Shown: one piece after another, positions 1-64,000 of the stretch
How positions within the stretch are numbered: the first letter of the stretch is position 1
Layout of the letters: every line of letters begins with the position of its first letter
Assembly: GCF_002105155.1 (NCBI RefSeq)
Contig: NW_019028993.1
Location: 620,001-684,000, forward strand
Direction of reading: 5' to 3'
Length of the DNA: 64,000 nt
Source of the DNA: Lobosporangium transversale
Taxonomy: Eukaryota
Program-made: the position numbers and the translations under genes
The notes under the pieces: generated by a model
What the model saw: only the letters and a program-made list of their open reading frames with translations
The model's database searches: none
What the model was told of the DNA's origin: nothing

Positions 1-23
1 GTTATCGCCAGCCAAGTTGACGC

Positions 24-105
24 TTATGCCTCTGTATTCATGTAGGATCAGAAAAACAAAATAAATAAAACCGTTAGATTAGTTTTATTTTATTTTTATT
101 TATTT

Positions 106-145
<40 letters not shown>

Positions 146-395
146 TGAAGCTTTTTAACTTACCAAGGATATGCTTCTCCACAAGGGCTTCAACTGTAGG
201 ACGCTGAGTGATCTTTGTGTTGAGCAAATCTTCCAGCTGTGAGCGCTTCAGCTCCTCCTCTTTCCTCTGCAATGCGGGGGCCACATGAGAATCTATCCGG
301 TTTTTTCAAAATAAAAAATAAATGTTATTACGCGACTTGTGATGGAGGAGCACAGACAACAAAAAAAACTAAAAAAAAAAAAAAAAAAATAAAAA

Positions 396-427
<32 letters not shown>

Positions 428-940
428 AGCTCTGTCCTTTCTAAAAAGTGTCTTTTTTTTTTTTTTTTTTTTTTTTTTTCACACGCACACTCTTCTTGTA
501 GTTGTGGTCTAGTTCATCGCTCATTCCAGTTGATAATGTTACTTTCAATGAATTGACAAAGCATTTTATAGATGTCTTCCTCTACAGCTCCTTCTTTCCT
601 TTAAAGATAAAGTTAAATAATAAAGAAAAAAATAAAAATAGTTTCACGCTTGGATTGGAGAAAAGATAATAAATATCTTTACCTTTGAGGATGTTCTTTT
701 CAACGAGCTCCTCCCGGTCAGGACGATGCTTCAAAAAGGTCTCGAGCTCCTCGGAAGCGCGTGTCTTGTCAGTGTTATCGGCTGTTTCAAGGACATAAAA
801 ATATTATCCAAAAAAGACAGGTTGTTTTTTTCAATCCCATCCAATGTGAAGTAGTCTATAAATGACGCGTAATATAAAACAAAAAGAGAGAGGAATATGA
901 GTCTAATTGCATATATCGCGTTTGCAAAGGTTCAGGGTAG

Positions 941-973
<33 letters not shown>

Positions 974-1252
974 AAATGTAACAACAAAAATCACGTACAG
1001 ATTGAAGGCATCCCGAAAGAAAAGAGCGAGAGAGCGAGAGAAAGAGAAAGAGAAATAGGGATCGGCAATGAGATAGTTTCCCGAATACGAGTCAACAATG
1101 AGATTCAACGAAGAAGAGTAAAATGGACAAGAGGACAGTTGGATATGTCGAGCAGTACAGCGAATCAAGAAGAAAAAGGTTTCGCAAAGTTAGTAAAGTG
1201 ACTTTGGATTTCTGCACAAAATTATTTCTGTTTGGATGTTGCACATACCCAT
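24..1252 (-). CDS. Small RPEL-repeat (G-actin-binding motif) protein, ~79 aa, 4 exons
   Basis: Manual splicing (ATGG|gtatgt at 1252-1249; exons ~781-682, ~292-163, ~31-24) gives MADNTDKTRASEELETFLKHRPDREELVEKNILKDSHVAPALQRKEEELKRSQLEDLLNTKITQRPTVEALVEKHILEA*, with two RPxxxxLxxKxIL RPEL motifs. Introns are GT-AG with a CTAAC branch point near 75. Not present in the ORF track. Confidence 0.85.
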
Positions 1253-2133
1253 GGTCTAGTTGATGTTGTCTGTAGAGTTGTGAATGAGCAAAAGAGATGA
1301 TGGAGTTGAAGAATGAGAGAGAAAGAAAGAAAGAGAAGAAAAAAAAGAGACTAAGGGGATAAAATACCCTCTGTCTTCTTCACTTACCCCTTTCAAAAAA
1401 AGGAGCCTAAAAAGGCTGAACATGTGCTGCAGACGAAGAGTTTATGTTTGTTCATGATGAATATATGAATATAAAACATGTATAACACGTAGAATGGGGT
1501 TAGGACTATGCATGTACATGTACAACAGTGCACAAATGCAAGACTGGGCATCTGACCAACGAAGGAGATTGGACAACTGCCTTTTCTGCATTTTTATTTC
1601 AGAGCAATCAATCAATCAATCAATCAATTGCAAAAAAGATGCGATGCTCAATATAAAAGTATATAAAGTACACTAACTAGGGTTTTTCCCCCTGCCTCCT
1701 TTTTTTGCCGATGTTTACGTTGATTAAAAATATTTTTATACTTCTTTCTTTAATCTTTCCTACCTTTTCAACTCCCTCATGCTCTTTTTTTTTTTTTTTA
1801 AGAAAAAAATTGGTCAGGTCACCTTTATGCTTAAGTAAAAATCATTTTCTTTCTGACGTTCAATCTTGACCCTAACGCCAACAATAGCTGTGGTCATGTA
1901 GTGTCCCTGTCCATGTGCCATCATCACGTTTTTTGACTATGACCGACCTTCTTTACTTGATCCTGATAAAATAGTCAGCAGAGGAAGGAGTGGACGAGTG
2001 CAAGAAGATCAGTCGCTCTTCTTCATCTGATTATCACACATTCTCTCTTGAATCATGTCTATCATCTTATAAAGACAATACGTCTAGAAAGGACTATTAA
2101 CAAGAACAGACAAACGTGATTAAGCAAATTGGG

Positions 2134-2166
<33 letters not shown>

Positions 2167-2345
2167 ATGTACATTAAATCAAAATGTGAAGCAAATGAAC
2201 AAACACAACTCTATGAAGGCAGATGATATAGTAGATACTACAATGAAGACTAGGTATGGAAGAAAATAAAATAAAGACATTTGTACGTTTGCATTTCTCT
2301 GCTTTTCTCTTTTTCTTTTCTTTTTTTTTTTTTTTTTTTTTTTTT

Positions 2346-3065
2346 CTACTTCTTCTTGGACGTCTTCTTTGCAATAGTCTCGTCGCCTACAAAGATACCC
2401 TTTTGGTTATAGGGCTCTGGTGGTCTCCATTTCCTGATTTTGAATGCAAACTCCTTGACTTTTTGAATATCATTTCCTTGCAACACAATCTTGTTCGGTA
2501 AAGGAGTCGAACATTGAATCCCCTCTGGGATATCCACCTCCACAGAATGCGAGTATCCCAACTTCATGGATAACTTTTCCTTGCTTCCTCCGGCTGCTTC
2601 TTTATTGTCTTCCACTGTTGCACGATAACCAACGCCTACCAAACGAATCGGGACTGTATAACCTTCTGAAACTCCTGTGATAGCGTTCGCAATCAATGCT
2701 CGTGTCGTCCCCCACATGGCCCTTTGTTCTTTGATTTCCGGATCCTGTACAGTGATACTCAATAGGGAATCTCCTTGTTCCTGTTCAAACTTCAAGTTTA
2801 CATAGGGTTTAATGGGTAGGACATGTTCTCCCAATGGTCCCTTGATATGAAGTGTGGTCGAATGAAGATCTGCAGGAACACGAGGGTTGAGAATCGGAGT
2901 AGGGTCATGAGTCAAGACCACATCCGTGCCAAAAGGTAAAACCTGTTTGCCAATATGAGAGAGAATTGCAGGTGAAGTCGAGAACGAACGGCGGATCAGA
3001 CCATTTGCAGTTGTTGTCGTTGTAATGAGGCTCTGACCCAGTCGTCTTGGGATCATGCTCGACAT
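2346..3065 (-). CDS. MRPL6: Mitochondrial ribosomal protein uL6m
   Basis: Intronless ORF with L6 motifs SHIGK, KGPLG, MWGTTRALIAN, LVGVGYRA, LGYSH and RPPEPYNQKGIF. The Arg/Ser/Thr-rich N-terminus (RRSFSTS) resembles a mitochondrial presequence. First ATG is at 3065. Confidence 0.95.
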   Translation of the reverse strand: MSSMIPRRLGQSLITTTTTANGLIRRSFSTSPAILSHIGKQVLPFGTDVVLTHDPTPILNPRVPADLHSTTLHIKGPLGEHVLPIKPYVNLKFEQEQGDSLLSITVQDPEIKEQRAMWGTTRALIANAITGVSEGYTVPIRLVGVGYRATVEDNKEAAGGSKEKLSMKLGYSHSVEVDIPEGIQCSTPLPNKIVLQGNDIQKVKEFAFKIRKWRPPEPYNQKGIFVGDETIAKKTSKKK

Positions 3066-3109
3066 TATTGGACTCGTCTGTTGATGATAAAGTTTTTGAG
3101 CAAACAAAA

Positions 3110-3140
<31 letters not shown>

Positions 3141-3483
3141 AGAAAAAGGGTCTACGGTCGTTCGTTTATTGTCACCAAAAGGAACGTGGTGAATGTCCGA
3201 AAAAACTGATCTTTTTTTTGTTGTTGTTGTGCCCTTGTCCTTGTGGGAGACTCTTCCTCTGGTTGCTTATAAGGTCGGAAGACTGCTATTATTGCACGTG
3301 ATATATAGTAAACAAAAAAAACCCCCGCCTCTCCTCCAACACTCCTCTCTCAAACATTCCGATTAGTTTGATTAGTGCATTCATTCTCCTTCTTTCTCTT
3401 TCTCTTCAAAATATTAAGGACATTAGAGGCAACCAAATCAACACCTTTGAACAAATAAACGTTTAAATATATATATATCCATC
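3066..3483. promoter_or_regulatory. Putative bidirectional promoter between MRPL6 and MRP2
   Basis: ~420-bp gap between two divergent start codons, with TATA-like and pyrimidine-rich tracts. Positional inference only. Confidence 0.5.
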
Positions 3484-3786
3484 ATGCCTCGCGCTCGCAT
3501 TATCCGTGATATGAAAGCTAGAGCCACTGTGGCTTCAACAGAGGTCGTTCGTCAAGCTCTTCGTTACCTGACCCGCAACACCACTCTCCCTGCCAAGGTC
3601 CGCGCACAAGCACAGCTGCAACTCAACGCCTTCCCTCGTGATGCTCGTCCTACTGCTATTCATAACCGTTGTCTCGAAACTGGACGTGGTCGTGGTGTCC
3701 TCCGTGCTTTCCGTCTATGCAGATTCCAATTTCGTCTCAAGGCTTTGGAGGGTGAACTTCCTGGTGTGAAAAAGTCGACTTGGTAA
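3484..3786 (+). CDS. MRP2: Mitochondrial ribosomal protein uS14m
   Basis: Intronless 100-aa ORF with the S14 signature NRCLETGRGRGVLRAFRLCRFQFR...GELPGVKKSTW. Confidence 0.95.
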   Translation: MPRARIIRDMKARATVASTEVVRQALRYLTRNTTLPAKVRAQAQLQLNAFPRDARPTAIHNRCLETGRGRGVLRAFRLCRFQFRLKALEGELPGVKKSTW

Positions 3787-4354
3787 AAAAAAAAAAAAAA
3801 AAAAAAAAAAAGGGAAAAGGACGCAGGAAAGATATCAATCGACTTTTTTGATGGACAAGGAAAGAGAGAAGGGAAACCATGTTGGAAGTATACGGAGTAA
3901 GAACAAGGAGGAGAAGCTATTCAAATGTATCGAATATACTCTTTTTTATGGATAACCGGAAATCAGAAACTGTCAAGAATCAGCGCGTCGTGTTTTTATT
4001 TTTTTATTTTTATTTTCCCTCCGCATCCATAATTCAATTTACAACAGGAAGCACCTTATCAAACAGCAGAGACAATACTGCTAGGACAACATCAACCCAC
4101 CATTATCAACTTCAGATAGATTAGATCTGAGGGTATGAGTTCTCTTGGTATCACATTTGTACAAATATAACACCCATCAGTTCTTTTTATTTTGCCATTA
4201 CATTTGGGAGATTTACAAAAGAAATGATTATGGTTCAGATACAAGCGCAAATTTTGTTAAAGAGTTATAGTTGGAAAGACACTATGTACAAATGCTTTTA
4301 AAAAGCTACAGCAATAAAAGAAAAAATGGTGGTAGGCAGTGAGAGGGTTTTCCT

Positions 4355-5656
4355 CTAATCCAAATCCATACCCATGATTTTATCCTCCAGTTCTTGGACA
4401 TGGGAATCGTCGTTTGCAGAATCATGGGAGGCATAGCCATCGTCTTCCTTATCGTCATCAATCTCTGTAATGCGTGCCGTGAACTCTGGCGTATCATCAT
4501 CCTCATAATCAAAAGATGAGCTCAAGAATGTTGGTGGAGGTCGACGGTACAAGACCAGCTCGTTACCTTGAACATCACTCAGTTCAGGAGTAGTATTATA
4601 TCGATTCAACCATTGCTTACGAATCAGTGCATCAACCCCATCAGCAAGTGTCACGGTTTTGGGGCCCTCGTATCTAATCAAAGCGCCAAGGTCAGCTTGA
4701 GAGGGTTTGGGTGTTTGAGGTGTTGCATTGTCCCAGTTATCTTGGTCCATCATCATGGATGATTCCGATTGGTCATCCCGATAGGTGTTTGAATTAGAAT
4801 ACTGAGAAAACTGTCCATGGTTATCATCATCACTCGTACGATCTTTCTTGGTGGTGTTGGACTGGAGTTCATTCCGAGGTTCTGAGATGATCTCAAGTGG
4901 GCTGTCATCACCATCCCCACTGTCTCTGCTGCTGCTATTATCCATGGATCGATGGATCCGGCTTCGTTTATATGGCGAAGGTAATGAAGGTGCATGATCC
5001 ATTACTGGTTTTAGCGTCCCATCTTCTAAAACATCAAAGATTTCGCGTAGTGAATCTGCGGACGAAAGAGAGTCTGCAGTACTCTCGCGGCGACGTTTGT
5101 GTTCTTTTTCGCCCAAATGAGATGATGACAACTCTTCTCCTGAAGAAAGGTCAACGATACGCACATCGTTACCTTGAGATCTTCTGGTATATTTTGGCAA
5201 AAGTGGGGGCCTACGAGGAGTAGAGGACAAAGGGTTTGACTCTTTTAATGTAGTTGGGGTCGAGGACAACCGGTCAGAGCTTGTTGTGATATTGTTTGGG
5301 ATATTGTTATTAGTAAGGATAGTGGGATCTGTAGCAGTAGCAGAACGGCGAAGTTTCTTGATAGGATGAGGCCTCGGTAAGGTGGAAGACGGCTCATTCA
5401 ATGAAGCATCGAGAGCGGCATAAAACTCTGGCTCAAAATGGAAAGATCGTTTTCTTCGTCCGGTATCCATGTTGTTGTGCTCAATGTGTGGTGGTGATTG
5501 TTGGCCTGGTTCCTGCTCATATGGCTGGTGAAAAGACTGAGGATAAACTGACTGCTTTTCTCTTTGAAGCAAGTCTTTTTGTGTAATCATGTGGTTATTG
5601 AAGGGGCTATACTTGTGTGATTGAAAGGGGTCTTGGATAGGTCTTTGTGCAAACAT
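4355..5656 (-). CDS. Hypothetical low-complexity protein with basic NLS-like patches and an acidic C-terminus
   Basis: Long uninterrupted ORF; first ATG gives MFAQRPIQDP. No family recognised. Confidence 0.7.
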   Translation of the reverse strand: MFAQRPIQDPFQSHKYSPFNNHMITQKDLLQREKQSVYPQSFHQPYEQEPGQQSPPHIEHNNMDTGRRKRSFHFEPEFYAALDASLNEPSSTLPRPHPIKKLRRSATATDPTILTNNNIPNNITTSSDRLSSTPTTLKESNPLSSTPRRPPLLPKYTRRSQGNDVRIVDLSSGEELSSSHLGEKEHKRRRESTADSLSSADSLREIFDVLEDGTLKPVMDHAPSLPSPYKRSRIHRSMDNSSSRDSGDGDDSPLEIISEPRNELQSNTTKKDRTSDDDNHGQFSQYSNSNTYRDDQSESSMMMDQDNWDNATPQTPKPSQADLGALIRYEGPKTVTLADGVDALIRKQWLNRYNTTPELSDVQGNELVLYRRPPPTFLSSSFDYEDDDTPEFTARITEIDDDKEDDGYASHDSANDDSHVQELEDKIMGMDLD

Positions 5657-6775
5657 GGTAGCGTAGGCTGGCAAAGCAAAGAGACCGAGCAGTGTCACCA
5701 GCGACGGGTCGGAGAAGGAAGTGAAGGCGTTAGAAGAGTGGAAAAAGTTATGAACTGGCGTTGTTGTAAGTATAGTAGACCGAAGCAAAAGATGGTCGGT
5801 CTATTCAAGTGGGATTGTTAGTTAAAGAAATGAGGTGAATGAGGAAAGAGAAATTTTTTCCGTTGGTGTTCTGAATCCTTCTCAATTTATAGAAGCAAAA
5901 TTATTGGGCGAATGTGCTGGAACGCGAGGGAATCTTTGAGAACGTGAGAACGACGGACGATGCTTGCCTGTGTGACTGCTCATGATTTACAAATCGGATA
6001 TTGGCACTCCTAGTTCAGGATCACTGGTCTTTGACCAATTATCTTTCTGGGTTCCAAACACCCATGGATGAAATAAATCCTTTTGTAGGGTGCCATATTT
6101 TTTATTTTTATTTATTTTTTTTTTTTTTTCAAGACGATCAAGACGGGTATGATTCTTTCTAATGGTTGCTGCAGCTCCTTAACAACAATAATGCTTCACT
6201 CTATTTTACGATGATATCATAAATGTGAAATGCACAGAGTGAAGGTAAACAATGAAATTGGATTCGAAGGGGATAAATATAAGGCAGCTTACTCTCTAGG
6301 ATTCAGTAAACCGAAGTATAGATGGCAATATTGAAATATCAAAGAAAAGAAGGAGTTTGACAAATAAGAAGCGATTTAAAAGTATAATAGCCTTGTAGAA
6401 ATGAATAACTGACTGACTGTCAGCATGTAAAAGAGACGAAAATGCATGCATGCATGCATCTGGAAAGATGAAGCACTACTTTTGTTTCCTCACACGCGTG
6501 TGCCAAGTGACACGACCGCGTCTTTTTTTTTTTTTTACTACTCCATTCGTGCAAAATATGCGTGCAATCCTCTTAAACCAGTCATTTATTTGCATTGAAT
6601 AATAACAATAATAAACCTTTTAGAAATATCTTCTTTCTTTTTTCACCATCTTTCTTCCTCATTTCATCTGTCCCTTGGCTTTTTTTTTTCTCTTTGATTC
6701 TCCTGATCCTTCTTATTCACCCTCAACGTAGGTCGACACACCCACACAGCACACAGGCTCGGCGGATTCACATGC

Positions 6776-9700
6776 ATGTCTGGTCAGGGAGAAGACGCCC
6801 CAGGGCCACCACCCAGCTCTGCTTCAACCCTTCTAACCAGCACCAATGCATCTCTCCCAGCCAATACCGATCTCACATCGCATGCCAATGTCAACACTAT
6901 TGTTCAAAATCAAAATCATGATACTATAGCCGCTCATGGCAATCGAAGGACGGGGACTATTGAACAGGATACTGCACAGACTCAAACTCTGACTCAGGCT
7001 TCTCAGGCGCAGGCTCAGGCACAGGCACGAGTAAAACCTCACGATACTAATCGAGCAGCAACGACGACTACAGCATCGACAGTACCTCCCATGGACAATC
7101 ACTCTTCCCGTCACATTGCCTCATCCACTCCTCCAGTCTCCAATAGTGGCAATGTCAACAACAGCAACAGCAACAGCAATAGTAAACCTGGTAACACTGG
7201 GACTACACCAACTAGTACAGGTAGGACTCGTGGTCCACCAATGAGCCTCCCTCCTGGGGCTATAGCTCAGGCCCAGGCCCAGTTCCCGACAATGTTAACA
7301 ACCCAATTACAGCTGCAAGTGAATACAAAGGCTCCCCCTACATCGTCACCTCCAACTCTCAACCTCGTTCCTGCGACACCGGGCCCTAGCACCTCCTCCA
7401 ACAGTAACAATCCCAAAACCGGTACAGATCTGCCTACTTCCAATCCCTCCACGCTTTCCAAACATAAAGGTCTACCTGTTCTTCCTTATCTTGTCACGCC
7501 CAAGGAAGAAAAGAGTCATGCGGCCATCTTGGGATTGTGGGATTTTGATGAAAGTCATCAATCTAGTAAACCTACAAGCAAGGTCACAAAATCTAATAAA
7601 GGCCCGCCCAGTACTTCTGAAGCTTTTGACTCTTCCAGAGTCGTTACGTCAATGGGTGCTGAAGGCGGTCGAAAGGCTCTACTAGCGCTACAAAGTGTAG
7701 CAGCCGAAGGGGGTGAATACATCTCAAGCGGAGGTAAGATGAGGGGCCATAAGGTGAAAAAGAGAGTAGGACTATCATGTGTTATTATTGGCGAACCTTC
7801 TCTTCCTTCACACGCGATATTCCTGACCGACATTTTATTTTTTTTCTCTCTCTCGATAGGGCCTAGAAAAAAGGCATCTGCTCAACAGCTGACATCTAAA
7901 TTTACGATCCTTCCACCACCATTATCATCAGCACTATCAGTCGCATCAGCACCAGTCTCTTTAAACAGAGATCGTGATGGAGATTCAAAGGAGACTGGAA
8001 TGTCGCAAAATACGCAATTTGAGTCCATATCTTTGCCAGCAACACCTACTGCCACTGAAAGTCGTTCCTATTGTTTGCCTGAGAACGGTTTTTTCCTTGC
8101 AGTTTTGTCTATGTATTGGTCAAATCTCGTTGGACCCAGGATAGAGCAGGTAAATAAAGCCTTAATTATCGATTGAAGTCTTCAATAATTCAAGTACATC
8201 ATGAGCCATTCTTATCAAACATCGCCCGCAAACAGAACTACAAGCAAATGAGCAAGCGACTAAAACAACTCAACGGGTATTCCTTTGTACTTTATGCTTT
8301 AACATCTGACTTTTTTTTTTTTTTTTTTTTTTTTTCTCATTTTTCTCCCGACTCTTATTCTTCCATCCAACTTTATCCTAAATGTGTTTGTGTTTATATG
8401 AACGATAACTGTCGTACAAACAACAACATAAAAAAGATATGGACCTCGCGGGTGGGTTGTCCTGACGAATCAACATTGAACCTGTTGGCTAAGCAAGTAT
8501 TGAATGGTGAAGTAATGCGCACCACGGATACCATTGAACCAAAGATGGTTGTCCTACAGGAAGAAGGTATGTATATGTATTCCTAAATATGTACTGCTAA
8601 TAGTGAGGGAGCCCAACTTGTCCGCTGTCCAAAAAAAAGTTAAAAGTTCAAATTTATTTATTTATTTTTATACATATATATATTAGGTTTGATCGCCATG
8701 TCGTATCTTTACACTGCCCACCCATCAATGGCTGACAATACTTCATATAGCTGCACTTTGGGATCAACTACAGGAACACTCGCAATGTCCACCAAATTCG
8801 TCCTCAGTTTTGTAGTGCCGCTTGTGTATCTGCAAAGTTTTTCTAGTTTCTTCGACATTATGACCGACCATGCTCCAATGCTCATTGAAATCCTTCGTGG
8901 CTTTCGATCAGGGCTTGTAAGCCATCTTTCTTTCATTTTATGTTATTTGTATGAGAGAAATAGAGAGCTTGAGCTGGCAAAGAATCATTGAGTAGAATAA
9001 CTCATGTTGATGCATTCTCTTTTCTCATTATTTTCATCAATATAGCGATTAAATGTAGCACTGGAAATGTTTGCAGAAGATCATTTAGTACCATTTGTGG
9101 AGGATATTATGACGATGGAGGCTGCTGCAATGGCAATCGAAGGAGCCAAGGTAACTTACTCTCTTTATATATATTTTTGAGCTCTTCTCTACCTCATTTC
9201 AGCACATAATCAGCATATTCATTCTGGACTTCTTTTTTTTTTTTTAATGATACCAGGCGAGTCATATTGCATTAGGAAAAGAAGGCGATCAGGTGTTTGG
9301 ACGTGAATTTATTAATCGGGCCATCACATCACATCTGCAGACAAACTCCTCCACGGTTGTTGTAGGGAATAATATTACAATCATGAATATGGTATGTTAG
9401 GATCGTGAGTAGATTTTTTTTTTTTTTTCCCCCTTTTCCCTCGTCCAAGCTCATAATAACTAAACTGAGGTTTGTTCTTTTATTTCTTGGTTTATATTAT
9501 AGATGATCAATACCTTAGCACTTTTCCTTTCACCAGAAGATAGAGCTAAATCCTGTCATGCACGGAAACAACATCGCTACATACCGGACCTTTTCTTGCA
9601 GGGGATTTACACGCCTAGCATTGGGAAACCCACTCAATCGCATTCTGGAGCGGGCGTTGACCATGAAACAGGATTACCTAACCCTTATTCATCAACTCGA

Positions 9701-10601
9701 AGATCTGACCGGACAGGACGGCTCTATCATATTCTTTCTTCACCCTTTCCAACCACTATTGTTGATACTGTACGTTTCAAAGTAGAGCAAACAGAGCGAT
9801 TCCCTAATTATGCACGTCTACGGTCCGATTATCGCAAAGATCAAGTGAAGACTATAGTGGATCGAACGATCAGTCGGGTGAATGCCTGGAATGCAGCATC
9901 TGCGTCTAATCAAGCTGGATACCTATATCAGGGATCCATGATCCCCCCCCAAAACTTTCAACGGAACAGCAATACTTCTGGTGGTGGCAGTGGTGGCGGG
10001 GGTGGTGGCAATGGTGGGGGCGGATCTGATTCAGGAGGATTCTGGGGTGGAGGTGGATCGAGACGAGAAAACAATTGGACTAGTATAGAATGGAGAGGAC
10101 AGAAAGTCGTTAAGCCTGTCCAAACCTCTGCACCCATGGTGGAGAATTTGGTCCGTTGTGTTGTAGGCCTACCGATTGAGATGCGCGAGGGCTTTGTTAG
10201 GCAGTGGAGGAGGGGATTAGTGAAGAAAGCTTCAGCTCTTGTTAAATTTGTCAAGAAAGAAGGGTTGGTTTTCAAACTTGGTGTTTTCACCATTACTACT
10301 CTGCTGTATACATTATTTGCTCCCTTTTCCAGAGGCTGACCTCTTTTTATATTTATACATTATTCACACTAGTCTTGAGCTTGCCGAGCAATTGGAGCAG
10401 CAAAAGCGTCAGAAAAGCCGAGTATTACCAACAGATCATGATTCAGCCAATGCGGATGAAACGACTGCACGATTATCACTGCAAGCTATTTTTCAGCAGA
10501 TGGGTATGGAGTCAAGTGATCTAAGTATTGTTCTTGGTACAGCAGAGAGATTGCTTCCATCTATCACCGAGTTTGTCAGCGTTCATTTAGGAGTCGAATG
10601 A
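6776..10601 (+). CDS. C9orf72-like DENN/longin-domain protein with a long disordered N-terminus, multi-exon
   Basis: Segments FLAVLSMYWSNLVGPRIEQ|IW, LAKQVLNGEVMR, EPKMVVLQEEG, INRAITSHLQT and MINTLALFLSPEDR...YIPDLFLQG resemble the C9orf72 family as I recall it (YWDNILGPR, LANHTLNGE). GT-AG introns join the ORF pieces. Confidence 0.85.
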
Positions 10602-10926
10602 GGAAAGAAAAAAACGAAACATTAGACAAAAGAATACATCAAGCTCAATGACCATCAACATTCTCATTTTATATCAAACTGCATTTTTTTTTTTTTTTTT
10701 TTTTACACTTTTTGTACACTCTTTTCCTCGGCACGATTTTTTTTTAATATCACTTAATTTTTTTTCCCTACTCCACTCTCACTTTCTTTCTTCCTCTTAA
10801 TGAAAGATGTCCATTAAAGAAATAAACTGCGCATATCATACCAACAAAAATAGGCCCAATATATACTTTTGATTGTTTTTATTTTGTCATTTATTTATTG
10901 AGTCGGTTTCTCGGCTGTTGTTATGA

Positions 10927-11235
10927 TTAATGATGTTGGTAACGGCGTTCAAGGTTCTGTTTTTCTGCGGCACCGAGGGCTTCGTTCGCAATGCCTTCAG
11001 CCTGCATGGTCTTATCACCGGTGAGGGAGCCGATCTTCTGTTGAGCTTGACCTTCGACTGTATGACCGATTCCATCGACATATTTCTTCTCATCCGCTTG
11101 ACGTTGAGCATTCTCGGCTTGAGTCTTTTGAGCAGCTCCACTGGCGGCCAACTCTGGTTGTCCAAGGTTCTCACCAATCTTTTGTTTCCAACCACCGAGG
11201 GTGGCATTAACGGTGTTGCTAATACGTTCTGTCAT
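10927..11235 (-). CDS. CsbD-like stress-response protein (Hmp1-like)
   Basis: 102 aa with two CsbD-type repeats (GGWKQKIGENLG, GQAQQKIGSLTGDKTMQAEG). Confidence 0.8.
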   Translation of the reverse strand: MTERISNTVNATLGGWKQKIGENLGQPELAASGAAQKTQAENAQRQADEKKYVDGIGHTVEGQAQQKIGSLTGDKTMQAEGIANEALGAAEKQNLERRYQHH

Positions 11236-11770
11236 GGTTTTTTTTAATGTTGTTCTTGTTGCTGTTGTTGAAGATGAAGTTTAAAGGGTTTTCTTTTTTA
11301 AGGTGTGTGTGTGTTCCTTTCTTTTTATACATTTTTTTTTTTTTAAAAGGTCAATGACATCAAAATTATCTAATCGACTTTTATACTTTTCAAAGGATCA
11401 AATAAGATTTATTTTGCGTGAATGCATTGGAAAACTCTCAAGCAGGCGCACAGACAAAGCATGACCCTCACGTCATTTGTGCTATAAAAAAATATAAAAA
11501 AAAAAAAAAAAAAAAAGCTTAACAGTCTTGAAAAGTAAGCAAAAAAGAGAACAATAAACAGACAGAGAGAGAGAGGGAGAGAGAGATAGAGAAAGAGGGA
11601 GTTATAGAATGAGTGAATGGGTGAGTGTTAAGTTAGAGGGATTCACCTTTATTAGACATCTATACATTCAGGTCGAATTAAATTAAATTAATCCCGTTAC
11701 TTGCTTCCTTTTTTCTTTTCGGTCCATCATGTGAATCAATACAATAAAAAAAACTATTTTTTTTTTTCCC

Positions 11771-12964
11771 TTATATAGACGAAGTAGATGAAGACATTAT
11801 TATCGGTTCATGTGGATTATGTTGAATCCTTGGAGGCATTAAATTAGGATTCATCTCTGGGTATTGACTTGACTTTCTTGGGGGAGAATCTTTAGTCGGA
11901 GAAGACGAGGAATGCAATGATGTCTCAGGTACGTGGTTGATAGGAATAGCAATCTCATGTGGACTACGCTCCTGAGATTTTAATACGTTCCCTTCTAACG
12001 TGCCTACACTTGTAGAAATCGATGTCGCTGTTTCTATTGCTGTTGTTGGCGAGACAGAGCTATTGTAGGAGCTGGAGTTGAAGTTTGGGTTGGAGTAAGG
12101 CCTATACATCCCTGCTGATATCATTGTCGACCCATTTCCGAACCGTGGTTCCGGTAGTGATAAGACACCCTTACTCGTATTGTCATCATCCTGTGGATAC
12201 TGATGTTGATATTGATGTTGATGGTTGAACCTTAATTCAGCTTCGGGCGCAGATCCGGATTCGGGAACAATTTCAATCATGCAATCTCCTTTTGCTTCAT
12301 TTGCTAAACGTTTAGCATCATCATCACCATCGTCATCATTATCCAGATTGCCCTTGACCTCTTCGACCTCATCTCTCAATGTTGTGACATAACCTGGGCA
12401 AGGATGGCTTGAAAATTGAAGTTTCTGTAGATCCGACTGAAATGATGGCACACTTGTACTTGAAGGCGTTACGTTCGTAGTGGCCAACAGAGGAGGCGGA
12501 GGAGCTGATGGTACTACCATTGTTGCTGTAGAATGGGGACTTGGAATAGGAGGGATAATGGGTGATGTAGAAGAGGATGATGGAGATGTTGGGTTATATG
12601 CTGGGTTATATGCTGGGTTATATGGTAAGGAAACAGGGTCTGGAATCGGAGGTTGAAGAGACCGGACTGGTTGTAATGGATAGTGATTGAGATGTTGCTG
12701 GGGTGGTGAGGGTGATGGCTCAAGTGTATGGGTGCTGTGAGTGGGTGGTAACGGACGAACTGAGAGTGCCACTGTCCCATCTGGCCGTCTTTCCGATGAA
12801 AACGTTCCCTGTGGCTCTTGAGCATGGATCAGATTAGTAGCATCCATCAGTTTCTGGGTCTGTCGATTTGTAACCTTTTTGTGGAAAAAGAGAAAGTAGA
12901 TCAATAATCCGACCCCAGCCAGCGAACCAAAGACGATCCCAACTATCGTTCCAGCGCTTGACAT
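11771..12964 (-). CDS. Single-pass membrane protein with a Pro/Ser-rich tail
   Basis: N-terminal hydrophobic helix (IVGIVFGSLAGVGLLIYFLFF) followed by HKK; 397-aa ORF. An upstream exon is possible because 'cag' precedes the ATG region. Confidence 0.65.
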   Translation of the reverse strand: MSSAGTIVGIVFGSLAGVGLLIYFLFFHKKVTNRQTQKLMDATNLIHAQEPQGTFSSERRPDGTVALSVRPLPPTHSTHTLEPSPSPPQQHLNHYPLQPVRSLQPPIPDPVSLPYNPAYNPAYNPTSPSSSSTSPIIPPIPSPHSTATMVVPSAPPPPLLATTNVTPSSTSVPSFQSDLQKLQFSSHPCPGYVTTLRDEVEEVKGNLDNDDDGDDDAKRLANEAKGDCMIEIVPESGSAPEAELRFNHQHQYQHQYPQDDDNTSKGVLSLPEPRFGNGSTMISAGMYRPYSNPNFNSSSYNSSVSPTTAIETATSISTSVGTLEGNVLKSQERSPHEIAIPINHVPETSLHSSSSPTKDSPPRKSSQYPEMNPNLMPPRIQHNPHEPIIMSSSTSSI

Positions 12965-13678
12965 CTCTGCAAAATATAAAAGTGATTCCTTTTTTTGCTT
13001 TGCTTTGCTTTGCTTTGCTTTGCTTTGCTTTTTTTTTTTTTTTTTTTGCTTTGGTCGTGTAAAATTATTCCAGCTGATCGTATTTTAAGGAAAGGCGTTA
13101 AATCTTCCGAAATCGAAAGTGACACATGCACACATTGGCTAACTGTAATGCTGTTTGTCGATTAGTTTGTAATTGCTGTTTATAAGGCTGATGCTAATTT
13201 CCCAACAATGTTATAAATGTACTCAAGTGGAAGAAAAATGATGAACAAGTAGGGGAAGGAGGTTCTTTGATTCTTTGACTGGGAAAGAAAAAAAGCTAGT
13301 GCATGAATAAACTCTAGATAGTTGGCGTATTAGCTCCTTTATATTTCTTTTTTCGATTTTACAGTTTGTTTCTGCCGTTGCGTTGTATTGCGGCGTTGCT
13401 TATTTGCTATTAACGAAACAGGCGCAGTAAAAAAAAAAAAATTGGGCTTTTGTGCGATCGAAAAAAAAAGGTTTTTTTATATATGAGCACAGCCAGCTTA
13501 AACTTTTAAGTCAACATCTAATATATAATTTTATTCACATTTCCGCGGAAGCAGAAATTGCTGCAATGTGCGACTCGTAAAAAAAAAAATAAAAAAAAAA
13601 TAGAAAAATAAAAGAATGATAGTGTAGTGAGTGGGAAGACAAAAAAAAAAAGATAATAATAAAAATGAAAAAGTATCC

Positions 13679-13721
<43 letters not shown>

Positions 13722-13722
13722 T

Positions 13723-15925
13723 TTAAGCAGAATCGTCAGTGATAAGCTTAGTGACCTTTCCAATAGCAATAGTCTTGCCCTCATCACGGAGAGTGAAGCG
13801 ACCCATACGGGGTGAATCTGTAAAAGTCTCCATGCAGAGCGGTCCTGTGGTCTCAATCATGACAATACCCTGTTGACCTTTCTTCAAAAACTGTGGAGGC
13901 TTCTTGGATTTGCGACCAGTCTTCTTATCAATCAAGTGCATCATGGCCGACAGTGTGATCTCCTCAATGGCATTATGGATGTGTAACACTGCGGTGTAAC
14001 CAGCACAAATAATGTTCTTGTGATCCAAGATTCCTAATTGCGCCTCGAACTTAGAAACAGCATGGACTGGGTTCTTGGGACTGCACAGCACGAAACCAAT
14101 CATAATATCCTAGACAATAAAAAAAAAAAAAAAAAAAAAAAAAGTCCCATAATTTGAATTAGCTTGGTGTAGTAAAAAAAAAAAAAAAAAGTCGAAACCA
14201 TCATTGTCTATGCCTAAACAGCTTACCTCCTCTTCAATATTACGGAGACGGAGGCGAATGTTGTCACCAACGGCTGCTGCTGGAATCTCCTCCTCAAGTT
14301 CGTTGAATATAGCTTGGACTTCAACTTTGGAACCATTGGGCATCATCAAAAGATTGGCACCCTTCTTGAGAGAACCAGACTCGATCTTTCCAACAACGAC
14401 TGTTCCCATATCCTTGTACTTTTCACTGATAGGCATGCGAAGAGGTGCACTAAAATTGCGATCTGCAAGTTTGAGTGAATCCAAATAGCCCAAAAGAGAG
14501 GGTCCTTTGTACCAATCACAGATGGAAGCGTCCAAATCCGCCTTAATGTTGGCTCCTGTGAATCCAGAGACAGGCATGAACATAACATCTGTTTTCATGT
14601 TGAAGCCGCTACCCTTCAAGAAGGGTGTCAATTTGCTAACACATTCATCATATCTTTCCTTTGACCAGGAAACGGTAGGGTCATCCATCTTGTTGATAAC
14701 CACTACCAGTTTGTTGACACCACCGCTCTTGGCCAATTGAGCATGTTCACGAGTCTGCCCACCGTTTTCGAAACCAGTCTCAAACTCTCCTTTACGGGCT
14801 GAAATGACCAATACGGCGCAATCAGCCTGTGCAGCACCTCCGATCATGCTAGGCACATAAGTTTTATGTCCAGGAGCGTCCAAAATGGTATAGCGGCGGG
14901 TATCGGTCTCGAAGTATGCACGTCCACACTCGACGGTCTTGCCCTGTTTTTTCATAACAGTAATAAAAAAAAAAAAAAAAAATTAAATAAGAAACTGCCC
15001 ACATAAAAAACAGCCTTCCATGAAATCCTAAGTAGCGTTTACAATATTATATGACGAATAATGGATCCCATCATACCTTAGCACGCTCTTCAGCGTTAGT
15101 ATCCAAAGCCCAGGACAAGTACCAAGAATCACGCCCAGCCTCCTTGGCATCTTTCTCATACTTTTCTAAGGTCCTCTTATCAATCATTCCAGTTGCCTCC
15201 CTAAAAAATAAGGGAAAAAAAAAAAAAAAAAAAAAAAAAGATTATTAATCACAAGCTCTACTATAAGCTTATCAGGAAACAGAAGAATTCGTTTTTTTTT
15301 TCTTAAAATCTTGTCCTTACAAGATACGACCCCCCATGGTAGACTTTCCAGCATCAACGTGGCCGATAAAGATGACGTTAACGTGCTCTTTTCCAAAAAA
15401 CTCAGTCAAGGTTTCTTGATCAACAGCATCTTCTTCCTCCTCAACAGGAGCAGGAGGGGCTGCAGCAGGAGCCTTAGGGGCAGCCTCGACTTTCTTCTTG
15501 GGGGCCTCAGCTGTGGGGGCCTTGGGTGCAGGGGAAGCAGGCTTTGCTACTGGTGCTGCGGCTGCGGCTGCTGCTGCGGCAGGAACAGGCTTAGGAGCAG
15601 CAGGTGTGGTGTCAACAGTCTTGTTCAAAACAGCAGCTGGAGGAGGGCGGTTGAAGTCGAGGGTAGCTGCTGTGGGAGCAGGGGCGGAGTCAGAGGAGGA
15701 TGTTTCGACAGTTTTGTTAAGTACAGCAGCAGGAGGAGGACGGTTGAAGTCAATGCCTGAAGAGGTTGGAGGTGCAGGTGGAGCCTCAGCAGCAGGTTGA
15801 GGCATCCATGAAGGCACAAAAGGCTTTGCGGCAGCACGGGGAATAAATGTGCCAGCATTAGGATTGAGAGACAATCCTGAAAGCGTTGTGGTAGGGGGAG
15901 CGGTGTTGTCGTTCTGCTCGCTCAT
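13723..15925 (-). CDS. SUP35: Eukaryotic peptide chain release factor 3 (eRF3)
   Basis: GHVDAGKST, YLSWALDT, GKTVECGRAYFET, DAPGHK, NKMD and GRFTLRDEGKTIAIGK. Three GT-AG introns. PAM2-like motifs in the N-terminus. Confidence 0.97.
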
Positions 15926-16739
15926 GGTTGATCGTCTTTAAAGTGAAATTAGAGATGAAGAAGAGCCTAACAGATCAACCTCTGCCCGCTTTGATCGATT
16001 CGTCAAGCATTTTTTTTTTCAATTTCTAGTGGCGTGTGTGACGGGGGAAGCAGATTTGTAGTAAGCACGATTCAAGAACCTTCTAGACGTAATTGTATCT
16101 TAAATCCCAGGGCGAGGGTGCTCCACGTGGAAGTAGTCTAGTTATTTCTGACTTGACTTCAAACCCTGAAGCAGTCCAGAAGACCCTGTGACATGAAAGA
16201 ACCTCACGGCTAACAAATTTTTTTCTTTGAATCGCTTTTTAATTTGGTGGCTGATTGTCTGAAATGAGGGTATTCTATCCAATTTAAAATTTTGAAATAT
16301 ATTAGTCAACGACTTCTGGCTGTGCACCGCTAGTGAACCAGACCTAATGGAACTTCTCAAGAAGGAGGGAAAGAGAGATCCCTTTTACATTTCCGGGGCA
16401 CAGTCACTTTCTTTCCTAATCCTTTACCATAATATGAGGATTTGAAATAATAGAGACAAGAATGAAAATGAGCCTATACAGTTATACTGAAATGCCTTTT
16501 TATTATTTTTACCTAATGGAGCTTATTTGTTTGAGACAGTGACAGCAAAGCGGTGTGTAAACTCAAAAAAAAGGACCAATGCTGTGCTTTTTTTCTGTTG
16601 ATGACTTTGGTTTAATGACTACATACATGTTAATATTAAAGGTATCATCGACTCCAAGGACAGTGTGTTGCATCCCTCTATTTCAAAATTGAAATCGACA
16701 ACCACCATTCTTACCAATACATTGGTAAATCCCAGGTGT

Positions 16740-17110
16740 TTCAAATATTCTATGTTGTTCAATGTCATCAATGCATCAATGCCAGACCATACACACTTGC
16801 AAAGCCCAAGCGCATAGACCACCTGTCCGAAGAAGCTGTTTGAAGCATTGGATAAGGATTGCATGTTCCATCCTGTTCCATTCAAGTTCTGCCTCAAGTG
16901 CATGGCTGCGGACAGGTCCGGCATGCCGTCACCCAAATATTCAAGCCGCCCAAACTGGAGCGACTTGAGGGGTAAGGCATGCTTGAGAAATGCCTTGCCT
17001 CTGAAGCTACACATGGTAACGGATTTGACTTCCTCAATGTCTTTGTCGCGAAATGGTTCCGACTGAGGTTTGGAACATAAGGAAGTAGACAGAAGCTTCC
17101 TGCGAAGGTC
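16740..17110 (-). pseudogene. RNase III-domain gene fragment
   Basis: FGRLEYLGDGMPDL...SNASNSFFGQVVYALGL matches the RNase III signature ERLEFLGDAVL...N..LA..A..LGL. No ATG-initiated complete gene; apparent frameshift. Confidence 0.55.
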
Positions 17111-18329
17111 ACCTCCTTATCTATCGACAGGTGAGAGCTCCGCGCCTAATCAGTACTTAATAATCATACAGGGCTAACGCGCGGTTTCGTAGATGTGACC
17201 ATGGCCAGAGTTATTAAGAACTTCTTTTTTTTTCTCTTTTCATCCCAAATGAGGAATGCGCCGCTAGAAACCCCCATGCGCTGAGCTCCCAGTCCATCAC
17301 CCTTGTTAAAGCCATTATTTACCCGCGCCCTAATAAAAGGGTACCCTAGTGTTTGTCCTTGTCACATCATACAGAAACTACCGGGGCTGAAAATTTTCTG
17401 TGCGGTGGTGCAAGATCCACAGGCTGATTTTATCATACTATACTTTACTCCACATTAGGCCATTTCCTTGCTTTGGTAGCGCGTGTATTTTACTGCTGCC
17501 TCAGTGATAGTTTGATAGCTAATGCTTTTTATTATTATTATTTATTTATATCCTGGTTTTTGCTTTCGTTTTTCGTATTTGCTCAAGTATTAGTTCCTAC
17601 TCACAACGCTCAGTATTAACTATCAGCGTTTTTATAATATAATCTAGCACTACTCCCGGAGTTGATCCACGGCGACGGCCTGTACCAAATCATGATTGCA
17701 GAAACTTTGAATCGATACCGACTCACATGGTTAGATGAGAAACCTTTTGATGTGCATCCTTTAGACTGAAAGATTTGTAGAACGATTTGTTCAGTTATTC
17801 CAGATACTGAGCCCATGTAAAAACACGTAAAGGTTTAAGCTGGAAACCATTACCATCCAAGCATATAAGCATTCGGTGAATCCATTTTTTTATTCGGAAC
17901 TCTCTGCATGATACGAATACTATATTGAGGAGTTGAAGATAGATAGCATATGGGTAATATAGGTTCTAAACGCGTCGTTTAATGTCTTTTGTCTTTGAAT
18001 ATTAGATTGATGAAGCGCGTTCCCAGCCATTGAAGTTGTTGCGCATACGATCTATAAACCGATGGAAGCCCGTTTAACCCTACACTATGAAACACATAAT
18101 TATATTGGGGACACATGCTATTACGGCATAATAAAATATTGAATTTTATCAATAACATGGCTATGCTGGGTTTGGTTTTATGTTCGGAAGATATATACGT
18201 TAGATTTTATCTCTCCCATTATTATTGTTCATCATTACTCTCTAGAATGTGCAAAAAAGCAAATGCTGAATATATGTTCGTTATTCAGTCAATACTTTGA
18301 AATCATAAATTGGTTTCACTTACTCTCTT

Positions 18330-18780
18330 CCCTGAGCGATTTCGAAAATCACTCATCATCCATCCTTTCCCAGGGGAGACGAAGGGTGTTTATGAAGGAA
18401 AAATAAAAATTCTCGATATTTCCATGTTTGAAGAAGGAATATATTATACTTCGTTTTTCTTTTTGTGTTATCAATTTGGTGTTTTATAGCGACGCAATGG
18501 AAGCTGAGTATCCTGCTGCCAATTTATGCGGAACGGCACCAACCCACAGACAGATGTTGTCGTCCAGCTGAAGGTCGCTCTTCATGTACTTGCCTAAACT
18601 GGGTCCCATGCTTCAAATGAAGCCTTGTCTCACATTTTATGCGTTACCGTTGGGTCTGTGGTAAAATATTACCGAAGATGCATTATGGCCTTATGCTCCA
18701 AGACCACAATGTTCGTATCTTGGCCAGACAGGGAAGAAAGGTCAAAGATTAAGTCACATTTTCAGGTCTCACTGTTACCA
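18330..18780 (+). pseudogene. PIF/Harbinger transposase remnant
   Basis: QLKVALHVLA*...VTVGSVVKYYRRCIMALCSKTTMFVSWPDREERSKIKSHF resembles the HTH/WP..EER region of Harbinger transposases. Contains stops and frameshifts. Confidence 0.6.
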
Positions 18781-19805
18781 TTGATTCTTGCTTGGAACTT
18801 GGCAACATCTACCTCAATGAGCAAGAAAGGAATAGAAAAGGGTCTCAACTTACCTCGAGAACCTGGTAATTATAGCATCGAGTAAAGAACGAGCACCTTG
18901 AGCACCTTGATGGCCTTGGGATCTTGAGTACCTTGAGTACCTTGAGCATCTTAATTGACTTGGATGCTCTAGCTTCTCGAGACTCTAGCATTTAAGCTAA
19001 CGGCAGTTGGCGACCTTGAGTATTTTATTTTGACTCGAAGCTTTCCTATGCTCTATATCCAATGTCCCATGTCATTTGTCCTAATGTCATTTGCCTTAAT
19101 GTCATTTGAACTATATCCTGTGCACTATGGTCAGAAAAGAGTACGCCAGACGACGTAGCGTCAGTCGTTGTTGCAGAATCGCCCATTCACTCGTTGAATC
19201 CTGCTCAAATGAACTATTTAACAAACAATAGTCAACCAAAATCTTTATGTCTTCAAAGCAGCTCATCATTCGCTTCTGTATTCGAAAAAGATGGCTGCGA
19301 GGAAGCTTTGCTCTAGGAGATAAAAGAAAGGTGTACATCAGCAGGACGAGCTAATGCTTTGTTGAATAAAGAGATTTTTTTTGAAAAAATAAAGAAATAA
19401 TTATTACCAAAAGTTATAAAGAGTGTCAGACTCTTCGCCTGTCTGCAGATAAGCAAACAGCCCAGGGCGCACCACGAGGAGGTGGTCTGACTATCGCGTC
19501 CTGCTGGCCCCGCAACTCTCTGACAATCCGCCGACCAATCATCAACGAGTACAAACAATCAGCCTTGTTGAAGCGCTGGAGCAACATTTTCGCCCGATTC
19601 GCACCTGTGGTGGACCAGAACTACTGGCTGATGCAACGCCGCGGGGAGACGCACCAGGCACATAAAAGTGACTGAGTGAGGTGCAAGCTTGGTGGGGGAA
19701 AAGAGAGGTATTTATACATCCAATCTTTTTTTTTCATGAGAAACTATGGAGACAATGATGGAACTTGGCAATGGGATTTTTGCTGTCAACAGTGCAAGGT
19801 TTTTG

Positions 19806-19839
<34 letters not shown>

Positions 19840-20074
19840 AAAATGACAGCATCAACATTAAGGAAGGATCCAAATCGCCAAACCGTCGTTCGTCAAATGA
19901 GGTTTGCTTTTATTTGATGGACGCGTCTCTGAAATCGTGAATCGGACCAATAGTTTTTTTTTTTTTTTTTTTCATTACGCCAGGTTGAAATAGCCGACGT
20001 ATTTTTGCATAGTTATTGGAATTCATTCGACAGAACTTTTCGCAGCTGGTGACTTACCTTTTTTTTGACATACA

Positions 20075-20414
20075 AAATATACCTCACGTCGGTTTTTGCA
20101 AAAGTAAAAAATCGGTAAGTTACTTACGGGTTTCTTACCTCTGTATACCTCTGCGATACCGATTTCTTACCTCTGCGATACCGCTTTCTTACCTCTGCAA
20201 AAAGTTTACTCCAAAAATGGATAACAGCTTCTTCTTATTTGCATGTATATGCTGGGTCCCTATATATGCATAACTTGCGCTTGGTTCTTATATACATATA
20301 TATATATACTTACTGATTTTTACTCGAAATATACCGATGTTTAAGTAAATAATAAGTAAAAATTTACTGAAAAACTTCAAGTACGAATGTTCAGTACATC
20401 AGTACAGGTCACTG
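20075..20414. mobile_element. hAT-family MITE/terminal fragment (same family as 27389-28704)
   Basis: ~20088-20295 is near-identical to 27465-27665 (TTTCTTACCTCTGCGATACCG subterminal repeats). Ends in GTACATCAGTACAGGTCACTG, similar to the hAT right terminus GTACATCAGTACGAAACACTG. Confidence 0.75.
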
Positions 20415-20443
20415 CATTCATCTTGTTGGTTTTGTTCAACTAG

Positions 20444-22175
20444 AATTGAACCCCCGCGTATTGCATATTATCCTGATAAGATCCTAGATGTCATTACAAA
20501 GATACCGGACCCCAGCAACAACAACGCCCTCACCTATTGGTCAACATTGAAAAAGTCGGAAAACCAGGCCACCTCTGAGGATCCCCTTTTGTCTCTCTCG
20601 AGCCTGGCTCAATCTTTCCACAACGAACAAAGCGAGACGATCAAGTCTAACCTTGAACAGATTAAGGAATTGTTGATAAAGGCTGAAGACAAAGGCGACC
20701 AGATGCTTAAGCTGCAACTGGAGGCTAAGGAAAAGGATGAACTGATTATTAGTTTGCAACATCAAGCCCTCGACAGACTTGCTATCCTTCAAAAGCATGC
20801 TGAAGCTATCCTTGTCCAGAACTTTGAGCTACACGAGTATCCAATCCCTCGATTGTTTATAATTTTCCCCGTCGACCACACCAAATGGAATCCAATGAAT
20901 GTCTTGGGGAACAAGTTTCGTCTCCATTTCCTCTGTGAATGCGGGAACTATACCATCTTGGCAAGCAAGAGCAATCAGAACCAAATCCATATCGCCAAAC
21001 ATGACGGGCATGAAATCCGAGACAGCACTGAGTTCTTTCGCAAATATGGAAAGCACATGCTTATCCTTTTACAATGGCTCAGATTGGGAATGCTCTCCGC
21101 TGCTTCCCTGGTACCAGCCTCGCCTTTTATCGATGCTGGTATCAATTATTCAATTGACTATATAAAAGCCCTCTCTGTTGAGTATCCTGTCCTGAACAAC
21201 ATCAATACGATTGATGACTATGAGGGACTTGAAGGAGCTGACCTCCAGCAGTTGAGCACCTTCCTTCGAAGTAACGACGAAGACAGGAAACTTGGCAACT
21301 TGTACAGGATCACAACCGAGGCAGGTCATGTCAATTGGGTTTGCTCGGAACACTATCGTTTGACATATAAAGAAAAAGAGCAGAAAGCGTTTGCAAATGC
21401 TGTGGAGATGAATGGTGGGAAATATGATCAGCAACTTGGTAAAGCGGTCATCACATTGGGATCCAGAACGAGAGCTGAGGAATTCTTCGATGCCCTAGCC
21501 AATGCAAGGCGTATTTATGACTTGGATATCACATTCGCCTGAGATTGCTCCAAGGCTGATCTCGAAGCATTTAAAGATGTCTTGAAGATGTCAAGTGTAT
21601 CAACTCTTCGACTTGATATGGAACAGTTCCAAGAAAGCGTTGGCAGGAAATTGCTTTTATTATCTACGCGATATGAAATTCTTGTTCGCATCATTGAGCT
21701 TCGCAATTTGAAAACGATTCACATCGTTCTATCCAAGGATTTCGTAAGACTTGACTATTTACAACCTAGGAGATCAGACCTTTACAGGTTATCTTTTGAG
21801 ATGAAATCTCACTCAATTGGGTCTAGTAGGTTTCGAGTACTTGTAAATTCACTCAAGACCAACACGACTTTGACCGCTTTGGATTTGAAGTCTAATCCGA
21901 TTGAAAAGGAAGGGATTATGGCGGTAGCGGAGGCATTTAAGATCAACACGGGTTTGACCACTTTGAAATTGCAACTCTTCGGTATTGAGGATATAGGAGC
22001 TCCAGCACTGTCAGAGGCACTAAAGATTAACAGGACTTTGACCCATCTGGACTTGGGTTTCATCAGCTTAGATAAAAAGAAAAAGGTCATGTCACTGTTA
22101 GAGGCAGTCAAGGTTAACAGGACTTTGGCTATTGATGTAGATGATCAATTAGGAAAGCTTAGCTTTGGTTTATAA
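20444..22175 (+). pseudogene. Mortierellaceae-type coiled-coil + RNI-like LRR protein with an in-frame TGA and no visible first exon
   Basis: Exon starts after an AG at 20443 (IEPPRIAYYPDKILDVI), includes AILVQNFELHEYPIPRLFI, and ends with LRRs (LKTNTTLTALDL, LKINRTLTHLDL). A single TGA at 21540-21542 separates two ORFs in the same frame. Confidence 0.75.
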
Positions 22176-22202
22176 AACTGTGTTGATGAATGAGGTTTTA
22201 GA

Positions 22203-22242
<40 letters not shown>

Positions 22243-22399
22243 ATCTACATCCTATTAGTAATATATTTTATTTTTAATATAGCATGATATGGTTGACAGA
22301 GGTAAGGTCTACAAAAAAAAAATAAAAATAAATGGTAGATGGAGAGAGAGGGGGGAGAGGTCGGCTACTACAAAAGGAGAAGGGTGTCTATTTTGACTT

Positions 22400-22778
22400 T
22401 TAAACGTTGTTCTCAGTGCCGGGCTTCTCGCCGTGACCGCTGCGCCACTGGTCAAGACGACGCTCCTCCTCCAAGTGATCCTCCCACTCGCGTCCGCTGA
22501 CCCATTTGGAAAGGACGAGGGTGAAATAGAAGCCAAGGACCATGGCGATGGTGACCAAGGCAATGGAGATGGTAACAGCCTTCTCGCGACGTTCATTGCA
22601 CATCGCCTCTGTCCAGTTCTTGTCCTTGTTGAGCTCAATGCAGCCCGCGTTCACCTTTTCGACGTGGTTATCCTCAACAGCGATGTAAACGACAGCCCAG
22701 CAGAGGAACATCAACAAGAAACCCCATGAGAAGGAAACATATTGGCGAAGGTGCCAGGTGGTGCCCTATATTTGTAGG

Positions 22779-22813
<35 letters not shown>

Positions 22814-23984
22814 TTTGGTTATGATTGAATGGATAGATAATATGAATACATATCAAAACAATCGTAATAATAGTGATAATAAAATAAAAAAGAGATATAC
22901 CTTGGCTGTGGCCCAGGTTCCGTAAATACCGGTGACAAAGAGAAGAATGCAAACAACGCCCCATGGGATGTAAAGATCGGTCTCAGCATGAGGCATAATC
23001 CCTAGAGAAAAAAAAAACGTGTTTAATGTTTTCGTTAGTGGGAAAAAAAAAGGTTTTCAATATCTTGAGGACATATTTAGAAATAGGGTTGTAAAAAGAG
23101 TTGGGTTTGTCGAATGTGTAACAGACATGTGTATACAGGAAAGAATTTCCGTCGGTAACGATAAACCCAGAAAAATGCAAAAAGGGCAGGGCAACCCTTC
23201 CTCCTCTCCACGTCTTTCTTCTGTCAGCGGAGAGTGGAGTGGAGAGAGTAAAATGTATGAGCCAAAAAAAAAAAAATTGCCCAGCGACAAATCAACAAGC
23301 GTCTTTTATAGTTTTTTTTTGTTTTGTCGAGATTTAAAATCAATGGATTTCGGAGTAAAGCTGGCACCTTAGGGCAAATCAATGTGAAGGAAGGAGGGAG
23401 AAAAGCCTCTCTCCATACCTCCCTTCCCTATTTTATTATGCACCATGTGTGATTATACAGCAAACTGTCCAGGAATGAAATACTGGACATGTTAAGATTA
23501 TCGAGTCTCAAAAGGAGAGAACACAGAAGTATTTAAAAAGAAAAGAAAGATCCATGAAGAGGAGATAATGAAAATGCAAGATTGATTAAGACAGTCAAGG
23601 AGGATGGGAGAGTAAAGATGAATGATGGATTTATCAAGATGGCATGTACTGAGCAAGTCCCTTATTTTTCAATCAAAGTCGATCAAATAATCCATGCTAT
23701 GCATGCATTATTATTTTTTTTCTTTCTCATAAGCCATGCTCTTGCCTTGAAACAGCAAGGTATTTCTCCATGGGTATAGATAGAACAAGGAGTAAGGACG
23801 CTTGTGTGGGGACGGAATTGTTGGGTGATGGATAGAATGCAGGTGTGAGTAAATAGAGGAAGGACTTACAGCGACCAAAGCTCAAGATGGCAAAGACAAG
23901 GCCGATGATGGTGTAGAGGACACCAAGGCCCATAGCACCGGCGGCGGGAGGAATGACGCCAAAGAATTTGTCAAAGAGACCCAT
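22400..23984 (-). CDS. Four-TM membrane protein (tetraspan-like), 3 exons
   Basis: Exons ~23984-23870, ~23001-22901 and ~22767-22400 splice to a protein with four hydrophobic segments and a C-x12-C loop between TM3 and TM4. GC-rich codon usage. Confidence 0.75.
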
Positions 23985-25752
23985 GGCTGGCTAGTTGACG
24001 AAGGTGAAAGAGAGAGAAAGAAGAGAGAATGTAAAGGGAGGAGAAGAGAGGGTAGGAGAGAAGAGAAGAGAAGAAGAAGAAAAAGAAGGAAGTTGGATTC
24101 AAAAGAAAAAAAGAAGAGAAGAGAAGAGAGAGAAAAAAAAAAAAGAAAAAAGAAATACATCCACAAACAAACAGATAACGAAATAACAAAAGAGAGGGGG
24201 GACCCAGGGAAGAGAGGATGTACATGTACAGACTGGATGTACAATGGGTGGGATATGCGATTTAGATAGACAATTGTTTGTCAATGTGCCAATGTGCCAA
24301 TGTCTCAACGTGCAAATGGATGCAGTGCAGTGTATACATGTTACATGTCATCGTGTGGGGATGTATAAGAAAGGGGTATTCAGTCGTATTCAATGTAATT
24401 GCCTCAGGAACAAGAACGGTTATTGTGGTTAAACTATTCTGGGTAAATGAATTATAAAACGATGTGAGAATGGAATACCGGGAAATTCGATCTTTTTTAA
24501 AAAAATAAAATTTATTCTTTATCTTTATTCAATACAATTTATCAATTCAATGGCAATCCCTTCTTGCTTTGGGAAGGACATCTCCACTTGTGCCAACAAC
24601 CCTTTCTACATGTACATCCTCTGGTTACCCACAGGGACAAAAACATCCAGAGGTGGACAAAAGGACTAAAAAAAAAAAAAAAACGTGGTTAATTGATTAT
24701 ATACAGCTTCTTTTTTTTATTTCCTTTTTTCTTTTTTCTTTTTCTCATACCGAATGTTGTCCATGTATTCGCCATTCATGTAAGCGCCCGATTGAACTAA
24801 ACTTATTCATGTGTATAAACGCAACAAAAATAAACGGCACAAGGGCATTTCAATCCCGCCAGTGAAAATACGATAGCATTTGTCATGTACAGCAGATGAT
24901 GTGAAATGTCAGTCTAATTCTCCCTTAGTCTGTTGAGAGTATGGACCTCTTTGGATTATTCCCCCTCCCCGCATTCCACTCTTAAAATCGAATTCGAGGG
25001 ATTTTTTTTTTTTTGCCTCGGTAACTTTACTATCTGTTGAGCTTTTTTTTTTTTGTAACCATGCAGAATGAAGATCTATGATGTGCGTACATCTTTCAGA
25101 TGTCTTTATCCATTAGCAAAACGAGATATTTATCAATAGAAGCCGCTAACACTCTTGCAATGTTAAAGAAATCTCTTCCTATTTATCAATCAAGATTCCC
25201 CATAGTAGAAATAAAGGGCTTTCCCTAAATATCTACAGGTTTAACTGCTTTGTATATACATATACATGCGTTATTTGATAGATATTTTGAGCATAACAAG
25301 AAAAAAATAACGCATTGCACAACATCGTCATTACTGGGATGCATGAAGAGAAGGGTTTTTTTTTTATTCACCCAAAAAAAAGGGTGTTTAGATGGAGGGC
25401 GTGAGAAGATATTGTCTTTCATACATCTCAACTCTATTCAACAATAGATGAAGGAAAAAAAAAAAAATGTCGCACACAGGACAAGCTGGATTGACAGAAC
25501 TTTTTTGATGTTCGGTAACTTTGGAATTTCTAGGCACTCGGCTTAATTTTATCCATTTTCGGTGACACAATAAAAAAATAAAATAAAAAAAAAAAATCGA
25601 CCTTTTTGGTCACGCGAGCACGGAACAATCTGTGCTTTTCTTCTTTTTTTGATGGACACATCTTTTGAATGGTTGATAAGAATATGAAGAGATACACATC
25701 TCCTCATTTTTCTATCTTTTATTCTCCATCTATCATTGTATATCATCGTTCA

Positions 25753-25925
25753 TCACAAGACAAGAACTGCAATAGCTTCTTGAATATCCGCCAGCTTGTC
25801 ATTAATCTCCTCCACAATCTCATTCAGTCTAAAAGAAATATTACATTTTAAAGATAAAGATTGTCAATACACGGACCTCATCACATCATTTCTCATTTAT
25901 AATAAGGAAAAATTGAAAATAAGCA

Positions 25926-25968
<43 letters not shown>

Positions 25969-26974
25969 TGTCTCGATTGTCATCCAATTTGATCTGCCAT
26001 TCCTCTACCGATACCTTGACAGGACTTGCAGCCGGCTGATGTTCTCCGTTACCATAAACATCTGTTGTCTCCTTTACATCTGACCCAATGTTACCTTTAA
26101 AGTCCTCATCCCTGTGTTTGTTTCCGTTTCTCTCTTCATTCTCGTTTCCGTTTCTGCTCCCGGTTCCATTTCTATTCCAGTTTCCATCTTCATCTCCATC
26201 TCCAATAATACGGTCGTCCTTCAATTCAGCTTCTCGATCCTTCATGTCCTGTGCCTCTTGTGCTTCCTTTTCTAAAAACATTTTCTGTCCCTGGACTGTC
26301 AAGGTCAACTTTTGCTTCTCCAGCAGTTGAACCTGACGGATCAATTGTGCATGTTCTGGAGAATTTAATGAAACTTGCTGACGTGTTGCTGTAGTATTAG
26401 TAGTAGTAGTAGTAGTAGTAGTGGTTGTTGTTGTTGTTGCTACTGCTGCTTCTGTTAATGTTGGTGTTGATGTAGCTGCAGAGGTCATGGCGGCAGAATA
26501 GTTAGGTCCGCCAAGGTGCGCCTCCAAGGCCAAAATCTCAACCGATAGCTCCACAAATCCTTGAGTGACTATATTACAGATCGTCGCGTATTCCTCTGCT
26601 GACAAACGTTTGGCTGTGTATTCCTTGAAAGCACTGTTAATAATAGACATGAGAATTCCTTATGACATGTCAGTTTAACATTGACATAAAAAAAACAAAA
26701 ACGATGTCGCCCCATGATCGATAGTATTTACTCATTAAACTCTTTGTAGAGTGATACACGTTCCCTATTGTAAAAAAAAATACATGTGGAATATCCGGTT
26801 ATAAAAAAGAAAATATATACATATTGAGGTTTTTTCCTTTTTTTCCTTTTTTCTATTCCTTTACGTTTGGTGCTTCAGAAACCCACGTAAACTAGAGACG
26901 ATCTCATGATTACGTGTTTCCTCATCGAGTTGAATGCCATTGCTTTTTGATGTGTTGACCATTGCCTCTACCAT
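25753..26974 (-). CDS. REX1B (required for excision 1-B / C19orf60-like) domain protein, 4 exons
   Basis: Spliced LRGFLKHQT|..RVSLYKEFN|.AFKEY...YATICNIVTQGFVELSVEILALE...AQLIRQVQLLEKQKLTLT...LNEIVEEINDKL matches the REX1B pattern. Includes a poly-Thr insert. Confidence 0.75.
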
Positions 26975-27388
26975 TATGTTTATTTCTTATTTTTTTGGTT
27001 TTCTTATTCGGTCGAGTGTTTGAATGGACAAAGTAAGAGTGAGAAAGGAAAATGTCAGGTTGAATTATGGTGGCATCTGATTGTTAATTGTTGTAGCACA
27101 CGCAAGTGTATATAAAAAAAACCACTCAAAAAACCTTCTAAAAAGTCACATTTGGAATTTAGTATTTCGTAGCACAGAATCTGGGTGTGCCTGTAGCGCC
27201 GTCTGGAAGTACAAGCGCATGGACGATAATGATGGAGAAGACATAAGAGAACAAGTCTGCCCTGTCGAAAACAAATCGTATCGACACAGACGCGCTGGTC
27301 CTTTATATTGGCTCATGCTCTCAAAGAGTCACCTTTCTTGAAGCTGTGGTCACTAGGAAGGATAGCGCCCATCCTTGGTCCTTGGAAG

Positions 27389-28704
27389 CAGTGTTTCGTG
27401 CTGATGTACCTCCATACCTGAATCCGGTAAAATAAACCGATTGTGGCGTACAAAATTTACCTAACATCGGTTTTTGCAAAAGTAAAAAATCGTTAAGTTA
27501 CTTACCGGTTTCTTACCTCTGCGATACCGGTTTCTTACCTCTATGATACCGATTTCTTACCTCTGCAAAAAGTTTACTCCAAAAATGGATAACAGCTTCT
27601 TCTTATTTGCATGTATATGCTGGGTCCCTATATATGCATAACTTGCGCTTGGCTCTTATATATACATGGTATACACGTCAGAACAAAAAAAAAAACTTTT
27701 GTTATAATTTCTTATCTCGTTATGAAATGAAAAATCCAATCCTAATTTGCTTATTGATATTAAAAATGGTAAGCCTCTAGTTCAAGTGCTTGACGACTGG
27801 GTATGTCGACTTGAAAAGCGCCATCCTGGTGAAAACATAAGAACTTAAACTAGCTCTTTTGTCAGTTAGGATATTCCCTGCAGTACTGAACAGCCGTTCA
27901 CTTGCGACCGACGTGGCTTGGACGCTCATACATACGCGGACAATTGGAGCTAAGGACCCCACATTGTAGTGATTGTGGGACCACCAGCTCACCAGGCTAC
28001 TCTTGTATTCCTGGCACGCCTCCACTGTGCTTTCAGTTAATAACTTGTATTCTGTAATACGGAACTGCAAGTGGCGGGTGTGAGCCTCATAGCTCCAGAC
28101 ATCGTCAAGGTAGAGTCGCATACCACTATCTAACATGCGCTTCTGAGCTTGGCAGATAAGGTGTTCGACTTTGCTCCCAAGGGTTTCCGGTCCGGTGCTG
28201 TGTTGCGATTAGCAGTCATTTACATGGGTTTTTACTATAGCTAAGATTTTTACCCTTTTTATTTAACGAAGATCCCCAGATCATAATAAACATCTTTCTT
28301 TCGTTCTCGTTACTTATTATGATCCTGGCATATTTCATGCTGGCACCATCGTCAGAAACATCATCCTGGCTCTCACAACTGAACATCGAGTGGTGAGTGA
28401 AGGCAGGATTTAGGAATGCTGCGATCAGAATTGCCCTTCATGTCGCCATAAATTATCATGCAAACCAGAAGAGATTGCTATCCATTTTTGGAGTAAACTT
28501 TTTGCAGAGGTAAGAAAGCGGTATCACAGAGGTAAGAAATCGGTATCACAGAGGTAAGAAACCAGTATCGCAGAGGTAAGAAACCGGTAAGTAACTTAAC
28601 GATTTTTTACTTTTGCAAAAACCGATGTTAGGTAAATTTTGTACGCCACAATCGGTTTATTTTACCGAATTCAGGTATGGGAGGTACATCAGTACGAAAC
28701 ACTG
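27389..28704. mobile_element. Complete non-autonomous hAT DNA transposon (1316 bp)
   Basis: ~210-bp terminal inverted repeats starting CAGTGTTTCGT and ending ACGAAACACTG. Perfect 8-bp TSD CTTGGAAG at 27381-27388 and 28705-28712. Internal hATC remnant. Confidence 0.95.
27777..28136 (-). pseudogene. hAT transposase C-terminal dimerisation-domain remnant
   Basis: SWWS...VQATSVASERLFSTAGNILTDKRASLS is the hATC motif. The catalytic N-terminal part is absent. Confidence 0.85.
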
Positions 28705-29955
28705 CTTGGAAGCATAAAGCTGAGTTGTTCTTTTGGCAATTTGCCGTCTTTGACGTCCTAAAAGTCTTGTTCAGCACAGTTAAGAAAGTAAAAATAAAAT
28801 TAGAAACATCATCATTGAAAGTATATAAAAAGGAATTTAAAAACGATACACACACAATGAAGGTCTAACCTATGGTAAAACTGAGAAAGGCAGCAGTTCA
28901 GTATCTGGAGAACAAGCGTTAATTAGAGTTGTTGCAGGACATAACCTTATCAAAATTTTCCATCAGTTATTCATACACCGCGCCGCAGACCTTTGAGTAA
29001 GTTACAATGACATGGAAGGTTGGGCCGGGTCAATATCGTACGAGAGCAAGGACTCGCGGAAACCACCATCATGATAAGCCCAAGGCTTTCTGAGATTAAT
29101 AAACGGTCATAGATAAGTTGACCTGCCAAAACTAGAGACTCATACCGATGCCATTTTTGTTTAGTCCGCTATCAATTACAAAAAGTTTATTAAGTAGTAG
29201 GCTTATAATTGATAAAACCGTCTAAAAGAGAGGTCGGTATGCGCCTTGATATGTTGGTGTGGCTCCCTCTGGTTTCAACAGGCCCAACAAACTCTATTAG
29301 CAGTATTTACCAACCCAGATATATCTAGGGAACGCAGGAAGACGAGGAAGCAAATGCTGTGACAAATTAAGTCTCGCCGAGTTGTACAGGGAAAGATCAA
29401 GTTAGTCAAGTTCCATGGTGCGGTAGAATGAATCAACTCAGATTGTCCTCCTTTCAAGTCTATACTACGGCGGCGAATACTATCACTGCTATTACACTAG
29501 TCAATAAATAAGCGATACAATGGGCTCCCAAGCGGATGCTAGGGTCATGCGAAAGTCTTCATGAGTTTTTTTTTTTGCACAAATAAAGAAGCCAGGATAG
29601 CTCTATAACAGTTTAGTTTTCGGTCATTTATTTCGACGTCGAAATAAAATTTCGAGACAATGCCTATGGATTGCTGGATTTCAAGCCCATTTATAATGGT
29701 AGATTTGCCCTTCTTACGGACGAAGAGATAAGTTGGCCAGTTGCATCACTACCATGTTTATCCTCAGATACATCAGCGTCTTTCACAAATGAGATTTACT
29801 CAACCCTAATAGACTGTCTGGTCCACAAAAGGATCACGGTTTTTTGAAGCCAAATACTTTTTATTATATTCCTCGATTAAGTCTGGTATCTATTTATCAG
29901 CATATTCTTTAAAATGAACTATCATGACAACAACTTGCCTTCTAAACACTTTTAG

Positions 29956-30650
29956 ACATTGCTTGGAGCTTCGGATGTCACTTGGCTACTCATATTCTGG
30001 GAGGCTTCTCAGACTCGGATGTCCGCCCTTATCTTTGGGTTACTGAGTTAGGCCAAGCTGTTCGTTTTCAGCATCGGATTCGTAGTTTTGATTTTTCACC
30101 TATTGTCCAACAAATTGCCTATGGTCATGGAAATGGGGCCATGAGTGTGTGGAGCGTGCAGACAGGGCAACTCATACGCGCCATACAGGGGGCGGCAGTC
30201 ATGTGGATTGTATGGTATTCTCACCTAATGGTCACCAAATTGCTTCTTATAATGAAACCGGTTGGATTAGAGTCTGGGCAGCGTACTCTTGTGTGTGGCT
30301 TGATGCGCCTTATTTGGCTTATTCGCCTGACAGTCAGAATATAGCATCTATTAAGCGCAGTACATTCGTTGCAAATACGGAGCTCAGAAACAGGTAAGCT
30401 CAGTTTTGAAACATACACCGATGATACTCCAGGACAGTTAGCATTTTCGCTATCCAGACAACTGGCGGTTGTTGGAAACCGTGAAGCACCCATTGCTATG
30501 GTAGATACTAAGTCAGAAGCCGTATTGCCTACGGCCTGAAGGCCGCGCTGACTATATACTCGTCGCTTCTAATTCTAGTGATGACCAGCACATTGCTTCA
30601 AGTAGCAAAGGCACGACTGTTCGATACAGAGAAAGTAAAGGCAAAATGAT
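29956..30650 (+). pseudogene. WD40-repeat gene relic (NACHT-WD-like tail)
   Basis: IRSFDFSPIVQQIAYGHGNGAMSVWSVQTGQ, VDCMVFSPNGHQIASYNETGWIRVW and LAYSPDSQNIAS lie in shifting frames. Confidence 0.7.
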
Positions 30651-33600
30651 TTTTTTTTTCTAGACAGCAAAGACCTATGAAATGTACGATTTGCCGGTTT
30701 CCCTTCGGATCTAATAAAAATACTTCTGGATAGACGACCCACTGTTCTTTATTTGCGTCCTCTTCATAGCTCGATCTTTTCACTCGGTCGCAATGAGCTT
30801 TTATCCTTGAAAACCTTCTGTAAAAAAGATTTGAATGTTTTGACTAAGGGTTATTGATATAATTTGTTCTTTAGCTTTTCAGATTCAGAAACGACTCTAA
30901 CCTCATTTGAGGAGATCCGGCATTTTCAAGCAAATCGAATGTGTAGTGGACTTGAAATACGGATATAGCGTCGATTGCAGTATATTTTCTGCCAGTCCTC
31001 TAATGACTGACGGGATTTTCTTGCTCTGCAAATATTAAAGAGAATTGGGGGATGCAGTTCCGGACTAATCTCGTAATTCTCTTCTTGATCCCTTTTCAAG
31101 ACAATAAGGTTAATGAAAATAATTAAAGAAAAAAGATATTATTGAATTAGCTGCGCTTTTATCGTAATTTGCCTTTTTTGGAGGATAGGATCCGACCAGC
31201 TCGCAGTCATCAATGCATTGTGTATGCGCGGGCTGTTATGAGCCATTTTGCCAAGAGATAGAGCGATATGAGCATAAATGTGAGGAGTTGCACAGATGAA
31301 GGAAAAAAAAGAAGAAAAAAAAAAGACTTTGGGGAACGCCTTGAAGGGACTGCATCCTGGTAGAAGGAGTAATTACTATACATTTGCAATAAGTTAATAT
31401 GTAGAATAGACTGTTTTAAGGATTTTAGTGGCGTTCATCCGGCCTAATAAGGTTATATCTGGTCGCGTTTCTAAAAAAAAAAAAAAAAAAAAAAAGAAAT
31501 CTTACTGTTATTACGAGGGAAAAAAAAGTAGAAAAAAGAGCTCTGTGTTATCGCACAAGGCACTTCTTGTGCTTTCTAGGATCTATACCCTTGAATCCAT
31601 TCTCGATCCTCGCCTTCTAGCGGCTAGAATAAACATGCCGAGGCTATCGAGTATCCCTTTATTGTTTGGTGTTGAAGAAGTGCTTTATTGCAACCACAAT
31701 GCTGACTTTTAGCTATCCCTTTCATTCAATTTATTTCATAATTTGCGGTACATGTTGTAGTATATACTTTGGCAGCCACCTTCTTCTGCTTCGTCGTTGA
31801 CCTTTCCTGTGCATTTTGGAATAGTAAGAAAGAGAAGTCACAAAATCCAGGCTAAAATTAGGTGTGTCGCAGCAGGATCCATTGATCAATTTTTTGGATC
31901 ACAGACTAACCTGTCGAGAATAGTAAAAAAGTCATGAAGTCAAGAAGTTACTGCTCCTAGAGAGAGTGAAAAACGAATAGAGGGGATTCGTTGTGGGGAG
32001 GATGGCTAAAATTAGTGTATGTATGGGCTATATAGCTATAACTTATACAGGACAGGGGAACAGGGGGATCTGGTAAAAGCATGCACGTGTTACTGCCATT
32101 ACCCTGGCTGAACTGGACACGTATAGGAAAATAAAATAAAAAATATAAAATATAAAATATAAAAAATGCCCTAGCGCGAATAGCATCTGTGCACCAATGA
32201 TGCCGCAGAACCATCTAAAGGGGTCACTGAGGTCCCTTTACTTTTTTTTTTTTTCTTTTCTTTTCTCTTTTTTATCCTTTGTGATCTTAGAAGGACTTTC
32301 TTTTGATAGTTCTTTCTTGAAACGATTTATTTTTACAAACATCCTGTTACCAATCACCCATTTTTGTATATACGGTACATGATTTTGTTTCAAGCTGTTT
32401 CTTTTTTTTTTTTCTGCATTGATGCAGATGCCATAATGACTGATTACTTGATTACTTGAGGTTGAATGATTTTATGCTAGATAGATTGTCCCTCCTTTCA
32501 ATTTTTTTTCTATGCTCTCTTGCCTAGCATCTTGCATGAATTGTCATCCATCTACGCCTCCTCCAGTTTCCTCTTTCTCCCCCCTTTTCTTTTTTATTTT
32601 TTTATACATGCTTCATTTTTTTTTTTTTTTTTTTCTTCCCTCTTCGCCACAATCCTATTGCTGCGGTGCTGCAGGAAAAAAAAAAAAAAAAAAGTCAATA
32701 ACGGGAATTGTTCCGTCTGTTTGTTTTGAGAGTTGCTACGCACAGATACCAAGCAAGAGGACAGGAATGAGCAAAAAAAGGTTGGCTAGCACATGAAATG
32801 TTGCTGCGACATGTTTTTGTGCCACGTAAACAATAACAGGGACAATGTGTGCGAGTGTACATACAAGAGAACATACACATAACCACATAATAATATTTTC
32901 TAGAAAAATAAATAAAATAAAATAAAATAAAAAAAAAAGGGGGGGGGGGGAAGGGAGGAGAAGGATGGGGGAGATTGAATAGTTCAATAAAGAGGAGCGG
33001 ATAGAGAACAACGGGTTTTAAAAAGTAAAGGGAAGGAGGGGGTAAAAAGGGGTTGGGGGAATGTAGTAAATATGCCTCGCCTTGTGCTATGTTTGCATGG
33101 AAAAGCAACCGCAGTTACCCAGCAAAACCAAAAGAGCTTTTTGGTCTGCGGTAGAAACTAGGCTTGTTGCAAAAGAAAAAAATCATGGTGATGGTATATA
33201 ATGGTAATGGTGATGGGGATGGGGATGGACCAATGATGCTTAGGGAATTGCTTTCAAATGGTTCCAATGGTTCAAATGGCATATACACAATACAAAGTGA
33301 AAAATAAAATCCCGAAATTACACATTTCTCTTTTATATATAGTTGCTTCTTTTCAGAAAGAAAGAAAGAGTAAAATAAAATAAAATAAAAAAAAATGTTG
33401 AGCATCCCAACAATAAAATCCTTGGCCTGACAGATACAAATGTAAATGAGCTTTATATTCAGAGGAGTTTTTTATTTTCCATGTGAAGCAAAGGATCCGG
33501 AGACGAAAGAGAGGCTCGTTTGATTATCCGGAAGAGCGCGTGTGTGCGTGTGTGTGAGTGCGTATGTGTGAGTGAGAGTTGGAAATGAGTTGCGCATTTT

Positions 33601-34002
33601 TTATTTTTCCATTTTCCTTTTATGGGTCAGGGTTCAATCGAGTTATAGCCGAGTAGGGCCACTCCCACTTTCCCCCCCCTGATTAACATTTATAATACAA
33701 TTGAATTGAAAAAGAATAAAGAATGTTTGTCAATTGAGAATTTAAAAGAATCTGCAGCGCCACTTCCAGACTAATCAAAAAAAACTATATAAACCTACAT
33801 TCTATCCTTCCCCATTTCCCTCTTCTTCTCTCCCCTGCAATCCAAAAAGATCCTCTTACTTTCTTGTTTTCTTGCTTTGCTTTAAATTACTTTCTCCTTC
33901 TTATATCAACCCTCAAAGCTTCTTTCTTCTTCCTCCATCTACATCGAATATTTTTTTAAACCTTCATTCATCATTGATATCCATACAACAATTACAACAA
34001 CA

Positions 34003-34257
34003 ATGGGCCGATTCACTGTTACTTGCTCCCATCATTGCCACTGTCAACAACATGCCAACAAGGCCACTGTTGCTTCTACGACCATCAACAACAACACTAC
34101 AACAACCTCTCAAGTTATCCTCCCAACACCTCCATCTTCGCCACATATGCTCGCCTCTACATCGTCTGCGCCAGAGTCTCCTGTCTTCGCCAATCATAGT
34201 GAACATTCAGTTCCCAACTATACTTCTTTGTTCATGCCATCCGAATCTCAGCATTGA
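34003..34257 (+). CDS. Small 84-aa protein with an N-terminal Cys/His cluster
   Basis: ATG in a CAACAACAATG context, preceded by CTATATAAA (~33785) and a CT-rich leader. No family recognised. Confidence 0.5.
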   Translation: MGRFTVTCSHHCHCQQHANKATVASTTINNNTTTTSQVILPTPPSSPHMLASTSSAPESPVFANHSEHSVPNYTSLFMPSESQH

Positions 34258-35478
34258 ACAATCTCAGCAACATGGTTTAAGTAAACACAAGCCCAACAAC
34301 ACAACAGGATTAAGGAGCAACAACAATAACAACAACAACAACAACAACAACAAAAAGCTCACCTTTTTTTTTCATTTTATTATTATTATTTTTTAATCTC
34401 ATCAAAATATTCAACAAACCCAACACATGCATGCCAAGGATCTCAGCCCAAAAAAATAAAAAAGAGAGATGGCTTTCTTTTTCCACTGACGGCGGGGAAA
34501 CAATATTGTTATATTAAATTGACAATACCAATAATCTGCAAGGACGAAAACGATGAATCTGGATCAGTCATAAATAAAAAAAAAACCCCTTACGCATGTG
34601 AAGGGGACCCGAATGGAGGGTTTGCTCTCCACTACTCTTCCTTTCTCCTTCTTTTAACGGTCGTGGCAAGAGTATCCACATGGCCATGCAATGCAATGCA
34701 ATGCATACTTGAAAAAAAAAGAATCATCCAACATCTCGGCAGGACGACCACAAGGGCTCTCTCTATTTTTTTTTTTTTTTTAAATATATCCCTTCTTCCG
34801 TGGTTTTTTTCATGGTGGGACGCGGTCAAGGTGGTTCTTTTGTATTGCCACATGGCATCTCCCAAGGAAAGATCAATTCAAGATGTTGTACCCTCGCATC
34901 TCTGACACGAGATTTTTTAGAACCCATCCCATCTTCTGTCTGTCTGTCTTGTCTGTCTGCCATCTTCCTTTTTAGTCGACTCATCAAAAGATGAACAAGG
35001 AGGAGGTCGTTGCGCAGCCTTTGGATGGTAACCGATTGTCTTACTCTTCGAACAAGCCTTGGACCCTGTCAACATAAGAAACTTAAAAGATGGAAGGGGG
35101 GAATATATTCTTCCGAGCAGTCACTCTATAAATCAAACCAAATCAGAATGACCCCCGTTCAAATCCAAGTCCAAGTCAAGTCAAGTTCAATTAATCGGGA
35201 AAAAGCCTTTCAAAAAAAAACGGCTCTTTTCGTCATCATAGACTTCTTTTTTCTATTCGTTTCTCTTCTTTTCTTTTCTTCATAAGCGTCCTCATCCATT
35301 CATATTGCATTGTATATAGGTCATATCCCTCAACTTAATTTTTTTATATTTGCTTACCAACCAGTCTTTGCTGGCTTGTTTATACCCCATTCAAACATAT
35401 CAAATTTTCAGCATAGTTATAGTTATAGTTATAGTCATTCTCATACTCATAGTCATATCAATAAATATTAATAATACA

Positions 35479-35955
35479 ATTACCTCTCAAGTATGAATAG
35501 AAGACATATATATCGCCAATTTTATTTGGTCACGATACCTTATATTTTTAATCTAAAAACGATGATTGAATTGTTCTGGTGGCATCTCACTACGTGACGG
35601 ACTTGCAACAATACTCGTAACAAGCGAGCTAATTGGCTGCCAATACACTCGAAAGTATTCAAAAAATATAAGGTATCGCGACCAAATGAAACGGGCTATA
35701 TATACATGTATATATATATTTATTCATGTACTTCGTGATGACACGTTGTTTGTATGAATAATTACAACAAAAACTATCCTGAAGCGGGTGCTCCGTTCCA
35801 TACATTCCCTTAGTCTGCCTTGGGCGTAGCAGCATCAACTTTGATAGATTGGTCACCATGGACAGCCATGACAAACGGTGCAGAACGAAGAGGAGTATCG
35901 AGCATAGATGGTAACAATGAAGCTGCACTCTGTCTTGCCAACTGTACTATAATAA

Positions 35956-35994
<39 letters not shown>

Positions 35995-36119
35995 AAAAAC
36001 GCGTAAACACACATGCATACACAATGCACAAATACACATACACACAAATAAAAAAATCAAAATAAAAATTTTAAAGTCTTATTCCATAACCACCAAAGCT
36101 GCCATGGTTCCAACAATGT
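35479..36119 (-). pseudogene. Degenerate duplicate of the ARO2 3' end (end of penultimate exon, last intron, last exon, 3' UTR)
   Basis: Aligns to 49080-49509: [37 protein letters not shown] versus [37 protein letters not shown]. Shares ATTACCTCTCAAGTATGAATAG. The splice donor is mutated GT->AT. Confidence 0.9.
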
Positions 36120-36854
36120 GCGTAGCATATAAAACCATACAGAATATATTACCAAGGGACATTAGGACAGTCTTGTTATATCCATTCGGTTAGCAAGAAG
36201 CAGTTATACCGTTATATTTATCTTTATTATATGGCACCAGCGATGGTCTAGTCAAAACAATAATAAAATGAGTACAGTAAATAAAGGTACAGCCATTTGA
36301 CGATCCGATCTTAAAAGACGCATGTGATATCTTACACAAGAAATGAAGCTTTTGACTGTGATCCTCTTTCCCTCCATTGGACTCACTGTTTGCCAAGTGA
36401 ACTTTTTAAACACAAAGGTTGGTGTTGAAAGCATGCATTAATTTCTACAGGACACTATGAAAAACATGCTCATAGAATCATTTAACCTTGCCTTTCATGT
36501 ATCTCTCCCTCCACGTTCACTCTTCGTTATATAAGAGGTTGAATTCAAGAACAACTCATCCTTCCAAAACTCTTCGCCGCTTCATCAGCTCCCGCGGTCA
36601 ACTGAAAATTCAAGGTGAAGGACAATGACTTTACGTTAGAAGCTTGGATAGAGCTCTGGATGTGTAGCCATGGCTGAACAGGACGTCACTCTACTGAAGC
36701 AGGTGCAGACCACAAAAAAAAAAAAAAAGCACAAGCACGCAATCACCAACCTCGTCTCACCAGGCTTGTCGTGCTTTGATGACCCGTTGCGTACTCGATG
36801 TGCGAGAACGTTTGGCAGGTGGCGAATGTCTGACAGATGAATGTGTGGAACATG

Positions 36855-36885
<31 letters not shown>

Positions 36886-37318
36886 CAAATGAAAAGTGAA
36901 GGTAAAGTTTGTGAAAGTAAGGAATGTGATAGAGGAAGGTTTAGAGTGGTAAATTATGCTAAGAGTTCAGGCCCATAATATATACTTTCGCGTCGTATAT
37001 TGTTGACATGACCTTTAATAGTGTGTATGGTGTACCGTACTAAAGAGTGCATCAATAGTCCCAGGACTTGTATATGATATGTAATGAGTAGCAGAGTAGA
37101 GGTCAAAAATTTTTTTTTTTGAGCAAAGATTTTTTGGTGTCGAGATTTGCAATGAAGAGAGTACTACCCTTTATTTTCTCTTTCATTTACAAATAAGATA
37201 CCTCTTTATTTTCACCCAGGGAGCCATGTTGAGGCCAAAGGCACTCTCTATAGCAGTCCTTTGCCTTCATGGCAGTTACATTTCGGCACGTGCAGACACT
37301 GTTTCGTTTTAGAATATA

Positions 37319-37504
37319 CGAGCCGGAGACCGTGGCGAAGCCACGGTCGGCTCTTGTCTCGTTAGAAAATTTAGTACTTTGCCTCGTGAAGACAAAAAAA
37401 AGAAACATAGTCTGCAGCAACATAAGGTTTGCATTTTGGTAAAGGTGAAATCAATAAGCCCATGTAGGCCTTTACTGCTACAAAAAGCTGTGTGTAAACT
37501 GCGT

Positions 37505-37552
<48 letters not shown>

Positions 37553-38270
37553 GTAATGTAAACACATACCAAACTAAGATACAAACTAACATGCAAAAAT
37601 AAAAAATAAGACACAACAAAATAAATAAAAAACAATCAAGAAGGTGAATATCCGGTAATCACAGCATTAGAATAACGACAGCGAAGAGACAACATGGTAA
37701 ATGACGACCAAAAGGTGACGTGCCTATAAAGCATCTTTAAAGATAATGTTCCGCGTGTATATTCCAGGCTTATTTCTTATCTTACCGTTTATGATAAGTA
37801 CCTTTAGATTATTTGGGTTTGTACATCGTGACAAAGCAGCGTAGAGATGACCATGACTGAAAGTATCTTGGGAAAAGATAAACACCGACATGTTTGAGCA
37901 TCTGTCACTCTCCAAAAAGCTCTACCAACCATGGAGTATGCTTTCGATGAAGGGCCGATTTCGGCTGCAATCCCAGCTTCTCTTGCCTTTTCTTCTTCAA
38001 GTGTTCTTTCCTCTTATTCGTCCTTTTTCTCTTCTTTCCCCTCTTGTTCGACCAAAGCAAGCTCTGTACACTCGTTGATGGAGCTGTAGATCTTACCATA
38101 CAGCTTCTCCTCGACATCCTCTACTACCTGTTGGCTTTGTATTTGTTCCTCTTCAGCATCTATGGGTCGCACTTAAATACGTTACACAGCCTGCTGAGAT
38201 CGTCGTGCTTGGATGAAACCCGATGTTGATCCCAAGGGTGTAATAGGGAAAGCTGTGGAGCGTACGGAGC
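37319..38270 (-). mobile_element. Non-autonomous Helitron 3' portion with terminal hairpin
   Basis: PIF1-helicase C-terminus FSHGHLYAALSRC...YTRNIIFKDAL* (37724-37890). Perfect hairpin GACCGTGGC-gaa-GCCACGGTC at 37328-37348, followed on the minus strand by TCCGGCTCG|T (CTAG-like end). The 5' limit is uncertain. Confidence 0.8.
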
Positions 38271-38594
38271 ATCATTTCAAAAATGAAAAAAAAAAAAAAA
38301 AAAAAAAAAATGAATTAAGGTTCAGAGGTGTGGATTAGGAAGCTAATTATTGAAGAAGCTTCATTTTTTTTTTTTTTTTTTTGTTTCACGCCAGTCACTT
38401 CGCCTTTTTGAAGTCATCTTTTTTGGTTGTCACATAATTTTTTGTAATATTTTAATATAAGAGAAGAGAGAAGAGAGTTTTTAATATAAGAAGAAGATAC
38501 ACAAAGGCACTAACGGTATTAGTGCTCTAATGAACACCTCGTTGGCGCCTTCCAGCCCGAAGCCCGAGTCCACAGCCACTGTATCAGCCGCTGC

Positions 38595-38717
38595 CTCTGT
38601 TGCGACTAGTAGTAAATTATATGGGTTTTTTACTATAGCTAAGATTTTTACCCTTTTATATTTAACGAAGATCCCTGGATTATAATAAAGACATCTTTCT
38701 TTCGTTCTCGTTACTTA
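38595..38717. repeat. Dispersed copy of an internal segment of the hAT element
   Basis: ATGGGTTTTTTACTATAGCTAAGATTTTTACCC...CTTTCGTTCTCGTTACTTA is near-identical to ~28200-28317. Confidence 0.8.
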
Positions 38718-41704
38718 GTGTATTTCAGCCTCTAATGGGTCCCCAAAGTTCTTCTGGACCGTTGAGAACCTTAGGTACCCCTTGATATCGAGCCGCTGTA
38801 CCTCTAACGCAAAACATTGGGTGCTGCGCTTTGACGTTTCTGATAGCGCTGCTGCTCAGTGGCGGCGATACAGGGCTGGAGCGCGAGAATACTGACGTGA
38901 GGCTCCCGGCAATGGCCATGGCTACGTCCCTCTATTGACTTATGTTTTCGAAAGCCGTAAACCCGTTTCTACTGTCTCGCGTCACCTGTGCTGGGGAACG
39001 CGCTCTCGGCAACCCTTGTGAGCCAGGGCTTGAGGTCGTTGTCGAAGGTGGGTTGTTCCTTCGCCAAGGAAGCAGACCTAGGCCTTCAATCGTCTCCACG
39101 AATGCCTCCATCTCCAGGAGGTGCTTCAGTGTTGCCTGCCATACGCTCTGGAGGCTTTGATGGTGGTATAGACAGGTAATGCCAGGCAGAACGAAATGCC
39201 CCAGAGGAGCTCAAGCCTGGCACAGGGAGTAGAGAGGCATGACAGATTGCTACTCTTCTCCCCGTAAGGGCCTGGCTTGGCCTTCAGGTCCCCCGTTCCT
39301 TATCGCAGAATCATCTCACATGTAAGCCTGGCGTACTCGCCCAACTTTGTAAAATGAAATGTCAACTGGGAGAGCTACCGCTGATATGTGCAAGCAGGTG
39401 CCTCCTTACCCGCAGAAACAAGCCTAGAGTTGTAGCAATCCGGACCTCCCTGCTGTTGGTCGTCAACAAGAAGTTCATGGCGGTCCAACGTTGTTGATGG
39501 GCATTTCTCCAATAAAAAATAATAATAAAAAAAAAAAAAAAAAAAAAAAAAAGTTAGGAAGAGAGGTTTTTTTTTTTATAGTAGTGTGTTTATTTGTCAT
39601 AGAATTGTTTGGGATAAGAGCATAGTACCCATCTGTTCAGTTAAGGGTTCTGGATACATTCCGAAGCAGAAAACCCTCAGGGATCACACTTCGAGCATTG
39701 CTTGTGCTCTCCTGTCTTACACGTGAGGGGCTTCGATATGCCTTCTTGGGTCCGCTGCCGAAGCGGAGCCTACGGTTTTCTCTGAGCCATTCTAGGGCCT
39801 TCTCGGGTTTGAAGTGACGCAGTTGCGCTACGGACTGCCTGTGAGAGAAGCAGTAACATTGTCCCAGGCAGTGGGGACAATGTTGGAGCTTATTTGATTT
39901 GTATTTTTTTCACTAAATGATGGGTGAGAAATATGTGTTCATATCTTCAGTTGAGGATGAAAAAGTTTAACTGGTCATAATGACAGACAGGAAATGAAGA
40001 GAGAAAAAAAGATGTAGATCTACACATCGCACGCAAGAGACATTTATACAGTCGAGGTCAAAGTAGAGCTGCGTATCTGGCTATAGAGTAACATATCCAG
40101 GACACATATGTATGCAGTAAGTGGACATGCGTGAGTCTGATCAATGATCAAATAACACCAGAGAGAGCACGCACTTGATCGTATGACTTTTGACGGCATC
40201 CAGCGTAGGTGATCACTATGCGCTAGTACAGACATAGTCCTCAATAGTATAGTCCTTTGTCAAATACCCTCTATAAGCGCAAAAGACGGCGGGTCAGGAT
40301 GGTTTTCATCGAATGTCCTCAATAAACGCCAAAGCTTACTCTGCCAACTAAGGGACTGTATAGGGTGGTAGGGAGGACAGTCTCGGGTAAGTAAGGTAAG
40401 TACCAAGAAGTCAATGAAAGTAAAAGTAAGAAAAGAAAGCACCAAACAACAGAACACAAAAAAAAAAGTAAACGAAATACTAATAAAGAAGAGAAGTAGC
40501 AGAAAAGGTTAATAAAAGTGAGGAACAGGACAATAAAGCAAGAAAGACTACACCATTAGATGTCCGACCCTGTGTCAAAGGCACGTCCCCAGAACATTTG
40601 GACACTCTCACTTTCGAACACTCATGAAAAAAAGGCAAGAGTATAACTATATCTGTGAATGTGCTATTATTATTTGATTGATACCTGATTTACATGCTGC
40701 TTCATGGGAGAAATTCAACACTTGCACTAATTATTCTTTCATATCTTTTTACTATTATCTTTATAGCAATGAGGATGTAAACACGACCTGCCGCTACCAT
40801 ATAGTCGTTGCGTTATCAAATCATTGGTGTAGTAAAGTATGTAAATAATTCAGTCGCGGTGCGCCGCGAGAACCTATATGTATATGACGCGATAGATGGC
40901 AGGTTCTTTATTTCCTCCGCCATTGGCTTCAGGTTAGGTGTGCCGGTTCACTTTTGTATTAGGGTACACCATACCATCACTGGCTCACCAGCATTACATT
41001 GTTCAGCAGTGTAAAAAAATAAAAAAGAAAAGACTAGGTTGTAAAAAGTAAGTGTATCTCCGCTAAGGGATAAAGTGATAAGGAAAATAAAGAGAGAAAT
41101 AAAGGTAAATTTACAAGGGACACCATCAGATGTCAGAAAGTGAGAGGAGCGTGTTATGGGTAAGAACAAGGACCGAATCACTGAAAATCTAGAGCTTGAA
41201 GGTGGAATGGGAACTAACATGTGTAAAGGTAAGTTAGAAAAAGGCTGCAGGATGAAAGACCAAGGGCTTGCTTGAGCCAGACTCTTTCTTTATATTATCT
41301 ATTTGTAGACATGGCCGTGGTAGTTCCTGATGAGGCCCAGGGAGGGGGATTCGCCAATAGCTAATGAAAGGCCTTTGCACAAAGAAACTTTCTTTACTAT
41401 GGATTTACAAACATCCCGATTGGTAAAAAATAAATGAGTTAATAGAATAAAAGTTAAACAAAAGGTTAATATGCCCAGCAACAACATAGCTCCAGCGCGC
41501 CGGTGAACTTTAAGTCACCTGAAAAAAGATTGGATAACCTAGACATACACCTCAATTGCAACGTACATAAACACTCTAGCGATCAATGAGGATGTTTGCG
41601 TTGTTAAAGAGGTTGATACGGCTATTTATTGGGCTTCCCAGAGTGTATTATGTGAAGGAAAATGGGAAAAGTAAGAGCAATCATTATTATTATTATTATT
41701 ATTT

Positions 41705-41816
41705 TTAGTTGAACCATTCGAGCCATTTGAACCATTCGAACCATTCGATACTTGAACCATTCGAACTATTCGAATCGATCCAGGATAGGGCTTATTCGAA
41801 TCGAATAGGAGCACTG
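41705..41816. mobile_element. Orphan DNA-transposon end with GAACCATTC subterminal repeats
   Basis: About five GAACCATTC/GAACTATTC units plus TTCGAATCGAATAG, ending in CACTG (the same CAGTG terminus as the hAT). No partner end or TSD found. Confidence 0.45.
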
Positions 41817-43192
41817 GTGGCTCCGACCTTAGGCTGATGACGAGCCTAGCAAAACACTAGACTGACTGTGGACGACTGTGAACGAAGTCACGAGTCGCCC
41901 GTCTAATAATACCTATCACATAGATGGCCAATGTATCGATGGGAAACAAACCGGTCTTTATTGAAATGATGCTGCATGAAATACCATCGACTAGAGCATC
42001 AAAGAACATTCACAAATATTCGACGGCATTTGAGCAAGCAATAACGTATCTTTTTCATAAACAAAAAGGGTACTTAGCTCTAATCAGCTCATAATTTCAT
42101 GTGAATATACGTATATTTGAAAAGTATCTAAAAAGAGGAGTATCTGGCTTACTTATTCATTCTTCCTATTGAAAAGAACATCGAGAAACCGCAATCAATG
42201 GATTGGAAAGAAGAAATCGATCCAAATCGAGCGGGAGTGGGATACTTTTTTATCTCATCGAGGGCGACCACAGCTCATGCCCTCAGAATATACTACCAGG
42301 AAAAAATATGTCAACGCCTTCCTCTCTGCCGGTATATCCTTTTCGTTTCCTAAGAGCCATTTATATAAGCGCTGTTCATACTTGACACCAATAAAGCTCT
42401 CGTCTTCCTCTACGGTACTTCCAGCTTTGTTATTTATTGAAATAGCAACTCTTTTATTTAAGCATAGTTTTGGAGGTGTGTTTTAACCAAATTTGATCCG
42501 ATCGTATCGAAGTTCATGTCTCTAGATGCCGTGATATTAGTTTCATAGAATAACCTCTATCCCCGAAGCAGATGTGCTGAGAAAGAGCACCGAATATTCA
42601 TATGCTTTTTTATTTTATTCTTCGGTTGGCATCCCAACCGACAACACCTTGACACTGGCAAATAGTAGAAAGTTGGAGCTACCGAATGCTATGAATACTA
42701 ATAATAGTAAATAACAAAGCAAGTACTACAAAATATTCGTTAAAATCATTCTGTCATAATTAGGCTTATAGAAGTGATAGCTATTCACTTGATATTGCTT
42801 TCGGATGGCAACCACATGATCTGAAATCTACTATATGGCGCATTGGCCCTATTTCTTAGAGGAGCGAATCCTTAGATCATGAAGAAGTTGGACCATTGCT
42901 AGGCGATATCCAATGTCAATATTTTAAATGTCATATGATTATTAGCCACTCATTCGCAACATGACTACCTCGGGGATAAAGTTAATTCTGATTTGGATAC
43001 GATCGAGTCAGATCTAAAGCAAAGGATTAAAAAAAACTATATCAGTAGTGATCCAAGTGGAAAGTACAAGACGTACCAATGACGTTGAGGAAGGTTGGGG
43101 CTTTATTTGTGCCAAGCGTGGTCCATATTTCCATAGATGATCTCTAAGAAATGAAAAGAAAAAAAAAAGTCAGCAGGTAGGAAAGCATAAAC

Positions 43193-43325
43193 GAGGAAAA
43201 AGATGGTTAAGGAAAACATGCATGAGGAAAAAGATAATTAAGGAAAACGTGCACGAGGACAAAGATGGCTAAGGAAAACGTGCACGAGGAAAAAGATAAT
43301 GAGGAAAAGATGCGCAAGGAAAAAG
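43193..43325. repeat. Purine-rich minisatellite, ~31-bp unit x4
   Basis: GAGGAAAAAGATRRYTAAGGAAAACRTGCAY-like unit repeated in tandem. Confidence 0.75.
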
Positions 43326-43943
43326 AGTGTACAAGAGAAAGGCAAATAAGGAGAGACGCAAAATGTGTCCGATACTCAATGGATACATGGTCTAGGTGCT
43401 TAGGAAGTATAGTGGTTTCAAGTGTCACTGCGGCATGAACCCTATCAGTTTAGTGTGAGATCCTTGCGAGCAAGGAAGAAGGTGAGAGGCAAATATGTGG
43501 GGTCCAAGCACCGCTATTCCTCTCCACATCATCTTCAGGTTTCACCATTCTTTTATAAATATCTCTTTGTCGGCCACTTGGTCTCGCTCTCTCACTATCG
43601 ATTCTATTTGGTACTTTCATCCCTCTCTCAATCTGTAATGGTAAGAAAGTAAACTATGCTGAGTTTTACTTCAGGTGTTATTGGGAAGTTTAGGGGCTGA
43701 CTGTGAAGCCGGTCGCTCCCAGCTACAGATGGACAAAATACTTCTTGAGCACAAATAAAGAACACAATGCAAAAGACTGAACGAGAACGGTCAGTACTCC
43801 AATGGTTCTTATGCAAAAGAAGGAACAAAGAGCCAGAGTTTCTGGGTTGCTTGTAGAGAGTTAGTGGCGAGCCCTCCCACGTGACTGAAATAAAGCAAAC
43901 AATGAACTTACCAAAAAACTAGACGTATATTTCCAAACTTGCT

Positions 43944-44384
43944 ATGTCTACATCAGGAACAGCTAAAGTCTCCATCCCCACCCAGACATTTGACACATAT
44001 TGGCTATGGGCCAAGTCACCATCCAAGGACTTTGTCAGTGGTCCACGCACAGGAAAATGGATGCTCTTCTACGACAAATCCGTCCTCGATGACAAGTGGG
44101 CTGCTGTAAAAAGACTTGTTGAACAAGATTTACTGGGAGGCGTAGCAAAATGCTCCACTGCAATGGAAAATCCCAATGCAACAAGCTCAAAATCAGGTGT
44201 CATAATTGTGTATACACCAGATTATCAAGACGAAGAGGACGTGTATAGGATTGCTGCCATTTTGCATGAGAAATTGGATTACAAAAAGCCCATGTATTAC
44301 AAAACGGACGAACAGACATATGCAGGAGCATACAGGAAAACTGGATCAACAAAAAATCACATCTACCGTTATCCACCTGGCTAG
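43944..44384 (+). CDS. DUF1917/BLES03-family protein (eIF4E-like fold), compact and intronless, 146 aa
   Basis: Motifs TGKWMLF, DDKWAAV, LLGGVAKCST, VIIVYTPDYQDEEDVYRI and YKTDEQTYAGAY are characteristic of DUF1917. Confidence 0.8.
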   Translation: MSTSGTAKVSIPTQTFDTYWLWAKSPSKDFVSGPRTGKWMLFYDKSVLDDKWAAVKRLVEQDLLGGVAKCSTAMENPNATSSKSGVIIVYTPDYQDEEDVYRIAAILHEKLDYKKPMYYKTDEQTYAGAYRKTGSTKNHIYRYPPG

Positions 44385-44679
44385 ATGGCTCTACAACTTG
44401 TATATTCGGATGTTCTTCCCTTATTTCTTTATCTTCATTAAAGGGTCTATATTGAAGCATATTATAATCATGTAAGGGTTGGAGTGTTCTCTCAATGCCA
44501 ATGTCCCCTTTCATGACAATTTCAAATACAGGAAGCGATAATTGAACGATAGAGTTACTACGATCGAGTGTCCTATGTACACCCTAAATGCGGCTTCAAC
44601 TCGCCTTGGAGCTAATATTTTGTTTCCCTACAACTATAGGCCTATTTGAGTATATTTATATATCTCTATATATTAATTA

Positions 44680-45150
44680 CACGGGCTGTTCTTGCCTCGT
44701 AAAAAAAGTTGATACTTTATTTTGTGAGAGCAACGTAACAGGTTATCTTTATCGTACAAAATAAAATACAAAGTAAAATACGAAAATAAGTGCTACAACC
44801 AAGAGAAGAATATCTGGCAAAATAACGTCAGAGATGAGCTGAAAGTCAACGTGAATGGCTTGGAGATGAAGAAGCGACAAAATATCTGAAGACCAAAGAT
44901 ATTGTGACTACAAAGCACCCTTGAAGACAATGTTTCGGGTGTATATCCCAGGCTTATCTTTTACCTCCCCATTCCCGACCAGCACCTTAAGATTGTTTGG
45001 GTCAGTACACCGTGGTAAAGCGACGTAGAGATGGCCATGACTGAAGACAGCTTGAGGAAGATAAACACCGACATGCTTAAGTGTCTGTCCTTGCGACTTA
45101 TTGATAGTTATGGCGAAGGCGGACTTGACTGAAAATTGGCGTCTGCAGAA
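44680..45150 (-). mobile_element. Second Helitron helicase 3' fragment
   Basis: RRQFSVKSAFAITINKSQGQTLKHVGVYLPQAVFSHGHLYVAL...YTRNIVFKGAL*. The half hairpin GAGGCAAGAACAGCCCGTG at ~44680-44700 resembles the end of the first Helitron. Confidence 0.8.
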
Positions 45151-47350
45151 CATAACTGGAGAAGAGCGGTCATCAATCGTTGTAAGCGGTATGCGGGAAA
45201 TGAAAACACGCTCTCCTTGATATTGCCCATTGATAATCTGAATGTGTTACACCGCTCCGATTCGAATCTGCCGATCCTGATAGTGTCGTCATCAAGTCCA
45301 CTGGCATCACCAATATAGTCTATTAGTTTGACGACCTCTCTTGGGACATTATTGGTTACTCTCTCCACCTCCTTTATTACGGCATCCCTCGATGGCAAGG
45401 CACTCAAAGATAGAATCCTGCCGAAGATATTGTCCGATAAAGGCCCAACAAACTCCACCCAATTCTCGATGTCATACGAGATGTAGACTCTTTCACATGA
45501 GGCATGCGCCGTCCCTGCGAAGACAACTCGAGCGCCATTCTTATCCTGGGCCACAAAGTTAGGTGAATTAATGGGTTCAAAAGGTCAGGCTTTGACCTAT
45601 TGTCCTTGCGGAAAAGTTCGCCGTGTTCATCAATGATTACGAGAGTTTTCTTGCTCTTTTGACAAAGTATCCTGGACAAAATTATCTCGACGGCAAAAAC
45701 TATGGGATCGTCCTTAGAGTTTTCGTCCGGCACCAAGTTTTCAAGGTCTAAAGTAGTCAACAGGCCCTTATTAAGGGCAAAGAATCAGAGGCATATTTCG
45801 TTAGCTGCTACAGCCACAGCCGACTTGGCTAGTGCAGCGGCATTCGCGACATAAAGTGTTGGCCAGCCTTCTGCATACGCTTTTGCTGCAAGGAATATTG
45901 CAAGGTAGGATTTGCCGACATCCATCGGTCCAGCCAATACCCTCCTGATTGAACCATCGCTATCCGCGGAGAATTTGTTCCACAGCTCCATCATCTGTTC
46001 AGTGATAATGAACGATTTGCCCTGGAAGCCTTCCTCATAGTGTTTTAGTTATCCGCGAGGTCGTTTCTGAGCTAAAAAGAGGGAGTAATAAGGTTATTGG
46101 TTTGAAAATTGGCGTTTAAAAAATAGCAGTGGGAGTCTGAGAATGTGCACGGACCGTGGGGGCGACTTTTCAAATTCTTTTATAGAGATGAGATCCAAAG
46201 TCGCCCCCAGTCAAATGTTTTAGCCGTGATACATCTCAAAATAAAGAATCGTGTTTACTAGATTTCTATGACAAGCCTTTTTATAGGATTAAGAGCTATA
46301 TTATTACTGTATACTGTGACAAGAATTCTAAGTTGGGATGTTTCTAAACACTTTCTCTTTGAGCTCGTCGAAGCTGACATGAAGAAGATCTTTGTGCTTG
46401 TCGACTAATCCAGTGTGGTTTGGTGCACCAGAGGAACCACACATGTAAACTATTATAAATCCAGTTATTGTCTCTTCATCCTTTTTGACAACAGAATGTC
46501 CATCGTCAATTACGGCGGAATGATTACCTCCAAGTACTTCGTCCAAATAACTTTCGATTTTATTTATGTTGTCGGAACCTCTCTTAGCAAAAGCGTTCTG
46601 GAACTTCTTAGTTTGTTTCCTGTCGTGTTCTTGGAAATCACTTACGAACACCTGGATAAACATTGTGTCGAGTGTGAAATCAAAGCGAGGATAAGTCGGA
46701 TAGCAATGACTCAGTACATGTCCATAGCCATGTCTGAAAGAAGTCTTGCCTTGTTGGATTGTCCCATGATCCTTAAAGTCCATTTTAATCTCCATTAGAT
46801 CCTTGCCGCAAAGGTTTGTTGCTCTGAGAACGATTGGCTTAGTTAAAGTCAAAAACCGGACCAACAGTGTCAACTTGAAATCATCACCTACCTCTCCAAG
46901 ATTTACTTGCCTCAGGATATGCTCATGATGAGGTATGTTTGTAAACGCCTGAAAGAGTGCTTTCTAAGCTGGGAGGCACAAGACATAGTTCATGGCTCCG
47001 CCGTCCTTGTTGAGACGATAGATAAGCCCTAGGTCACGGAAATCCCATTCAAAATCACTACTCTGCGAGTTGTTGCCAAGGAAGACTGTTGCAAGCCTTT
47101 TAGCGAACTTCTTCGATGTCTCACTGCGAGTTTCGTAGTACGTCCAAACTATAGCGTGAAACGTGCTTGTTCTCTTAGCTACAAACGTATCAATGTCATT
47201 TCTTGTGAGCGCCCTTTCCTCAATTGACCGAATGAAGAGCATAAACTCTCGCGGCACACGGTGTGTAAGCCTCGTTACATCCTGGACAATATCAGGTTGA
47301 TTTAGGTATGATACTTAAAGTTGCCGCTCATTTGGATAAACTTAAGTTAG
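45150..47350 (-). pseudogene. Crinkler-like P-loop NTPase + PD-(D/E)xK nuclease gene relics, two segments
   Basis: 46040-45150 has a Walker A-like VLAGPMDVGKSYL and Walker B LVIIDEHG. 47350-46328 has VPREFM and YPTYPRFDFTLDTMFIQVFVSDF (REase-like). Multiple stops and frameshifts. Confidence 0.65.
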
Positions 47351-49220
47351 AGCATGACAATGGAGTCGGACAAAAGGATTTTCGTACTTGCCAAGAATGA
47401 AAAAAAAAAAAAAAAAAAAAAAAATCAGTAGTAAAAAAAAAAAAATGAGTAGTAAAAAAAAAAAAAATCATATATCAAGCTGTATCATCACTCATCTTTC
47501 AGCTCTCACCATTTTTCATCCCATCTCCTACCTCCAGCTTATAGAAAAACAAAACATCAAGTGGCTAGCTCTTTTATTCTTTACCTCCTTCCTGGTTTCT
47601 TTTAGAGGTATGTTGCCAAGTTTCCAGTCTGATCTAAAGATAACTGTCATTCGAAACACTCTTTTTCCTTTCCTTTTTCTTTTTTTTGTCGTCTCTAACA
47701 GCGATAGAATTAGGTCAAATCGCTAGGATATAAAGTTGTTAGCGTTCATAAATAGTCCACTAACGCGCGTTACTCCCGTACCAAATGCACTAGCTTCTTG
47801 AGGTCTAGTCCCACTAAGGTCAAAAATACTGCCATAGCTGTAGTGTATTTTGATCATGATGTGCCTTGCCTCAAATACGACATCTCAGGAGCAACAAGGG
47901 CCGTGAGGAGAACTTCCTCAGTAGTACCTGCAAAGCGCTCGAATATAACAATGACTGGGAGAGATCGACCCCCTCTCTTCATGAATTTGTAAACGTAAAC
48001 AATCATAGCTTTCGTCACTCCCGAGATATCGCAGTTATTCTTCTGCTCCGACTAATTTCGATTTGGTACAGATCAAGAGATAAAATAGTGTATGTATGGT
48101 AGCCATGTACAACTGGTGGACATAAGAAAACTTGCTCTTATCATGCGAAGCGGTTCAAGCTGTTTTCCTGACTACTATTGGGGCTCAGAAGGGGCTCTAG
48201 GCCCTTTTGGGAGAGTCTGAAGAGGAAGTTTGTAGGAGTTTGCTGTGTCCACAACCTCAATTTTTATTATTTTACCACTAACATGGAGTGCGTATATACA
48301 ACAATGCTTTATTATCATAAAAGTCGCACTTTGATTCTAGCCTGAAGTCGAATATGCTTGAGATGCGCCGCGACACACCGAATCTAGCGAAGGCCAAGTT
48401 GGGTAAAGCTTGTTATTCAAGTATAATGTAAGTGCTCCAAGAAACAAAAGCAAAACCCTACGCTCCTCATATCTGTAATAGGTTTTGGTACCCTAGAATA
48501 CTAAAGCTACTGAAACTGCTATATGAGCGGACTATGGGAGGATATGTTGAACGTGATAGTGATGACATACCTGCTGACTTTTTTCTCTGACTCCAAGTTA
48601 GGTCCAGTCGCAAAGGCTGGCATGTTTTTGGCAGGCTAAGTAAGCACATTTTCTGCCTGCCTGCCAGACTAGCGTTCACGAAGGTGCAGTCAGTAAGTAC
48701 ACTCCCCTCCCTCTTATACACTCGCTTTTCAGCAAACATCTCTAATGGTACTTGCAAAGTACTATACTAACGTCTATCCTTTTAAAATGACACTCCAGGA
48801 TCAATATCTGAACCTATCACTATCCCCAGCAAACGCAAAATGCGGGAATTTACGGTAGAGGAACCTTGGCAATCACTGATTGTAGAGGTTAACTCTCGTT
48901 GCCTATAGAGTAACTTAATGTTGCCATCCGTTCCTTCATAAATAATAAGTGAATGGCAAAAAGGACACATTTTTTTCTGGAACAGACGCCGATAATGAGC
49001 TGCACGTCTATGTTATACAGTCATGTATACTATACAATGGCTATAATCTTAGTCTTAGTCATATTATACTTCTAATATGATTACCTCTCAAGTATGAATA
49101 GGATGTACACATTTATTGATGTATTGCATGATGACACGTTGTTTGTATGAGTAATAACAAAAAAAACTATTAGAATAGGTTTTTTTTTCTGAAAGATGGT
49201 ATTCCGTTCCATATGTTGCC

Positions 49221-50480
49221 TTACTCCGTCTTGGGCTTAGCAGCTTCATCAACTTTGATGGCCTGGCCACCAGGGACAGCCATGACAAATGGTGCAGGGC
49301 GAAGAGGAGTATCGGGCATAGGTGGCAACAATGAGGCTGCGCTCTGCCTTGCCAATTGTGCCATAGTGGCGCTATTTATTTTTGAAAAAAAGTAAAATAT
49401 TGATGTGGTTAGATGAAATCGCGTAAACAGACCTACGCGTGAAATAAAAATCAAATGAATATTTTAGACTTACTCCATAATCACCAAAGCTGCCATGGCC
49501 TCAACGATGGGTGTGGCACGTGGAACCACGCAGGGATCATGGCGACCACGTGTTGCCAAGACACCATCCACACCATTGTAACTCGTTGTCTTTTGTTCTT
49601 GGCTGATGGTTGCAGGAGATTTGAAACCGATTCTGAAATAGATATTTTCACCATTCGAGATTCCTCCTTGGATCCCTCCCGAGAAATTAGTCTTGGTTCC
49701 CAAGATCTTTTGGCCCTTACGACTGACCTTTTGGACCCATGCGTCATTATGCAAATGTCCCGGTACCTGTGTGCCTCCAAATCCTGAGCCAATTTCAAAG
49801 GCCTTTGTAGCTGGGATCGATAACATTGCATGAGCAAGCTTGGCCTCCAATTTATCAAAGCATGGCTCTCCAAGTCCTGTGGGCACATTACGGATCACAC
49901 AGGTGACGGTTCCTCCGATCGAGTCATTTGCCTCCTTGGCTTCAATGATGCGCTATAAAGGTAGAAAAAAGAAAAAAGAAAAAAGAAAAACAGAGTGAGA
50001 TGATGAATCATAAGACAGAAAATATAACGAGCTCTTTTTTTTTTTTTTTTTTTTTTTTTCCTCCTTCCGCTTTATTTATATTACCTGAGTCATCTTCTTG
50101 GAAACTTCCTTATCGGGGCATCGAGTAGCTTCCTGATCGATTTGCTCTCGAGTTATTGTGTTCAACATCTCTACAAATTGTTCAGAAGGAACTCCGTTCT
50201 CGTTTTGTTCCTCAATAAAGGGCATGGCGATCTTACCGACTGATGACACGAATGCCACAATCTCAGTACCAAATGCTTCCTTTAAGAACTTTTCCGCAAC
50301 CGCTCCAGCAGCCACGCGACCTTTTTTTTTTTTTTTTTTTTTTTTTAGAATAAAAATAATAAACAAATATATAAATATATAAATAGATAAAAAAAATAAA
50401 AAAAAATAAAAAGTTGGCATTCTTCAGATCATTTTTGTTTTTGTTGGGAAATTTCTCCTTCCTTCGAACCACAAGGAAAT

Positions 50481-50522
<42 letters not shown>

Positions 50523-51109
50523 CCTTTCACTTATTTCTTTCATTACCAATTGTCTCGCGAGCACTAGCACGTCCACCACCGGATGAGGCCTTCAATCCAT
50601 ATTTGAGCAAATAGGTCCAATCAGCGTGAGAAGGACGAGGGTACAGATCCGTCTCAGTGTAATCATGAGGACGCTGATCCTGATTCGGGACTGTCAATCC
50701 AATCGGTGTTCCCAATGTGTGTCCAAATTCTGTACCAGACAAAATCGTTACCCTATCCTTCTCATCACGCTATTTGGGAAAGACACACACATACACAAAA
50801 AAAAAAAAGTTAATAATCATGATAACAATAATGAGGAAAAGATAATCATAGAACGCATTGATATAAGATACAGGATATAAGGTATAGTGTATAAGATATA
50901 AGGCATAAGATATAATGTAATATGAGGATTGATCTTCTTACAGGAGTGGTGAGATTGCTTTGTCCAGGGCGTCGGCGAGTTAGTTGAGGCTGGATATCAT
51001 CCTCAGTCAAGGCAAGTCCAGGTGGACATCCATCGATGATACAACCAACGCCTTTACAGTGTGACTCTCCAAAGGTTGTAACACGGAAGTGGGTTCCAAA
51101 AGTTGACAT
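49221..51109 (-). CDS. ARO2: Chorismate synthase
   Basis: [63 protein letters not shown] and [11 protein letters not shown]. Four GT-AG introns. Confidence 0.97.
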
Positions 51110-51449
51110 TGTTAATTTTTTCCTTTGAAAAGAAAGAATGAAAAGAGATTTCAACAATGAATGAATGAGTCAAAAGAAAAAAGATAAAGAGGGCACTTGT
51201 TCAGAAGAATTAAGTGTAAACAGTCACATTCACATTCCATTTCATCGAGTCATATGCGCCACAGCCCCCTCCAACAATTGACTGGCCTTCAATTACACTT
51301 TCTCAAAAAAGAATTTGCTGCGCAAAAAAAGGGAGACGAGCGCCTGTTGCAATCTGTTCCAATATCTATGGGTTCATATTATTTTACTTTTATATGCTCT
51401 TGTTTTTCTACATCTTTCTTTCTTTCTTTCTTGTTTTGTTTTGATTATT

Positions 51450-53701
51450 CTATACCGAAAAGTTGCCAAGGAGCTCCGGTACCTGAACTTCGCCCTTGTT
51501 GATCTTCTCCAAAGTCTTGATCAGATCAAAATTAATCTTTTCGGACACAACCGAATCCTTCTTATAATCAGGATGGTTCTGTACAAATTGACGGATCCAT
51601 GAGGCTGCTGTCATCAATGTTCCATTCGCACGCTTCTTGATCAATTCAAGATATTTGCTAATCTCACATCGTGTCTCAATATCAATGTTCAATGTGTTCA
51701 AATAATTGTTGACTAATCCCAGCAGTCCAGGGAATCCCTTTGCTGGATTGCCATTGATGATCTCATCAATCGTCATCAGTTCATACTCATTATCCACTCC
51801 TGCGGAAGGTTGTTGTTGGTGATGGTGATGGTGGCTACTGTTGCTGTTGTCTGTATGGGCTGGATCCTGTTCGTTGATAGTTGTCATATGAGGTACTGTC
51901 GCATGGGTTACACGGGGTGATCCAGAAGGGGTTCCTGAAGCTGGTGTGCTAGGTCGCGACTGAGGGAAAATTTGTTTACGGAAATGGAACTTTTCTTGAA
52001 GAACGGCGTTTCTATGATGGGCGACCTTCATGTTCTCATCAACCTAACAACAAGTTAAATTAAAATTAGAATATTGTTTAAAAATGTATCTAACCATAAC
52101 CATACCTTATTGTCCCATTAAACAAAACAAAAAACAAAAAAACAAAAAAAAAAAAAAAAAAAAAAAAAATTACCTTGGAAATAGGAATATAAAAGTTGGT
52201 GTTGAAGCTTAGTACAGCACGGGTGACCAAGACAATGAAGATCGCAAAGGCTGCATTCTCAAAATCTGTCAACTGAATCTCCATTGAGCGGAACTCGACA
52301 CGCCAACCAATAGGACTGGTCTTTGAAGGTGGGGGTTTGAAACGCATGGTTTGCCAATTGGTACTCTGTAAATTCTCGAAATGGTCTGTGCTCTCGTTAT
52401 CGTCCACATTCAACAACTCATGGAAAATCACCAAGGGATCACGGATGAAGAGATGTGAGATATGGCGAGCCAAGAGATCATCAATGCCATTGTCGGAAAG
52501 CTTTTTGTAAATGTCCTCGTCGTAGACCAAGGGTATGTCGTTGTACTCAGGCTTGTAGCTGGGGTCATTAGAGATGTACGAGTCTATCGAATCATAACGT
52601 GATTTGGGGATCCTGTACTTGTTTTCTTTGAGAGGCTATTAATATCAAAAAAGTAACAAATAAATAAATAAATAGACAAATAAACAAAAACAAGTCGAGG
52701 TGATATGAATAAAAAAAGATGTGAGATGGTGCAGAAATGGTGCCATTTGACGTTCCACATGGACAAATAAAAAAGATTTTGGTAAAGGAGTACAGTAAAG
52801 AATGCAATAAAAGTCCATGTGTCACACACAGCATTGATCAAGTAAAGCCCTTTTTTTTTTTTTCCTCTCTTTCTTTTCCGAGATCAGGCGGAGTTTTTTT
52901 TTTTTTTTTTTTTTTTTACCTTGAGTCCACGCTCTTCTTCGGTTCTGTCATCTACGGATTGAGCAATCACATTCCATCTACAATCAACATCACTCAAATA
53001 TCCACGATAAATGGGAGCAGCAGCTGTCAAGGCCAACATGATGGGGCCCAATGGCGCCATTTGATCATAGATCTTGCGTGCCTCATCGACATTGACCGCC
53101 TGAAATGTGATCTGTAGACAACAACATCCCATGCCAAAAGCCATAGCGTCCATGTAAATATGATCTGGTTTGGCAGCTCCTTCTTCAATCGCATTCTTAT
53201 CCTCGGGATAGTCATTAAAAGTTGGGATAGTAGGATCGATAAAAGGTTTTGGAGTATTGACATCGTGGAAAATAGGCATATTGATTGCAACTTTGGATCC
53301 ACGGCGACGGCGAATATTGGCGGTTAAAGTTCTGGGAACATTAAGAAAAAAAATAAAATAAAAACATAAAAAGTTTAAACATTGCGCAGCATCCAATGAG
53401 TTTACTAATTATTAAAGAGAAGCAACTCACAGCGTGTATCCATTTTTTTTTTATAAAAAAAAAAAAAAAAACTTACGGGAATCGAGCGTGAGCATTAATG
53501 ATATCATCTGGGACAAAGAGACTGCGAGCAGCTGGACCATGTGGCTCATGATGGGGCTCAAGGAATTCTCCAGCACATCCAAGACGGGGATAAGATGTCA
53601 GTGTTACAGGGACCTCATTTGGCTTCATGAGCGAACGGGCCAGTTCACGTCTAAAATAAAGCAAATAGTTGTGGCAAGCAACAAGGTAATAAAGATTATG
53701 A

Positions 53702-53736
<35 letters not shown>

Positions 53737-54374
53737 AAAGCCATGATTCTAATCCTGACGGAGACTAAAAAGTTTTTTTTATCGATGCTTAAATACCGAA
53801 GTTTCATATTCCGTTCGACAGCCAACAGATCGCGAGGAAGTCCCATGTAGGGTTCGCCAGGAGTACCCTCCAACATGTAGCGACCGTATTCAGGATGCCA
53901 TGATGAGTCGACTAGCAATCTGAATGCAAGCATATAGTATAAAGCATAAAATTAAAGTAGAAAGGTAAACCCAAAAAGACGTGTGTCAGCAGGGTCATTG
54001 ATGATCATTGATGATCATTGAAGTACATGTAGTATACATGGATATGGATATGGATATGGATATAAAGGAGAGAGAAACGAGATGGCATTGTTGAATTACC
54101 TTTTGGCAGGATCGGTCATGGCTTCTTCCTCCTGTATGGCCAAATGCTGTAGGATCTCCCAGACACGCAAGCTGAGCTTGGCTCGCTGATTCTCCTCATC
54201 GAGACTGACAACGATATACTCGATCTCATCACCCCAGAGAAGACAATCCTTTTGTGAATCCTTGGTAGCCTCCCAGAGGTTCAGGAACTGGATGATACCA
54301 TGGGTTCGGACGTGGTCAGCATACTTCTTGGCCTCGTCCCAAGGCATGGGTGTTCCGAGTGATAAGAGACCCAT
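51450..54374 (-). CDS. GSH1: Glutamate-cysteine ligase catalytic subunit
   Basis: [74 protein letters not shown] and GWRVEFR. Multiple GT-AG introns. Confidence 0.97.
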
Positions 54375-55569
54375 TGTATGATGACTGTGACTATTTTAAA
54401 AAGAATATGAATATGGAAGAGAGAAAGAAAAAGAAAATAAAATAAAAGACAAGAGCCGTAAAAAGGTATAGATACAAGTGAAGGATTGAAAAGGTCGAAT
54501 GAATGAGTGAATGCGGAGGGGAATGAACGATCGAATGAAAGAATGAAAGATAAAAAGAATGAAAAAATGAAAGAAGAGGAAGAGAGTAAAAGACAAAATA
54601 ACTTTGAAATGAGTTTTATTTTTTCTGCCAATAGGAAAAGGGGTGCTGAAGGATGCATTAGTAATTGACCAGAAAATTTTTTCGATCAATTGACCTATTA
54701 GAGTTTTTTGGCACTGTAACAACGTCGAGCCAACGCAAGCTGCACGCGTACAGCAATACAACAATACAACAATACAACAAACAACAATCTTGTTCTCTTG
54801 AAGATGGGCCCTGGGAAACTTGTACATGTACATGTACATGTAAATAAGTAAGAAAAAAAAAAAAAAAAAAAAAGTCTAAATAAATGTTTTATAAACAGTA
54901 ATAGATCCCCTTTGTTAGATGACAACAGTAATCAAGAACAAGATAATGATTTGATTTCAGCCCCTTCTGGGAAACGCAACCGGACAACTTTTTTTTTTTT
55001 TTTTTTTTTTTGATTATAAAGCAAAACCAAAGCCGAGCTGCGCAAAGCAAGGGAAGGTTGCAATTGACGCTAGAGATAGCGTGTGATGGCGTTGACATGT
55101 ATGATGATCAGTCCAATAATATTTTTTTTTTTTTAAGTCTCCTTTGAGAGCCATGGCCTATCAGAGAGTCGGTCTATTATGATCGACGCATGTTCTCATG
55201 TTCTGCATAAAATAATCTATAATGGATTATGATGCCAAATCCAGTCCTTTTTCCATTTAAGGGTATTATGTTTCATGTCTGTGCGTACAAGACATGTGTC
55301 CGTTTTGTGGCTTTTACTCCGACACTTGTCCTGAAATTTGAATTGACATCAAATCCATCGAAATTTTAACAATGTCATCATGGCATGCTAAAGATCTCTT
55401 TCTTTCTTCTTTATTTCACGCCTTCATTCCTCCATACATTCATATACACAATAAAACAATAAAACCTACAATACACAGAGTAGACTTACCCTCTCCCCTG
55501 ACTAAAACTGAGAAAAATAACGGCACATTCGCATTTTCAAAGGTTCATTCCTGCTTGCTCACTTTCAAA

Positions 55570-58500
55570 ATGACAAACAACAACGAAAAGATTTTATCCA
55601 ATTTCACCTGCATGGATTTGGAACAAAGCACCAGTCAGACGAAGCCAACCAATTCAAGTACTCGCACTGGATCCACTCGTGCAACACCGAGGAGAAAAAG
55701 AGTTATTCTGACTGACGAAACGACTCCAGAGCCTTCACCAGTGGCACAGACTGCTAGAGTTAGTGCAAAGTCTTTTAAGCGCCCTAGGCGTTGTGAGGCT
55801 GATTCTTTATCCTCAAATGTCCTTCACTCCGGTCCATTGACAGAAGAAGAGCTGGCCCTGGCGAACGCACGGAAGGAGTCGGCGAGAAGTGTGCTGCAGA
55901 TGATTTTAGATGATCCAGATTCATCGACGACAGTGAATCAATATAAGACACAGCTCCGGCTGTGGGAGGTATGTTGGATCATCAAAATGTCGCTATGAGC
56001 TATCTCAGACAGGCTATCAAACTAGACGACTTGGCTAATTCTCTTTTTTGTTTTTAGCAATACTGCAATGAAAATTATCAAGGTGACTGTAGCGTCGATG
56101 CGAAACGCATGCTTGAATACTTCACAACGGTTGTCTTCAAGCGAACAGTAAAGCGATTGATCGGCACAGATCGTTGCTACCGTGGCGCTATTGGGTATGC
56201 CCAGCAGGGTGGAGGAGATTCTTCGAATTCTCAGGCTGGGGAAGACGCAGTCTATGAGGGAGAAGAGATCGACGAATTAGTCGAGGCAGATATCGACGAA
56301 CATGAACTAAGCGACATGGAGCAGAGACTGGAGACATTAGATAACAGCGAGCAAGTTGATGACGACGACGGCCAAAGCATAGACCAAGGTCAACAACAGG
56401 GACAGGGTCAGAGACAGGGTCAGGAACAGGGTCAGGAACAGGGTCAGGATCAGGATCAGGAACGGAGACAGGGTCAGGGGCAGGGGCAGGGACAGGAACA
56501 AGGACAGGAACAGGAACAGGAACAGGAACAAGGACAGGAACAGGAACAGGATGAAGATCTGGAGCTTCAGCTGAGGTCATTGGCACAGAGAGGTAAGAAG
56601 GCTCCTCCCTCCTGGGATAATATGGAGCCACCTGAAGGAGTCGACCCACATCAATGGCAGATTGATATAGCATTGAATGATGAGGAGCGAGCATCACATG
56701 AAGCTGTAACTGTTGGGGGTTCAAGCAAGAACATCACGCCGAAGCGGAAGACTGCAGCCGTTATCAGGACTGAAAATGAAAGAGAACAAGGTATGTAAAG
56801 ATAACCATGTATTAATATATAAATTGTTATACAGTACTGGGATCCAAACCTTTGGGAAGGCTCCGCCATCACGCGTACCCCAGGTGACAAGACACCATGG
56901 CCGCAACTCAGTGTTAATTATCAATATAAATAGCCTACTAAATTATGACTTAATAAACCATTCCTTAATCCTGCATCCACCTTAATGTATCTTTGATTGT
57001 TACAATTTACACTAATGGTTGATACTTTTTATTATATATACAATTTTTTTTTTTTTTTTTTTTTTTGGATATACTTTTGCGTTTGTAGTTATCCTGCAAG
57101 CACCAGAGGACAAACATGGCAGCAAAATTGTCTTTGTTCCTCTCACGCTGGGGACAGTCGCAAATGTTAAGAAGGCTTTGCAATACTTATGGAGGCAACA
57201 GTCTTCTTCGACAGCTCCGTATCCCAATCCCGCCCCAAACCCAAGAACGGATGTACCACTAGCGGAGGCGATCAAAAATTATGGAGAGAAACTTGTCCAT
57301 CACAAAGTAACGACAGGCACCTTATCTCGCACTGCCACCTGTGCCGTACGAGAACCTTACAACACTAAAATGTACCTGCGTATGTTGGCCTTTACATGGC
57401 GCATGCTTCCGACGGTTGGAGTAAGCGGCAGGCGACCTTACGACAGTGTTACAAGATTTCAGTATATGAGGGAGAGGCTATGCCTCCTTGCACGCCATCA
57501 TATGTTGCTGCGGGATGAGGACATCCGAAACTTGAACCTGGCTAACACATTCAATATTCAGACCCGTCACCCCGCGCCAGGGTCAAAGCTGGCGTCGGGG
57601 CTTGTCTTCTGCATCACACGTGGAAAGACAAACCATAAAGGTGTCGAACTCTATGCGACAGCTTATCGACATAAGCTGTTCTTAAGGTGCACCGTGGGCG
57701 GGTTTGCATTTTATATGCTAGAACGGTTCCAGGTAAATGATGCCGTCAGTCTTGACGCGAGCGTATGATTTTTTCTCATTCAATTACACGAAGTGACATA
57801 TATCCTTATTTTTTTTTTTTTCCCTATTGTAGGTGTTCAAGGAGCCTCTTCCCAATTTTGCGGACCCTGACGAGTGGTACAGCATCAAGGTGCTAACAGG
57901 GGGTGGAACAAGCCAAGAACGGTTAGAGAACCGAAAGGAAGCGCTTGTTGGCCGAACCCAAATGAGCACTACGGCGGCTGTAATGCGTGCCTGCGACGTG
58001 CATTCGGCCAAAATTACGCACTCTGGCCGACATGCAGGGGTCTCGGAAGCCTACGAAAGAGGCTTAAGCCTGGACGATATTCGCCACTTGGGAAGGTGGG
58101 TCATGGGGCAAATGGAGAACTTCTATGCTCCAAAAAACCCAACCAGGGGCGCTTTTTGTATGGCTCAGTTTGGACCGAATGAGCCTTACTTTATCGAGCG
58201 TGATTTGGTCACCCCGCCCTTAGAGCTCCAGCGTCTGGTCTTTCCTTGGATTGAGGAAAATTTTGATAAACATATGCCGGAGAGAGCTGACTCCTGGAGA
58301 GAGGAGTGCACCAAAGAAATGCTGGGGGTCGATCCAAATGTCCCGACAGACGAAGACATTTTTTGGACGCCAATCGAGAAGAAGACGAGCTCGAAACGAT
58401 TGACCCGTGCCTTCAGCACTGACTCCCTTGTTACACGCATTGGGTTCCTCAAACTTCTTGTGCGTATGAGGCGAGTAATCCTTCAGGATGCAGTGCTCTT

Positions 58501-59485
58501 TTTGAAGCCGAACGACAAGGGGAAAATGTTGGAGAACAAACTCCTCGAATCGTTACCAGAAATCTTTGGTTGCCAGCTCTTTCTGGATTTCCAACATCAA
58601 TTGCTTCGGGCCATCGACGTACATCGCCGACAAGCAGGCATCATCCAAGCGGATGTGCCAGTTAATGCGCAAACTATGGTAAGCGCCATTAACACGTTGT
58701 CGGTAGAGGCGCGGGTCTTTCATCAACTCCAGCATGAGACGGTCCAGAAGCTCGAGGCCCTATCCACCCTTGTGACAGAGCAACAGGAGCAACAGAGGCA
58801 GCAACAGGAGCAACAGAGGCAGCAACAGGAGCAAATCCACTTACTTCTCCAATCGCTGCAGCAGCAACAAAGCGCAAATGTGCGGCAGCCTTTTCCATAT
58901 CATGTGCAGTCTTGCCCGCCCTTTGTGTTTAATCCTTCTCCATTGGCGCCAGCACAGAGCCGCCTAGCTTCTTTTCCTTCGGTTCCTCAGGCTCCTACTA
59001 CGCAGGGCCTATATCAAGCTCGCCAGGCCGCTCCACCGCAACAGCAGCCATTATTTTCCAACCAATTGCCACCATGTCCTCAGCAACAGCATCCATATCA
59101 ACATAGCCATGTGCAGGCTCCAATGACCTCAGAGCAGACACAACGATTGCCGGAAGATGAAAGGTATAAAGGCTACCTCATGAAAGGCGATGGCAAGCAA
59201 TTGACGGTCAGGGAAGCATGGGATGAATTCCGTGGGCCCGTTGCTCAGGCAAAGCAGGAAAATCACAAATGGCCATTCACAGAGGCGCGTCACAAGGCAT
59301 TCAGGCGCAGGCGTCAATTTTTCGATCTGATAAAGAATATTGCCGAAAAACAGAAGCGAGACTTCGAAGAGGTAGTAGACGCACTGACAGCTCAGTACAA
59401 GGGTCGGACAATCAATTCCATTCGACTAGAGCTTCTGAAAGACACCGGGAATGACGAAGGCTGCCACCAAGATGCGGACGAGTAG
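55570..59485 (+). CDS. Crypton tyrosine recombinase (Ndc10 domain II-like YR + C-terminal GCR1_C-like DNA-binding domain), ~1142 aa, 4 exons
   Basis: Exons 55570-55968, 56058-56790, 57089-57732 and 57833-59485 splice in frame with GT-AG introns. Catalytic set: R (HMLLRDED), K (RGKTN), HxxR (THSGR), W (LGRW), Y (MENFY). Also FLKLLVRMRRVILQDAV and a C-terminal TVREAWDEF...W...FRRRR. Confidence 0.9.
56385..56550 (+). repeat. Coding microsatellite (CAGGAA/CAGGGT)n encoding a QGQE tract
   Basis: 6-bp units are visible directly; the same tract occurs in copy 2 (61229-61394). Confidence 0.9.
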
Positions 59486-59917
59486 ATGAGTAAGGGTAAT
59501 TTTTTTTTTCTTTTTTTATATATATATACATATATATATATCCTCGGATACAAATTTAAGCAATAAAGCACAAAGTAGTGATGGTGTCGGAAATACCAAG
59601 ACATGAACTGAGCTACAAGAAGCAGAAAACTGTTGGCTGCATCCTTGAGCCAAAAGAGGCTGAGAAAATACAATGTACAAGCAACCCATTGTCGTGAAAT
59701 TTGTGATATTCCAAGGTGTTTAGCATAAGTATCATCCAGGAAAAAGCATTATCGTCAACATTATTAACAAGACAAAACACCATCAAAGCACTATCAAAGC
59801 ATTTTTGACTCGACTCGGCTACCAACGCACTATAACAGAAATAATTGAATACTTCATCAATATAAAAACTGTCATGTTTAATCATTAACACTGTCTCTAC
59901 CATAAAAAGATTTTGTC

Positions 59918-59968
59918 TATTTCGCTTCACAAATCCATTTTGTGGAAAAAGATTTGTGAAGCGAAATA
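59918..59968. repeat. Perfect 18-bp inverted repeat near the Crypton right end
   Basis: TATTTCGCTTCACAAATC (59918-59935), a 15-bp spacer, then GATTTGTGAAGCGAAATA (59951-59968). Confidence 0.9.
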
Positions 59969-60045
59969 TAAAAATTTTGTGACTTGGTATCCTTCTGTGT
60001 CCACCTGTGTCCGCCTGTGTCCATCTGAATGGACACAGGTGAGCA

Positions 60046-60084
60046 ATTTCGTTTCACAATCTATAATGGATTATGATGCCAAAT
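60046..60084. other. Putative tyrosine-recombinase crossover site (attP/circle-junction-like) at the copy1/copy2 junction
   Basis: ATTTCGTTTCACAATC - TATAATG - GATTATGATGCCAAAT: 16-bp inverted arms (12/16 complementary) around a 7-bp spacer, located exactly at the repeat boundary. Confidence 0.7.
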
Positions 60085-63000
60085 CCAGTCCTTTTTCCAT
60101 TTAAGGGTATTATGTTTCATGTCTGTGCGTACAAGACATGTGTCCGTTTTGTGGCTTTTACTCCGACACTTGTCCTGAAATTTGAATTGACATCAAATCC
60201 ATCGAAATTTTAACAATGTCATCATGGCATGCTAAAGATCTCTTTCTTTCTTCTTTATTTCACGCCTTCATTCCTCCATACATTCATATACACAATAAAA
60301 CAATAAAACCTACAATACACAGAGTAGACTTACCCTCTCCCCTGACTAAAACTGAGAAAAATAACGGCACATTCGCATTTTCAAAGGTTCATTCCTGCTT
60401 GCTCACTTTCAAAATGACAAACAACAACGAAAAGATTTTATCCAATTTCACCTGCATGGATTTGGAACAAAGCACCAGTCAGACGAAGCCAACCAATTCA
60501 AGTACTCGCACTGGATCCACTCGTGCAACACCGAGGAGAAAAAGAGTTATTCTGACTGACGAAACGACTCCAGAGCCTTCACCAGTGGCACAGACTGCTA
60601 GAGTTAGTGCAAAGTCTTTTAAGCGCCCTAGGCGTTGTGAGGCTGATTCTTTATCCTCAAATGTCCTTCACTCCGGTCCATTGACAGAAGAAGAGCTGGC
60701 CCTGGCGAACGCACGGAAGGAGTCGGCGAGAAGTGTGCTGCAGATGATTTTAGATGATCCAGATTCATCGACGACAGTGAATCAATATAAGACACAGCTC
60801 CGGCTGTGGGAGGTATGTTGGATCATCAAAATGTCGCTATGAGCTATCTCAGACAGGCTATCAAACTAGACGACTTGGCTAATTCTCTTTTTTGTTTTTA
60901 GCAATACTGCAATGAAAATTATCAAGGTGACTGTAGCGTCGATGCGAAACGCATGCTTGAATACTTCACAACGGTTGTCTTCAAGCGAACAGTAAAGCGA
61001 TTGATCGGCACAGATCGTTGCTACCGTGGCGCTATTGGGTATGCCCAGCAGGGTGGAGGAGATTCTTCGAATTCTCAGGCTGGGGAAGACGCAGTCTATG
61101 AGGGAGAAGAGATCGACGAATTAGTCGAGGCAGATATCGACGAACATGAACTAAGCGACATGGAGCAGAGACTGGAGACATTAGATAACAGCGAGCAAGT
61201 TGATGACGACGACGGCCAAAGCATAGACCAAGGTCAACAACAGGGACAGGGTCAGAGACAGGGTCAGGAACAGGGTCAGGAACAGGGTCAGGATCAGGAT
61301 CAGGAACGGAGACAGGGTCAGGGGCAGGGGCAGGGACAGGAACAAGGACAGGAACAGGAACAGGAACAGGAACAAGGACAGGAACAGGAACAGGATGAAG
61401 ATCTGGAGCTTCAGCTGAGGTCATTGGCACAGAGAGGTAAGAAGGCTCCTCCCTCCTGGGATAATATGGAGCCACCTGAAGGAGTCGACCCACATCAATG
61501 GCAGATTGATATAGCATTGAATGATGAGGAGCGAGCATCACATGAAGCTGTAACTGTTGGGGGTTCAAGCAAGAACATCACGCCGAAGCGGAAGACTGCA
61601 GCCGTTATCAGGACTGAAAATGAAAGAGAACAAGGTATGTAAAGATAACCATGTATTAATATATAAATTGTTATACAGTACTGGGATCCAAACCTTTGGG
61701 AAGGCTCCGCCATCACGCGTACCCCAGGTGACAAGACACCATGGCCGCAACTCAGTGTTAATTATCAATATAAATAGCCTACTAAATTATGACTTAATAA
61801 ACCATTCCTTAATCCTGCATCCACCTTAATGTATCTTTGATTGTTACAATTTACACTAATGGTTGATACTTTTTATTATATATACAATTTTTTTTTTTTT
61901 TTTTTTTTTTTGGATATACTTTTGCGTTTGTAGTTATCCTGCAAGCACCAGAGGACAAACATGGCAGCAAAATTGTCTTTGTTCCTCTCACGCTGGGGAC
62001 AGTCGCAAATGTTAAGAAGGCTTTGCAATACTTATGGAGGCAACAGTCTTCTTCGACAGCTCCGTATCCCAATCCCGCCCCAAACCCAAGAACGGATGTA
62101 CCACTAGCGGAGGCGATCAAAAATTATGGAGAGAAACTTGTCCATCACAAAGTAACGACAGGCACCTTATCTCGCACTGCCACCTGTGCCGTACGAGAAC
62201 CTTACAACACTAAAATGTACCTGCGTATGTTGGCCTTTACATGGCGCATGCTTCCGACGGTTGGAGTAAGCGGCAGGCGACCTTACGACAGTGTTACAAG
62301 ATTTCAGTATATGAGGGAGAGGCTATGCCTCCTTGCACGCCATCATATGTTGCTGCGGGATGAGGACATCCGAAACTTGAACCTGGCTAACACATTCAAT
62401 ATTCAGACCCGTCACCCCGCGCCAGGGTCAAAGCTGGCGTCGGGGCTTGTCTTCTGCATCACACGTGGAAAGACAAACCATAAAGGTGTCGAACTCTATG
62501 CGACAGCTTATCGACATAAGCTGTTCTTAAGGTGCACCGTGGGCGGGTTTGCATTTTATATGCTAGAACGGTTCCAGGTAAATGATGCCGTCAGTCTTGA
62601 CGCGAGCGTATGATTTTTTCTCATTCAATTACACGAAGTGACATATATCCTTATTTTTTTTTTTTTCCCTATTGTAGGTGTTCAAGGAGCCTCTTCCCAA
62701 TTTTGCGGACCCTGACGAGTGGTACAGCATCAAGGTGCTAACAGGGGGTGGAACAAGCCAAGAACGGTTAGAGAACCGAAAGGAAGCGCTTGTTGGCCGA
62801 ACCCAAATGAGCACTACGGCGGCTGTAATGCGTGCCTGCGACGTGCATTCGGCCAAAATTACGCACTCTGGCCGACATGCAGGGGTCTCGGAAGCCTACG
62901 AAAGAGGCTTAAGCCTGGACGATATTCGCCACTTGGGAAGGTGGGTCATGGGGCAAATGGAGAACTTCTATGCTCCAAAAAACCCAACCAGGGGCGCTTT

Positions 63001-64000
63001 TTGTATGGCTCAGTTTGGACCGAATGAGCCTTACTTTATCGAGCGTGATTTGGTCACCCCGCCCTTAGAGCTCCAGCGTCTGGTCTTTCCTTGGATTGAG
63101 GAAAATTTTGATAAACATATGCCGGAGAGAGCTGACTCCTGGAGAGAGGAGTGCACCAAAGAAATGCTGGGGGTCGATCCAAATGTCCCGACAGACGAAG
63201 ACATTTTTTGGACGCCAATCGAGAAGAAGACGAGCTCGAAACGATTGACCCGTGCCTTCAGCACTGACTCCCTTGTTACACGCATTGGGTTCCTCAAACT
63301 TCTTGTGCGTATGAGGCGAGTAATCCTTCAGGATGCAGTGCTCTTTTTGAAGCCGAACGACAAGGGGAAAATGTTGGAGAACAAACTCCTCGAATCGTTA
63401 CCAGAAATCTTTGGTTGCCAGCTCTTTCTGGATTTCCAACATCAATTGCTTCGGGCCATCGACGTACATCGCCGACAAGCAGGCATCATCCAAGCGGATG
63501 TGCCAGTTAATGCGCAAACTATGGTAAGCGCCATTAACACGTTGTCGGTAGAGGCGCGGGTCTTTCATCAACTCCAGCATGAGACGGTCCAGAAGCTCGA
63601 GGCCCTATCCACCCTTGTGACAGAGCAACAGGAGCAACAGAGGCAGCAACAGGAGCAACAGAGGCAGCAACAGGAGCAAATCCACTTACTTCTCCAATCG
63701 CTGCAGCAGCAACAAAGCGCAAATGTGCGGCAGCCTTTTCCATATCATGTGCAGTCTTGCCCGCCCTTTGTGTTTAATCCTTCTCCATTGGCGCCAGCAC
63801 AGAGCCGCCTAGCTTCTTTTCCTTCGGTTCCTCAGGCTCCTACTACGCAGGGCCTATATCAAGCTCGCCAGGCCGCTCCACCGCAACAGCAGCCATTATT
63901 TTCCAACCAATTGCCACCATGTCCTCAGCAACAGCATCCATATCAACATAGCCATGTGCAGGCTCCAATGACCTCAGAGCAGACACAACGATTGCCGGAA
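60058..64000 (+). mobile_element. Crypton copy 2, truncated by the window end
   Basis: Appears identical to copy 1 except for one extra T in the intron-2 poly(T) (offset changes from 4844 to 4845). Confidence 0.9.
60414..64000 (+). CDS. Crypton tyrosine recombinase, copy 2 (3' end outside the window)
   Basis: Same exons as copy 1 (ATG 60414; exon 4 from 62678). Catalytic motifs are intact. Confidence 0.85.

Follow-up and report, generated by a model that had tools for sequence, protein, structure and literature searches.

A head-to-tail tandem of an intact CryptonF element in Lobosporangium transversale, with a candidate recombination site at its joint

Results

A CryptonF element repeated head to tail

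We identified two copies of a mobile element lying directly head to tail in the window, that is, the whole 64,000-nt stretch of the Lobosporangium transversale genome that was analysed. The element is a CryptonF of a Mortierellaceae-type fungus, and hence belongs to a known kind of transposon, the Cryptons. Its joint was probably made by the element's own tyrosine recombinase (YR), acting on a right end and a left end and starting most likely from a resident copy.

The repeated unit spans positions 55214–60057 (4844 bp), and its second occurrence starts at 60058 and runs to the window end. Over 3942 aligned bases, unit 2 differs from unit 1 by no substitution and by one extra T, in a poly-T of intron 2. 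The near-identical, spacerless 4844-bp repeat described in an earlier note on this DNA is thus confirmed; its description as an array holds insofar as a second unit adjoins the first head to tail, but only 1.8 units are visible in the window. No spacer separates the units: the left junction and the unit junction both continue with identical AATCTAT. As AATCTAT at 55214–55220 is a direct repeat shared with the host target, the element proper is placed at about 55221–60064, with the left limit uncertain by 2 nt. This full-length copy 1 (4844 bp, + strand) is delimited by contigs from public sequencing runs X1 and X3, which branch at 60062/60063 and 60064/60065. Copy 2 (60065–64000, + strand) is cut by the window end and carries exons at 60414–60812, 60902–61634, 61934–62577 and from 62678 onwards. 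The element has no long terminal repeat; its terminal direct repeat is short, ATCTAT/AATCTAT, and occurs at both ends over several flanks.

Two further repeat structures were found inside copy 1. At 59918–59968, a perfect 18-bp inverted repeat encloses a 15-nt loop. Both of its arms closely match the terminal arm and are likely accessory binding sites. Three TGTGTCC repeats and one inverted GGACACA, with an 11–13-bp hairpin, lie at 59996–60041. Similar GGACA/TGTCC words cluster at the ends of relatives. On the left, the neighbouring host gene encodes glutamate-cysteine ligase (part, 52093–54374, − strand); it starts about 840 bp from the element and is divergent from it. Two of its introns are skipped in contigs of run X7.

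The recombinase gene and its homologs

The YR gene of copy 1 consists of four exons on the + strand (55570–55968, 56058–56790, 57089–57732 and 57833–59485), joined over GT..AG introns into 1142 aa with one terminal stop. Exon 2 encodes core-binding helices, assigned by homology, and then a Q/E/G-rich low-complexity linker. The catalytic residues R519 (57511) and K557 (57625) lie in exon 3, and H655 (58019), R658, W681 (58097) and Y690 (58124) in exon 4, which also holds the NDC10_II region and a weak C-terminal GCR1_C. A spliceable 1142-aa gene with R-K-HxxR-W-Y, as proposed earlier, was therefore recovered with all six residues and its GT..AG exons. In homologs, counted over the rows covering each position, the set is found as R in 74/76, K in 71/74, H in 94/100, R in 96/101, W in 98/101 and Y in 93/100.

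Introns 1 (55969–56057) and 2 (56791–57088) are spliced in the RNA-like run X7, where a contig skips each; that X7 is an RNA run is a guess supported by the skipped introns, no run being on record as RNA. Splicing of intron 3 (57733–57832, + strand) was not seen in X7, whose contig runs into this intron. Its retention gives an in-frame stop, and its position is conserved in relatives; relatives lacking it were ruled out, with 10/10 loci that reach the join interrupted there.

Among Pfam families, the four exons match NDC10_II above the cut-off (E 9.6e-11). The match to GCR1_C is weak (E 4.3e-4, 21 bits against a cut-off of 23); the earlier note had suggested HMM checks against both families. 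No further Pfam family scored meaningfully, and there was no DUF3435 match. A profile of the family matches Ndc10 at E 2e-23; on the GCR1_C question, it matches Ndc10 residues 714–938 at 6e-5, while GCR1_C was undetected at E 0.01 in homologs P0007, P0032 and P0033. The structure model of P0007, a homolog 44–54% identical to the window protein and folded in its place, resembles Ndc10 at E 1e-5 and Cre/Tre at E 6e-4 to 1e-3. A phmmer search of the PDB with P0007 gave no match, but a profile search of the PDB did. The database search for a full-length copy of the window protein returned none, and relatives were found in 0/33 candidate viral contigs and 0/11 prokaryote genomes. Sequence and model comparisons support an intact Crypton-type YR related to Ndc10 and Cre.

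Copies, flanks and joints in public sequencing runs

Element contigs reach about 18–26x single-copy depth in X1, X3 and X4, which represent three DNA studies; contigs lose rare variants, and their depth is a rough proxy for copy number. The joint contig has a depth of 791 against 87–126 in X1 and 55 against 7–9 in X3, or ~7–8x single-copy depth. The tandem of the earlier note is not merely an assembly artefact, since its joint is present as DNA in these two short-read studies. Beyond the core, the joint contigs extend only 22–23 letters either way, which is short of the 31-letter bridging rule. Head-to-tail joints account for 35% of right ends in X1 and 32% in X3. These junction counts cover X1 and X3, leaving out X4; X2, X5 and X6 come from the same sample as X1 and stand outside the comparison. 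X1 may derive from the same strain as the window, and X3 and X4 may belong to one campaign. Run X8 contains next to none of the element's words.

About two thirds of the element ends in X1 and X3 have other flanks, and those listed, two left and two right, are all distinct. All right ends agree through AATCTAT up to 60064 and all left ends agree from 60063, with branching beyond. The duplication breakpoint is thus a true pair of element ends, as the earlier note required, because other copies branch there into other flanks. A depth of roughly 20x, with a third of the ends head to tail and the rest in other flanks, indicates that the tandem is real and that the element is not a phage-like one-site system. 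The phage-like system envisaged earlier is not supported as a single-site integrase: most ends have other flanks, and the half-site that serves as target is short and common.

An internally deleted derivative is present in all four runs compared. It lacks 58098–59610 (+ strand) and with it W681, Y690 and GCR1_C; both window copies retain this stretch as far as they are visible. Six alleles common to both units depart from the contig majority of X1, X3 and X4, and the listed host pieces show no difference; these shared non-majority alleles point to an origin of the tandem by local self-duplication.

Architecture of the joint

The left junction (55212–55230, + strand) is attL-like. It comprises a host-derived arm ATAATC, a 7-nt spacer TATAATG and an element arm GATTAT, and includes the direct repeat. 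The head-to-tail junction (60054–60076, + strand), which is also the predicted circle junction, comprises TCACAATC, the 7-nt spacer TATAATG (60062–60068) and GATTATGA, with arms that are 7/8 complementary. Across the window, 0.12% of positions have arms of 7/8 at spacer 7. The core of the joint can be written AATC-(7 nt)-GATT, and the relative L006 has AGTC-(7 nt)-GACT, with both arms changed as a pair, exact arms of 4 bp at spacer 7 (0.5% of positions) and a direct repeat AGTCTA. The internal arm copy changes in step, from TTCACAAATC in the window to TTCACAAGTC in L006. In another relative, L007, the arm symmetry is absent from the apparent ends (2/4), and its 8-bp repeat is only a putative right end. 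An attC-like folded site finds no support, as single-strand folding gives local hairpins (right end z −3.5, −2.6) and no pairing between the ends.

Element and target share only the first 2–3 nt of the 7-nt spacer, which suggests exchange of one strand followed by replication. In X1, AATCTAT is perfect at most left ends. Mismatches occur in left-junction repeats, namely in one copy from X1/X3 and another from X7, whereas right-junction repeats include none. One left flank has an inferred mismatch at spacer position 1, which is not expected from a cut at the arm edge, so the placing of the cut is provisional. A 31-mer in which one shared letter foreign to the element precedes the core reaches a depth of 1250 in X1, implying an arm extension common to many targets. 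In host DNA, TAATCTAT is met once every 55 kb, and by our estimate a third of ends as joints therefore far exceeds random choice among half-sites.

The right flank in X3 and X7 has GATT in register and resembles the L006 left end at 11/16 positions; it is possibly a mixed-family tandem, a likeness noticed post hoc after trying three ends at three lengths (full length 13/27, p 0.015). In the other known right flank, GATT is missing from this register, so that it occurs in one of the two. The exact 27-nt right-end pattern gave 0 matches in metagenome contigs.

Origin of the joint

Given this layout, we propose that recombinase monomers would bind to (T/C)AATC...GATT-type arms, inverted on either side of the 7-nt spacer. 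Strand exchange would take place inside TA(T), the leftmost bases of the spacer and its only part common to element and target. The second strand would stay unexchanged or be overwritten, and replication would finish the reaction, so that every left end and every joint would keep the element's spacer. Having both arms, the left junction of a resident copy would outcompete a host half-site as a target. A copied-out circle, or a sister chromatid, would recombine there to give a dimer, and dimers may grow longer in the same way or through homologous recombination.

Homologous recombination by the host might instead have made most joints, whether a circle recombined at any point of a resident copy or an old dimer was lengthened by unequal exchange, leaving only the first joint to the recombinase. 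We consider this unlikely, if a serious competitor: the same single-core joint and identical neighbours would be expected, but the first joint could not arise from a 7-bp repeat, nor could a joint between different families, should the X3/X7 flank be one. The textbook Goodwin model, to which we give a little less credence, invokes double-strand exchange over a fully homologous 6–7-bp overlap, the direct repeat ATCTAT, with an excised circle re-entering at a resident repeat and the AATC/GATT symmetry incidental. A direct repeat at both ends, as in other CryptonF elements (Kojima and Jurka 2011, PMC3212892), the perfect repeat at most X1 left ends and the clean excisions of a Chlamydomonas CryptonF (PMC9977147) agree with it. 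Against it, ATCTAT has no flanking inverted symmetry, whereas the 7-nt spacer lies between arms in two families, which differ by a paired change, and mismatches are confined to left-junction repeats.

Contigs cannot separate a circle from a tandem, and the units are identical apart from a homopolymer, as would be expected if the joints in reads were abundant free circles, an episomal form, and the window tandem an assembly artefact. This is improbable, because joints make up about a third of ends in two studies, against 0.5% for a Starship circle, and the window joins host, unit and unit, with both units carrying alleles that are not those of the family majority. The prospect that an ordinary segmental duplication has doubled a domesticated host gene of the Ndc10/Gcr1 type is virtually negligible: Ndc10 gives the best Pfam and PDB matches, but neither the loss of the catalytic site nor the single copy of such a gene was found, and the full catalytic set, the ~20-fold depth, the many flanks, the sharp ends and the deleted derivative all speak for a mobile element.

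Returning to a recombinase-made joint, we tentatively extend it, by analogy and with more doubt than confidence, to a general scheme. The site would be lox-like, with inverted arms and a 7-nt spacer, would need identity at 2–3 bases only, and would have one strand exchanged and completed by replication, which amounts to copy-out, copy-in. Resident copies, sister families included, would be preferred landing sites, so that Cryptons would accrete in tandem as genomic islands do in bacteria. Each joint may also make permanent the promoter arrangement of the circle, which in Starships raises recombinase expression. The copy-out, copy-in route is known in bacterial integrons and strand-biased circularizing elements (SEs); we know of no eukaryotic transposon for which it has been shown.

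Discussion

CryptonF elements of fungi and oomycetes are described as 3–5 kb long, with a single intron-containing YR gene, a C-terminal GCR1_C-like domain, a ~6-bp terminal direct repeat and no long TIRs (Kojima and Jurka 2011, PMC3212892). The window element likewise has a single intron-containing YR gene, a short terminal direct repeat and no long TIRs, with a weak C-terminal GCR1_C-like match. Its repeat ends in TAT; of the 6 fungal entries in that source for which a short repeat is listed, 5 likewise have TA or TAT at its end, as in CAGTAT of Rhizopus. That source's table includes no Mortierellaceae host, and the part available describes neither tandem joints nor an arm-spacer site, whereas about a third of the ends here are head to tail. 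The same source gives the catalytic site of Ndc10 as not preserved; Ndc10/Cbf2 of budding yeast is alike in fold and sequence profile, but the window gene has all six residues and is mobile. Our literature search, with Repbase reports and subscription journals outside its scope, brought up neither a paper dealing with tandem Cryptons nor one describing Cryptons from Mortierellaceae.

For CryptonF-1_cRei of Chlamydomonas, transposition was directly observed, with clean excisions, copy gain, gene-proximal insertion and a target CAYCG (available portion of PMC9977147). The window element is similar in its short degenerate target, its insertion near a gene and its copy gain, but its target is (T)AATCTA(T) and its activity is inferred. 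The Starship Hephaestus, for which circle and integration were shown by experiment, gave 36 junction reads against 6,959 terminal reads (bioRxiv 10.64898/2026.09.21.753150, in the part accessible). It is likewise a fungal YR element whose joined ends form the circle junction and whose target consensus is short; it differs in its DUF3435 YR family, its cargo and its far smaller share of junction reads (0.5% against 32–35%). The window element is not a Starship, having no DUF3435 captain match, a length of 4.8 kb, one gene and no cargo. SEs depend on four proteins, and their footprint consists of 6 host bases that they carry along (PMC9345347, in part). SEs and integron cassettes resemble the window element in its proposed working only, through imperfect inverted repeats round a short joint spacer, one-strand exchange and copy gain (parts of PMC9345347 and PMC10214605). 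The element is not a member of the SEs, as it has one gene and protein in place of a four-gene core, and its joint spacer appears fixed and is the element's own left-end spacer, with no 6-bp host footprint. Helitron-type ends were rejected: there is no Rep/helicase, and the ends do not fit.

As a tool, the element would offer a landing-pad-free, low-specificity integrase and not a Cre replacement. A 2026 review, in the part available, describes the Crypton transposition mechanism as not demonstrated experimentally and circle movement as a proposal (PMC13565253). With its unbroken gene, signs of transcription, non-autonomous derivative and defined ends, the element provides a test case. If the one-strand route is true, it would explain the clean excision and the copy gain of Chlamydomonas Cryptons together. 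The joint is a natural copy of the predicted circle junction, and the paired change in L006 supports the arm-spacer layout predicted for it; the joint likely marks the recombinase's site of action and would so make the Crypton mechanism testable.

The tandem unit and its recombinase gene

The 4844-bp unit at 55214–60057 is a real, intact and probably recently mobile CryptonF element that stands in tandem. It is repeated from 60058 to the window end, with only 1.8 units of the tandem visible. Across the 3942 aligned bases there are no substitutions, and the sole difference between the two units is one additional T within a poly-T run, which bears out the immediate, near-identical repeat claimed in the earlier note. 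The element is on the upstream side of a glutamate-cysteine ligase gene, divergently transcribed and ~840 bp away; downstream of that gene is the start of a chorismate synthase gene (minus strand, up to 51169). Other repeats in the window include an element of at least 1.3 kb at 27412–28680, with 154-bp terminal arms (98% complementary) in which 22-nt subrepeats occur; it resembles a MITE or a foldback element and has a partial relative at 20063–20299. A 142-bp pair (35828–35969 and 49242–49383, 82% identical) probably represents paralogous exons; at 43179–43302 there are three 31-nt tandem repeats.

Four exons with GT..AG introns encode a predicted 1142-aa tyrosine recombinase without internal stops. 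Of the two Pfam families that the earlier note named for a search, NDC10_II matches in exon 4 above the cut-off (E 9.6e-11), while the GCR1_C match in the same exon falls slightly under it (21 vs 23 bits). Nearly all named homologs come from Mortierellaceae (best 69%). In a realignment of 115 selected homologs, counted over the rows covering each position, R519 is conserved in 74/76, K557 in 71/74, H655 in 94/100, R658 in 96/101, W681 in 98/101 and Y690 in 93/100; exon translation and realignment together confirm the proposed spliceable gene with a full R-K-HxxR-W-Y set. The family profile retrieved Ndc10 from the PDB (E 2e-23). A predicted structure of the homolog P0007 (mean pLDDT 77), rather than of the window protein itself, matched Ndc10 (E 1e-5) and Tre/Cre (E 6e-4 to 1e-3).

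Contigs of the RNA-like run X7 show exact removal of element introns 1 and 2, and likewise of two host introns; splicing of intron 3 (57733–57832) was not seen in these contigs. At the intron 3 site, homology is interrupted and then resumes in all ten metagenome loci that reach this point. One X7 contig with introns 1 and 2 spliced continues into intron 3. Such retention would yield a short protein keeping R519 and K557 and lacking H-x-x-R, W and Y, and this product might serve as a repressor; the third intron of the P element offers a parallel for a repressor arising from a retained intron. In L001, the closest relative, a ~180-bp palindromic repeat is inserted in two introns, intron 3 included (90–285 and 1049–1246).

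The CryptonF assignment is based on features rather than a tree: in comparison with those in PMC3212892, the tested features were found except for GCR1_C, which is borderline. A domesticated gene was rejected, given the intact catalytic positions, multiple copies and dispersed flanks, as was identity with Starships or with bacterial strand-biased circularizing elements (SEs). Within the literature searched, whose coverage is limited, no paper on tandem or Mortierellaceae Cryptons was found.

Copies, flanks and joints in sequencing runs

The element stretch is present in seven public runs of four studies, of which X1, X3, X4 and X7 were compared, with three covered in the junction comparison. 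X1 possibly comes from the same strain as the window. All are contig data, making depth only a rough guide to copy number, and the figures derive from single-contig depths: in X1, X3 and X4 the element ends reach ~18–26x single-copy depth, the full-length interior 10–18x, and a derivative without 58098–59610 5–8x. This deletion removes W681, Y690 and the C-terminal domain. The non-autonomous derivative (~3.3 kb, both ends intact) occurs in all four runs, and one X7 contig links its deletion to a right flank also found in X3. X7 also contains a more diverged copy (57861–58359 and 58477–59551; 20 differing letters and 6 gaps over 500 bp), indicating that older subfamilies exist in that strain.

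In the contigs, right ends are all identical through 60064 and left ends are all identical from 60063 on; outside these limits they branch. This answers the doubt that the breakpoint might lie inside a longer element. Besides the joint, two left and two right flanks are listed; the element is thus also dispersed beyond the tandem. One right flank, present in X3 and X7, has no matching branch in X1, hinting at an insertion polymorphism. Depth and flanks, which the earlier note had proposed to examine, indicate multiple copies.

The head-to-tail joints are real DNA in Lobosporangium transversale. A contig built solely of joint-spanning words has a depth of 791 in X1 and 55 in X3; it extends 22–23 letters on each side of the core, less than the 31-letter bridging rule, because branches bound it. 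Joints make up 35% (X1) and 32% (X3) of right ends, pooled over copies rather than specific to the locus, whereas junctions are reported to amount to 0.5% for a Starship circle (bioRxiv 10.64898/2026.09.21.753150).

The recombination site

The joint (60054–60076) reads TCACAATC, spacer TATAATG (60062–60068), GATTATGA, with arms complementary at 7/8 positions around the 7 nt, a configuration found at 0.12% of window positions. The left arm at the left junction (ATAATC) is host-supplied. In X1, words with one and three common non-element letters preceding the core reach depths of 1250 and 900, respectively; such shared letters at high depth indicate that target choice involves more than the direct repeat. 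The relative L006 (4.66 kb, both ends present, direct repeat AGTCTA) keeps this geometry with both arms changed, its left junction being AGTC, TATAACA, GACT (exact 4-bp arms at spacer 7: 0.5% of positions). A perfect 18-bp inverted repeat at 59918–59968 includes an internal arm copy, which changes in step in L006.

Arm symmetry was absent at the apparent ends of the relative L007, the right one being uncertain; from L002, L003 and L004 a single end each is available. L007 carries an 8-bp direct repeat (383–390 and 4857–4864) and, at 4892–4956, a 10-bp inverted repeat. GGACA/TGTCC words are frequent in the DNA beyond, where either the element continues to a more distant true end or another element begins. 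L004 resembles the right terminus of the window element (ending AATCTAT) at ~3045–3057, ~360 bp inside its likely right end. GATT is in register in one of two known right flanks. This flank resembles the L006 left end at 11/16 positions after the common TAT (p ~6e-4 before correction for nine comparisons) and 13/27 at full length, and may therefore belong to a sister element.

Mechanism and origin of the second unit

Agreement between element and target is confined to the arm and the first 2–3 spacer bases. In X1 and X3, the element spacer is kept at every left end and every joint, and no right end in their contigs carries it onward into host DNA. Two-strand exchange over a mismatched spacer predicts both outcomes, as established for Tn916-type heteroduplex joints (PMC10214605). 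Exchange of one strand, completed by replication, would fit the observed pattern. A similar route is described for integron cassettes and SEs in PMC9345347 and PMC10214605. A simpler explanation, in which the direct repeat serves as homologous overlap for exchange, predicts the end asymmetry as well, but neither the arms nor the mismatches in left repeats.

At 55283, 55653, 55684, 57327, 58271 and 59685 both units carry the same alleles, which are not those of the contig majority in X1, X3 and X4; no difference appears in the three host pieces listed for X1 (2183 nt). The second unit thus likely descends from the first unit or shares its donor. Three routes would yield the observed structure: re-entry of a copied-out circle at the donor's left junction, recombinase-mediated exchange of sister chromatids, and homologous recombination between a circle and a resident copy. 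A single TAATCTAT is present in 55 kb of host sequence, which implies hundreds of half-sites genome-wide. Together with the branching ends, this speaks against a single-site system for the phage-like integrase of the earlier note. For a third of ends to be joints, two-armed sites must be preferred, the element must return locally, or amplification must follow later.

One-strand copy-out and copy-in with tandem accretion across families is a tentative proposal that we hold to be somewhat improbable. The one-strand route would yield both clean excision and copy gain, as reported for Chlamydomonas CryptonF in PMC9977147, and a CryptonF in tandem makes the mechanism of Cryptons testable.

Follow-up and report, generated by a model that had tools for sequence, protein, structure and literature searches.

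The window, a 64,000-nucleotide stretch of Lobosporangium transversale DNA, holds two head-to-tail copies of a CryptonF element, and the point where they meet is surrounded by short direct and inverted repeats whose role is the question that this locus raises. We consider these repeats to be probable accessory sites at which the recombinase of the element itself binds, and which would help it to pair its two ends correctly; that they bind protein is suggested by a period and an order that are kept among relatives where the surrounding sequence is not. The features of the locus are collected in Table 1.

Table 1. Features of the CryptonF tandem and of its end motifs (window coordinates).
Feature	Position	Strand	Remarks
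Host/left-end junction, copy 1	55214..55240	+	Host gives AATC (inner 4 bases of right arm), then same spacer
CryptonF copy 1	55218..60061	+	~4.84 kb, left-end 7-bp spacer included
Left-end GGACA-class motifs, copy 1	55291..55331	+	Same motifs as copy 2
Recombinase gene	55570..59485	+	Inferred exons 55570-55968, 56058-56790, 57089-57732, 57833-59485; open frame of 1,142 aa
GCR1_C-like C-terminal domain	59204..59386	+	Residues 458-518 of exon-4 frame; Pfam PF12550
Extra arm-like site 1	59919..59935	+	One base longer than terminal arm; 15/16; 0/500 shuffles
Extra arm-like site 2	59951..59967	-	Inverted; with site 1 makes the perfect 18-bp repeat 59918-59968
Three CTGTGTCC, GGACA-class array	59995..60022	+	Exact 10-bp period
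Core-proximal GGACAC motif	60031..60038	+	Starts 31 bp ahead of spacer
Junction core site	60046..60084	+	Right-end arm 60046-60061, spacer TATAATG 60062-60068, inverted left-end arm 60069-60084
CryptonF copy 2, head-to-tail with copy 1	60062..64000	+	Continues past window edge
Left-end GGACA-class motifs, copy 2	60135..60175	+	60135-60145, 60165-60175

The element is a CryptonF of ordinary type. It shares with the CryptonF elements described in the accessible portions of PMC3212892 and PMC9977147 a single gene for a tyrosine recombinase with a C-terminal GCR1_C domain (here a putative one), a length in the 3–5 kb range and a fungal host, as well as a short AT-rich core at its ends, multiple copies, and a deleted derivative (PMC3212892; CryptonF-1_cRei in PMC9977147). 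The 4.84-kb element is intact and looks recently mobile, and the two copies differ over 3,942 bp solely by one T in a poly-T run. Summed contig depth at the element ends is ~20–23x that of the single-copy flank, and 10–20x in the interior, in three DNA runs from three studies; this depth is a rough guide and gives no copy number, one of the three runs is possibly the source of the window, and the runs are not independent because most variants are common to all three. A depth of ~20x the flank, with neither a reverse transcriptase nor a DDE family in the four frames scanned with Pfam, is that of a multi-copy DNA transposon. An internally deleted derivative (58082>59611), likely a non-autonomous form, retains both ends and all of the motifs and is present at ~5–7x flank depth in the three runs. 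The majority contigs of these runs differ from copy 1 at 55283, 55653, 55684, 57327, 58271 and 59685, and copies 1 and 2 agree at the contig-variant sites wherever both are visible; because the two copies are alike but unlike the majority contigs, the tandem would be either a local duplication of one copy or an assembly duplication.

The 7-bp spacer is the same at the host junction of copy 1 and at the tandem junction, and the outer right end falls outside the window. A high-depth contig begins exactly at 55219 in two runs, which suggests that the left ends of the copies share the last six bases of the spacer and diverge before them. To the left are two host genes, both on the minus strand, which we take to be a chorismate synthase-like gene (~49470-51157) and a glutamate-cysteine ligase-like gene (~51450-53933).

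The splice sites of the recombinase gene are predicted, and alternative choices also yield open frames. The NDC10_II recombinase domain scores 41.7 bits with Pfam, compared to a cut-off of 26.3, and within the exon-4 frame Arg66, His67, Arg88, Trp89 and Tyr98 are invariant across 21 sequences, with His63 nearly so. The His-x-Gly-Arg and Gly-Arg-Trp motifs and Tyr98 are conserved in the alignment of recombinase homologues, and presumably include the catalytic residues. A long Gln/Pro-rich linker precedes the GCR1_C-like domain, whose match to PF12550 is weak (E 4.3e-4; 21 bits, under the Pfam cut-off of 23); the region is conserved in the relatives, and a distant homologue, P0031, bears PF12550. 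A model of the C-terminal domain has four helices (mean pLDDT 76.8); Foldseek matched it to nothing at an E of 0.001 or better, and among 48,161 chains there was no clear solved-structure match (best Z 5.1). The named proteins among the 31 matches of a homologue search are nearly all from the Mortierellaceae, the best at 69%. Open reading frames and Pfam revealed no second gene in the element and no DNA-bending or directionality protein.

At the tandem junction two arms of 16 bp each flank the 7-bp spacer and are complementary at 12 of 16 positions, and we infer that this core is the crossover site. A tyrosine-recombinase site is given in the accessible portion of PMC3212892 as 11–13-bp inverted repeats around 6–8 bp, and the junction here is alike in layout, with arms that are somewhat longer. 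Matches to the arm with three or fewer mismatches number five in the 64 kb, all of them at element ends; five were reached in 6 of 100 shuffles.

A preliminary description of this DNA, made from its letters alone, had pointed to two classes of motif around the junction, and the letters and coordinates that it gave for them are all correct; what it called the left arm of the junction is in fact the right (3′) end of the element. Proceeding inwards from the core, the order is the arm, a GGACA motif near −30, a phased GGACA array, and copies of the arm. The arm copies form the perfect 18-bp inverted repeat that had been described (59918-59935 and 59951-59968, with a 15-bp spacer), and when the window's 25 longest perfect inverted repeats are listed (spacers of up to 60 bp), all the others are poly-A or poly-T runs. 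The resemblance of the palindrome to the junction arm is borne out at 15 of 16 positions when one extra base is allowed. The array consists, as reported, of CTGTGTCC at 59995, 60005 and 60015, an exact 10-bp period, with an inverted occurrence at 60031-60038; one further copy of CTGTGTCC lies in the window, in host DNA at 48243, and TGTGTCC-N3-4-TGTGTCC, which none of 100 shuffles contains, is present at two places in the window. The DNA between the two classes has A/T tracts. The related motifs on the other side of the junction are present as claimed (GACATGTGTCC at 55291 and 60135, GACACTTGTCC at 55321 and 60165), although taken alone they make a weak case; the strict GGACA(C/T) motif occurs once in the first 300 bp of the element and four times in its interior.

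The preliminary description had also held that absence of these motifs from close relatives would speak against it, and we have therefore compared related elements recovered from metagenomes, where a scan gave 99 pattern matches that reduce to 13 loci. Counts at the 3′ ends cover the five loci with over 400 bp beyond the stop codon (L002, L004, L005, L006 and L007; the other eight are shorter), and counts at the 5′ ends cover the four in which 2.4 kb or more lies upstream of the match (L003, L006, L007 and L008, leaving out nine of the 13). L002, L004, L006 and L007 represent separate families, with protein identities of 47–55% to each other and 51–56% to the window; L003 groups with L002, and L005 with L006. 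The non-coding ends of the relatives are unalignable to the window by blastn, save for a reversed match of L004 to the CTGTGTCC array. Their ends were set by visual inspection, guided by likeness to the arm and by the nearest GGACA, with neither a second copy nor an empty site as confirmation. Protein-based scans of viral contigs and of prokaryote genomes gave 33 and 16 pattern matches, respectively, and no relatives, and the left-end DNA pattern had no match in either collection.

The motifs are not absent from the relatives: both classes reappear, in an unchanged order, just within the ends of independent elements. For the first class, the GGACA(C/T) motif was derived from the window and the relatives' regions were bounded by the stop codon alone; past the stop codons of the five relatives there are 18 occurrences in 3,014 bp compared to 3.2 expected (Poisson P 8e-9, a value inflated because tandem copies are not independent). 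The motifs are clustered, mostly 10–11 bp apart, in four of the five relatives that reach the 3′ end, and L005, which has an in-frame stop, lacks an array (one match in 1,076 bp). In a ranking of all 512 five-mers GACAC is second, ACACA third and GGACA fifth, the other two of the top five being A-runs. The same-strand spacings at the 3′ ends are 10 and 10 bp in the window, 21 and then five of 11 in L002, 10, 10 and 22 in L004, 19 and 11 in L006, and 19 and 14 in L007; those at the 5′ ends are 10 in L003 and 11 in L007. A same-strand spacing of 10–11 bp is thus found in six of ten end regions, with differing filler bases, compared to one among the 13 close pairs present in 55 kb of host sequence. 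From the start of the core-proximal motif to the spacer is a distance of 29 bp in L002, L004 and L006 and of 31 bp in the window, and this motif has the same orientation in all four, although the 29-bp offset is partly circular because the relatives' ends were placed using the nearest GGACA. The array of the window faces the opposite way to those of L002, L004 and L006. At the 5′ ends the motif is present in three of four loci (seven occurrences compared to 1.1 expected, in regions whose lengths we chose), with none at the 5′ end of L008; GACACTTGTCC of the window's left end, and CGTACAAGACA upstream of it, recur at the 5′ end of L003.

For the second class, the position of the one-base gap was taken from the window palindrome and applied to each element's own terminal arm, and this within-element test was performed after a cross-element weight matrix. 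In the window, L002, L004 and L006 the best match in the whole element to the arm with one added base sits 89–165 bp in from the end, with scores of 15/16 twice in the window, 12/16 in L002 (and a second of 11 at 20 bp), 13/16 in L004, and, for three sites spaced 21 bp apart in L006, 13/16, 12/16 and 13/16. At these sites an insertion of one base outscores −1, 0 and +2 in all four elements, and shuffles of the last 184 bp reached the score in 0, 11, 0 and 1 of 500 for the window, L002, L004 and L006, respectively. L006 also holds a copy of the window's 59919..59935 site that is identical at 15 of 17 positions. With an arm weight matrix built by leaving out one element at a time, the subterminal site with the added base ranks first in L004 and L006 and third to fourth in the window, and neither arm nor copies were recovered in L002 or L007. 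No end was recognised in L005, and L007 has no recognisable arm or arm copy (its best match was reached in 358 of 500 shuffles).

The geometry of the arm copies varies among elements, being direct repeats in L002 and L006 and a back-to-back pair in L004 (14/18, with a 7-bp gap), and the conserved unit is therefore the copy that is one base longer, not the palindrome. The palindrome as such, which the preliminary description had named, does not recur: all 13 loci lack a perfect inverted repeat of at least 9 bp past the stop codon, and we have rejected it as the functional unit since its geometry is absent from the relatives. Elsewhere, L001, the closest relative, has a perfect inverted repeat of 14 bp around a 33-bp spacer, at 1125-1185 in a predicted intron before the last exon.

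The reading that we regard as likely is that each class of site is read by a different part of one protein. The tyrosine-recombinase core would bind the junction, that is, the arm, the 7-bp spacer and the inverted arm; the C-terminal GCR1_C-like domain would bind the GGACA(C/T) motifs, which begin 29–31 bp away from the spacer and recur at intervals of roughly one helical turn, and on its Gln/Pro-rich linker could bridge the core and the flanking DNA as does the arm-binding domain of lambda Int. The arm copies, which are one base longer and have no partner across a 7-bp spacer, could take up additional recombinase subunits yet escape cleavage, as DR1 and DR2 of the TnpI system do. Several observations stand against assigning the repeats to accessory sites: array and arm copies both vary in orientation, unlike the fixed geometry of lambda att; L005 lacks an array, L007 an arm copy, and the 5′ end of L008 the motif; the GCR1_C match is under the Pfam cut-off; and no DNA-bending or directionality protein was recognised in the element.

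We lean, with somewhat better than even confidence, towards the C-terminal domain as the reader of GGACA, because Hot1 and Gcr1 of yeast descend from the GCR1_C domain of CryptonF (as given in the accessible portion of PMC3212892) and the C-terminus of Hot1 reportedly binds sequences related to GGGACAAA. The latter is stated in the title of a 2015 paper cited in PMC12963334, and a GGGACAAA-related Hot1 motif also appears in the motif table of PMC11267847, both sources being accessible in part. However, Bai et al. 2015 (PMC4462951) mapped Hot1 binding to CATTTGGC, according to the portion available, and CATTTGGC is similar to the outer arm bases ATTTGG. The published Hot1 motifs disagree, and the yeast data therefore leave the domain assignment at somewhat better than an even chance of being right.

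There are two other readings of the sites. One is that the element's protein binds them for transcription control, with the GCR1_C-like domain acting on its own promoter in a circle or tandem. The domesticated GCR1_C proteins Gcr1, Hot1 and Msn1 are transcription regulators, and the right-end array lies ~350–500 bp upstream of the predicted start codon of copy 2 at the junction; but the densest arrays are at the 3′ end, which in an integrated single copy is far from the promoter, the nearest motif is at a near-fixed distance from the core, and the second class consists of copies of the recombination arm, so that we regard control of transcription as an unlikely function. The other keeps the repeats as recombination sites but assigns them differently, with a host architectural protein on GGACA, or with the GCR1_C domain reading the outer ATTTGG of the arms and of their copies. 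The CATTTGGC site of Hot1 is near the outer arm (PMC4462951, seen in part), host accessory proteins are used by lambda (described in the accessible portion of PMC4880445) and by Xer systems, and A/T tracts separate the motif classes; yet GGACA persists in five element families that come from different samples, and it agrees with the other Hot1 motif, GGGACAAA, known from partly accessible sources, and an assignment of this kind seems to us improbable.

Two further explanations fare much worse. An origin of the repeats as neutral products of slippage and template switching where transposons end would suit the L002 array, a plain 11-bp tandem repeat, and the perfect palindrome, which is confined to the window and might have come from a recent local inversion, but it appears to be largely refuted already by conservation, as the core motif, period, order and one-base extension recur where the ends are otherwise unalignable, and we give it very little credence. 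The 20–21 bp periods resemble those of plasmid iterons, and the phased repeats might be taken for a replication origin of an excised circle, or the palindrome, an 18-bp perfect inverted repeat that can fold, for a hairpin or cruciform used as a single-strand site in the manner of integron attC. Active Cryptons do gain copy number (PMC9977147, in the portion accessible); nevertheless the direct or back-to-back copies of the relatives could not form the same hairpin and Pfam finds no replication protein family in the four frames scanned, which makes either role highly improbable. The single-strand hairpin site was rejected for the relatives' lack of the palindrome geometry.

If the repeats are accessory sites, as we favour, they follow a principle that is already known from bacterial tyrosine recombinases. 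As in the lambda Int att sites (PMC4880445, accessible in part), a second motif class that is distinct from the core flanks the crossover on both sides, and the recombinase has two DNA-binding modules, the second of them here a candidate. The arm sites of lambda work through a separate N-terminal domain together with IHF, Xis and Fis (same portion of PMC4880445); here the candidate domain is C-terminal and unrelated by the tests run, the orientation of the array is variable, and no counterpart of Xis, IHF or Fis was identified. The extra arm copies resemble DR1 and DR2 of the TnpI/IRS system of Tn4430 more than they do the arm sites of lambda. According to the accessible part of PMC2847244, DR1 and DR2 impose resolution selectivity, and the likeness consists of extra copies of the recombinase motif on one side of an inverted core, found in the window, L002, L004 and L006 and not in L007, and forming direct repeats in L002 and L006. 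TnpI differs in resolving cointegrates of the Tn3 family, whereas the copies here are one base longer, variable in orientation and accompanied by a second motif class. Finally, the yeast Hot1 and Gcr1 sites (related to GGGACAAA; CTTCC/CWTCC; CATTTGGC) have GGACA in common with one Hot1 motif, as partly accessible sources give it, but are promoter elements of host transcription factors, unlike the arrays at Crypton ends.

CryptonF elements are described in the accessible portions of PMC3212892 and PMC9977147 as having only direct repeats of 4–6 bp, and no terminal inverted or long repeats; the joined ends here depart from these descriptions in having a 16-7-16 inverted core and two ordered classes of subterminal site. 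The literature on Cryptons that was searched, in part-accessible sources, for tyrosine recombinase, subterminal, arm-type/core-type and inverted repeats yielded no such layout, although Goodwin 2003, Gomar-Alba 2015 and Repbase may hold subterminal repeats. In the literature searched, an array of two conserved site classes, one of them with a systematic extension by one base, appears to be undescribed for the ends of Cryptons.

With the site map, a first round of biochemistry on Crypton ends has definite probes and mutants to work with, and the motif classes offer a route to finding such ends. The recognition of Crypton ends and the choice between excision and integration reportedly rested on a model from 2003, and the termini of Cryptons have been described as almost without features. 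The map also ties the DNA specificity of the Crypton-derived yeast regulators Hot1 and Gcr1 to a possible transposon origin, and a eukaryotic integrase with mapped accessory sites could be of interest for genome engineering. We further speculate, with considerable doubt, that the CryptonF recombinase might act without a host bending protein as the eukaryotic counterpart of the regulated phage integrases, a single protein that would read the core, the phased GGACA arm sites and the uncleavable longer arm copies to set direction; the GGGACA specificity of Hot1 would then be a relic of end-binding.

Some smaller features of the ends can be added. The right-end spacers of the relatives have only their first T in common. 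The putative left end of L006 (72-98, with 4722-4744 at the right) has the layout of the window's host junction, with four arm-like host bases, a 7-bp spacer and an inverted arm; its spacer is unlike that of the right end, so that the two may not be true direct repeats, and a chimeric metagenome contig is also possible. In the right end of the element, run X7 carries only C>T and G>A changes, a pattern like that of a bisulfite library; four of the five CpGs in 59678-59913 are listed as converted in its consensus, as is the CpG at 60012, and the right end therefore looks unmethylated there (window 59678-60030). Lastly, the L005/L006 family has a divergent C-terminal domain (the C-terminal 120 residues), GCGACA-type variants of the motif (in L006 at 165-215 and 4675-4725) and an 11-bp repeat at the 5′ end, and it is possible that domain and motif are changing together in this family.

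Follow-up and report, generated by a model that had tools for sequence, protein, structure and literature searches.

The sites of Cre/loxP, Flp/FRT and lambda-type att recombination require a match over the whole spacer, which is left at both ends. They are built from two inverted arms around an asymmetric spacer of 6-8 bp (PMC3212892), an architecture that recurs at the locus described here, where the spacer is nonetheless not duplicated and the target is without a second arm. The ends of Cryptons, by comparison, are described as direct repeats of 4-6 bp without inverted repeats, with the mechanism undemonstrated; CryptonF elements are characterised as lacking terminal inverted repeats in PMC3212892, a statement repeated in PMC13465315 (2026), and experimental demonstration of Crypton transposition is given as absent in PMC13565253 (2026). 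The active Chlamydomonas element CryptonF-1_cRei is reported to excise cleanly yet to gain copies, for which its describers propose a ‘complex mode’ (PMC9977147). These accounts (e.g. PMC3212892) agree with the remark in the original prediction that Crypton ends are usually described only as short direct repeats, and in the literature searched (which did not extend to Goodwin et al. 2003, entries in Repbase, journals behind a subscription or the supplements of preprints) we found no account of Cryptons that mentions arms, a spacer or tandem junctions.

The element analysed here resembles CryptonF as published (Kojima and Jurka 2011, PMC3212892; CryptonF-1_cRei, PMC9977147) in having a single intron-containing gene that combines a recombinase with GCR1_C, a length of 4-5 kb and multiple copies, and in carrying at both ends a 6-7-bp direct repeat that matches the target. 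It departs from the described CryptonF elements in that its ends bear imperfect inverted arms of 16 bp, which are conserved, with a spacer fixed to one of the two ends and further copies of the arm in subterminal position; it also forms a tandem array, and its direct repeat is off-centre. The Starship Hephaestus (PMC10104507; 10.64898/2026.09.21.753150) is likewise a fungal tyrosine-recombinase element, with a short repeat straddling its TT//AC recombination point, inverted repeats near its ends and a joined-end circle able to integrate, but its recombinase is of the DUF3435 family, it bears large cargo, and its junction reads are rare (36 vs 6,959), whereas junctions here amount to about one third of ends. 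A further likeness is to CTXphi and VGJphi at dif (PMC3442271) and the strand-biased circularizing elements of Vibrio (PMC9345347), in which homology lies beside one cut only, one strand pair is exchanged and replication completes the process; for CTXphi and double-stranded VGJphi this is an XerC-only exchange followed by replication, attributed to the lack of overlap homology beside the second cut, and CTXphi also forms tandem insertions (PMC3442271). Those systems are bacterial, depend on host XerC/D or on several genes, and use a fixed two-arm target, whereas here one eukaryotic enzyme would serve many half-site targets; the likeness lies in the inferred mechanism only.

The element, its copies and its recombinase

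The window, by which we mean the whole 64,000-bp stretch of Lobosporangium transversale DNA analysed, contains two CryptonF-type elements on the plus strand: copy 1 (55218-60061, 4,844 bp) and copy 2, which begins at 60062 and runs off the window at 64000. Identity between the copies begins at 55214 and 60058, respectively, and over 3,942 bases copy 2 shows no mismatch to copy 1 and differs from it only by a single additional T within a poly-T tract. Copy 1 bears a four-exon gene (55570-59485, plus strand; introns 55969-56057, 56791-57088 and 57733-57832) encoding 1,142 aa with no stop. In short-read run X7, introns 1 and 2 are spliced out at GT..AG while intron 3 was not seen spliced; no run containing the stretch is recorded as RNA, and we take X7 to be processed RNA solely on account of these two skipped introns.

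The original prediction had identified the element as a Crypton, an identity upheld by the encoded protein. It matches NDC10_II above the Pfam cut-off (E 9.6e-11) and GCR1_C (PF12550) just below it (E 4.3e-4, 21 bits against a 23-bit cut-off), and it retains an intact tyrosine-recombinase motif set (R519, K557, H655, R658, W681, Y690). Of 960 candidates, 27 proved to be homologues, mostly Mortierellaceae where named, and in these the motif residues are conserved in 20 (H), 21 (R), 23 (W) and 22 (Y) sequences, with 4-5 gaps, while the first R and the K are covered by only 4 and 3 homologues; the nearest protein matches are unnamed Mortierellaceae proteins. The predicted structure of one homologue (P0005) is of low confidence (pLDDT 57) and gave no structural match, and a profile search of solved structures returned weak unrelated matches only. 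By its motifs and the published description we assign the element to CryptonF, with the layout given in PMC3212892. It shows the traits of a DNA transposon, namely introns, the absence of a reverse transcriptase and dispersed copies (at least three other flanks, and approximately 17-23 ends per genome by depth), and a short direct repeat is present at both ends (AATCTAT in run X1; AGTCTA in L006, a metagenomic relative). It has, contrary to the described lack of terminal inverted repeats, imperfect 16-bp inverted arms, and because membership of CryptonF turns on the protein we regard these as an overlooked feature of CryptonF rather than as a ground for exclusion.

A non-autonomous derivative exists elsewhere in the genome, recognised by a deletion joint in runs X1, X3, X4 and X7 that removes the equivalent of 58098-59610 (plus strand). 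It is without W681, Y690 and GCR1_C but has both ends intact, numbers roughly 5-7 copies by depth, and is also found in the spliced run X7. The array itself probably comprises about 7-9 copies on a rough, depth-based estimate, and a single array is suggested because the depth of the window's private allele approximates that of the junctions plus one copy. Free circles are, on the same private-allele depth, an unlikely main source of the junctions.

A gene in divergent orientation, which from its translation resembles glutamate-cysteine ligase, has the array approximately 1 kb upstream of it, and a chorismate-synthase-like gene lies beyond (region 50846-54400). Judging by eye, frames at 20349-22175 resemble a leucine-rich-repeat gene of NLR-like type that is interrupted by a stop, and those at 46328-46963 resemble a Crinkler-like fragment.

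The joined-end site and the break points of other copies

The head-to-tail joint of the two 4,844-bp elements occupies 60046-60084 (plus strand). It consists of a left arm that is the terminal 16 bp of the element right end (60046-60061), the 7-bp spacer TATAATG, carried with the element left end (60062-60068), and a right arm that is the first arm of that left end (60069-60084). The inverted arms around an asymmetric TATAATG that had been proposed for this joint were confirmed when the pairing was recomputed: the arms pair at 12 of 16 positions (in order, four paired, one unpaired, one paired, two unpaired, three paired, one unpaired and four paired), the best result among spacers of 5-9 bp at the junction, with the symmetry centred on 60065 and a contiguous inner match of 4 bp, not 6. 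The left boundary of the array is likewise as described in the original prediction, in that the spacer and arm of copy 1 (55218-55240) are identical to 60062-60084, while the attL-like host flank (55202-55217) pairs with the arm at 8 of 16 positions, its inner 6 bp forming a contiguous mimic of the arm; AATC or ATC stands at this place in other insertions too. The 19-mer core of the site occurs in the window only at this left boundary and at the junction. Across the junction lies a direct-repeat core, AATCTAT (60058-60064), made up of the inner four arm bases and the first three spacer bases and found at both kinds of end in X1. At this locus, what is classically called the 6-bp ‘direct repeat’ of Cryptons is thus four arm bases plus two or three spacer bases.

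Short reads bear on both the reality of the junction and the limits of other copies. The stretch is present in 7 of the 8 listed runs (four studies), and contigs were compared in four of these (X1, X3, X4 and X7), with X1 taken again at the junction alone and X2, X5, X6 and X8 outside the comparison. The contigs are simplified graphs in which depth is not copy number, making all depth figures rough, although those of X1 are internally consistent (1,550 for full-length plus 607 for deleted elements gives 2,157 ends). In X1, a 53-bp contig covers 60035-60087 without difference at a depth of 791, against 98-126 for single flanks. The junction is not an assembly artefact, because it is present in short-read contigs at about one third of element-end depth, equivalent to approximately 6-8 junctions among 17-23 ends.

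The original prediction held that other copies should break inside the spacer, and this is what the contig breaks of X1, X3 and X4 and a flank in X7 reveal. In the first three runs the left-end contig begins at 60063 (equivalent to 55219), while the one for the right end reaches no further than 60064. The X1 contigs that feed the left end comprise the junction (791), others with a different base before AATC (1,250) and one with a changed first spacer base (126), giving a total of 2,167 against 2,157.5 for the left end; every X1 left end therefore appears to have AATC and the element spacer. The left flank in X7 ends in ATC. About 7-9 left ends share three further bases before AATC (55211-55217 in the window; X1 record 7), so that the preferred target may be as long as 10 bp, or may belong to a repeated host sequence. 

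Right ends were expected to read as the arm plus part of TATAATG, then host DNA, and those recovered elsewhere bear this out: TAT precedes host sequence in X1 record 3, TATA in X7 record 30, and TA in the metagenomic loci L006 and L004, so that 4 of 4 right ends seen keep just 2-4 spacer bases. No second arm was found by eye in the host DNA beyond the right end of X1 record 3. Most right junctions of X1 lie outside this sample (1,331 of 2,242 depth units unseen). The X4 bin sums agree with right ends that stop at 60064, while the downstream bin of X3 is inconsistent, and in X3 and X4 the overlap is about half of that expected if right ends retained the spacer. X1, X3 and X4 have variants in common and may be one strain, perhaps the source of the window, and the insertions may not all be independent.

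The site has the inverted arms around a 6-8-bp asymmetric spacer typical of loxP and FRT, but not their whole spacer at both ends. The loxP/dif picture of the original prediction, in which a whole spacer is shared between two host arms, is not supported at the right ends seen, where the spacer is curtailed and no host arm follows (5 of 16 positions pair on the host side in L006, and 2 of 16 in L004). What stands of it is the junction as a recombination site; the two-armed target gives way to what looks like a half-site, with the crossover at the left spacer edge, because right ends truncate the spacer and the host DNA beyond is without an arm. The target resembles the inner arm bases followed by TA(T), and we infer a crossover after 60061 or after 60062.

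Inside the right end of copy 1 lie two arm-like copies in inverted orientation (59918-59968), which form an 18-bp inverted repeat and match the terminal arm at 13 of 16 positions. They are situated 80-130 bp inside the ends, similar copies can be recognised by eye in the relatives L004, L006 and L007, and they are likely to be accessory recombinase sites. Between them and the junction, four GGACAY/RTGTCC boxes are clustered at 59997-60036 (four within the final 130 bp, where 0.1 would be expected), and boxes of the same kind occur at the matching ends of L006 (2), L004 (3), L002 (7) and L007 (4); they are likely to be protein-binding boxes. Subterminal arm-like repeats and GGACAC boxes (59918-60036 in the window; 3' ends of L002, L004, L006 and L007) are conserved across families.

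Related elements in metagenomes

A metagenome scan yielded 21 related loci, only one of which, L006, has both ends present. Its recombinase is 53% identical, and the whole element occupies positions 76-4737. In an unbiased scan of end pairs, the top site of L006 has 16-bp arms pairing at 11 of 16 positions around a 7-bp spacer, TATAACA, a comparable site arising in 2 of 60 shuffles. The rebuilt site is identical to the window junction at 28 of 39 positions (one of 310,351 end pairs), its right-end arm matching 60046-60061 at 13 of 16 positions, and the inner arms have changed together, from AATC/GATT to AGTC/GACT, in a compensatory manner. The 6-bp repeat AGTCTA, equivalent to the direct-repeat core of the window, is present at both ends, and in the rebuilt empty site the arms pair at 4 of 16 positions. 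The L006 left flank (1-75) is an open frame that, joined to the right flank (4738-4740) at the inferred cut, runs into an immediate TAA stop, as if the element had inserted at the stop codon of a gene.

A matrix built from the window and L006 scores the left end of L007 at 14.4, against a host maximum of 11.8 over 109,948 host positions, and finds the right end of L004 as the top match in its locus (10.4), in the right place and on the right strand, although this score falls within the host background. The arm-spacer-arm design, put forward from the window as a real site, is therefore supported by its recurrence in L006 and by one end each in L007 and L004; a TATA-NNN spacer is found in L006 and L007 too. 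L002 offers an end candidate by eye only, L003, L005 and L008 yielded no recognisable end, and the remainder of the 21 loci are truncated or distant. Ends of relatives were recovered by ungapped and motif scans only: the unbiased end-pair scan of L005, L007, L012, L015 and L019 gave no convincing site, and when the window ends were aligned with gaps against the 21 loci, no true end emerged (the best match, z 3.5, fell in a coding region). Viral contigs contained no match to a 23-nt junction pattern, none of their 14 candidate stretches proved to be a relative, and no relative was found among 64 prokaryote genomes.

Other features of these loci may be recorded here. Upstream of the left end of L007 lies an open frame (1-303) that resembles the end of a Fanzor/TnpB-type nuclease and that has no Pfam match; the 16 bp adjoining the L007 site are complementary to the arm at 8 positions, and the flank may be another mobile element. 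The gene region of the closest relative contains a 180-bp palindromic element twice (L001, 90-269 and 1065-1246), which is probably a MITE, and L020 has several long internal repeats.

Proposed strand exchange at one edge of the spacer

We consider it highly probable that the 39 bp constitute a functional recombination site in some form. As to how the site is used, our preferred explanation, to which we assign about an even chance, is a single strand-pair exchange at the left spacer edge that is completed by host replication or repair. The recombinase would likely bind the arms in the manner of Cre, and four monomers would synapse the joined ends (in a circle or at an integrated end) with the target. 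The top strands would be cut after C or after CT, re-joining would be permitted by 1-3 matching bases, and the second exchange would be blocked by mismatch in the rest of the spacer, leaving a Holliday junction to be resolved in place by replication or a host nuclease. That only the first strand pair would be exchanged follows from the remaining spacer, which does not match. In the ends seen, homology is confined to bases beside one cut and the products bear each partner's own overlap (with most X1 right ends unseen). Carried out between both ends of one copy, the exchange would leave one daughter with a clean empty site and the other with an intact element, and would yield a circle; with a sister copy as partner, or an end that is already present, it would produce head-to-tail arrays such as the one seen here. 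A single exchange would thereby account for both the clean excision with copy gain reported for CryptonF-1_cRei (PMC9977147) and the tandem arrays. The position of the cut is touched on by X1 record 4 (depth 126), where AATC is kept and the first spacer base is not T, which fits a cut after CT (with an unusual 5-bp overlap), or a model with a 6-bp core, better than a cut after C. When published CryptonF repeats are oriented on a C^T step, 10 of 12 fit, but a random 6-mer passes in 42% of cases, the rule is post hoc and the entries are related, such that this fit is a lead only.

The classical model of Goodwin, under which the 6-bp direct repeat (ATCTAT; AGTCTA in L006) is the overlap, both strand pairs are exchanged and the arms are off-centre binding sites (accessory or of GCR1_C type), is less likely in our estimation than the single exchange. 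It explains the left/right asymmetry and the near-invariant AATC of host flanks without an extra step, reads the mismatch of X1 record 4 as heteroduplex, and agrees with published 6-bp repeats and CAYCG targeting. However, no symmetry emerged when a 6-bp spacer was centred on the direct repeat (7 of 16 at best), whereas that around the 7-bp spacer is conserved with compensatory change; the overlap of a tyrosine recombinase is normally centred between its arms (PMC3212892); and the limits of the repeat vary between families (-3/-4 to +3 as opposed to -4 to +2).

More doubtful still is that two exchanges span all 7 bp of the spacer, mismatches being tolerated, after which repair is strand-biased or the other product is lost. 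Such mismatch tolerance is the style of conjugative transposons with their coupling sequences, and it would preserve the textbook geometry (arms and a 7-bp overlap, as in mv4 integrase) while just 2-3 bp would have to match at the first cut. Yet it predicts that some host spacers be left at left ends and some element spacers at right ends, and none appear in the X1 left-end sum or in the 4 of 4 right ends; the approximately 10-13 non-junction left ends of X1 all have the element spacer, a result with odds of about 1 in 1,000 if the outcome were 50:50. That the palindrome is incidental, and the array a product of ordinary homologous duplication or of assembly, is very improbable and already largely refuted, for although palindromes of this grade are found elsewhere too (the first 60 kb of the window contain at least 7 that are not homopolymers and pair at 12 or more of 16 positions) and identical tandem copies can expand by homologous recombination once a dimer exists, making later array growth by this route possible, the junction contig reaches a depth of 791 without difference, shuffling both ends gave a palindrome with its spacer over the junction in only 166 of 200,000 trials, and the same site was rebuilt in L006.

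Returning to single-edge exchange, the locus offers an intact, transcribed recombinase and a defined joined-end site of 39 bp, which a distant relative confirms, together with natural left and right junctions, and its prediction of a one-sided crossover would separate the three mechanisms in simple plasmid assays. The statement that Cryptons lack inverted repeats is corrected, at least for this fungal lineage. More tentatively, and with somewhat less confidence than we attach to the exchange at this site, CryptonF elements at large could be eukaryotic single-exchange integrators, in which one self-encoded tyrosine recombinase cuts at the left edge only, a host half-site of 6-7 bp suffices and replication finishes the reaction. 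If this is true, they would provide a compact, directional integrase without need for a landing pad; the published Crypton repeats of 4-6 bp (and perhaps the TT//AC of Starships) would be the footprint of one cut rather than the overlap, and clean excision with copy gain, as well as head-to-tail arrays, would be explained.
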